Source of the DNA: Sulfurimonas sp.
GTDB lineage: Bacteria > Campylobacterota > Campylobacteria > Campylobacterales > Sulfurimonadaceae
DNA length: 32,830 bases
NCBI GenBank assembly: GCA_012963655.1
Contig: DTVI01000026.1
Location: 1-32,830, forward strand
Reading direction: 5' to 3'
Positions within the stretch are counted from its first letter, which is position 1, and every line of letters begins with the position of its first letter. Positions 1-32,830 of this stretch are shown one piece after another. The position numbers were made by a program, and so were the translations under genes. A model generated the notes under the pieces. That model was given only the letters and a program-made list of their open reading frames with translations. It was not told the origin of the DNA and made no database searches.

Positions 1-2
1 TA

Positions 3-698
3 AAACGAAGACAGGAAGTAAAATCAACACTGATACAGGTAGGGCAGGAAGATGATATAGAATTAACAGATAATGAAAAAGTTAATAATATTTTGAAACT
101 TCTTACTGATGTTAAATCAGGTAAGGTTGTGGATCTAAAGAAATTGAATTTAGAAGATGATAATCCTCTTTTTATTGAAAATCAAAAAAATAGAATGATG
201 ACATCTGACTTAAGTTCAGAAGATATTTTGAATGAGTGTGAAAATTATAATGATGATGTTCTTGAAAAAGCTTATACTAATTATGCAGCTACTGCGCCTA
301 TGTTTGCTATACAAAAGTATCAAGAATATATTACTAAAGATGCCTTGTATATTATCTTGGCACGTGTAAACTCGGAAGAAAATATGCTTGAGGTTTCAAA
401 TGAGTCTTTACTTGGACTTATGGCTAGATTGGATCTTGTGAAGAATGATTATCTTTCAATTTCTCGAGAATTAAGTATTCATATGGATCCAGAACAACGT
501 ACAAATCTTTTTGAAACATTGGCAGATCAATATGAAGAAGCACATGAAGCGTTTTTATATACGCTTTTTGACTTAGAAATGATTGATACCGCTAAAGAGT
601 TCTTAGAAACACAAGGGGAAAATGATGCTATGAAATGTAGAGCCTACTTAGCCCTTAAAGAATCAGGACATAATTTTAATATCAATCTTTTTATCTAA
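3..698 (+). CDS. hypothetical protein, probably 5'-partial at the window edge
   Basis: The listed ORF starts at TTG 93, but the same frame has no stop from nt 3 onward (KRRQEVKSTLIQVGQEDDIELTDNEKVNNIL-KLLTD...). The gene therefore probably starts upstream of the window. The protein is acidic and helical, with no motif I recognise. Confidence 0.45.
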   Translation, partial: KRRQEVKSTLIQVGQEDDIELTDNEKVNNILKLLTDVKSGKVVDLKKLNLEDDNPLFIENQKNRMMTSDLSSEDILNECENYNDDVLEKAYTNYAATAPMFAIQKYQEYITKDALYIILARVNSEENMLEVSNESLLGLMARLDLVKNDYLSISRELSIHMDPEQRTNLFETLADQYEEAHEAFLYTLFDLEMIDTAKEFLETQGENDAMKCRAYLALKESGHNFNINLFI

Positions 699-704
699 CT
701 CTTT

Positions 705-736
705 CTCAAAATAAAAGCAAAGCTTTTTATTTTGAG
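705..736 (+). terminator. possible intrinsic terminator hairpin after the first ORF
   Basis: A perfect 12-bp inverted repeat ctcaaaataaaa (705-716) / ttttattttgag (725-736) flanks an 8-nt loop, 7 nt after the stop at 698. The stem is AT-rich and no clear T-run follows, so this is weak. Confidence 0.3.
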
Positions 737-801
737 ACCTCTAAAGAAACTTTATACGCCTTCGCGTTACAATACTGCAATTAAATTATCAGGAATTATT
801 A

Positions 802-1356
802 ATGAGTTTAGAAAAAGACTTACAATCACGTAGCAATAATCAATGTGAATTATGTACATCAATAGATAACTTAAGTATTTTAGAAGTATCTCCTTCAGAT
901 GGTAGTATAGACCAAAGTGTTTATGTATGTTCTACATGTAAAGAACAAATCGAAGATAAAGATAAAATGGATGAAAACCATTGGCATTGTCTTAATGATA
1001 GTATGTGGAGTGAAGAAACGGCGGTTAAGGTAGTTGCTTACCGTATGTTTTCTCGTTTAAAGAACCAAGAGATGCTTGATATGCTCTACCTTGAAGAAAA
1101 TGAAAAAGCATGGGCAGAGTCTACTTTAAATGCTGAAAATCAAGAACCTACACGTGATTCTAATGGAACTATCTTGCAAGCAGGGGATTCAGTTTCTGTT
1201 ATTAAAGACTTAGTGGTTAAGGGTGCAGGTTTTACTGCGAAGCAGGGTACTACTGTTAAAAATATTCATTTAGTTCCTGGAAATTGTGAGCAGATAGAAG
1301 GGCGTGTAAACGGAACTAAGATAGTTCTTCTTTCGTGTTATCTTAAGAAGTCATAG
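802..1356 (+). CDS. phnA: PhnA-family zinc-ribbon protein (long form)
   Basis: The N-terminus has CxxC...CxxC (CELC, CSTC). The C-terminus reads DSNGTILQAGDSVSVIKDLVVKGAGFTAKQGTTVKNIHLV...LLSCYLKK, which matches the conserved PhnA/YjdM C-terminal domain pattern (DSNGN.L.DGDSV..IKDLKVKG....K.GTKVKNIRLV). Confidence 0.8.
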   Translation: MSLEKDLQSRSNNQCELCTSIDNLSILEVSPSDGSIDQSVYVCSTCKEQIEDKDKMDENHWHCLNDSMWSEETAVKVVAYRMFSRLKNQEMLDMLYLEENEKAWAESTLNAENQEPTRDSNGTILQAGDSVSVIKDLVVKGAGFTAKQGTTVKNIHLVPGNCEQIEGRVNGTKIVLLSCYLKKS

Positions 1357-1408
1357 GCTTCTTAAAACTAAGTGTCTTTATATAATAAGAAGGATTCTTG
1401 ATCTAAAA

Positions 1409-1429
1409 GGAGGTTTACAATAAACCTCT
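1409..1429. terminator. short hairpin at the 3' end of the pldA remnant, between convergent genes
   Basis: gaggttta (1410-1417) and taaacctc (1421-1428) form a stem with a 3-nt loop. On the minus strand it is followed by CCTTTT. This may be a residual terminator. Confidence 0.3.
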
Positions 1430-2040
1430 AGAAAATGAAAAACCAAAAGAGGTCTTCACAAGCTCTTTATCATAATCGATTAAACTCTCACCATACCCAT
1501 AAAAGACCTTAGCATACCAAAGGTATTACTTGATTCAAAAAGTGGGTAAGACCAAGCTATTTGAGCTGCTCCCTTGTTCTCACTGTTTAAACGCAGGTTG
1601 TTTCTAAATAAAAAACTAAATTAATTATTACCCGCTAAGTAATCCACGGTTATATCTCCATATCCTAAATATTTTTGAATGTTTGGATTATCATCTCCAT
1701 CTTCGTTCGCTGCGTTTAGACCACTCGCCTTGTCTATGATTTGTGAGGTAGGGATAATTATAAATAGCTAAGGTAGATAATTGGTTTCTCTAAAAGGTCC
1801 TGAATCAGAATATAATTGCCACCAGACTTTTTGGGTGTAAGCCACACTAATAAAGTCATTCATACCTAAAAGGTTGTAACTTAGTTGTTTTTTTAAACTG
1901 ATTTGAAATTCAACTTGAGTAAAAGAATTATAAAGCTAAGCTTGATGGGAACATTAGTGTAGAAACGAGGTTTTAAGGACTGGGTAAGAAAACTTGAAAA
2001 TAATAAAAAGTCGTACTTGATAGGTTTTATAGGGTACTAT
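1415..2040 (-). pseudogene. pldA: outer-membrane phospholipase A (OMPLA/PldA) remnant
   Basis: The minus-strand translation gives ...VEFQISLKKQLSYNLLGMNDFISVAYTQKVWWQLYSDSGPFRETNYLP*LF...EDGDDNPNIQKYLGYGDITVDYLAGNN*FSFLFRNNLRLNSENKGAAQIAWSYPLF..., then a frameshift near 1516-1530, then FYGYGESLIDYDKELVKTSFGFSFSRGLL*. These are hallmark OMPLA blocks (YTQ.S.WQLY, SPFRETNYEP, DDNPDI..Y.GY, GYGESLIDYN). In-frame stops lie at 1954-1956, 1936-1938, 1768-1770 and 1621-1623. The segment that should hold the catalytic H.SNG block is missing, and the N-terminus is absent. Confidence 0.75.
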
Positions 2041-2042
2041 TA

Positions 2043-2564
2043 TTAAAAACTTGCCCACCACATTCTTATCATCAGACCAAGGGTTGAGGTATATCCGACT
2101 TCTGTAAAGCTAAGCTGACCTTTTGTATTATAAATAAAAGAAGTAGGGTAAGCTTTGACCTTAAAGCCTTGAGACAAAAGACCTTCTTCATCATTTATCA
2201 CCTTAAAGTTTAAAGTATTCTCTTGCATGTAGGCATTTATCTTAACATCAGAACCAGACTTAACGGCAATAGTAATGACATTATAATTGTCAGAAATATA
2301 TTGGATATTTGATGCTTCTAATTTACAAGTTGGACACCATGTGGCCCAGAAATGTACAAGTATAGGCTTCTTCTCATAAGTTGAAGTAGAAAAAGGTTCT
2401 TGATTAATTAAGAAGGTAGATATTTGAGGAAGACCCTCATTATCTAGGCTTGGGGATCGAAGGTAACTCATAAGATTAGAAATAAGAAATATTATCAAGC
2501 CCATAAAAGCCAACTCTTTAGCCCAATGTCTTAGTCTTTGTTTCAAAGCCTTCTTACTTACCAT
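2043..2564 (-). CDS. membrane-anchored TlpA/ResA-family thiol:disulfide oxidoreductase
   Basis: An N-terminal TM helix is followed by a thioredoxin fold with the HFWATWCPTCK active site (WCPTC). It overlaps the upstream ABC-F gene by 11 nt. Confidence 0.8.
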   Translation of the reverse strand: MVSKKALKQRLRHWAKELAFMGLIIFLISNLMSYLRSPSLDNEGLPQISTFLINQEPFSTSTYEKKPILVHFWATWCPTCKLEASNIQYISDNYNVITIAVKSGSDVKINAYMQENTLNFKVINDEEGLLSQGFKVKAYPTSFIYNTKGQLSFTEVGYTSTLGLMIRMWWASF

Positions 2565-4506
2565 TAATTATTTCAACTTTTTCTTCTATCGCAAGGAGCT
2601 CTTCAATCTTTGTTTCATATTCAGCTTCTTTTTCTTCAAGCTCCTTAGAAAGCTCAGTCAGACCTAGGTCTTGATAACAATCAGGATTAGCTAAACAAGT
2701 ATTGATTTCTTCAATCTTTTTTTCGATTTCTTCTATTTTGGAAGGAAGGACTTTAAGTGCTTCTTTTTCTTTAAAGCTAAGTTTGAATACTTCTTGTTTT
2801 AATTTAGGTGCCATTTCCTTTATGATTTCTTTCTTCATCTCAGGAGAGCTTTCAAGATCGGCTAATAGATTAAGCGTTTTTTCAATGTTTAGGTATTCTG
2901 AGTATTCTTGGAAAGACTCTTCTATAAGACCTTTTCCCTTGAAGATAAGAAGTTTTTTAGCAATCTTATCCACAAAGTATCTATCATGAGATACGATAAC
3001 AACAGCGCCTGGAAAGTTTTGAAGCTTTTCTTCTAAGATGTTGATAGTGGGGATATCTAAGTCATTGGTAGGTTCATCAAGTATCATAATATCAACATTT
3101 TTCGTAAAAAGTAGGGCAAGGGCAATTCTATTTTTTTCCCCTCCACTTAAAACACCAATTTTCTTTTCAAGATATTCCCTAGGGAAAAGAAAGTTTTTTA
3201 AGTATCCATATACATGCATGTTTTGACCCATAACATCAACTCTATCACCCCCATCAGGACAAAAGGTTTCAATAAGGTTTCTATCATCATCAAGCATTTC
3301 TCTATGTTGATCAAAATAACCAACCGTAAACTCACCTTGATCAATTTTTCCAGCATCAGGCTGAATACGCCCAAGTAGAAGTTTTAAAAGTGTAGACTTA
3401 CCTGTTCCATTTGGCCCAACAATAGCAATAACATCTTTTTGTAAGATACGGATAGAGAAGTCTTTAATAAGTTGTTTGTTTGCAATAGCGTAAGACATAT
3501 CTTCCACTTCAAATAACATCTTTTGCTTATTAACAGACTTATCTCTTTGAAAGTTTTTTTGCTCTCTTTCAAGCTCAACTTTCATTTTTCTAATTTGAGC
3601 AGGGTTTGTCTTAGCCTCATCTCTTAAATCCATAAGTCGGGCTTTTCTTCCCTCATTTCGTTTTAGTCTTGCCCGTACGCCTCTAGCGTACCATTCATTC
3701 TCACTCTTAAGTGTTTTTAAAAGATTATCATGTTGTTTTTGCATGGTACGCATAATCTCAGACTTAAGATCGATATAAGAAGAATATCCCCCTCTAAAAG
3801 AGCGTATCTCACCATTATCTACTTCAACGGTACGTGTAGCGATGCGGTCAATAAAATATCTATCATGTGAGATGAAAAGTAGGGTGAATTTTTCTCTTAA
3901 AATAAGTTCTTCTAAAAACTCAACCATATATACATCAAGGTGGTTGGTAGGTTCATCAAGTAATAAAACATCAGGTTTAAGAAGAAGTAGACCGGCAAGG
4001 GCAACACGTCTTTGCTCACCTCCACTTAATATGTCTATATTCTTATGCTCATACTCTTTGAGCTGAAAATGCTCTAAGATACGCTCAATCTTATCATCTA
4101 AGTTCCAAGCTGAATGGTGGTCTAAGTAGCTTGATAAGTCAGAATGTTCTTTTAAAAGTTCTTCATTTTCATAATCCTCACCTAGAAGTAGAGATAACTC
4201 ATCAAAACGTACATTAGCTTTTTGAAGATCACCTAAGCCATCTTCAACGGCTTGTCTAACGGTTGCTCCTACCTTAAACTTAGGGACTTGGTCAAGCATC
4301 TTAATCTCAAGACTTTGCTTTACAATTCTTTCTCCCTCATCAAAGTCAAGCATACCTGAGGCTATCTTCATAAGGGTAGACTTACCTGAACCATTTTTAC
4401 CAACTACTACTACTCGTTCACCTTCTTCAAGGTTAAAGGTTGTATTAACTAAAATTTTCTGAGCCGAATAATGTTTGTGAATATTTAAGAGGTCAATCAG
4501 TGCCAT
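2554..4506 (-). CDS. ABC-F family ATPase (Uup-like: two NBDs plus a C-terminal coiled coil)
   Basis: There are two Walker A motifs (GKNGSGKST, GPNGTGKST), two signatures (LSGGEQRR, LSGGEKNR) and two Walker B motifs (LLLDEPTNHLD, MILDEPTNDLD). No TM domain is present, and the tail is a charged helix. Confidence 0.9.
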   Translation of the reverse strand: MALIDLLNIHKHYSAQKILVNTTFNLEEGERVVVVGKNGSGKSTLMKIASGMLDFDEGERIVKQSLEIKMLDQVPKFKVGATVRQAVEDGLGDLQKANVRFDELSLLLGEDYENEELLKEHSDLSSYLDHHSAWNLDDKIERILEHFQLKEYEHKNIDILSGGEQRRVALAGLLLLKPDVLLLDEPTNHLDVYMVEFLEELILREKFTLLFISHDRYFIDRIATRTVEVDNGEIRSFRGGYSSYIDLKSEIMRTMQKQHDNLLKTLKSENEWYARGVRARLKRNEGRKARLMDLRDEAKTNPAQIRKMKVELEREQKNFQRDKSVNKQKMLFEVEDMSYAIANKQLIKDFSIRILQKDVIAIVGPNGTGKSTLLKLLLGRIQPDAGKIDQGEFTVGYFDQHREMLDDDRNLIETFCPDGGDRVDVMGQNMHVYGYLKNFLFPREYLEKKIGVLSGGEKNRIALALLFTKNVDIMILDEPTNDLDIPTINILEEKLQNFPGAVVIVSHDRYFVDKIAKKLLIFKGKGLIEESFQEYSEYLNIEKTLNLLADLESSPEMKKEIIKEMAPKLKQEVFKLSFKEKEALKVLPSKIEEIEKKIEEINTCLANPDCYQDLGLTELSKELEEKEAEYETKIEELLAIEEKVEIINGK

Positions 4507-4733
4507 AATATATCTTTATAGTTTTTTCTAAGCTAGCATTTTACTAGTAAAACGATAGCTTTAATTTTTAGAATTATAGCTTATTCACCTTAGATGGCAG
4601 GCTAAGACAAAATTGTCATAATTTTGGCTTGTTGATGTGTAAAAACGCAAATTTGTAAATTAGTTTTTTCCCTTCCTCTTTAACCGACTCCTTTACACAC
4701 CAACGAAGCGAACCCATTCCCTTTAACCGTTCT

Positions 4734-5249
4734 ATGGTAAAGTTTCATATGAGCGAATTAAAATATATTAAACATTATCATCCTGATACCCAAGCCCAAG
4801 TACATGCACTTATTAAAAACGACAAACTGTCTGAACATATATTAAGCAAGTACCCTTATAGTCATAATATTAGAACAGACAAGGCTTTGTTTTCGTATAT
4901 TATGGATTATAAAAATGAACATATGAAAAAGTCTGATCCCCTTTCTAAAGCCTTATATGATGGAAAGGTACAAACCTTTAATGCCTTAGGTACACATAGG
5001 TTTATTTCACGTGTGCAAGGTGGAAAACTAAAGGCAAAAAATGAAATTAGAGTAGCCCCTATCTTTAAGTCTATGCCTGAAGAGTTTTTGCGAATGATAG
5101 TAGTACATGAGCTTGCGCATTTCAAAGAAAAAGAACATAATAAGGCTTTTTATAAACTTTGTGAATATATGGAACCTTCGTATCATCAACTAGAATTCGA
5201 CCTTAGACTGTACCTTACTCAGATAGATTTAGCAGGTAAACTTTATTAA
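4734..5249 (+). CDS. YgjP/DUF45-like (M48-type) metal-dependent hydrolase
   Basis: The HELAH zinc motif occurs in the context VVHELAHFKEKEHNKAFYKLCEYMEP, which is typical of the DUF45/SprT-like family. The start could instead be ATG 4752 (MSELKYIK). Confidence 0.65.
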   Translation: MVKFHMSELKYIKHYHPDTQAQVHALIKNDKLSEHILSKYPYSHNIRTDKALFSYIMDYKNEHMKKSDPLSKALYDGKVQTFNALGTHRFISRVQGGKLKAKNEIRVAPIFKSMPEEFLRMIVVHELAHFKEKEHNKAFYKLCEYMEPSYHQLEFDLRLYLTQIDLAGKLY

Positions 5250-5370
5250 AGGATATATTATTTTATTCTAGACAACTCGTGTTATAAATAAGTCAATAAC
5301 GATTTTTTACATTAGGATGTTACTATTTATTATATATGTATTAGTAGGATATTTAATCTAGGAATCGACT

Positions 5371-5667
5371 ATGAACAATAGTGATAAATTAGCCTTTCTA
5401 TCCTTCCTATACCTAATGCCCTTAGTATGGCTAAGCATTATTCTTTCAAGTAGTTTTTTATCATATTTATATGTCCAAGATGCATTAAGGCTAAGTGTTA
5501 AAGAAGATATCACGCAACATATCTCAGAGCGATTTTTACATGCTAATGAACATTTAAATAATACCCTAAAGCTAGAGATAGAAGAATCAGATCTTATAAG
5601 TATACAAGATGTGTTTACATCTAAGGATGACCCAAATGTGATTTTTGGATATTCAAAAACAAGCTGA
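5371..5667 (+). CDS. hypothetical small membrane-anchored protein
   Basis: 98-aa ORF with one N-terminal hydrophobic helix (LAFLSFLYLMPLVWLSIILSS). No recognisable domain. It may be a remnant of a larger sensor gene. Confidence 0.35.
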   Translation: MNNSDKLAFLSFLYLMPLVWLSIILSSSFLSYLYVQDALRLSVKEDITQHISERFLHANEHLNNTLKLEIEESDLISIQDVFTSKDDPNVIFGYSKTS

Positions 5668-5773
5668 ATTTATTTTTTGGGTAAATAAAGAGACTTTTTA
5701 CGTATTAGCATACAAAAAGAGATGGAAGAACATGTGGGCTTAATGTTAAATGTCATCTTCTATTATTTGTTTA

Positions 5774-6154
5774 CTACTTAGTGTTTAAGATAGCAAGATG
5801 CGAACTACTTGTGCAAATAAGAACATCATCACAAAAGACTTCTACATTAACAAAGCCCATCGTTTTACCTAGTTTGATCAGCTTCCCCACAGCCTTTAAA
5901 TTTTTTCCCTTTCCCGGGCGAAGATAGTTTAAAGTTAATTCTTGGGTCATAGCTGTTTGACCTAGCTTAAGATGAGGTTCAAGTACAAACCAACCTGTAT
6001 TATCTGCAAGTGTAGAGATAACACCACCATGAATATATCCTAAGTGCTGCAAATGTTCTTTCTTTATCTGTATAGACAAGACAGCACCATCCTCATCACT
6101 TACTTCAACAACACATCCGATATAGTCCAAAAAGTTGAAAGATTCTTTACTCAT
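5774..6154 (-). CDS. PaaI/4HBT-type hotdog-fold thioesterase
   Basis: The YIHGGVISTLADNTG motif and the 126-aa size are typical of PaaI-family thioesterases. Confidence 0.75.
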   Translation of the reverse strand: MSKESFNFLDYIGCVVEVSDEDGAVLSIQIKKEHLQHLGYIHGGVISTLADNTGWFVLEPHLKLGQTAMTQELTLNYLRPGKGKNLKAVGKLIKLGKTMGFVNVEVFCDDVLICTSSSHLAILNTK

Positions 6155-6315
6155 ATAATTATTATAGCCTAAGCTAAGCTCAATTCAAAGTAACAAATAA
6201 AAAAGAATTTACTAAAAAGCCATCAACTTTTAGGGACGATTAATGCAAATGCTTCTATAATCGCGTCATTATTTTAAAAAGGTGGGCATGGCCCACTTTG
6301 ACAAGGGACAGGTAA

Positions 6316-7020
6316 ATGGAAGGTCGTTTATTTACATTTTTTGGTAGTCTAGGTGAAATGTTTGGTTATGTTGGACATGACAATCATACGGTTATTTTTT
6401 TAACACATATGCTGTTAAGTGCATTTCTTGTACTTGTTATTGCTAAGGTTGCAACAGCAAGTTTACGTTTAGTTCCAACAGGTACACAAAATGTTATGGA
6501 AGCTTACCTTGGTGGTGTATTATACATGGGTACAGATGTAATGGGAAGAGAAGAAGCACGTAGATATCTTCCTCTTGTAGCTACTATTGGTTTATTCGTT
6601 GTTGTAGCTAACTTAATTGGTGTTGTTCCCGGTTTTGAAGCACCAACATCAAGCCTTAACATGACTTTAGCTCTTGCTCTTGTTGTTTTCTTTTACTACA
6701 ACTTCGAAGGTATTCGTCGTCAAGGTGTGATTAAATACTTCAAGCACTTCTTAGGACCTGTTTGGTGGTTATACTGGTTAATGTTCCCTATTGAGATTGT
6801 TTCTCATATATCAAGAATTATTTCTTTATCTTTCCGTTTATTTGGAAATGTTAAGGGTGATGATATGTTCTTGATGGTTCTTTTAATGCTGACACCTTGG
6901 ATTTTCCCAATGGTTCCTTTTGCATTATTAACATTTATGGCACTTCTTCAAGGTTTCATCTTTATGATGCTTACATACGTATACCTTGGTGGCGCTATAG
7001 TTGTTGCAGACGATCACTAA
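6316..7020 (+). CDS. atpB: F0F1 ATP synthase subunit a
   Basis: A polytopic membrane protein carrying the conserved LSFRLFGNV stretch (essential Arg) and a C-terminal LLQGFIFMMLTYVYL, characteristic of subunit a. Confidence 0.9.
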   Translation: MEGRLFTFFGSLGEMFGYVGHDNHTVIFLTHMLLSAFLVLVIAKVATASLRLVPTGTQNVMEAYLGGVLYMGTDVMGREEARRYLPLVATIGLFVVVANLIGVVPGFEAPTSSLNMTLALALVVFFYYNFEGIRRQGVIKYFKHFLGPVWWLYWLMFPIEIVSHISRIISLSFRLFGNVKGDDMFLMVLLMLTPWIFPMVPFALLTFMALLQGFIFMMLTYVYLGGAIVVADDH

Positions 7021-7032
7021 GGAACCTTCCTT

Positions 7033-7320
7033 ATGAAAAAAAGCCTTTTTGAGACACTTCTTAGTTTTCTTCTAGGCATTTCTTTCGCCTTCCTTATTAT
7101 AGGAAGCGCACTTACTTTTAAAATTTTTCTTGACTTCGGTTTGTATTCTGCAATTTTTTCAACTATTATCTTTATTTTTATAACTCTATTTTTTATTCTT
7201 ATACTAGAAAGTATGAATTTATACAGAGAAGGGTATGAAGAAAAGAAAAAACAAACAAGATTACTTTTTGAAATCAGAGAGCTTTTAAAGAAAGAACAAC
7301 CTCAATTAGAAGATGATTAA
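7033..7320 (+). CDS. small membrane protein, unknown function
   Basis: 95 aa with two or three hydrophobic helices and a charged tail. It sits 12 nt after atpB and overlaps the next gene by 8 nt, so it is probably co-transcribed. Confidence 0.5.
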   Translation: MKKSLFETLLSFLLGISFAFLIIGSALTFKIFLDFGLYSAIFSTIIFIFITLFFILILESMNLYREGYEEKKKQTRLLFEIRELLKKEQPQLEDD

Positions 7321-7855
7321 GTCTTATTTTATTACAGACCCTTCTATCATAGGCTCAACTTCTTTAAGTTTATTAGAGTCTCTTCCTAAAATCATTGATA
7401 TATACAAGCCTGATTACATCTCTCTAAGAGATAAAAATACTTCTTTTTACCCGGTCTTAGCAGAGTCCTTTTTAAGCTTAAAGGGAAGTCATAAAGCACT
7501 TCTTCATGGTCATGTTGACTTAGCTATATCTTTAGGCGCTTATGGGGTCCATGTGACCTCTACTCAGTATGATGAAATTGCTAAGGCAAAAGATGCTGGT
7601 TTGTATGTTATTGCTTCTACACACTCCTTAGAAGAGGCGGAGAAAGCCTCTTTAGCAGATGCCATTACGTATAGTCCAATCTTTGCCTCTCCCAATAAGG
7701 GAAAGCCCAAGGGTTTAGCGGATTTAAAAGAAATAGTGGGTAAAATAAAAACAAATATATTTGCACTAGGTGGAATTACCACACAAGAGCAAATCAAGCA
7801 GGTTGAAACTACAGGTATTTACGGCTTTGCTTCCATAAGACACTTTAAACTATAA
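7313..7855 (+). CDS. thiamine-phosphate synthase (ThiE/TenI) family protein
   Basis: YFITDP near the N-terminus, ISLRDK, GVHVTS, ASTHS, YSPIF.S, and ALGGI near the C-terminus follow the TMP-TENI family layout. Confidence 0.7.
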   Translation: MIKSYFITDPSIIGSTSLSLLESLPKIIDIYKPDYISLRDKNTSFYPVLAESFLSLKGSHKALLHGHVDLAISLGAYGVHVTSTQYDEIAKAKDAGLYVIASTHSLEEAEKASLADAITYSPIFASPNKGKPKGLADLKEIVGKIKTNIFALGGITTQEQIKQVETTGIYGFASIRHFKL

Positions 7856-7867
7856 AAGGCTTTATAC

Positions 7868-9289
7868 ATGTTCGAAACAGTTATTGGACTAGAAGTTCAT
7901 ACGCAATTAAATACAAAATCTAAATTATTTTGTTCATGTGCTACCTCATTTAATGCACAACAAAACTCAAATACCTGTCCAACATGTTTAGCCCTTCCCG
8001 GAGCACTTCCTGTTTTAAATAAAGAAGTTGTTCATAAGTCCATTATGCTTGGAACTGCTATTGACGCAACTATCAATAAGACCTCGTACTTTGACAGAAA
8101 GTCATACTTTTACCCCGATAGCCCAACGGCTTATCAAATCACTCAGCTTTATACTCCCGTAGTTGAACACGGTAGACTTGAGATTGACTTTGAAGATGGA
8201 AGCAAAAAAAGTATTCGTATTAACCGTGCGCATATTGAAGCAGACGCAGGTAAGAATATTCATGATGGTCCTGTTTCAAAGGTTGATCTAAATAGAGCAG
8301 GGACACCACTTCTTGAAATTGTCTCTGAGCCAGATATGCGAACATCAGAAGAAGTTGTTTTATACTTAAAGAAGCTTCATTCAATTGTACGTTATTTGGA
8401 CATCTCAGACGCTAATATGCAAGAAGGTTCATTTCGTTGTGATGTAAATGTTTCTATCCGACCTAAGGGTGATGAAAAACTTTATACAAGAGTAGAAATT
8501 AAAAACCTTAATAGCTTCAAGTTTATTGAAAAAGCGATTGCTGTTGAAGTAGAAAGACAGACGATTGCTTGGGAAGATGGTGTGTATGATGATGAAATTC
8601 TTCAAGAAACACGTCTTTATGATCAAGATAAGCAAGAAACACGCTCTATGAGAGGAAAAGAAGGTGCTGCGGATTATAGATACTTCCCAGAACCTGATCT
8701 TCTTCCTGTGAAGATTGATGCAATGCTTGAAAAGTATTCTAAGATACCTGAACTACCCAACGAAAAACGCGATCGTTTCATATCTGAGTACAAGCTTAGT
8801 ACCTATAATGCAAATGTAATCACGGCCTCATTAGAGATGGCAGACTTCTTTGAAGATATGTTAAAAGAAGGTGGTACACCAAAAACTGCTACAACATGGC
8901 TAACAGTTGAGCTTCTAGCGCGTTTAAAAGGTGGTCTAAGCTTATCTACTTCACCTGCAAACTCAAAGACTATGGGACAACTTGTAAATCGAATTGATGA
9001 CCAAACTATTTCAGGTAAGGCAGCTAAAGAAGTTCTGGATTATCTAATGGAAAATGACTCTGATGTTGACTCTGCTATTGATAAACTAAATCTTAAGCAA
9101 GTTACAGACACAGGTGCGATTGAAGCTATGTGTGATGAAGTTATTGGGGCAAATGAAGATAAGGCTGAACAATATAGAGGCGGAAAAGATAAACTAATTG
9201 GCTTCTTTGTAGGTCAGGTTATGAAGGCCTCTAATGGTTCTGCTAATCCTCAGGTTGTTAATGAGATCTTAAAAGCTAAGTTGGGCTAG
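7868..9289 (+). CDS. gatB: Asp-tRNA(Asn)/Glu-tRNA(Gln) amidotransferase subunit B
   Basis: N-terminal [22 protein letters not shown], then [32 protein letters not shown] and a C-terminal GatB/YqeY domain ([17 protein letters not shown]). Confidence 0.95.
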
Positions 9290-10845
9290 TGTCCTTTATC
9301 TCTAAAGGCTTTGTAAACTTTTCTTATTTCCTTCAAGCTTCGAAGCGCTACCAAGGTACAAAGCGTTTCGTATATTCTCTTTTAGAAGACCAATCCTACC
9401 CTTATAAAAAGTATTTTGATTACTTTATGATGCTTCTTATCTTATCAAGTGTGATGCTTTTGATCAGAGGTGTAAAGTATCCCTTACCTCAGTCGGCTAT
9501 CTATTATAATGATTATCTTATTTCTCTTATCTTTATGTTTGAATATCTACTTCGATTCTGGGTGCATAGCTCAGTTTCACAAGCCATCATACACCAGTAT
9601 GAAAAAGATGAGATATTAAACAGAAGATTTAGATTCTTTAAGGTGATAATGAAGTCCTTAAATGAAAAGTGGAAATATATAAGCTCTGTATACGCTATTA
9701 TAGATCTTTTGGCTATTTTACCTTTTTTCCATGAGCTTAGAATATTACGTCTTTTTATATTATTTAGGGCCTTTAAAATATTTAGATATACCAAGAGCTT
9801 ACAGCAATTTGCTCAAGTCTTATCTTCTAAAAAGTTTGAATTTTTTACCCTGATGATTTTTACATCAGTAATGATATCTGTTTCAGCTGTCTTAATATAT
9901 ATTGCTGAAGCTAATAACGATGACTCTGCTATAGATACCTTATTTGAAGCCTTTTACTGGGCCTTTATAACCTTATCAACAGTAGGTTATGGAGACTTTG
10001 TTCCTGTAACAAACCTTGGTCGTGCCATCACTATGATTATAATTATCTCGGGTGTTGCTGTTATCGCCTTTACGACTTCTATCATAGTTTCGGCATTTAC
10101 GGAACAACTTGATGGTATTAAAGAACAAAAAGTAATTTCAGATATCTCTAAAATAAAGCATTTTTATCTTATTTGTGGATATACAGAGGTGTCTTCTATT
10201 GTTACAAAACGCATGCAAAAAGATGGTCTTGCCTTTGTAATACTGGAAAAAGACCCTGAAAAAATGCTACAAGCAACTAAGGCTAAGTTACCTGTTATTA
10301 TGGCAGACCCCGCTAAACAAGATACATATGAAGAATATGGGATAGATTTAAATAAACAGGTTGTATCAGTCTTATGTTTAGAAGATTCTGATGTTCAAAC
10401 CATTTATACGGCCTTAACTATACGCTCAATAAACCCAAATATTAAAATATTATCTTACCTTCATGAGGAAAAAAATCGTAAGAAACTTTCTCTTGCGGGT
10501 GTTAATAATATTATATATCCTCAAGAACTTATAGGTGTAATGGCCAAAGAGCTTACGAGTAAACCAGTGGCCTTTGAAGTGCTACATATACTTCGAAGTC
10601 AAAGTACAGATGTTCTAATGGATGAAGTCTTAATTACTGAACGTATACTTAAGGCTAAAAAGAGTGTAAAAGATTTAGATATAGATAACACAAGTCTTAT
10701 TCTGTTAGGGATATATAAAAAGGATGAATTTTATTTTAACCCATCTTCCCAGACTGTCTTAAGTGAGGGTGATATTTTAGTTGTAATGGGTATTAACTTT
10801 GTTATAGAAGAATATTCTTTGAATTTACATAGGATGAATATATGA
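9289..10845 (+). CDS. 6TM voltage-sensor-like potassium channel with C-terminal RCK (TrkA-N/TrkA-C) domains
   Basis: An S4-like helix LRILRLFILFRAFKIFRY with spaced basic residues lies at nt 9736-9789. The K+ selectivity filter TVGYGD lies at nt 9979-9996. The cytoplasmic Rossmann-like domain has a degenerate glycine motif (ICGYTEVS). The start is GTG, overlapping the gatB stop. Confidence 0.85.
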   Translation: MSFISKGFVNFSYFLQASKRYQGTKRFVYSLLEDQSYPYKKYFDYFMMLLILSSVMLLIRGVKYPLPQSAIYYNDYLISLIFMFEYLLRFWVHSSVSQAIIHQYEKDEILNRRFRFFKVIMKSLNEKWKYISSVYAIIDLLAILPFFHELRILRLFILFRAFKIFRYTKSLQQFAQVLSSKKFEFFTLMIFTSVMISVSAVLIYIAEANNDDSAIDTLFEAFYWAFITLSTVGYGDFVPVTNLGRAITMIIIISGVAVIAFTTSIIVSAFTEQLDGIKEQKVISDISKIKHFYLICGYTEVSSIVTKRMQKDGLAFVILEKDPEKMLQATKAKLPVIMADPAKQDTYEEYGIDLNKQVVSVLCLEDSDVQTIYTALTIRSINPNIKILSYLHEEKNRKKLSLAGVNNIIYPQELIGVMAKELTSKPVAFEVLHILRSQSTDVLMDEVLITERILKAKKSVKDLDIDNTSLILLGIYKKDEFYFNPSSQTVLSEGDILVVMGINFVIEEYSLNLHRMNI

Positions 10846-11558
10846 TACAAGATATTTTAATCTTTGGTTATAACGAATATGCCAAAAAGGTTAGCTCAAA
10901 CTGTCTTTTAGACAATAACCGCGTGCATATATATGTTATTGATGAGGCTAGTTTTCTTAGTGCCAAAAATGATGGATTTCGTGTTGAGCTGGTTGAATTA
11001 GATGATGACTGGGATATTATAGGTAAGGAATTTGATGTAGACGAGATAACATGTTTTTGTATTTTAGATGATGACGCAGAAAATGTGTTTTTAACCATTT
11101 CTCTTAGGGCTGAGTATGAAAATATTGAGATTGTTTCTTTGGCAACATCTAAAGACAGTGCCGATAAACTTCGTCTTGCAGGTGCAAATAAGGCTCTCGC
11201 TAAGCTTGAAACAACGGCAAATGTTATTGTGGAATTTTTAGAAACCCCTGTAGTTACAGAAGTGATGAATGATATCTTATATAGAAATAAAGACCTTAAA
11301 CTAGCAGAATATACTATAAAGCAAAATTCTATCTTAGATGGAAAGTTTTTGCATGAAATTGAACTTCATAAAAAACATAATATTATTATATTGGCTATTG
11401 CAGATATTGAACTTGAAGCAGATTTTAGCTTTACCTATGAGGGTCAAACCCATATGGTAGATGTAGGAGATACTTTAGTGGTTATGGGAAAAGAAAAAGA
11501 TTTAGAAAACTTTGAGATAAATATCTTAGAAGAAGTGACAAATAAGGACAGCTTGTGA
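10842..11558 (+). CDS. soluble RCK/TrkA-like domain protein (probable channel gating-ring partner)
   Basis: It has no TM segment. An N-terminal Rossmann-like ILIFGYNEYAKKV lacks a canonical GxGxxG, and the C-terminus looks like TrkA-C (VGDTLVVMGKEKDLENF). Its ATG overlaps the channel stop (ATGA at 10842-10845). Confidence 0.7.
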   Translation: MIQDILIFGYNEYAKKVSSNCLLDNNRVHIYVIDEASFLSAKNDGFRVELVELDDDWDIIGKEFDVDEITCFCILDDDAENVFLTISLRAEYENIEIVSLATSKDSADKLRLAGANKALAKLETTANVIVEFLETPVVTEVMNDILYRNKDLKLAEYTIKQNSILDGKFLHEIELHKKHNIIILAIADIELEADFSFTYEGQTHMVDVGDTLVVMGKEKDLENFEINILEEVTNKDSL

Positions 11559-12448
11559 AACATACAATTGGCGTTATAGGTGCTGGAAAATGGGGTTCGG
11601 CTTTAGCTTTTGCCCTGAGTGATAATAATGAGGTGTATATCACTTCAAGAACACCTAGGGATATGAAAAACTTTGTAGAGCTAGATAAGGTCTTAGACTG
11701 TGAATATCTTATCATAGCTATACCTGCTCAACAAATTGGACAATGGTTAAAAGAAAACTTTGTATATAAAAACCAAAAGGTTCTTGTAGCAGCTAAGGGA
11801 ATTGAAGCCAGCTCAGGAAAGTTTTTAAATGAAGTTTATGCACCTTATGTACCTGAAGAAAATATTTGTTTTATTTCAGGTCCTTCTTTTGCCTCGGAGG
11901 TTATGCAAAGTCTTCCTACTGCCTTAGTTATTAACTCTACAAATGAAACTCTGGCCAAAGAATTCTCAGGATTTTTCCCTTCTTTTATAAAAACCTATAT
12001 TTCAACAGATGTTGCAGGGGCTGAAGTAGCAGGGGCGTATAAAAATGTTATTGCTATTGCTGCTGGTATATGTGAGGGTCTTGGACTTGGAAAAAATGCA
12101 GCCGCTTCTTTAATATCAAGAGGTTTAGTAGAGATGCAACGTTTTGGGATGAATCATGGAGCAAAGACAGAAACATTTACAGGCTTAGGTGGGGCTGGTG
12201 ACTTGTTTTTAACAGCTTCATCAACTATGTCAAGAAACTTTAGAGTAGGGCTTGGCTTAGCGCAAGGGAAGTCTCAAAAAGATATTTTACAAGATCTTGG
12301 AGAAGTGGCTGAAGGAATTGGAACCTCATATGCCTTACATAAGATTATGACAGAAGAAAATCTGTATTTACCTATTGCTAAGGAAGTATATGAGGTTTTA
12401 GAGGGAAAGAATCCTAAACAAAGTTTGAAGGACCTCTTAAGTCAATAA
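11555..12448 (+). CDS. gpsA: NAD(P)H-dependent glycerol-3-phosphate dehydrogenase
   Basis: N-terminal IGVIGAGKWGSALA dinucleotide-binding motif, GPSFASEV, YKNVIAIAAGI, and GDLFLT.SS..SRNFRVG. The start is GTG, overlapping the upstream stop. Confidence 0.9.
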   Translation: MKHTIGVIGAGKWGSALAFALSDNNEVYITSRTPRDMKNFVELDKVLDCEYLIIAIPAQQIGQWLKENFVYKNQKVLVAAKGIEASSGKFLNEVYAPYVPEENICFISGPSFASEVMQSLPTALVINSTNETLAKEFSGFFPSFIKTYISTDVAGAEVAGAYKNVIAIAAGICEGLGLGKNAAASLISRGLVEMQRFGMNHGAKTETFTGLGGAGDLFLTASSTMSRNFRVGLGLAQGKSQKDILQDLGEVAEGIGTSYALHKIMTEENLYLPIAKEVYEVLEGKNPKQSLKDLLSQ

Positions 12449-12462
12449 CACGCGTTAGCGTA

Positions 12463-12966
12463 TTATTTAGCTTCAATAGCTGAGGCTAATTCTTCTGTTG
12501 TACTTACACTAGAAATATTTGTAATGATATTGTTCTCAAGGCTTACAATAACAATCTTTTCAGTATCCATACCTACCTTATAACCTGTAGCTACATTTTT
12601 GTCATCAATCACTAAAACAGTATGTTTAAAATCTTTTAGTCCTGGCATAATAAACATAGAACGAATAACAGAAGGTGCTCCACTAATGTCAGCGATAAAG
12701 ATTGAATTATTATCATTTAGATAAGTATCATTCTTTGTTGCAAAAAAATCATTACATGTATGTCCCATATCTTTTGAAAAAGCGAAAACTAAAGTTGTTG
12801 TATCAGCAGAAACAGTGTGTGCTTTTTCATGTTGGTCATTTAGTGCAAAAGAAGCTGTACTTTGATTAATTACAAGCTTAGCTTCAAGGTCCTTAGGGTC
12901 TAATTCTTTAGAATTACATCCTAGAAATACAAGACTTATTAAAAGTCCTAGAATTATATTTTTCAT
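12463..12966 (-). CDS. putative lipoprotein, unknown function
   Basis: Signal peptide with a lipobox (LVFLGC). No further motif recognised. Confidence 0.6.
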   Translation of the reverse strand: MKNIILGLLISLVFLGCNSKELDPKDLEAKLVINQSTASFALNDQHEKAHTVSADTTTLVFAFSKDMGHTCNDFFATKNDTYLNDNNSIFIADISGAPSVIRSMFIMPGLKDFKHTVLVIDDKNVATGYKVGMDTEKIVIVSLENNIITNISSVSTTEELASAIEAK

Positions 12967-13111
12967 ATTTTCTCCATTTGAAATTTTTAGAATAATACAG
13001 AAGAGAATTTGTGATTAAATGATAATAATAAATTAGTCTATTATATTTAGATAAATTAAAGCATAATAACCATATAAATACAAGGTACATTAAAGTGTAT
13101 AAACGAAAGGT

Positions 13112-13657
13112 ATGAGCGTGGAAAAGATAGATCCTATACTTAGAGGCGAACATAAGATGCAAGAAAAGCTTGAAACAAAAGAGCAGGCTAATGAATTTTA
13201 TTCAAGAGAAATGATAGATTATTTAGCCCCTCAGATGAAAGATTTTATTAAAGAACAAAGCTTAGTTTTCATCTCAACCTCTGACCAAAAAGGTGAATGT
13301 GATTGTTCTGTTAGAAGTGGTAAAAAAGGCTTTGTCCTTGTGCTTGATGAGAAAACATTAGCTTACGCGGAATACAAGGGAAATGGGGTTATGGCCTCTA
13401 TGGGAAATATACAAGAAAATCCGCATATTGGTTTGTTGTTTTTAGACTTCTTCCAAGAAGACAAGGGTGGACTTCATGTTAATGCTACTGCAAGGGTACT
13501 TTCATCACAGCTAGAAGATAATGACATTAAGAAAGAATTTTTAGATAAACTCAACTTACATTCAAAAGACCTCGGCCAAAAAGAAGTGGCTTGGGTCTTA
13601 ATGGAAGTTCAAGAAGCTTATATTCATTGCTCAAAAAACATCCCAATATTTAAATAA
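13112..13657 (+). CDS. pyridoxamine 5'-phosphate oxidase-like FMN-binding split-barrel protein
   Basis: RGEHKMQEKL near the N-terminus resembles the H.GE...Q opening of this family. FISTSD.KG..D.S.R.G, YKGNG...S.GNI..NP.IGLLF and a C-terminal HCSK follow the family pattern. Confidence 0.65.
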   Translation: MSVEKIDPILRGEHKMQEKLETKEQANEFYSREMIDYLAPQMKDFIKEQSLVFISTSDQKGECDCSVRSGKKGFVLVLDEKTLAYAEYKGNGVMASMGNIQENPHIGLLFLDFFQEDKGGLHVNATARVLSSQLEDNDIKKEFLDKLNLHSKDLGQKEVAWVLMEVQEAYIHCSKNIPIFK

Positions 13658-13666
13658 CACCTTGTC

Positions 13667-14098
13667 TTATAAAAGGCTATCTGCCCATAAACTAAGTTGA
13701 ACTTGGGAAAGTGGATTAGTAACTCTATTGACTTCTTCACCATTTTTAAAAGCAATAATAGTGGGAAGACTGCTTACCCCATACTTTTTAGCAACTTCTT
13801 GATGCTTATCTGCATTGATTTTCAGAAACCTTACCTTCAAGGCAAAACCCAAGGCAGCATCTTCATAATCATCATACATAGACATACACGGTCCACAAGT
13901 AGTTGAATAGAAGTCAACCAGCACTGCTATGTCATTTTCATTTATATTGCTTGTACACGTCTCGTCTGTTACTTCTAGAGGAAAGGGGTCATCTAAGTCT
14001 GCTTGACATTGTGAACAAGGAATAGGCTCATTATTATTTTGAATTGTAATGCAATTGAGACTGTTGCACTCAGGACAGACAACTTTAAGAATTTGCAT
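13667..14098 (-). CDS. trxC: thioredoxin 2-type protein (N-terminal zinc finger plus thioredoxin fold)
   Basis: CPEC...CSQC zinc-ribbon, then a thioredoxin domain with active site TCGPC (canonical WCGPC), VRFLKIN and LPTIIAFKNGE. The architecture and length match E. coli TrxC. Confidence 0.8.
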   Translation of the reverse strand: MQILKVVCPECNSLNCITIQNNNEPIPCSQCQADLDDPFPLEVTDETCTSNINENDIAVLVDFYSTTCGPCMSMYDDYEDAALGFALKVRFLKINADKHQEVAKKYGVSSLPTIIAFKNGEEVNRVTNPLSQVQLSLWADSLL

Positions 14099-14165
14099 GA
14101 TTAACCTTTAGTTAGAATATCTCAGAAGTATACACTTTTTTGAGATTTATGTGAGATTTGTAGGT

Positions 14166-14387
14166 TTAAGTATCAGACTTAGTTTCTAGCTTATGTCTCC
14201 ATGCGGTATAGGCTGAGTAAGATGGATTTCCCTCAACTGTTTTGTCATAAGCATATTTATAACTACAGTTGTATTTTTCCTTATACTCTTTAATGACCCT
14301 TACTACCATCTCTTTATCAGACTGTTTATAGGTGCCTCTTAAAGACTTAACTAAATTTATCATTTCCATATGCATACTCATATCCAT
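14166..14387 (-). CDS. hypothetical small protein
   Basis: 73-aa ORF in a very AT-rich block. Basic and aromatic-rich, with no recognisable motif. Confidence 0.4.
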   Translation of the reverse strand: MDMSMHMEMINLVKSLRGTYKQSDKEMVVRVIKEYKEKYNCSYKYAYDKTVEGNPSYSAYTAWRHKLETKSDT

Positions 14388-14469
14388 ATTTGTCCTTTTT
14401 TACGAAATTTTACATTAATCTATATTAATATCTCTCATTTTAATAAGCCCGATTTTAGGTGGGAGTAAG

Positions 14470-14640
14470 CTAAGACTCTTGAGAAAGATAGACTTCGTTT
14501 TTTTCTATTTTTATATTATAAATACAATCTTTAAGTTCTTGTGCCAAGGCTTCAAGCTCTTTTTTTGTGTTTCTAAGGGATATTCCTCTGGCGGAACATC
14601 CTGACATATTTTTATTGTTATAGGTCATCTTGTATTTCAT
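14470..14640 (-). CDS. unlisted 56-aa ORF translationally coupled to the upstream membrane protein
   Basis: My own minus-strand translation gives MKYKMTYNNKNMSGCSARGISLRNTKKELEALAQELKDCIYNIKIEKNEVYLSQES*. Its ATG (14638-14640) overlaps the TGA (14637-14639) of the 147-aa ORF as ATGA. It is below the size cut-off of the supplied ORF track. Confidence 0.3.
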   Translation of the reverse strand: MKYKMTYNNKNMSGCSARGISLRNTKKELEALAQELKDCIYNIKIEKNEVYLSQES

Positions 14641-15080
14641 TTTAATACTTCGTCTTGATGAGGGTGTTTAGGTTTAACTAAGTAGAGGGCGACACTTGCA
14701 ATAAGCATAAAGAGTAAAAATATATAAATATTTGCAGTCAGTTTATATGAAATCATGCCAAAGATTGTAGAGCCATGAGGTACAAGCATAAAAAAGCGTT
14801 TGGCATTTTTTTCAAACTTTTCAAGAAGTTCATTATTATTGATTTCACTTCTAAGCTTATGCAGGTGTCTTTGATAAAAGAAAAGGTATAAGGCCCCCAG
14901 CTCAATAACTTTATATGAGATAAGAAAATACACAATATAGATATTATTTTCTTCTGTAAAATATGAGGTAACAGGAATATCAAAAAAGTAGTTAATGAAT
15001 ATGCCTAAGCTTGAAATAGATAATAAGATATAAAACATCATCTTTCTACGTTTTGATAGATTATCTAGAACACTTTGCAT
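14637..15080 (-). CDS. hypothetical multi-pass membrane protein
   Basis: 147 aa with about four hydrophobic helices separated by a charged amphipathic segment (RHLHKLRSEINNNELLEKFEKNAKR). No recognisable family. Confidence 0.5.
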   Translation of the reverse strand: MQSVLDNLSKRRKMMFYILLSISSLGIFINYFFDIPVTSYFTEENNIYIVYFLISYKVIELGALYLFFYQRHLHKLRSEINNNELLEKFEKNAKRFFMLVPHGSTIFGMISYKLTANIYIFLLFMLIASVALYLVKPKHPHQDEVLK

Positions 15081-15197
15081 ACAAACCCTTTTTCTAAAGC
15101 GACAGTTTAACAGAAAAGCTCTGAGCCCCTCTTTATCCCTTCAAATTTCAATTAGGAGTCTTTAAGATATAAGATTTAAAAAAAACATAGTCGATAA

Positions 15198-15965
15198 TTA
15201 CCGTTATATTGTTGTAATTACTCTGCTTGAGATGAAATTTATCTTTTTGGATTTTCTCGTGGAGCATGTACGGCAAGGGCCTGATGTGGACTTATCAATA
15301 ATTGTGGGATACTTAAAGGGGAGTACGCCAAGCTAATTTAAATAGGCTTTGAATATTATGAAAAGTTTTCACTTCCTTGGGCTCCAAGTGGACAAAAGTT
15401 TATTGAGTTTAGACAAAAGTATTGTCATATTGATAAAGAAGTAAGGTTTGTTGGGGTTTGGGATACGGTGGGGGCTATGGGAATTCCTATTTCTTTTTTA
15501 GTTTTTTTTGAAGACAAGGATAAGTTTTATGATAAGAAACTTGGAAAAAATGTCCTTATGGCTAGACGTGCCTTAGCTATAGGTGAATACAGAAGTGATT
15601 TTGAACCAACCTTGTGGGAACAAAGAAAGAATATGGACCTAAAGTAAATGTGGTTTTGTGGGGCGCATAGTGATGTGGGTGGTTCTTATAAACCTTCAAA
15701 AGATGGCTCTTTAGCCTCAGATTATCCTTTGCAGTGGATGATGAAAGAGGCTTTGTTAATAGGTCTTGAAACGGAAGCTCACTTACACACTAACTTAAAT
15801 TTAAACCCTTTAAGTCCTATTCATAATTCTAGACGAAGTTTTTACCGCGAGATACAAGCAGAAGGAAGGGGCTTACATCTTCATCCTTGGGTTAAAAAAA
15901 GATGGGACGCAGATGAAAGATACCGACCGGATAACCTTCAAGTTCATATTAATAAATATGGATAG
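15198..15965 (+). pseudogene. DUF2235 (Tle1-type) alpha/beta-hydrolase/lipase remnant with four in-frame stops
   Basis: A single frame reads LPLYCCNYSA*DEIYLFGFSRGACTARA*CGLINNCGILKGEYAKLI*IGFEYYEKF...VRFVGVWDTVGAMG...ARRALAIGEYRSDFEPTLW...DLK*MWFCGAHSDVGGSY...LQWMMKEA.... The family hallmarks GFSRGA (nucleophile Ser), WDTVGA (Asp) and HSDVGG (His) are all present. Stops lie at 15228-15230 (TGA), 15282-15284 (TGA), 15339-15341 (TAA) and 15645-15647 (TAA). About 80-100 N-terminal residues are missing. Only the last piece (15648-15965) appears in the ORF track. Confidence 0.8.
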
Positions 15966-16039
15966 TAAAATATTTTCGCTGTATTTACCTTATATTTAGA
16001 GCAGTTAGATAAAATAAGAAAAAACATAAAAGATTTGCC

Positions 16040-17239
16040 TTGATAGCTGATATTAACCGACTTCTTTCTGTCTTACACAGTGATAGAAAGCTTTTTGAAT
16101 CTCTTTTTGAAAAACGCAACCGTTTGGTGGGTGTTCACGAGGTTTCTTCTCTTATAGGAGATGAAAAACTTGAATACCTTTTAAACGTTGAACTCTTAAG
16201 TCAAACCGATGAATCTGTTGAACTTGATGAAAGAGTTCTGAGCTTTTTTGAAGAGTTTTTAGAAACCAATGAAGATGTTGAGATAGGCGATGTGGATGAG
16301 CTGCTTATCAACTTAAAGTACAACATCGAGCTGTATCAAAATGAAAAAGACAATGTCCATTCACGGGAGCGCTACCTAGGAAAAATCAAACGTATTCTTA
16401 AAAAAGTACCAAATATGATTTTAAAAAATCTTTCCCTTTTACAACTGCATATCGGACTAACCTATAAAACCCAAAGCTCCCATAAAAATAAGGTCTTAGA
16501 ACTCGAACATTATAAACTAAAGCTTGATAAACTCATCAACATCGAACACAAGGTACAAAAAGCCCTTAGTCTAGAAGAAGGCTTTTTTAACATGGTGTCA
16601 TCTCATGATACGGTCTTACTTTCCCTTCGATTAAAGGTGCGTCTTAAAGAACTCCGTGTTTCACTCATTGAACTTCAAAAACAAGTGATTGAGTACATCA
16701 ACAAAACCTTGCATCAACAGCATTTTTTCGAGCATATTATTAAGCTAAAAGAGATGAAGTCAGCCCTTGAAATAAAAGAAAAAACAAATATCTTAGAACT
16801 ATTACACATGGAAACGACGCCGCTGTTTATGTCTAAGCCCCAACGCATTTCGACACTTCTTGACACGGAGGAGGTGTATGAGTTTGGCTTTAGTGAGATG
16901 GCGTCTAAGATAAGGCATGTCATCCCAACCACTAAGGTACTCGTATCTAAGGCAGAAGTACTTGAAGATAGTTTTTTTGAGGCCGAAGAAGAAGCCACGT
17001 TTATGATAGACACGGACGCCTTGCATTTAGAGTTTTTAGGTTCGCAAACAGACTTGTTTTCTTTTATAGATACTAAAGACTTTGAAATAGAACAAAACTT
17101 AGAAGCAAAGATAACCTTGTATTGCCAACTCGCACTGATGTACGAAAACGAATACGACTTTGATGAGCACAAACGAATGAAGGTAGACCCTTATGAATAT
17201 TTATCCATTACACCCAAGAAAAATAGGACTTTAATATGA
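16040..17239 (+). CDS. jetA: JetA/MksF-like (kleisin-position) subunit of a Wadjet-like system
   Basis: This is the first gene of the four-gene operon. The protein is 399 aa, strongly helical and acidic. The assignment rests on position, size and coupling (its TGA overlaps the next ATG at 17236-17239), not on a motif I can name. The start is TTG 16040, the first start codon after the in-frame stop at 16010-16012. Confidence 0.55.
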   Translation: MIADINRLLSVLHSDRKLFESLFEKRNRLVGVHEVSSLIGDEKLEYLLNVELLSQTDESVELDERVLSFFEEFLETNEDVEIGDVDELLINLKYNIELYQNEKDNVHSRERYLGKIKRILKKVPNMILKNLSLLQLHIGLTYKTQSSHKNKVLELEHYKLKLDKLINIEHKVQKALSLEEGFFNMVSSHDTVLLSLRLKVRLKELRVSLIELQKQVIEYINKTLHQQHFFEHIIKLKEMKSALEIKEKTNILELLHMETTPLFMSKPQRISTLLDTEEVYEFGFSEMASKIRHVIPTTKVLVSKAEVLEDSFFEAEEEATFMIDTDALHLEFLGSQTDLFSFIDTKDFEIEQNLEAKITLYCQLALMYENEYDFDEHKRMKVDPYEYLSITPKKNRTLI

Positions 17240-17796
17240 ACCTTCCCAAACAATCCAAAGAAATTTTTGAAATCCTATCACGGGGTAACTTCTTATGTGA
17301 GAACAGTCCGGTACGACTAGAGCGTGACTTATACCAAGCCTGCGAAAGAGAGTTTGGTGGGCATTATGACTTTTTTGAACATCTTGGTTTTTATCTTATT
17401 CGTGAAGATGGGTACTTTTACTTCTCAAAAGAACTCTCGGCTTCTGCAAAAGAAGATAAGTTACATATGATTTTAGAATACATTGACTTAGTGGAGTTGA
17501 TGTTACAGTTTTCTGCGAGTTTTGGTGTGGGCTTTAGAACCACAGTTGGAGAACTCTCCGACGCAGTGGGGTCAAACTCGGTGTTAAAAAACTCCCTTGA
17601 TAGACTTAAAAATATATCTAAACCTCAAACCTTGCATGCCCAATGTGCTAAGGTCTTTGAAAAATTTAAAAAGGGTGGCTTTATGGCCTTAGAAGATGAA
17701 CATGAAGAACGCTACATTGTCTTGTCCTCGTATCATTACATCGAAACCTTTTTAAACGCGATACAAGTAAGCTCAACACAAGAGGAAGCAGTTTAA
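17236..17796 (+). CDS. jetB: JetB/MksE-like subunit of a Wadjet-like system
   Basis: The 186-aa second gene has the size and position of the MukE/MksE-like partner. Its stop overlaps the jetC ATG (TAATG at 17794-17798). The functional call comes from synteny. Confidence 0.55.
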   Translation: MNLPKQSKEIFEILSRGNFLCENSPVRLERDLYQACEREFGGHYDFFEHLGFYLIREDGYFYFSKELSASAKEDKLHMILEYIDLVELMLQFSASFGVGFRTTVGELSDAVGSNSVLKNSLDRLKNISKPQTLHAQCAKVFEKFKKGGFMALEDEHEERYIVLSSYHYIETFLNAIQVSSTQEEAV

Positions 17797-20700
17797 TGAA
17801 CCAGTTAAAAGAAGTCACCTTTATAAACTCAGCGACCCTTCCTTTTGCGCAGATAGATGTAGGGGCGAATACCTTGTTTTCAGGGGGAAATGGCGCGGGT
17901 AAAACGACCATTCTTCGTTCTATCTTGTATTTTTATGGAGCAGGTCGGTCTGAGAGTCTTGGGATTAGTAGAAAGAAGAAGCGTTTTGATGAATACTATT
18001 TTGCGTCTATTAATTCTTATCTTGTGTATAGGTTTCAAAATCAAGACAGTGATGTCTTAGCCATTGTTTATAAGGCAGGGGGGCTTAGAGTTAAGTACCG
18101 TTTTGCCATTGAGCGAAACAAAGAAGAGATGAAAGAGCTGTTTTTTGAAGGTAACTCTGCCTTAGAACCGAAAGACTTATGGACGCGGTTACTTGAAAAA
18201 GAGTATGAACTTTCCCCTGTAATGAACTCGCCTAAAGAGTATAAGTCTGTTTTGTATGGGCAAGATCAAAAGCTGTCGCAGTTTTCATTTTTTAGAGCCA
18301 ACACTGAGTATGAACAAATCTCTAAAACCCTTTCGAATGTTTTTATTAATTCAAAATTAGACTCAGGCTCCATTAAAAAGTCTTTGGTGTCTAGTATCTC
18401 AGGGTTTGAGCCTATTGACTTAAACCATATGAGACGAAATATTGATGACTTTAGAGTGAAGTATGATGATATCAGCTCTTTTTCTAAAAATGCGGCGGCT
18501 ATTAATGAAGCGGTGGCAAGTTTAGGACTGTATGAAGAACAAACCAAAGATCTTCATACCTTAGCCCAGCGTTTAGGCTCTAACACTAAAACGGGTGAAG
18601 AAGAACTCAATGTCTTAAAAGAAAAGACCCTAACGCTTAGCAGTGAGCTCAGTGCCTTAGACAAACATAGAACAAGTGAAGAAGAGGTGTATCAAAAGGA
18701 ACACGATAGCGCCTTAAAAGAGCAGGGTGTGTTAGAAGAAGCCATAAGTGAGTCTAAACACAAGCAAGCAGAATATACGGCCCTAAAGATTGACGAGAAG
18801 CTTGTTCTTTGGGATACAAAGCCTTTTTTAGAGGAAACACTTGTGACCTTAAAGTCTCAACTTCATAAGCTAATAGACTCACAAAGTTCATTATCTGAAA
18901 CCTTTGATGCATTACGTGAAAAAGAGATGAAGAGTTTTCATGCAAAACAGCAAACACTTCATCAAGATATTATAAAGATACAACAAGACTATAACGAAAC
19001 TAATGCCTTGTATCTAAACGAAAAAGATGAGAAGCTTACCCACCATAGAATGCAGTCAGAACAGAAGGTACAAGAACTTTCTCAAAAACTGTTAGTAGCG
19101 AAAGAAGACGCTTTTTCAGCACTGTCTCATGAAAAAATAACACAATATAAGAGCTTTGATAAAGAAAAGATTGACAAGGCTAAGAATGAGAACCATAACT
19201 CAATACGTGCCTTTGACACTGAACAAGCCAATCTTCAACTTCTGCAATCGCAGGTACAAAAAGTAGCCGAACAAATTTTCTCAGCCGAACAAGGTAAGGA
19301 CTATAAACTCCAAAACCTAAGGCTTAAACAAGATAAAGAGGTAGGGGGCTTAAAAGAAAGTATAGAAGAACTTATAAAGAAAAAAGATTTAAACTCTGCG
19401 AGTGTTCTTGGATACATGAGAGAAAATAACTTTGAAAACACAGCAGTTCTTGCCGCCTTACTTAAAGATGAGGTCTTGTTCTCACAAACCTTAAGTCCAA
19501 CACTCTCTCAAAGCAATAACAGTCTTTTAGGGCTTAATTTGGACTGTTCTTCTTTAGATATTCAAGGGTACGATCAAAGTGCTATTGCTATCTCCTTACA
19601 AGCAAGCCAAGAACGTTTAAAGCGTATGAATGAAGTGGCCTTAGTTGAGAATGAAGCCCTTGAAAATGAGGTGCGAAACAGCATTAATGCTCTTAGACGT
19701 GAACAAGGTCGTGTTAATACTCTTATAGATGAATCTTTAAGAGTACTGCCCAAGTTAGAAACCCAAAGTCTTACGAACGCAGAACACTTACAAAGCCTGC
19801 AAAACCTGGCCTCTAAGGTAAAAGATGAAGAACTAAGTCTTGCGCGAGAACAAAGAGAAGCTAAAGATACTCATTATAAAACTATGCAAGTTGAAAATGA
19901 GTATTTACGCAAAGACCTTCAAGACCAAGCCAATTTTATTATTAATGAAAGTCTGAAAAAGCAAAAAAAGCTTGATGATGAGAAGACCCTTGTACTAGAG
20001 CATAAGAATGAAGAGATTGTTAAAATAGCAAGTGAGCGTGATAAGCAGTTTGATAGTATTAAACAAGAAGAAGATGAAACCTTGATACGCGGTGGGGTGG
20101 ATGAGAGTTTATTGAAAAAATATCAGGACAATATTGAGAATAAAGAAAATGAACTGACTAAGATAGAGGCCTTCTCAAAACTTATTGCTGTTTACAATGT
20201 AGATAAAGAACGCATGTTTGATACCTTAGAGGATAAGATAAAAGAACTTGAAACACTTTCTGCGAAGTTAAAAGAAAAAGAAAAAGAACAACAACTCTCT
20301 ATGGAACTTTTTGATAAGAATAAGACAAGTATAGTTCAAGAAAGAGATGGCTTTGTACGTCAAGTATCGAGTATTCAAAAAGATTTGAAAGAATACCTTT
20401 CATTTAAAGACTCAACACTTTACATACAACTGAGTTCGTATATAGAAAACTCTGAATTAGAAGCAAGCCAAGATAATGTTTCAGACATCATCAATAAACT
20501 AAGAGACTTAGGGTTTGAGCATAGCAGTTCAAAAGACAAGTTAAGAAAGAAACTAAATAAAGCATTTTCTTCTATGAGTACCAACAATATCTTTAGTTTA
20601 TATGCACCGGGTTCTGATACGGACAGAGCTATTTTAGCCTCAGCTCATGGCTTAAAAACCTTTGTTCTTGAAAATAAGATACAAACCTATAAAGAAGAAG

Positions 20701-21425
20701 TGGCCAAAGAGTTCACTATGACCCTAAGACACCTTAGTTCTGAAATAGGCGAACTCTTAAAGGCCGAAGGTGATATCTCTAAAACAGTGTCACGTATCAA
20801 TAAAACCTTGCAAGACTTACAAGGTATTAAGGTGATTCGTGGGATTGAACTTCGCTATAAAGAGTCTGATAATCTCTTGCTCAATGTCTTAAAGGCAATA
20901 GGTCATTTAGTCGAAGATAACCCTTATGGAAATGAGGTCAATCTTTTTTCAAGTAAAATTAATGAGAGTTTTAATGAAAAAGCGCTGAAACACTTAGAAG
21001 AGTTATCCCTTCACTTAGGCGAAGACAAGTCAGACTTGTTAACCCTTGATGAAAGTTTTGTCCTTGAATTTAGAGCCATTGAAAATGGAAATGATACAGG
21101 CTTTGTACCTTCTCTTGATGGCATCGGCTCAAACGGAACAGATGTCATGGTAAAAGCGATGGTAAATATCGCTATGTTATCATTGGCGCGAAAACAGTCA
21201 TCTAAAAAAGATGCTTCGGTGTATTTCCATTGTATCTTAGATGAGGTGGGGATTTTATCACCTGCGTACCTTAAAGAACTCATTGCTTACGCTAATAACA
21301 AGCAAATACGCTTTATAAACGGCGCACCTGACGAAAAGCTTGTTTCAACCTATAAACGACTATACATGCTTTCTACAGATGAAAAGCACAGAACGGTTGT
21401 ACGAAAGTTAGTCTCGCAGTCATGA
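17796..21425 (+). CDS. jetC: JetC/MksB-like SMC-family ATPase
   Basis: The Walker A FSGGNGAGKTT (nt 17883-17909, K36) closely resembles the MukB SGGNGAGKST. About 900 aa of heptad-rich coiled coil is interrupted by a short Gly/Pro-containing non-helical segment (about nt 19400-19600, hinge-like). The C-terminal head carries a signature-like GSNGTD (21126-21143) and Walker B CILDEVG (D1149/E1150, nt 21234-21245). Confidence 0.8.
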   Translation: MNQLKEVTFINSATLPFAQIDVGANTLFSGGNGAGKTTILRSILYFYGAGRSESLGISRKKKRFDEYYFASINSYLVYRFQNQDSDVLAIVYKAGGLRVKYRFAIERNKEEMKELFFEGNSALEPKDLWTRLLEKEYELSPVMNSPKEYKSVLYGQDQKLSQFSFFRANTEYEQISKTLSNVFINSKLDSGSIKKSLVSSISGFEPIDLNHMRRNIDDFRVKYDDISSFSKNAAAINEAVASLGLYEEQTKDLHTLAQRLGSNTKTGEEELNVLKEKTLTLSSELSALDKHRTSEEEVYQKEHDSALKEQGVLEEAISESKHKQAEYTALKIDEKLVLWDTKPFLEETLVTLKSQLHKLIDSQSSLSETFDALREKEMKSFHAKQQTLHQDIIKIQQDYNETNALYLNEKDEKLTHHRMQSEQKVQELSQKLLVAKEDAFSALSHEKITQYKSFDKEKIDKAKNENHNSIRAFDTEQANLQLLQSQVQKVAEQIFSAEQGKDYKLQNLRLKQDKEVGGLKESIEELIKKKDLNSASVLGYMRENNFENTAVLAALLKDEVLFSQTLSPTLSQSNNSLLGLNLDCSSLDIQGYDQSAIAISLQASQERLKRMNEVALVENEALENEVRNSINALRREQGRVNTLIDESLRVLPKLETQSLTNAEHLQSLQNLASKVKDEELSLAREQREAKDTHYKTMQVENEYLRKDLQDQANFIINESLKKQKKLDDEKTLVLEHKNEEIVKIASERDKQFDSIKQEEDETLIRGGVDESLLKKYQDNIENKENELTKIEAFSKLIAVYNVDKERMFDTLEDKIKELETLSAKLKEKEKEQQLSMELFDKNKTSIVQERDGFVRQVSSIQKDLKEYLSFKDSTLYIQLSSYIENSELEASQDNVSDIINKLRDLGFEHSSSKDKLRKKLNKAFSSMSTNNIFSLYAPGSDTDRAILASAHGLKTFVLENKIQTYKEEVAKEFTMTLRHLSSEIGELLKAEGDISKTVSRINKTLQDLQGIKVIRGIELRYKESDNLLLNVLKAIGHLVEDNPYGNEVNLFSSKINESFNEKALKHLEELSLHLGEDKSDLLTLDESFVLEFRAIENGNDTGFVPSLDGIGSNGTDVMVKAMVNIAMLSLARKQSSKKDASVYFHCILDEVGILSPAYLKELIAYANNKQIRFINGAPDEKLVSTYKRLYMLSTDEKHRTVVRKLVSQS

Positions 21426-22273
21426 AACTGTCTTTGTCCTTAGCTAAGAAGTTACTTCGTTTAAGTGAAGATAAGGTGATGAACAACAGTGCTTTTAAAA
21501 ATGCATCAAAATTGCAAGAACTTGTAGAGTTTGGTATTGTAGATTTAAAAATTACTGGGCAAAATACAAAGATTCTTTTTATATCGCAAACTAAACTTGA
21601 CACGTACTTAAAACACCAATTTGGTATTCATGATTTACAAGGTTATGTGCAAGAAGGTTTAAATTCAAACCGAACACGAGCCAGTATCTCTCAGCAAAGC
21701 AATGACAGCAAAAGCTTTAAAACACAGGTCCAAGCAGGTTTGTATCTCGCAAGTTATGAGAAGATAGATATTGTAGTTAATGATGAAGAAATGAGTGTAC
21801 TAACGCCAAACATGATAAGTTTATTTATTCATAAAGATGCAAAGATTAAACTTCCTAAAGACATCACTCTAGTAGGTGTTGAAAATTTTGAAAACTTACA
21901 AAATATTCAAAAGCAAAAATATCTTTTTGAAGCAGGGCAAAAAAAGCTGTTTGTGTACCGAAATAAATATTCAAGAGAATTATTGTCACAAAGCTTTAAT
22001 GAATATCTCCATTTTGGGGATTTTGACTTAGCAGGAATTAACATCTTTTTAAATGAAGTCGTACCAAGACTCCCCCATGAAAGACACAAGTTTTTTATCC
22101 CTACTAATATCGAAGACTTATTAGAAAAGGGAAGTGCAGGTGATTATTTCTTGCATCATAAAAAATACCCTAACTTGAAAACAAAAATGAAATATTTACA
22201 AGATCTAATTGACCTTATCCATAAAAAGAAACGTTCATTGCATCAAGAGTTCTTAATTATGGGCACTTTGTAA
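21422..22273 (+). CDS. jetD: JetD/MksG-like Toprim nuclease subunit (compact)
   Basis: The Toprim acidic residues are present: a conserved Glu in LVGVENFENL (E154, nt 21881-21883) and a DxD in HFGDFDLAGINIF (D200/D202, nt 22019-22027). The N-terminal roughly 140 aa look like a small winged-helix-type domain. The ATG overlaps the jetC TGA (ATGA at 21422-21425). Confidence 0.75.
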   Translation: MKLSLSLAKKLLRLSEDKVMNNSAFKNASKLQELVEFGIVDLKITGQNTKILFISQTKLDTYLKHQFGIHDLQGYVQEGLNSNRTRASISQQSNDSKSFKTQVQAGLYLASYEKIDIVVNDEEMSVLTPNMISLFIHKDAKIKLPKDITLVGVENFENLQNIQKQKYLFEAGQKKLFVYRNKYSRELLSQSFNEYLHFGDFDLAGINIFLNEVVPRLPHERHKFFIPTNIEDLLEKGSAGDYFLHHKKYPNLKTKMKYLQDLIDLIHKKKRSLHQEFLIMGTL

Positions 22274-23139
22274 TATATATCTTCTTCCTCAATGAACTGC
22301 AAAGTAACTTGTTCTATGGGGAATTTTCTATCATATTTTAATGTAATGGCTTCATGAATCTTTTCTTTTAATTCTTCAAGGCTTGTAGCATGTACTTCTA
22401 TAGTGTCACTCTTTGTTTTAGCCTTGTAATAGCTTCTTTTGTAATCATGCTTTACCAAAAAGATTTGTCTTTTATACACAGGCCAGTGAGCATGTTGATA
22501 AATAAAGTACCAGTGTAAACCAGCGCCAAATATTACAAAAACATGAAAAAAGTCATGTGCTTCAACAATGCCTTCTATAAGAACAGGCCAACGTAAAAAC
22601 TCTAAGACTGCGCCAAAGGTATAGGCAAGACCCCCTAATACAAGGTACTTGGCTTCTTTAAAACCATACTGTCTTACAACGAAATAGCCTGTGAGTAAGC
22701 CTATCCAACCTAATCCTAAGTAAAAAATTAGACTCAGCCATTCAGGCATAGTGGAAAAAAAGACTGTGGTGAAAATCACACTAGGAATAGTTATACTCCA
22801 TACTAATAGTAAAACACCCCAACGTTTCACCCCTCTAAACATAAGGGTGTGAATAGGGGTAAATGTACCCGCAATTAGTATCCAAATAGCCGCGTGATCT
22901 AAGACTTGTAAGACATCTCTTGAGCTACTGTGATAAGGCAGTAAATGAAAGGTACCACTCATACTAAAAAGAAAAATAAGAGAAATTGTGTATAAGATGA
23001 CTGAGCTTACTCGCATTTTAGAACCAAGTGCTTTAGATACTAAAAAGTATCCTGCAATTAAAAATCCAAGGGCAGCTACAAGATGTAAGCAAGTACTTAC
23101 AGGGTCATAAAGCCCTAAGAAGGTGAAGTCTTCTTGCAT
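22243..23139 (-). CDS. hemolysin III/PAQR-family 7TM protein with a roughly 75-aa C-terminal soluble extension
   Basis: The family motifs are SGTFHLLPY, LDHAAIWILIAGTFTP, and HDFFHVFVIFGAGLHW. After the seventh TM comes a charged tail (KRQIFLVKHDYKRSYYKAKTKSD...EEEDIYYKVPIIKNS) that I do not expect in the roughly 215-aa canonical proteins. Confidence 0.75.
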   Translation of the reverse strand: MQEDFTFLGLYDPVSTCLHLVAALGFLIAGYFLVSKALGSKMRVSSVILYTISLIFLFSMSGTFHLLPYHSSSRDVLQVLDHAAIWILIAGTFTPIHTLMFRGVKRWGVLLLVWSITIPSVIFTTVFFSTMPEWLSLIFYLGLGWIGLLTGYFVVRQYGFKEAKYLVLGGLAYTFGAVLEFLRWPVLIEGIVEAHDFFHVFVIFGAGLHWYFIYQHAHWPVYKRQIFLVKHDYKRSYYKAKTKSDTIEVHATSLEELKEKIHEAITLKYDRKFPIEQVTLQFIEEEDIYYKVPIIKNS

Positions 23140-23140
23140 C

Positions 23141-23692
23141 CTAGTTTTGTATATCTACTAAGATGGCCCCACGTAAGTCATTCATCTTATAGTTAATAGC
23201 CTTATCTTGAGGATAATGCTCTTGCATAAAACTAGAGAGTTCTTTGTTTTTAGAGATATCTCCATGACATTTAAGACATACCGCTTTTTTTATGACTAAG
23301 GGTTTATAATATTTATGACCAGTAGGTGTTTTTTTCACAAGAAAAGGGGGAAGTTTATTTTGTTCTAAAAGAGCCTGCATCTGTTTTAAAGTCTCTTCTT
23401 CATCAGACTTAGGGGCATTAGCAGGGTTTCTTTGTTTTAAAGAGATTCGCCTAACATTAAGACCTTTTAGTTGATGTAAGTTAATCTCTTCCGTTAAGGT
23501 ATAGGCATTTTCATGACAAAATCTTACCGCAGCTATTAAACCATTTTCTTGTAATTCATTTTTGAGTTTTGAGCTAAGTTGTTTGAGTAAAGCACTTGAG
23601 ACCTTGTCTCCTGCATCAATCACATTTTGAGGAATGTCATTAGCAAATAAGGCAGAACTTAAAAGAAGGGAAATTAAGGTGAGTTTGTACAT
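23141..23692 (-). CDS. periplasmic DUF3365 (Tll0287-like) c-type haem protein
   Basis: Signal peptide MYKLTLISLLLSSALFA, a single CxxCH haem-binding motif (CLKCHG), and RRISLKQRNPANAP and DLRGAILVDI, which are typical of DUF3365. Confidence 0.7.
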   Translation of the reverse strand: MYKLTLISLLLSSALFANDIPQNVIDAGDKVSSALLKQLSSKLKNELQENGLIAAVRFCHENAYTLTEEINLHQLKGLNVRRISLKQRNPANAPKSDEEETLKQMQALLEQNKLPPFLVKKTPTGHKYYKPLVIKKAVCLKCHGDISKNKELSSFMQEHYPQDKAINYKMNDLRGAILVDIQN

Positions 23693-24579
23693 TAGTCGTC
23701 CATTTCATTGAGACTTGAATCATCAAAAGGGTCAGGGTGTATAAGCATATTCCAATTAAGATTTTCATCTATTTTTTTAATCTTATTTTCTATTGTATCA
23801 CAAACACGGTGGGCTTCAAATAAAGAAGTAGATATATTAAAAACCAGATGCACCGACATAAAGGCATCTGAACCAGAAGCCCTTGTTAGCAGCTGATGAA
23901 AAGAGGTGATATTTTTATCTTCTTTGATTATTTGTTGGATTTGTTCCACTATTTCATCAGGCATGGCTACATCCATTAGCATTAAGACCCCATCTTTGAT
24001 AAGGGAATAAGCTGAATAGATAATATATAAAGAAATTAAAATACCAAGAATAGAATCAATCATATAAATATGTGTAAAATGAATAAGCACTAAAGAAATA
24101 AGAATAGCCGCATTAGAAAATAAATCAGTTTTATAATGTAAGGCGTCTGAGCGTATGACCATTGAACCTGTTTTCTTAGCCACATATGTTAAGTAAATAA
24201 CTAAGGCAGTAGTGATAACTAAAGAGATAAGCATCACAAGGATAGATTCTTGAAGATATGAGGCTTGATGTTCTTGCATTAGTTTGTCTATGGCTACATA
24301 TAAGATATATAAGCCTGAAATACTAATTATGAGTCCTTCAATGACAGCGGCTAAGGCTTCAATCTTTCCTCTGCCATAATTAAACTTTGCATCAGGTGCT
24401 TTTTCTGAGTTATGTACGGCAAAATAATTAAAAATAGAAACCGCGAGGTCTAAAACAGAGTCAATTGCTGAGGCTAAAACGGCGACAGAACCACTAATAA
24501 TTCCAATAAAGAGTTTAATGGATATAAGAAGTGTCGCTGTAGCACTTGAGATGATAGTGGCTTTTTTTTCTAAACGCAT
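23692..24579 (-). CDS. cation diffusion facilitator (CDF) family metal efflux transporter
   Basis: Six TM helices with SVAVLASAIDSVLDL and HYKTDLFSN motifs, plus a C-terminal cytoplasmic domain. The stop overlaps the downstream ATG by 1 nt (TAATG on the minus strand at 23690-23694). Confidence 0.85.
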   Translation of the reverse strand: MRLEKKATIISSATATLLISIKLFIGIISGSVAVLASAIDSVLDLAVSIFNYFAVHNSEKAPDAKFNYGRGKIEALAAVIEGLIISISGLYILYVAIDKLMQEHQASYLQESILVMLISLVITTALVIYLTYVAKKTGSMVIRSDALHYKTDLFSNAAILISLVLIHFTHIYMIDSILGILISLYIIYSAYSLIKDGVLMLMDVAMPDEIVEQIQQIIKEDKNITSFHQLLTRASGSDAFMSVHLVFNISTSLFEAHRVCDTIENKIKKIDENLNWNMLIHPDPFDDSSLNEMDD

Positions 24580-24676
24580 ACATATCCTGATAATAGTCTT
24601 CTTGGAGGAAGTCTAATCTATTGGAATTATTTTAGCAAATAAAAGGTAATATTAGTTACTACTTTGAAGGATATGT

Positions 24677-25579
24677 GTGAATTTAGAGCAAATTCGTGAA
24701 GAACGTCAAAAATGGATGACATGGAAAAACATTGCGCCTCTTAGAGAAGCTCTTAATGAGTTAGAAGAGATTAAGGCGGAATGTAGTTTTGATGATACGA
24801 TAAAACTTAAGAGTTTAGAAGACTTAAGTGATGAGAATAAAGAGAAGATAGAAGCCATTGCAAAGCTAATGATGCCTTGGAGAAAGGGTCCTTTTGATCT
24901 TTTTGGACTCTTTATAGATACAGAATGGCAAAGCTTTTTAAAATACAATTTATTAGAGCCGTATTTTAACCTTAAGGGAAAGAAGGTTGCGGATATAGGC
25001 TGTAATAATGGCTATTATATGTTTAGAATGTTAGAACAAGAGCCTTCAAAGGTGGTGGGATTTGATCCATCTGCCTTATGTAAGTGTCAATTTGACCTTG
25101 TTAATCATTATGTGAAAAGTGATATTAAGTTTGAATTATTAGGGGTTGAACATCTTCCTTTTTATGAAGAAAAATTTGATACGGTGTTTTGTTTAGGTGT
25201 TTTATATCACAGACCTGATCCAATAGGAACTTTAAAAGCCTTAGCTAAGGGTATGAAATCTGGGGCAGAACTTTTCTTAGATACTTTTATGATAGATGGG
25301 GAAGATGATATTTGTTTGAGCCCTGAAAAGACGTATTCTAAGATACCTAATATTTATTTTGTGCCCACGGTTAAAGCCCTTAAAAATTGGTGTGGACGTG
25401 CAGGCTTTATTGATGTTGAGGTCTTAGAAATTACGATAACAACAGAAGACGAACAAAGGTCTACACCTTGGATACAAGGTCAAAGTCTAGGAAGTTTTTT
25501 AGACCCTGAAGATAGTAGTAAAACTATAGAAGGTTATCCCGCGCCTAAGCGTGTCTATATTAAAGCGAAAAGGAAATAA
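24677..25579 (+). CDS. cmoB: tRNA U34 carboxymethyltransferase CmoB
   Basis: MPWRKGPFDLFGLFIDTEWQS is the CmoB hallmark (PWRKGPF...IDTEW.SD.KW), followed by the SAM-MTase motif VADIGCNNGYY. GTG start. Confidence 0.85.
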   Translation: MNLEQIREERQKWMTWKNIAPLREALNELEEIKAECSFDDTIKLKSLEDLSDENKEKIEAIAKLMMPWRKGPFDLFGLFIDTEWQSFLKYNLLEPYFNLKGKKVADIGCNNGYYMFRMLEQEPSKVVGFDPSALCKCQFDLVNHYVKSDIKFELLGVEHLPFYEEKFDTVFCLGVLYHRPDPIGTLKALAKGMKSGAELFLDTFMIDGEDDICLSPEKTYSKIPNIYFVPTVKALKNWCGRAGFIDVEVLEITITTEDEQRSTPWIQGQSLGSFLDPEDSSKTIEGYPAPKRVYIKAKRK

Positions 25580-25581
25580 AG

Positions 25582-26058
25582 ATGGCTAAAGTTTCACAAG
25601 ATGATAATATCGAAGAGGATGATAGTTTTGAACTATGGACAGACGTTACCTTAGACACCCATGATATGATTAATAACCGTTATAGTGGTGTTTTAGAAGA
25701 GTTAAAAGAGGGATATGCAAGGGTTTGTTTACTAACAAATGATGAGATGGCTGTAGATTCTTATGGCTTAGTACATGGTGGCTTTATATTTTGTGCCGGT
25801 GATTTTGCGGCTATGGCAGCTATAAATGATCCTAATGTTGTGCTAGCCTCATCAAATTCTGATTTTTTATCACCCGTAAGAGTAGGTGATGAAGTAGTAT
25901 TTGTAGCCCATGCACGTCATAAAGATGGACGTAAACGTGAGGTTAAGGTTATTGGAAGTGTTTTAGAGATTAAAGTCTTTGAAGGGACTTTTAAAACAGT
26001 AGTCTTAGACAAACATATTTTAAAACTTGACCTTATGCATGCAAGTAAAAATGATTAG
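25582..26058 (+). CDS. hotdog-fold (PaaI-like) thioesterase
   Basis: The motif LVHGGFIFCAGDFAAMAAIND and the 158-aa size fit. The gene begins 2 nt after cmoB. Confidence 0.65.
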   Translation: MAKVSQDDNIEEDDSFELWTDVTLDTHDMINNRYSGVLEELKEGYARVCLLTNDEMAVDSYGLVHGGFIFCAGDFAAMAAINDPNVVLASSNSDFLSPVRVGDEVVFVAHARHKDGRKREVKVIGSVLEIKVFEGTFKTVVLDKHILKLDLMHASKND

Positions 26059-26066
26059 TCACATTC

Positions 26067-26660
26067 TTAAAGTGTGCTAATCCAGTAATCAGTATGGGCT
26101 TGTTCGGCCTTTATACTTGTGGGGCCTCCATGACCGGGGTAAACAGTTCTATCATACTCTATCTCTTTAAAACGTTTTAAAGAGTTCTTCATATCTTCAG
26201 GCGAAGAAAAAGGAAAATCACATCTTCCAATTGAACGCTCAAAAATAAAATCCCCCGAGAACATAGCATCTTGTATTTCTATAGTAGAACATCCTGGACA
26301 ATGCCCTGGAAAATGTCTAAACTTTATTTTAATGCCTTGAAGTTCTATTTCAGCATCACCTTCAATCTCGTAATCAGGCGTTGAAGGTGGAAGCCCTGGC
26401 ATCATTTCAGAAGATTGTAATAAAAACACATCATCTTTGGGTGTATATAAGGGAATATTATAAAATTCTTGCACTTCATCATTTGACCACACATGATCAA
26501 AGTGCCCATGTGTATTTAAAATGGCGATAGGATTACTAACGTTTTGCTTTATCCATTTAAGTGCGTCAACACCTGGATCTATAATGATATCCTTACCTTC
26601 AATACTAGCAATATAACAGTTTGTTTGATAAGGTCCCATAGGCTGAACTTTTATTTGCAT
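26067..26660 (-). CDS. MBL-fold metallo-hydrolase (glyoxalase II-like)
   Basis: NTHGHFDH metal motif, plus PGHCPG and GD.IF..SIGR. I prefer the start at M11 (MQIKVQPMGPYQTNCY, nt 26660) with AAGAG upstream. The maximal ORF extends to 26690. Confidence 0.8.
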   Translation of the reverse strand: MQIKVQPMGPYQTNCYIASIEGKDIIIDPGVDALKWIKQNVSNPIAILNTHGHFDHVWSNDEVQEFYNIPLYTPKDDVFLLQSSEMMPGLPPSTPDYEIEGDAEIELQGIKIKFRHFPGHCPGCSTIEIQDAMFSGDFIFERSIGRCDFPFSSPEDMKNSLKRFKEIEYDRTVYPGHGGPTSIKAEQAHTDYWISTL

Positions 26661-26838
26661 GAGATACTCTTTTTTATGAAATTTTATCATAATAGAAGGA
26701 AGAAAGACTAGTGTTTTGAGTAGTATTTATAAGTAAGTCTTAGCTTACCTATAAACTTATCTGAGATATTTTTACTTTTTGTAAGAACGTATTAAAGCTT
26801 TAAAAACTTTTTGATTATTGTGTAAGTATGGTTTGAAC

Positions 26839-27399
26839 TTATACTTGTCTGTTATATTCCTTGGTATTCTTAAAACTCACACCCTTAAATTCTATCTTAG
26901 ATAATTTGTTTTTCAAGTCTTCATTAATGATGATTAAACCTGGAATATTATGAAATCTAAATAGGTTCAAACCCGCTGTTTTCGTATGCTCAATTTCAAA
27001 CTGTGTAATGACAGTTCGCCCAAGAGTATTTTCCTTAAATACACTGTTGTCAAGGTCGATACAAGATATGATGTCTGTAACTATGCCTAAGTAACACTCA
27101 TTTAAAAGTTCTTTTGAATTTTCGTCTATTATATGAACGGGGTAATAATCAATATTAGTAACCCCAAATTCATCCAGTGCTGACTTCATCTTTTGCGAAA
27201 ATAAAGGTACACCTGGATTAATAATATCTGTATAAACTATCTTTTCATCTTCATCAATTTCAGCAGTTATCAAAATTGGTAGTTCATCAAAATTTGGTTT
27301 CTTGCCCATAATGGACTCTATAAGATCTATTTCATCTGGAAGATCTAAATAAGGTGCATCACGATTAGGAGATACTTCATCAAAAATATAATACTGCAT
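26839..27399 (-). CDS. hypothetical protein, possibly a DUF1629/Imm11-type polymorphic-toxin immunity protein
   Basis: The layout MQYYIF... / ...PLFSQKMKSALDEFGVTNIDYYPVHI... / ...ISCIDLDNSVF... / ...LFRFHNIPGLIIINEDLKNKL....KGVSF resembles my memory of the DUF1629 pattern. I could not verify this by search. Confidence 0.4.
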   Translation of the reverse strand: MQYYIFDEVSPNRDAPYLDLPDEIDLIESIMGKKPNFDELPILITAEIDEDEKIVYTDIINPGVPLFSQKMKSALDEFGVTNIDYYPVHIIDENSKELLNECYLGIVTDIISCIDLDNSVFKENTLGRTVITQFEIEHTKTAGLNLFRFHNIPGLIIINEDLKNKLSKIEFKGVSFKNTKEYNRQV

Positions 27400-27538
27400 A
27401 AAAAACCTTTGTTATTATTATCGACAGTATACCATTTACGAGGGACAGCCTTATGGGTGATTGTAAGCTCTGATTTGTTAAAAAAGATAAAACAATCTTA
27501 ATAATTGGTCTTCTTGTGATTCAAGCTATAATACGTGT

Positions 27539-28357
27539 ATGGATTTTTTTAAACAATTAGAAGATATTTTACAAATACAAATTCCTTCACAAAAATGTAA
27601 GGCCTTTAAAACTTTTTATAAGGACTACACTGAGGGAAGCTTAACCTTTAATTATCAGCATAAGGCAAAGGTCTTTACTGAGGCTTCTTATACGGGCTTT
27701 TGTACCTTAGTTTCTTCAACAACAGGGGCAAAACGAAAAAAGCTAAGTACTCCTAGGGGGAAGGTTGTCTTTTTACATGCTATTGCACATATTGAATACT
27801 CAGCCATTGACTTAGCTATTGACGCAGCCTATAGATTTAAAGATTTACCAAAACAATATTATGATGACTTTTTGAGTATTGCTTATGATGAGGTCAGACA
27901 TTTTGAGATGCTTGAGGAACTTTTAAAAGGACTAGATTCATATTATGGTGATTTACCTGTACATGATGGACTTTTTGAAGCGAGTATGAAGACCTTAGAC
28001 TTTACAGAAAGAATGGCCTTAGTACCTAGGTATTTGGAAGCCAATGGCTTAGATGTTACGCCTATGATGATAGACAAGTTTTTACAGCTAGAAGATGATA
28101 CTTACGCCTTAAAGATCATAGACGTACTAAAAATTATACTTCATGAAGAGTGTGATCACGTGCATAAGGGGGATATCTGGTTTAAATATGCCTGTGATCA
28201 AGATAATCTTGATTATGATATTTATTTTGAGATAGTTGAAAAACATTACCCCGGAAGTTTTCCTAGAAAAAAAGAGATTAATGTTAAGGCAAGACAAGAA
28301 GCTGGTTTTTCATGCTCAGAGTTAAAGAGAATGAACACAGATATCCAATGTAGTTGA
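27539..28357 (+). CDS. DUF455 ferritin-like di-iron family protein
   Basis: LHAIAHIEYSAIDLA, YDEVRHFEML, and HEECDHVHKG give paired E..H-type metal ligands in the DUF455 arrangement. Confidence 0.7.
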   Translation: MDFFKQLEDILQIQIPSQKCKAFKTFYKDYTEGSLTFNYQHKAKVFTEASYTGFCTLVSSTTGAKRKKLSTPRGKVVFLHAIAHIEYSAIDLAIDAAYRFKDLPKQYYDDFLSIAYDEVRHFEMLEELLKGLDSYYGDLPVHDGLFEASMKTLDFTERMALVPRYLEANGLDVTPMMIDKFLQLEDDTYALKIIDVLKIILHEECDHVHKGDIWFKYACDQDNLDYDIYFEIVEKHYPGSFPRKKEINVKARQEAGFSCSELKRMNTDIQCS

Positions 28358-28362
28358 TAGGT

Positions 28363-28638
28363 TTAAAGAAACTTCAATTTTACAGGGGTAATTTTCTGAC
28401 CCTTAGAAATTTTAATAATCTCATTTTTTTCAAAATCAACTAATAAAAAGTCTTTTCGTACCTGTAAATCTCCATTAGGTAGGCTTAGGGTTAGGCCAAA
28501 ATGTTCTGTAGCACTTATATGCTTTATGCCTAACTGATAGGCTTTTTTTGAACCTGAGGTATTGTAAAAAAGATCTTTGGTTTCTGCCTTGGCTAGGCTT
28601 ATTTCATTTTCAAAATTATTCATAGCGAAGTATAACAT
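28363..28638 (-). CDS. hypothetical protein
   Basis: 91-aa ORF convergent with the DUF455 gene. No recognisable motif. Confidence 0.4.
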   Translation of the reverse strand: MLYFAMNNFENEISLAKAETKDLFYNTSGSKKAYQLGIKHISATEHFGLTLSLPNGDLQVRKDFLLVDFEKNEIIKISKGQKITPVKLKFL

Positions 28639-28738
28639 CTAAAAGCTATCTAAAATAAATAAATTAGTTTAATTGGATATACATTAATAAAAAAAATTAG
28701 ATATAATGATTTTACTTAAAGATAATTTTAGGAAGAAA

Positions 28739-29539
28739 ATGAGTAAATACGCACAGATTTCACAGTATCTGATTGCTTTTTTAAAAGACGAAGTTGAAAA
28801 GACAGGTTTAGAAAATGTGGTTATTGGACTCAGTGGTGGTTTAGACTCTGCTGTTGTTTCAGTCTTAGCTCATAAGGCCTTTGGAGATAGACTCTTAAAC
28901 ATTAAGATGCCTTCTCAGTTTTCTTCTCAAAGTTCTTTAGATGATGCCGATGAATTGTGTGTAAAGTTTGATCTTAGAAGTGAAACCAGAGATATATCAA
29001 AGCTTTTGAAGGCTTATGATATAGATGATATGTCTTCACTTCGTATAGGAAATTTATCGTCTCGTTTTCGTATGGTGAACCTTTTTGATATTTCAGCCAG
29101 AGAAGGTGCTCTTGTTCTTGGAACGAGTAATAAGAGCGAACTTATGTTGGGATACGGAACATTATATGGGGACTTGGCCTCAGCAGTTAATCCTATTGGT
29201 GATTTGTATAAGACAGAAGTCTTTGAACTCGCTAGATATTTAGGCGTTCCTGATACTATTGTCAATAAAGCTCCTTCTGCAGATTTATGGGAAGGGCAGA
29301 GTGATGAAGCTGAACTTGGTTATACTTACTTACAACTAGATGCTGTTTTAAAACGTTATGTGGAAGAACGAGCTTCAAAAGAAGAGCTTTTAGAAGAAGG
29401 CTTTGACAAAGAGTTGGTGGACTTAATTATTAAAAAGATTTACCATAATCAATTTAAAAGACGTATGCCTCTTATCGCGAAATTAAGTAGTCGTAGTATT
29501 AACCACGATTTTAATTATCCTCGTGATATAGGATTATAA
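28739..29539 (+). CDS. nadE: ammonia-dependent NAD+ synthetase
   Basis: GLSGGLDSAV PP-loop, plus GTSNKSE...GY.T.YGD and KAPSADLW. I prefer ATG 28739 (MSKYAQ) with AGGAAG upstream. The maximal ORF begins at 28706. Confidence 0.9.
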   Translation: MSKYAQISQYLIAFLKDEVEKTGLENVVIGLSGGLDSAVVSVLAHKAFGDRLLNIKMPSQFSSQSSLDDADELCVKFDLRSETRDISKLLKAYDIDDMSSLRIGNLSSRFRMVNLFDISAREGALVLGTSNKSELMLGYGTLYGDLASAVNPIGDLYKTEVFELARYLGVPDTIVNKAPSADLWEGQSDEAELGYTYLQLDAVLKRYVEERASKEELLEEGFDKELVDLIIKKIYHNQFKRRMPLIAKLSSRSINHDFNYPRDIGL

Positions 29540-29550
29540 GATAGTTTGAT

Positions 29551-29573
29551 AAAATCTACTTGAGTGGATTTTT
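29551..29573 (+). terminator. probable intrinsic terminator after nadE
   Basis: aaaatctac (29551-29559) pairs with gtggatttt (29564-29572) as a 9-bp stem including one G.U pair, with loop ttga. It runs into a T5 tract (29569-29573), 12 nt after the stop. Confidence 0.45.
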
Positions 29574-29606
29574 AGAGTTATCATTAGAAAAGAAAGGGAT
29601 TTTATC

Positions 29607-30728
29607 ATGGCAAAGAAGATACCGTTTTACCGACCTAGTATTGACAACAAAGAAAAAGCACAACTGACTGAGGTCTTAAGTTCAACTACAAACAAAGTGG
29701 AGGAACTTGAAAAAGCCTTCGTTAAATATACAGGAGCTACTTATGCAGTGGCAACCTCTGATGGGACATCTGCCTTACATTTAGCGATGCTTGCTATCAA
29801 TTTAAAGCGTGGTGATAAGGTTTTATGTTCAGTAAATGCTTATCCTTCTGTACCAGAAGTGGTACGTCATTTTGACGCAGAACCTATCTTTGTGGACGCG
29901 CAAGAAGACAGTTATAATATAGATCTAGATAAGTTAGAAACTATTCTTTCAGATATCCAATCTAAAAAGCTTAAGGCTGTTATTGTAAGTCATATTGGAG
30001 GACATCCTATAGACTTAGAGCGCTTATATAACATTGCAAAAATATATAATATTCGTATTGTCGAAGACGCAAGTGAGGCCCTTGGTGGTGTATATAAGGG
30101 AAGTAAAATTGGTGCAACAGGCGCAGACATTACGACCTTTTCATTTAACCCTCACCTTAAGGGCCATATTTGTAATGGTGGTATGATGGTAACAGATGAT
30201 GAAGACCTTCTTGAGCGTGCTCAACTTCTTCGTAATCATGCCATGGTCACACCTGATGAGAACTTACAATATGTTTATGATGTTATTGATATTGGAAGTA
30301 AGTATGATATGAGTGAATTAGATGCTGCTTACATCCTAGCCCAACTTTCTAAGCAAGATATAGCTATTAAACGTCAGCAATTTATTGCTGCAAAATACAC
30401 GGAAAAACTTAAAAATGCAGCACATATTTTACTTCCTGAAATGGTTACAGATCATACCTTCTCACTTTTTATTATTAAGGTAAAGAAAAACCGTGATTCT
30501 TTTGCAAGAGAACTCTTAGATAAGGGAATTACTACGGGTCTTCATTATATTCCTTTACATTTATTGTCATACTATAAGTCAAAATACTCTCTTCGTGTAA
30601 ATGACTATCCAATGGCACTTCGTAATTTTCAACAAGTTCTTTCTATCCCTATTTATGAGGATATGAGTGATGCAGAAGTGGATTATGTATGTGATACTAT
30701 TATTAACATTACCAAGCATTGGGTCTAA
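29607..30728 (+). CDS. DegT/DnrJ/EryC1/StrS-family PLP-dependent sugar aminotransferase
   Basis: The family layout is IPFYRPSI, ATSDGTSALHLAM, VEDASEALG, and TFSFNPHLK (candidate PLP lysine). Confidence 0.85.
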   Translation: MAKKIPFYRPSIDNKEKAQLTEVLSSTTNKVEELEKAFVKYTGATYAVATSDGTSALHLAMLAINLKRGDKVLCSVNAYPSVPEVVRHFDAEPIFVDAQEDSYNIDLDKLETILSDIQSKKLKAVIVSHIGGHPIDLERLYNIAKIYNIRIVEDASEALGGVYKGSKIGATGADITTFSFNPHLKGHICNGGMMVTDDEDLLERAQLLRNHAMVTPDENLQYVYDVIDIGSKYDMSELDAAYILAQLSKQDIAIKRQQFIAAKYTEKLKNAAHILLPEMVTDHTFSLFIIKVKKNRDSFARELLDKGITTGLHYIPLHLLSYYKSKYSLRVNDYPMALRNFQQVLSIPIYEDMSDAEVDYVCDTIINITKHWV

Positions 30729-31657
30729 GAAAAAACTTGAAAAAACAGCTTGTATTTTGGGGTGAAAAATATCTTTTTTCACCTGGTCCCTTTGAAAAAC
30801 TCCTTTCTATTTTATTCCTTCCCTTATCTGCCTTGTATTGTCTTATTGTTTGGTATAAGTATAAAAGCTCTAATCAAAAAGATTTTGGCTTGCCTGTTAT
30901 TAGTGTGGGAAACCTTATTGTTGGAGGAAGTGGAAAAACACCCTTAACTGTAGCCTTGGCTAAAAAATATGATAAAGCAGCCATCATCCTTAGAGGATAT
31001 GGCAGAGAGTCAAAAGGCCTTTATATTGTTTCAGATGCTAAAAGTATCTTATGTGATGTTAAGATAAGTGGTGATGAAGCTATGTTATATGCTTCTCTTC
31101 TTCCTAATGCCATGGTTATTGTGGCTGAAGACAGACAAGAAGGTATTTCTAAGGCAAAAGAGATGGGGGCGAAGGTAGTATTTTTAGATGATGCTTATAG
31201 TAAGCATTTTATAAAAAAACTTGATCTTCTTATCTTAAGTCCACAAAAAAATAACTTTTGCCTTCCTTCTGGTCCCTTTAGAGAGAGATTATGGAAGGGC
31301 AAAGAAGTTATAAGTTTAGAAGAAAACATGGACTTTAAACGTTGTGTTAGTATCTCTAATGAAAAAAATAAGATGGTCTTGGTAACGGCTATTTCTAAAC
31401 CTCATAGACTTGATCCTTATGTAGAGGGAAGGGTGATAAATAAAATTTATTTTCCTGATCATTATAGTTTTACTAAAAAAGAACTAGAAGAAATACTTTT
31501 AAACTCTAAGGCAGACTCCTTACTTGTAACGCATAAAGACGCTGTAAAGATGAAAAAGTTTGATTTAGAAATCTCTTTTTTAGACCTTGAACTAAATGTT
31601 AATATGGACATACATAATAAAGTCCAAGAATATGTTAGAATTTCACAATCCAAATAA
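30719..31657 (+). CDS. lpxK: tetraacyldisaccharide 4'-kinase
   Basis: LPLSALY, then the P-loop VGNLIVGGSGKTP, DDAY and HKDAVK. The start is uncertain: the TTG at 30719 overlaps the upstream gene by 10 nt. Confidence 0.85.
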   Translation: MGLRKNLKKQLVFWGEKYLFSPGPFEKLLSILFLPLSALYCLIVWYKYKSSNQKDFGLPVISVGNLIVGGSGKTPLTVALAKKYDKAAIILRGYGRESKGLYIVSDAKSILCDVKISGDEAMLYASLLPNAMVIVAEDRQEGISKAKEMGAKVVFLDDAYSKHFIKKLDLLILSPQKNNFCLPSGPFRERLWKGKEVISLEENMDFKRCVSISNEKNKMVLVTAISKPHRLDPYVEGRVINKIYFPDHYSFTKKELEEILLNSKADSLLVTHKDAVKMKKFDLEISFLDLELNVNMDIHNKVQEYVRISQSK

Positions 31658-31669
31658 AAAGTTTATTTA

Positions 31670-32521
31670 ATGCAAGCAAAAATTGATAAAGTTAAAACCC
31701 TCTTAGATGCCCTTCCTTTTATAAAGGCCTTTAATAAAGAGATCGTTGTTATAAAGTATGGTGGTTCTGCGCAAACTGATCCTAAGCTTATAGAAAGTTT
31801 TGCTCAAGATATTCTTCTTTTATACCTAGTAGGTATTAAACCTGTTATCGTTCATGGTGGTGGTAAAAAGATCACAGATATGCTTGATAAACTTAATATT
31901 GAAACAGAATTTATAGACGGCCAAAGGGTAACAACACCTGAGGTAATGCGTATAGTTGAAATGATTTTAAGTGGTGAAATTAATAGCAGTATTGTTTCGC
32001 TTTTAAATGCTCATAGTGCAAAGGCTATTGGTGTAAGTGGAAAAGATGCGCATTTTATCTTAGCTGAGCCAAAAGAACATGCAAAATGGGGCTTAACCGG
32101 TAGTATAACTCAGGTAAAAGCAGATGTGATTCATAACCTTATAAAAGAAAATTTTGTACCTGTTATCGCACCTATTGCAGCGGGCGAAGAGATGGGTCAT
32201 CCAGGTTATAATATTAATGCTGATCTAGCGGCGTGCGAGGTTGCTAAGGCTATTGGTGCAACAAAAGTGGTCTTTTTAACAGATACTCCAGGCGTACTTA
32301 ATGCAGATAAAAAACTCTTATCAACCTTGAATAAAAAAGAAGTAAGTGCCTTAAAAGAAGATGGCACGATTAATGGTGGGATGGTTCCCAAGGTTGATGC
32401 TTGTTTAGACGCTATAGAAGGTGGTGTTTCTAAGGCACATATTATTGATGGTCGTTTAGAACATTCTATCTTACTTGAACTCTTTACCTCTGAGGGTATT
32501 GGAACGCAGATAACTATATAG
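31670..32521 (+). CDS. argB: acetylglutamate kinase
   Basis: VVIKYGGSA, VIVHGGG, INADLAA and the 283-aa length are typical ArgB features. Confidence 0.9.
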   Translation: MQAKIDKVKTLLDALPFIKAFNKEIVVIKYGGSAQTDPKLIESFAQDILLLYLVGIKPVIVHGGGKKITDMLDKLNIETEFIDGQRVTTPEVMRIVEMILSGEINSSIVSLLNAHSAKAIGVSGKDAHFILAEPKEHAKWGLTGSITQVKADVIHNLIKENFVPVIAPIAAGEEMGHPGYNINADLAACEVAKAIGATKVVFLTDTPGVLNADKKLLSTLNKKEVSALKEDGTINGGMVPKVDACLDAIEGGVSKAHIIDGRLEHSILLELFTSEGIGTQITI

Positions 32522-32830
32522 ATGATTGTAGTTTCTTGTACGGTACCTACTGTTGAAGTAGCTCAGGCCATCTCACGTGTAGTGGTTATGGAAAGTTTAT
32601 GTGCTTGTGTAAACCAAGTTCCAAATGTAGTGTCTTATTATATGTATGAGGGTGAGTTTTGTGAAGATGATGAACTTTTACTCTTGATGAAAACTTCAGA
32701 GCTAAAGTATAAGGCCTTAGAAAACCGTTTAAAAGAACTTCATCCTTATGATGTGCCTGAAATCATTGCCTCACCTATTACTGAGGGCTCTGCTGAGTAC
32801 CTTTCTTGGATGCAAGCCGTCTTAAGCTAA
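32522..32830 (+). CDS. cutA: divalent-cation tolerance protein CutA
   Basis: CACVN, YMYEG, and HPYDVPEI are CutA1 hallmarks. The gene ends exactly at the window end. Confidence 0.8.
   Translation: MIVVSCTVPTVEVAQAISRVVVMESLCACVNQVPNVVSYYMYEGEFCEDDELLLLMKTSELKYKALENRLKELHPYDVPEIIASPITEGSAEYLSWMQAVLS

Follow-up and report, generated by a model that had tools for sequence, protein, structure and literature searches.

The closest described systems to the locus reported here are the Wadjet anti-plasmid systems, for which mechanism and subunit roles have been published (PMC10586767; bioRxiv 10.1101/2025.03.10.642339). Type I Wadjet (JetABCD, also termed MksBEFG or EptABCD) is represented in E. coli GF4-3, P. 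aeruginosa PA14, C. glutamicum and M. smegmatis and combines four roles, namely a MukF-like kleisin (F, JetA), a MukE-like KITE protein (E, JetB), a DUF3584-class SMC protein (B, JetC) and a nuclease (G, JetD), with the gene order F-E-B-G. The type I nuclease measures ~380–400 aa, joins a CAP/winged-helix domain that lacks the CAP tyrosine to a Toprim domain, and binds an N-terminal motif of JetB through an elongated arm-CAP (DUF3322). MukBEF and the P. aeruginosa-type MksBEF share the SMC-kleisin-KITE core; these nuclease-free members of the Wadjet group organise chromosomes (PMC7617805, PMC10586767). Besides, a recent census (Burmann et al. 2025) lists BEFG operons of gamma- and betaproteobacteria, among them those of Psychrobacter arcticus, Ferribacterium limneticum and the Acinetobacter indicus plasmid pB18-1.

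In the operon described here the four roles and the gene order are those of type I Wadjet. Its product is probably an SMC-nuclease complex of the Wadjet group (JetABCD/MksBEFG-type), from a compact lineage of its own that is only distantly related to the anti-plasmid systems and has not yet been classified. The operon occupies positions 16040–22273 of the window (the whole stretch of DNA analysed, 32.8 kb in length) and consists of four intact, co-directional open reading frames, listed here together with a candidate promoter:

15943..15971, + strand: candidate sigma-70-like promoter, TTCATA-17-TAAAAT, from a consensus scan, ~70 bp upstream of the first gene
16040–17239, + strand: ORF 1, 399 aa, TTG start; predicted kleisin subunit (JetA/MksF/MukF-like)
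17236–17796, + strand: ORF 2, 186 aa; KITE subunit (MksE/JetB/MukE-like), Pfam PF21980
17796–21425, + strand: ORF 3, 1209 aa; SMC-like ATPase (JetC/MksB class), Pfam DUF3584
21422–22273, + strand: ORF 4, 283 aa; predicted effector nuclease (JetD/MksG-like), Pfam DUF7281

The four lengths and the overlap at every junction (ATGA at 17236–17239, TAATG at 17794–17798 and ATGA at 21422–21425) reproduce those of the original prediction exactly, with the SMC gene and the intact nuclease gene overlapping by 4 nt. The promoter candidate is statistically unsupported, the region containing fewer sigma-70-like sites than shuffled sequence. The operon is under strong purifying selection: compared with the syntenic orthologues in a related locus (L001), genes 1–3 show dN/dS values of 0.05–0.10, so the open reading frames are real genes rather than chance occurrences, while synonymous sites of the fourth gene are saturated in the same comparison. 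The TTG start of the first gene is supported by the length of its homologues (~399 aa, covering 98–100% of the query) and by residue conservation that begins at L8.

Originally assigned a MukE/JetB-like role by position and size alone, the 186-aa protein matches Pfam MksE (PF21980) over its full length (residues 5–172 against profile positions 1–162 of 163; 2.2e-25; 90.3 bits at a cut-off of 27). PADLOC JetB1 weakly matched five of 24 members of its family (best 7.6e-6). The 1209-aa protein likewise aligns end to end with Pfam DUF3584 (7.4e-26; residues 25–1192 against 19–1189 of 1191), the family that PADLOC lists for JetC. It has the length and layout of the MukB/MksB/JetC class (>890 aa), with an N-terminal head carrying Walker A, two long coiled coils flanking a short hinge-like segment at ~545–600, and a C-terminal head carrying the signature and Walker B. 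As had been read from the sequence, the coiled coil is interrupted by a short break; the profile regions on either side of it (343–545 and ~600–913) matched coiled-coil proteins only, SMC arms among them. The two nucleotide-binding motifs noted at the outset, Walker A (FSGGNGAGKTT with G30, G35, K36 and T38) and Walker B (HCILDE with D1149/E1150), are invariant in 24 orthologues. The same applies to the signature, rightly called atypical, which reads GSNGT at residues 1111–1115 and is conserved as GSxGT (G1111, S1112, G1114, T1115). PADLOC JetC1 matched 17 of 24 family members (best 1.5e-8).

The 399-aa protein matched nothing in Pfam, NCBIfam or PADLOC, and its assignment comes from structure prediction. 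Its AlphaFold2 model, of medium confidence (pLDDT 76), displays the domain order of MukF-like kleisins, with an N-terminal winged helix (~5–62), a long helical bundle (~84–241), a disordered linker (~257–320) and a C-terminal winged helix (~325–392). Eight of its nine best Foldseek matches in the PDB are MukF structures (9gm7_C at 1.9e-3, 7nz2, 7nyw, 3euh, 3rpu and 9gm9 among them) and the ninth is E. coli JetA (8as8_E, 5.7e-3), at E-values spanning 2e-3 to 8e-2. The predicted fold thus suggests a kleisin architecture and agrees with the role that the original prediction had inferred from position and size. Across 498 representative clusters, the members of this family are all ~395–410 aa long, and the gene always comes first in the conserved operon.

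The 283-aa protein belongs to Pfam DUF7281 (1.1e-11) and has two domains, a CAP-like winged helix at the N terminus and a Toprim domain after it. In its AlphaFold2 model (pLDDT 92) the former is a compact winged helix of ~100 aa. The Toprim Glu...DxD residues first noticed in the sequence, E154 and D200/D202 within the motifs VGVEN and HFGDFD, proved invariant in 35 homologues. PADLOC JetD models matched 24 of these 35 (best 8e-7) and Pfam JetD_C matched eight; together with the C-terminal Toprim domain and its acidic metal ligands, this places the protein with the JetD/MksG nucleases, whose Toprim domain is of the JetD_C/DUF2220/DUF2399 kind. A census-listed MksG carries DUF7281 along with DUF2399 and JetD_C. 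By fold, the best matches over both domains are Spo11 (8urq_A, 4e-5) and Topo VI-A (2zbk_A and 9o0g_A, ~8e-4), which share the metal-binding E...DxD, and no solved JetD chain was found among the top 50 Foldseek matches. However, identity to Topo VI-A/Spo11 is 12–15%, the operon encodes an SMC protein and no B-subunit partner, and the catalytic tyrosine of the 5Y-CAP is absent: across residues 1–105 of the 35-sequence alignment, no tyrosine is invariant or nearly so. We therefore rejected an identity as Topo VI-A/Spo11. In the same alignment R86 is nearly invariant, and the residue four positions further is aliphatic.

These assignments bear out the proposed Wadjet/MksBEFG-class operon, in that a kleisin fold, an MksE protein, a full-length DUF3584 protein and a flanking Toprim nuclease with JetD matches are encoded co-directionally. 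They do not make it a type I, II or III system, as the four proteins are not all recognised by JetA-D models. In PADLOC, the window proteins matched JetC1 (6.5e-4, first 40 aa only) and JetD1 (1.1e-3, profile positions 295–386 of 387 only); the JetA and JetB models matched none of them, and JetA matched none of the kleisin family. All matches to types I–III were sub-threshold, with type I models matching most often. NCBIfam matched none of the four window proteins, and HMM profiles of the four families did not reach any solved JetA/B/C/D or MukB/E/F chain.

Size sets the operon apart from type I as well, as was suspected for JetA and JetD. Its kleisin is ~90 aa shorter (399 versus 480–498 aa) and similar to type I at the level of predicted fold rather than sequence, and its nuclease is ~100 aa shorter (283 versus ~387–400 aa), whereas its SMC protein is ~100 aa longer (1209 versus ~1110 aa) and carries the GSxGT signature. 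The nuclease lacks the arm-CAP, with no DUF3322 match, and its recruitment and activation must therefore use an interface different from that of type I JetD. Shortness alone is not new, because the census contains short MksG proteins (~280–315 aa) in other lineages. Indeed, the sizes derived from census coordinates for Ferribacterium (~1209, 210, 405 and 284 aa for B, E, F and G) nearly equal those found here, and the Acinetobacter indicus operon combines the same Pfam families, DUF3584 and DUF7281. Yet the census operons are ordered B-E-F-G, not F-E-B-G, the similarity of the SMC proteins is confined to an N-terminal stretch of 32% identity, and the Acinetobacter KITE protein has no Pfam MksE match. 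Pairwise and profile comparisons were barely significant, with E-values of 0.037 for the nuclease (hhalign) and 0.039 for the KITE protein, and those of the kleisins gave nothing. The family appears to be missing from the 2025 census, in keeping with the unclassified variant that was originally suspected.

At least 442 species genomes contain relatives, which are patchily distributed across phyla and common in Bacteroidota and Campylobacterota; plasmid records with a relative number only four, and none was found on viral contigs. The operon is conserved as a unit, colinear as F-E-B-G in 47 of the 54 loci with enough flank and with mostly overlapping junctions, and subunit sizes are very uniform (medians of 399, 190, 1225 and 287 aa for F, E, B and G). 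Bacteroidota operons often adjoin restriction-modification, toxin-antitoxin or integrase genes: a type III restriction-modification system lies beside one of them, HipA, YhcG and AbiE-like genes occur nearby, integrases together with another conflict system adjoin the operon, and one copy resides on a plasmid with a relaxase and HigB.

By analogy with Wadjet, plasmids or other circular DNA are the most likely targets of restriction by the complex. Modelled on types I and II, we infer a mechanism in which two 1209-aa SMC proteins would dimerise via their short hinge, while the 399-aa kleisin would connect the two ATPase heads, binding one at its neck and the other at its cap. The kleisin linker would carry two copies of the 186-aa KITE protein as a dimer, and the kleisin N-terminal domains would probably pair two motors. 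Once loaded onto DNA, the complex would extrude loops at the expense of ATP, relying on K36 and E1150. If the DNA is a small closed circle, loop growth would come to completion or stall and thereby license a dimer of the 283-aa protein to cut, presumably by Mg2+-dependent hydrolysis at E154/D200/D202 of the winged-helix/Toprim dimer. Plasmids and other small circular invaders would be destroyed and the chromosome spared.

In the window's own Sulfurimonadaceae-like clade, on the other hand, the complex might be a resident condensin of the MksBEF/MukBEF kind that organises the chromosome, with the Toprim protein processing DNA as a housekeeping enzyme, for instance by separating catenated or entangled molecules. 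Here, synteny is preserved and the operon has descended vertically: it follows gatB-trk-gpsA at the same chromosomal place in the window, L001, L002 and L007, and it evolves about as slowly as the adjacent housekeeping genes (identity to L001/L002 of 86%/73% for F and 93%/85% for E, compared with 92%/79% for GatB). Every neighbour in the 32.8-kb window is a housekeeping gene, as originally described, and neither defence nor mobility neighbours were found in this clade. All of this fits defence and a resident function on the chromosome equally well. Such a function would also be in line with the chromosome-organising role of MukBEF and P. aeruginosa MksBEF, with the name 'condensin complex protein MksE' given by NCBI to Bacteroidales KITE orthologues, and with an F-E-B version without the nuclease gene in Parachryseolinea. 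Nevertheless, we regard this explanation as unlikely. Nearly all loci retain a nuclease gene with invariant catalytic residues, a feature foreign to MukBEF/MksBEF, and the nuclease lacks the conserved tyrosine of a reversible topoisomerase-type reaction. Moreover, it is the fastest-evolving subunit (74%/49% identity to L001/L002), as an arms-race component would be, and the patchy distribution and the Bacteroidota contexts likewise speak for defence.

A defence system of another kind, in which an SMC-like ABC ATPase and a Toprim protein (PARIS/AriAB-, OLD/Gabija-, Lamassu- or DndD/PbeC-like) sense phage infection instead of DNA shape, and in which both small proteins are unrelated adaptors, is considerably less probable still. 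ATPase-Toprim pairs are common among defence systems, and in PADLOC the PbeC (1.7e-5) and DndD (5.5e-5) models weakly matched the SMC protein or an orthologue of it, while AriA matched five (best 2.5e-8) and LmuB four of the 24 orthologues. The possibility raised at the outset that the 1209-aa protein might fall into such another SMC-like clade did not materialise, however: these matches are scattered or confined to the P-loop, spanning residues ~27–108 in the window protein, while DUF3584 aligns from end to end. Neither an MksE KITE protein nor a MukF/JetA-like kleisin belongs to such systems, and across the 35 nuclease homologues only JetD models matched recurrently, not those of OLD, Gabija (GajA) or AriB. 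A Lamassu, DndD-PbeC or PARIS ATPase was accordingly rejected, with no full-length match and no partner families detected.

The Tle1-like gene adjoining the operon is a pseudogene. That the operon itself was acquired long ago and is now decaying or no longer functional, as this neighbour and the B gene broken into two open reading frames in the relatives L007 and L011 might suggest, is hardly credible given four intact genes, conservation of all catalytic motifs and dN/dS values of 0.05–0.10.

Our data support the view that the four genes, termed F, E, B and G, constitute a compact, widespread lineage of the Wadjet group, i.e. a new variant within a known group. The sequence contains them exactly as originally predicted, with the same sizes and with every junction overlapping:

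16040-17239, + strand: ORF F, 399 aa, TTG start
17236-17796, + strand: ORF E, 186 aa
17796-21425, + strand: ORF B, 1209 aa
21422-22273, + strand: ORF G, 283 aa

The overlaps comprise ATGA (17236-17239), TAATG (17794-17798) and ATGA (21422-21425). The TTG start of F is credible, as homologues are ~399 aa long, align to 98-100% of the query and show near-invariant positions from L8 on. The G+C content of the operon genes (0.34-0.38) was unremarkable against the remainder of the window, and a promoter and terminator scan of the operon region returned no enrichment.

E and B were assignable through domain profiles. E gave a full-length match to Pfam MksE (PF21980; 2.2e-25), and B aligned end to end with Pfam DUF3584 (7.4e-26; residues 25-1192 on positions 19-1189 of the 1191-position profile), the domain that PADLOC lists for JetC. 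Across 24 B orthologues, the Walker A residues G30, G35, K36 and T38 were invariant, as were D1149 and E1150 of Walker B. The same was true of the signature motif (G1111, S1112, G1114, T1115), which reads GSNGT in the window and GSEGT in the consensus; this unusual GSxGT bears out the atypical ABC signature remarked on in the original prediction. Residues 1171-1178, the putative H-loop/switch region, harbor a conserved INGxP without histidine (I1171 and P1178 invariant, N1175 near-invariant). Judged from these motifs, INGxP and GSxGT together suggest an unusual periphery of the ATPase active site across the whole B family. The family profile matched coiled-coil proteins only, SMC arms among them, at about residues 343-545 and about 600-913, and the short globular segment between these coiled coils (about 545-600) fits the expected arm-hinge-arm layout. 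Reading B as DndD, PbeC, LmuB or AriA was rejected, because such matches were confined to the P-loop of the window protein.

F matched nothing in Pfam, NCBIfam or PADLOC. In its AlphaFold2 model (29 homologues, pLDDT 76), winged helices at the N and C termini enclose a bundle of very long helices (about 84-241) followed by a disordered linker (257-320). MukF and JetA share this kleisin layout, and the nine best Foldseek matches in the PDB were MukF chains (9gm7_C at 1.9e-3, also 7nz2, 7nyw, 3euh, 3rpu and 9gm9) and one E. coli JetA (8as8_E, 5.7e-3), with low TM-scores, as expected of a flexible multidomain protein; together, model and matches lend moderate support to a kleisin assignment. A HMMER search with the F profile yielded 498 representatives of about 400 aa that form a closed family: the best 150 of the 498 were all family members, with no bridge to JetA or MukF.

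G matched Pfam DUF7281 (1.1e-11), and eight of 35 family members additionally matched Pfam JetD_C (best 5.2e-6). Invariant in 35 homologues were VGVEN (E154), HFGDFD (D200, D202) and Q275-E276. The AlphaFold2 model (pLDDT 92) places a winged-helix domain before the Toprim domain, and its best PDB matches, spanning both domains, were Spo11 (8urq_A, 4e-5) and topoisomerase VI-A (2zbk_A and 9o0g_A, about 8e-4), the fold class in which MksG and JetD have been reported to fall (PMC10123090, PMC10586767). The winged-helix domain contained no conserved tyrosine in the 35 homologues, which makes a hydrolytic nuclease likelier than a topoisomerase; the latter assignment was rejected for want of a conserved CAP tyrosine. 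Unlike type I JetD, which carries the DUF3322 arm-CAP domain, G has no arm-CAP, so its docking interface would be non-canonical.

Both gene set and order equal those of Wadjet, which comprises the kleisin JetA, the KITE protein JetB, the SMC protein JetC and the Toprim protein JetD (PMC10586767), and the proposed Wadjet class is supported by MksE, DUF3584, the kleisin plan of F and the Toprim domain of G. By sequence, however, the relationship is distant: matches of the window proteins to PADLOC models were all sub-threshold (JetC1, 6.5e-4 over 40 residues; JetD1, 1.1e-3), with none to JetA or JetB. Across the family they were weak (JetC1 in 17 of 24, JetB1 in five of 24), and the F family had no JetA match. 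NCBIfam returned nothing for the operon proteins, and single-sequence and profile searches of the four families against PDB sequences retrieved SMC coiled-coil noise only and no solved Wadjet or MukBEF chain. In line with the predicted shortness of the JetA and JetD counterparts, F (399 aa) and G (283 aa) are shorter, whereas B is longer, than the type I proteins of Sulfurimonas sediminis (480, 213, 1109 and 387 aa for F, E, B and G) and C. glutamicum (495, 212, 1111 and 400 aa); E. coli JetA measures 498 aa.

A proteobacterial group in the Wadjet-group census of Burmann et al. 2025 (Data S1 of PMC7617805) has almost the same protein sizes, yet its genes are ordered B-E-F-G rather than F-E-B-G as in the window. 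In its member from Acinetobacter indicus pB18-1, MksB is a DUF3584 protein (1.8e-114) and MksG matches DUF7281, DUF2399 and JetD_C. Direct and profile comparisons with this operon were marginal; since hhalign of our family profiles against its single proteins was marginal at best, the idea that the present family is a mere gene-order permutation of the Acinetobacter lineage was rejected. Also in the census are Bacteroidota operons whose MksG proteins are short (279-316 aa), with smaller MksB (about 1057-1098 aa) and larger MksF (about 439-463 aa) (PMC7617805). The census contains the present family for none of about 20 genera that carry it; the names checked were Flammeovirga, Microscilla, Salinimicrobium, Gelidibacter, Roseivirga, Persicobacter, Parachryseolinea, Fulvivirga, Formosa, Psychroflexus, Lacinutrix, Winogradskyella, Dysgonomonas, Flavisolibacter, Prevotella, Sulfurospirillum and Cryomorpha. 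The entries present for Bacteroides, Parabacteroides, Sulfurimonas and Arcobacter differ in size. The census criterion of MksF ≥ 400 aa, against a family median of 399 aa, may account for this. Public records name the proteins 'hypothetical', 'ATP-binding protein' or 'DUF7281 domain-containing protein', and E 'condensin complex protein MksE'; nothing relevant on DUF7281, 'type IV Wadjet' or MksE in Bacteroidota emerged from a search of the literature. The suspicion of an unclassified variant is sustained: neither PADLOC v2 nor NCBIfam recognizes the lineage, nor does the single published census that was checked. Short MksG forms and both DUF families are already catalogued, however, and the lineage is not categorically new.

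When one genome per species was scanned, at least 442 genomes encoded a relative of G, mostly Bacteroidota and Campylobacterota, with other bins scattered; viral contigs scanned with the G profile contained none. Local HMM searches covered 80 fetched loci, 54 with enough upstream sequence, of which 47 were colinear for F-E-B-G (median sizes 399, 190, 1225 and 287 aa), with overlapping E/B and B/G junctions in 43 and 36 of the 47, respectively. The exceptions were split genes (L007, L011, L044), an inverted F (L030), a permuted G-F-E-B order (L050, L057) and a locus with only B, in part, and G recovered (L022). Among the split cases, B occupies two ORFs in the Campylobacterota loci L007 (6368-10004) and L011 (6321-9974), which a frameshift, pseudogenization or misassembly could explain. 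L057, binned as a Methanomethylophilaceae archaeon, nearly matches the Bacteroidaceae locus L050 in layout and gene sizes, which suggests misbinning or a recent transfer; L067 likewise sits in an archaeal bin (Altiarchaeales). A separately fetched Parachryseolinea silvisoli locus (L003, 10001-15460) has F-E-B with no DUF7281 gene after the SMC gene, much as the Wadjet derivatives MksBEF and MukBEF lack a nuclease. When 448 flanking ORFs were clustered, no neighbor recurred in more than five loci, i.e. there was no conserved fifth gene. Besides, two divergent copies occur in one bin, the Arcobacter sp. NORP14 MAG (L009, L015), with nucleases 70% and 34% identical to that of the window. The index of the assembly collection lists an MksE variant of gut Bacteroidales (P0495, from L090) in 2818 blocks, pointing to a very common system in gut metagenomes.

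By analogy, the operon most likely serves Wadjet-type restriction of small circular DNA, which would be subjected to loop extrusion and then Toprim cleavage, with assembly, extrusion, sensing and cleavage each proposed by homology. The chief alternative, for which genomic context provides some arguments, is that the complex plays a resident, condensin-like role in the clade of the window. As predicted, the window's neighbors are all housekeeping genes (including ABC-F, atpB, thiE, gatB, trk, gpsA, nadE, lpxK and argB) and there are no mobility genes within the window. The operon occupies one shared site in the window, L001, L002 and L007, and its identities between the window and L001/L002 (F 86/73%, E 93/85%, B 78/61%, G 74/49%) reflect a divergence about equal to that of neighbors (GatB 92/79%), which together indicate vertical inheritance in a Sulfurimonadaceae-like clade. 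Against such a role, the nuclease is universally retained, catalytically intact by motif and the fastest-evolving subunit in this clade, and other taxa show defense and mobile contexts. In gut Bacteroidales (L090, 2690-14074), a type III restriction-modification system lies immediately ahead of the operon, which also adjoins a large helicase gene. A Persicobacter plasmid carries a copy together with a relaxase and HigB, and in Parabacteroides (L088, 1-4562) another SMC_N conflict system (CTD4, MComp1 and a 1042-aa SMC_N protein) lies directly upstream and two integrase genes downstream. Other Bacteroidota neighbors include HipA and YhcG-like nuclease genes, Fic fragments and AbiE-like pairs, the latter assigned by reading cluster representatives' sequences alone. 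A YhcG/DUF1016-type nuclease gene precedes F directly in several unrelated Bacteroidota loci and, in Cryomorpha, lies between E and B:

L012/L086, 3532-4569: upstream of F
L025, 3109-4302: upstream of F
L085, 1773-2963: upstream of F
L089, 3112-4305: upstream of F
L080 (Cryomorpha), 4694-6316: between E and B

This occasional neighbor may be an accessory or a hitch-hiker. Another kind of ABC-ATPase/Toprim defense system is poorly supported, the recurrent defense-library matches of the G family being to JetD models alone (24 of 35, best 7.9e-7; JetD3 in nine of 35). Also poorly supported is a decaying remnant, as dN/dS against the syntenic L001 orthologues (F 0.06, E 0.05, B 0.10; G synonymous sites saturated) marks the four ORFs as real genes under selection.

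Wadjet is the paradigm of an SMC loop extruder that can measure DNA shape and trigger a nuclease. Mechanistic studies have been confined to types I and II, whose JetABC and JetD are not interchangeable, docking being type-specific (bioRxiv 10.1101/2025.03.10.642339). We consider it rather unlikely, yet worth spelling out, that the lineage forms a fourth, mechanistically distinct type, combining a minimal Topo VI-A/Spo11-like winged-helix/Toprim nuclease, devoid of the arm-CAP, with a long-armed SMC and docking unlike types I and II. If so, substrate or size rules or sensitivity to anti-defense factors might differ, and in Sulfurimonadaceae the system may be stably inherited core genome surveillance rather than a set of mobile defense-island genes. 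Uniform in size, with the smallest kleisin and among the smallest nucleases, the Wadjet lineage proposed here would be well suited to structural studies of nuclease licensing. Moreover, it would close a gap in defense annotation of Bacteroidota and Campylobacterota and may help account for poor plasmid uptake in some carriers, while the slowly evolving syntenic copy in the window's clade offers a useful case for the proposed traffic between defense SMCs and chromosomal condensins.

As to the immediate flanks, the 3' end of G overlaps that of a convergent HlyIII-family gene (22243-23139, - strand) by 31 bp (22243-22273); in L001, two further genes missing in the window (encoding 222 aa and a 246-aa Zn_dep_PLPC/DUF4184 protein) separate the two. 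Directly upstream of the operon lies a degraded Tle1-like gene (DUF2235, T6SS phospholipase-type; 15216-15965, + strand), which is 67% identical to residues 82-335 of the intact 337-aa L001 orthologue, lacks the N-terminal 81 residues and is interrupted by in-frame stop codons after FGFSRGACTARA (about 15286) and at about 15645.
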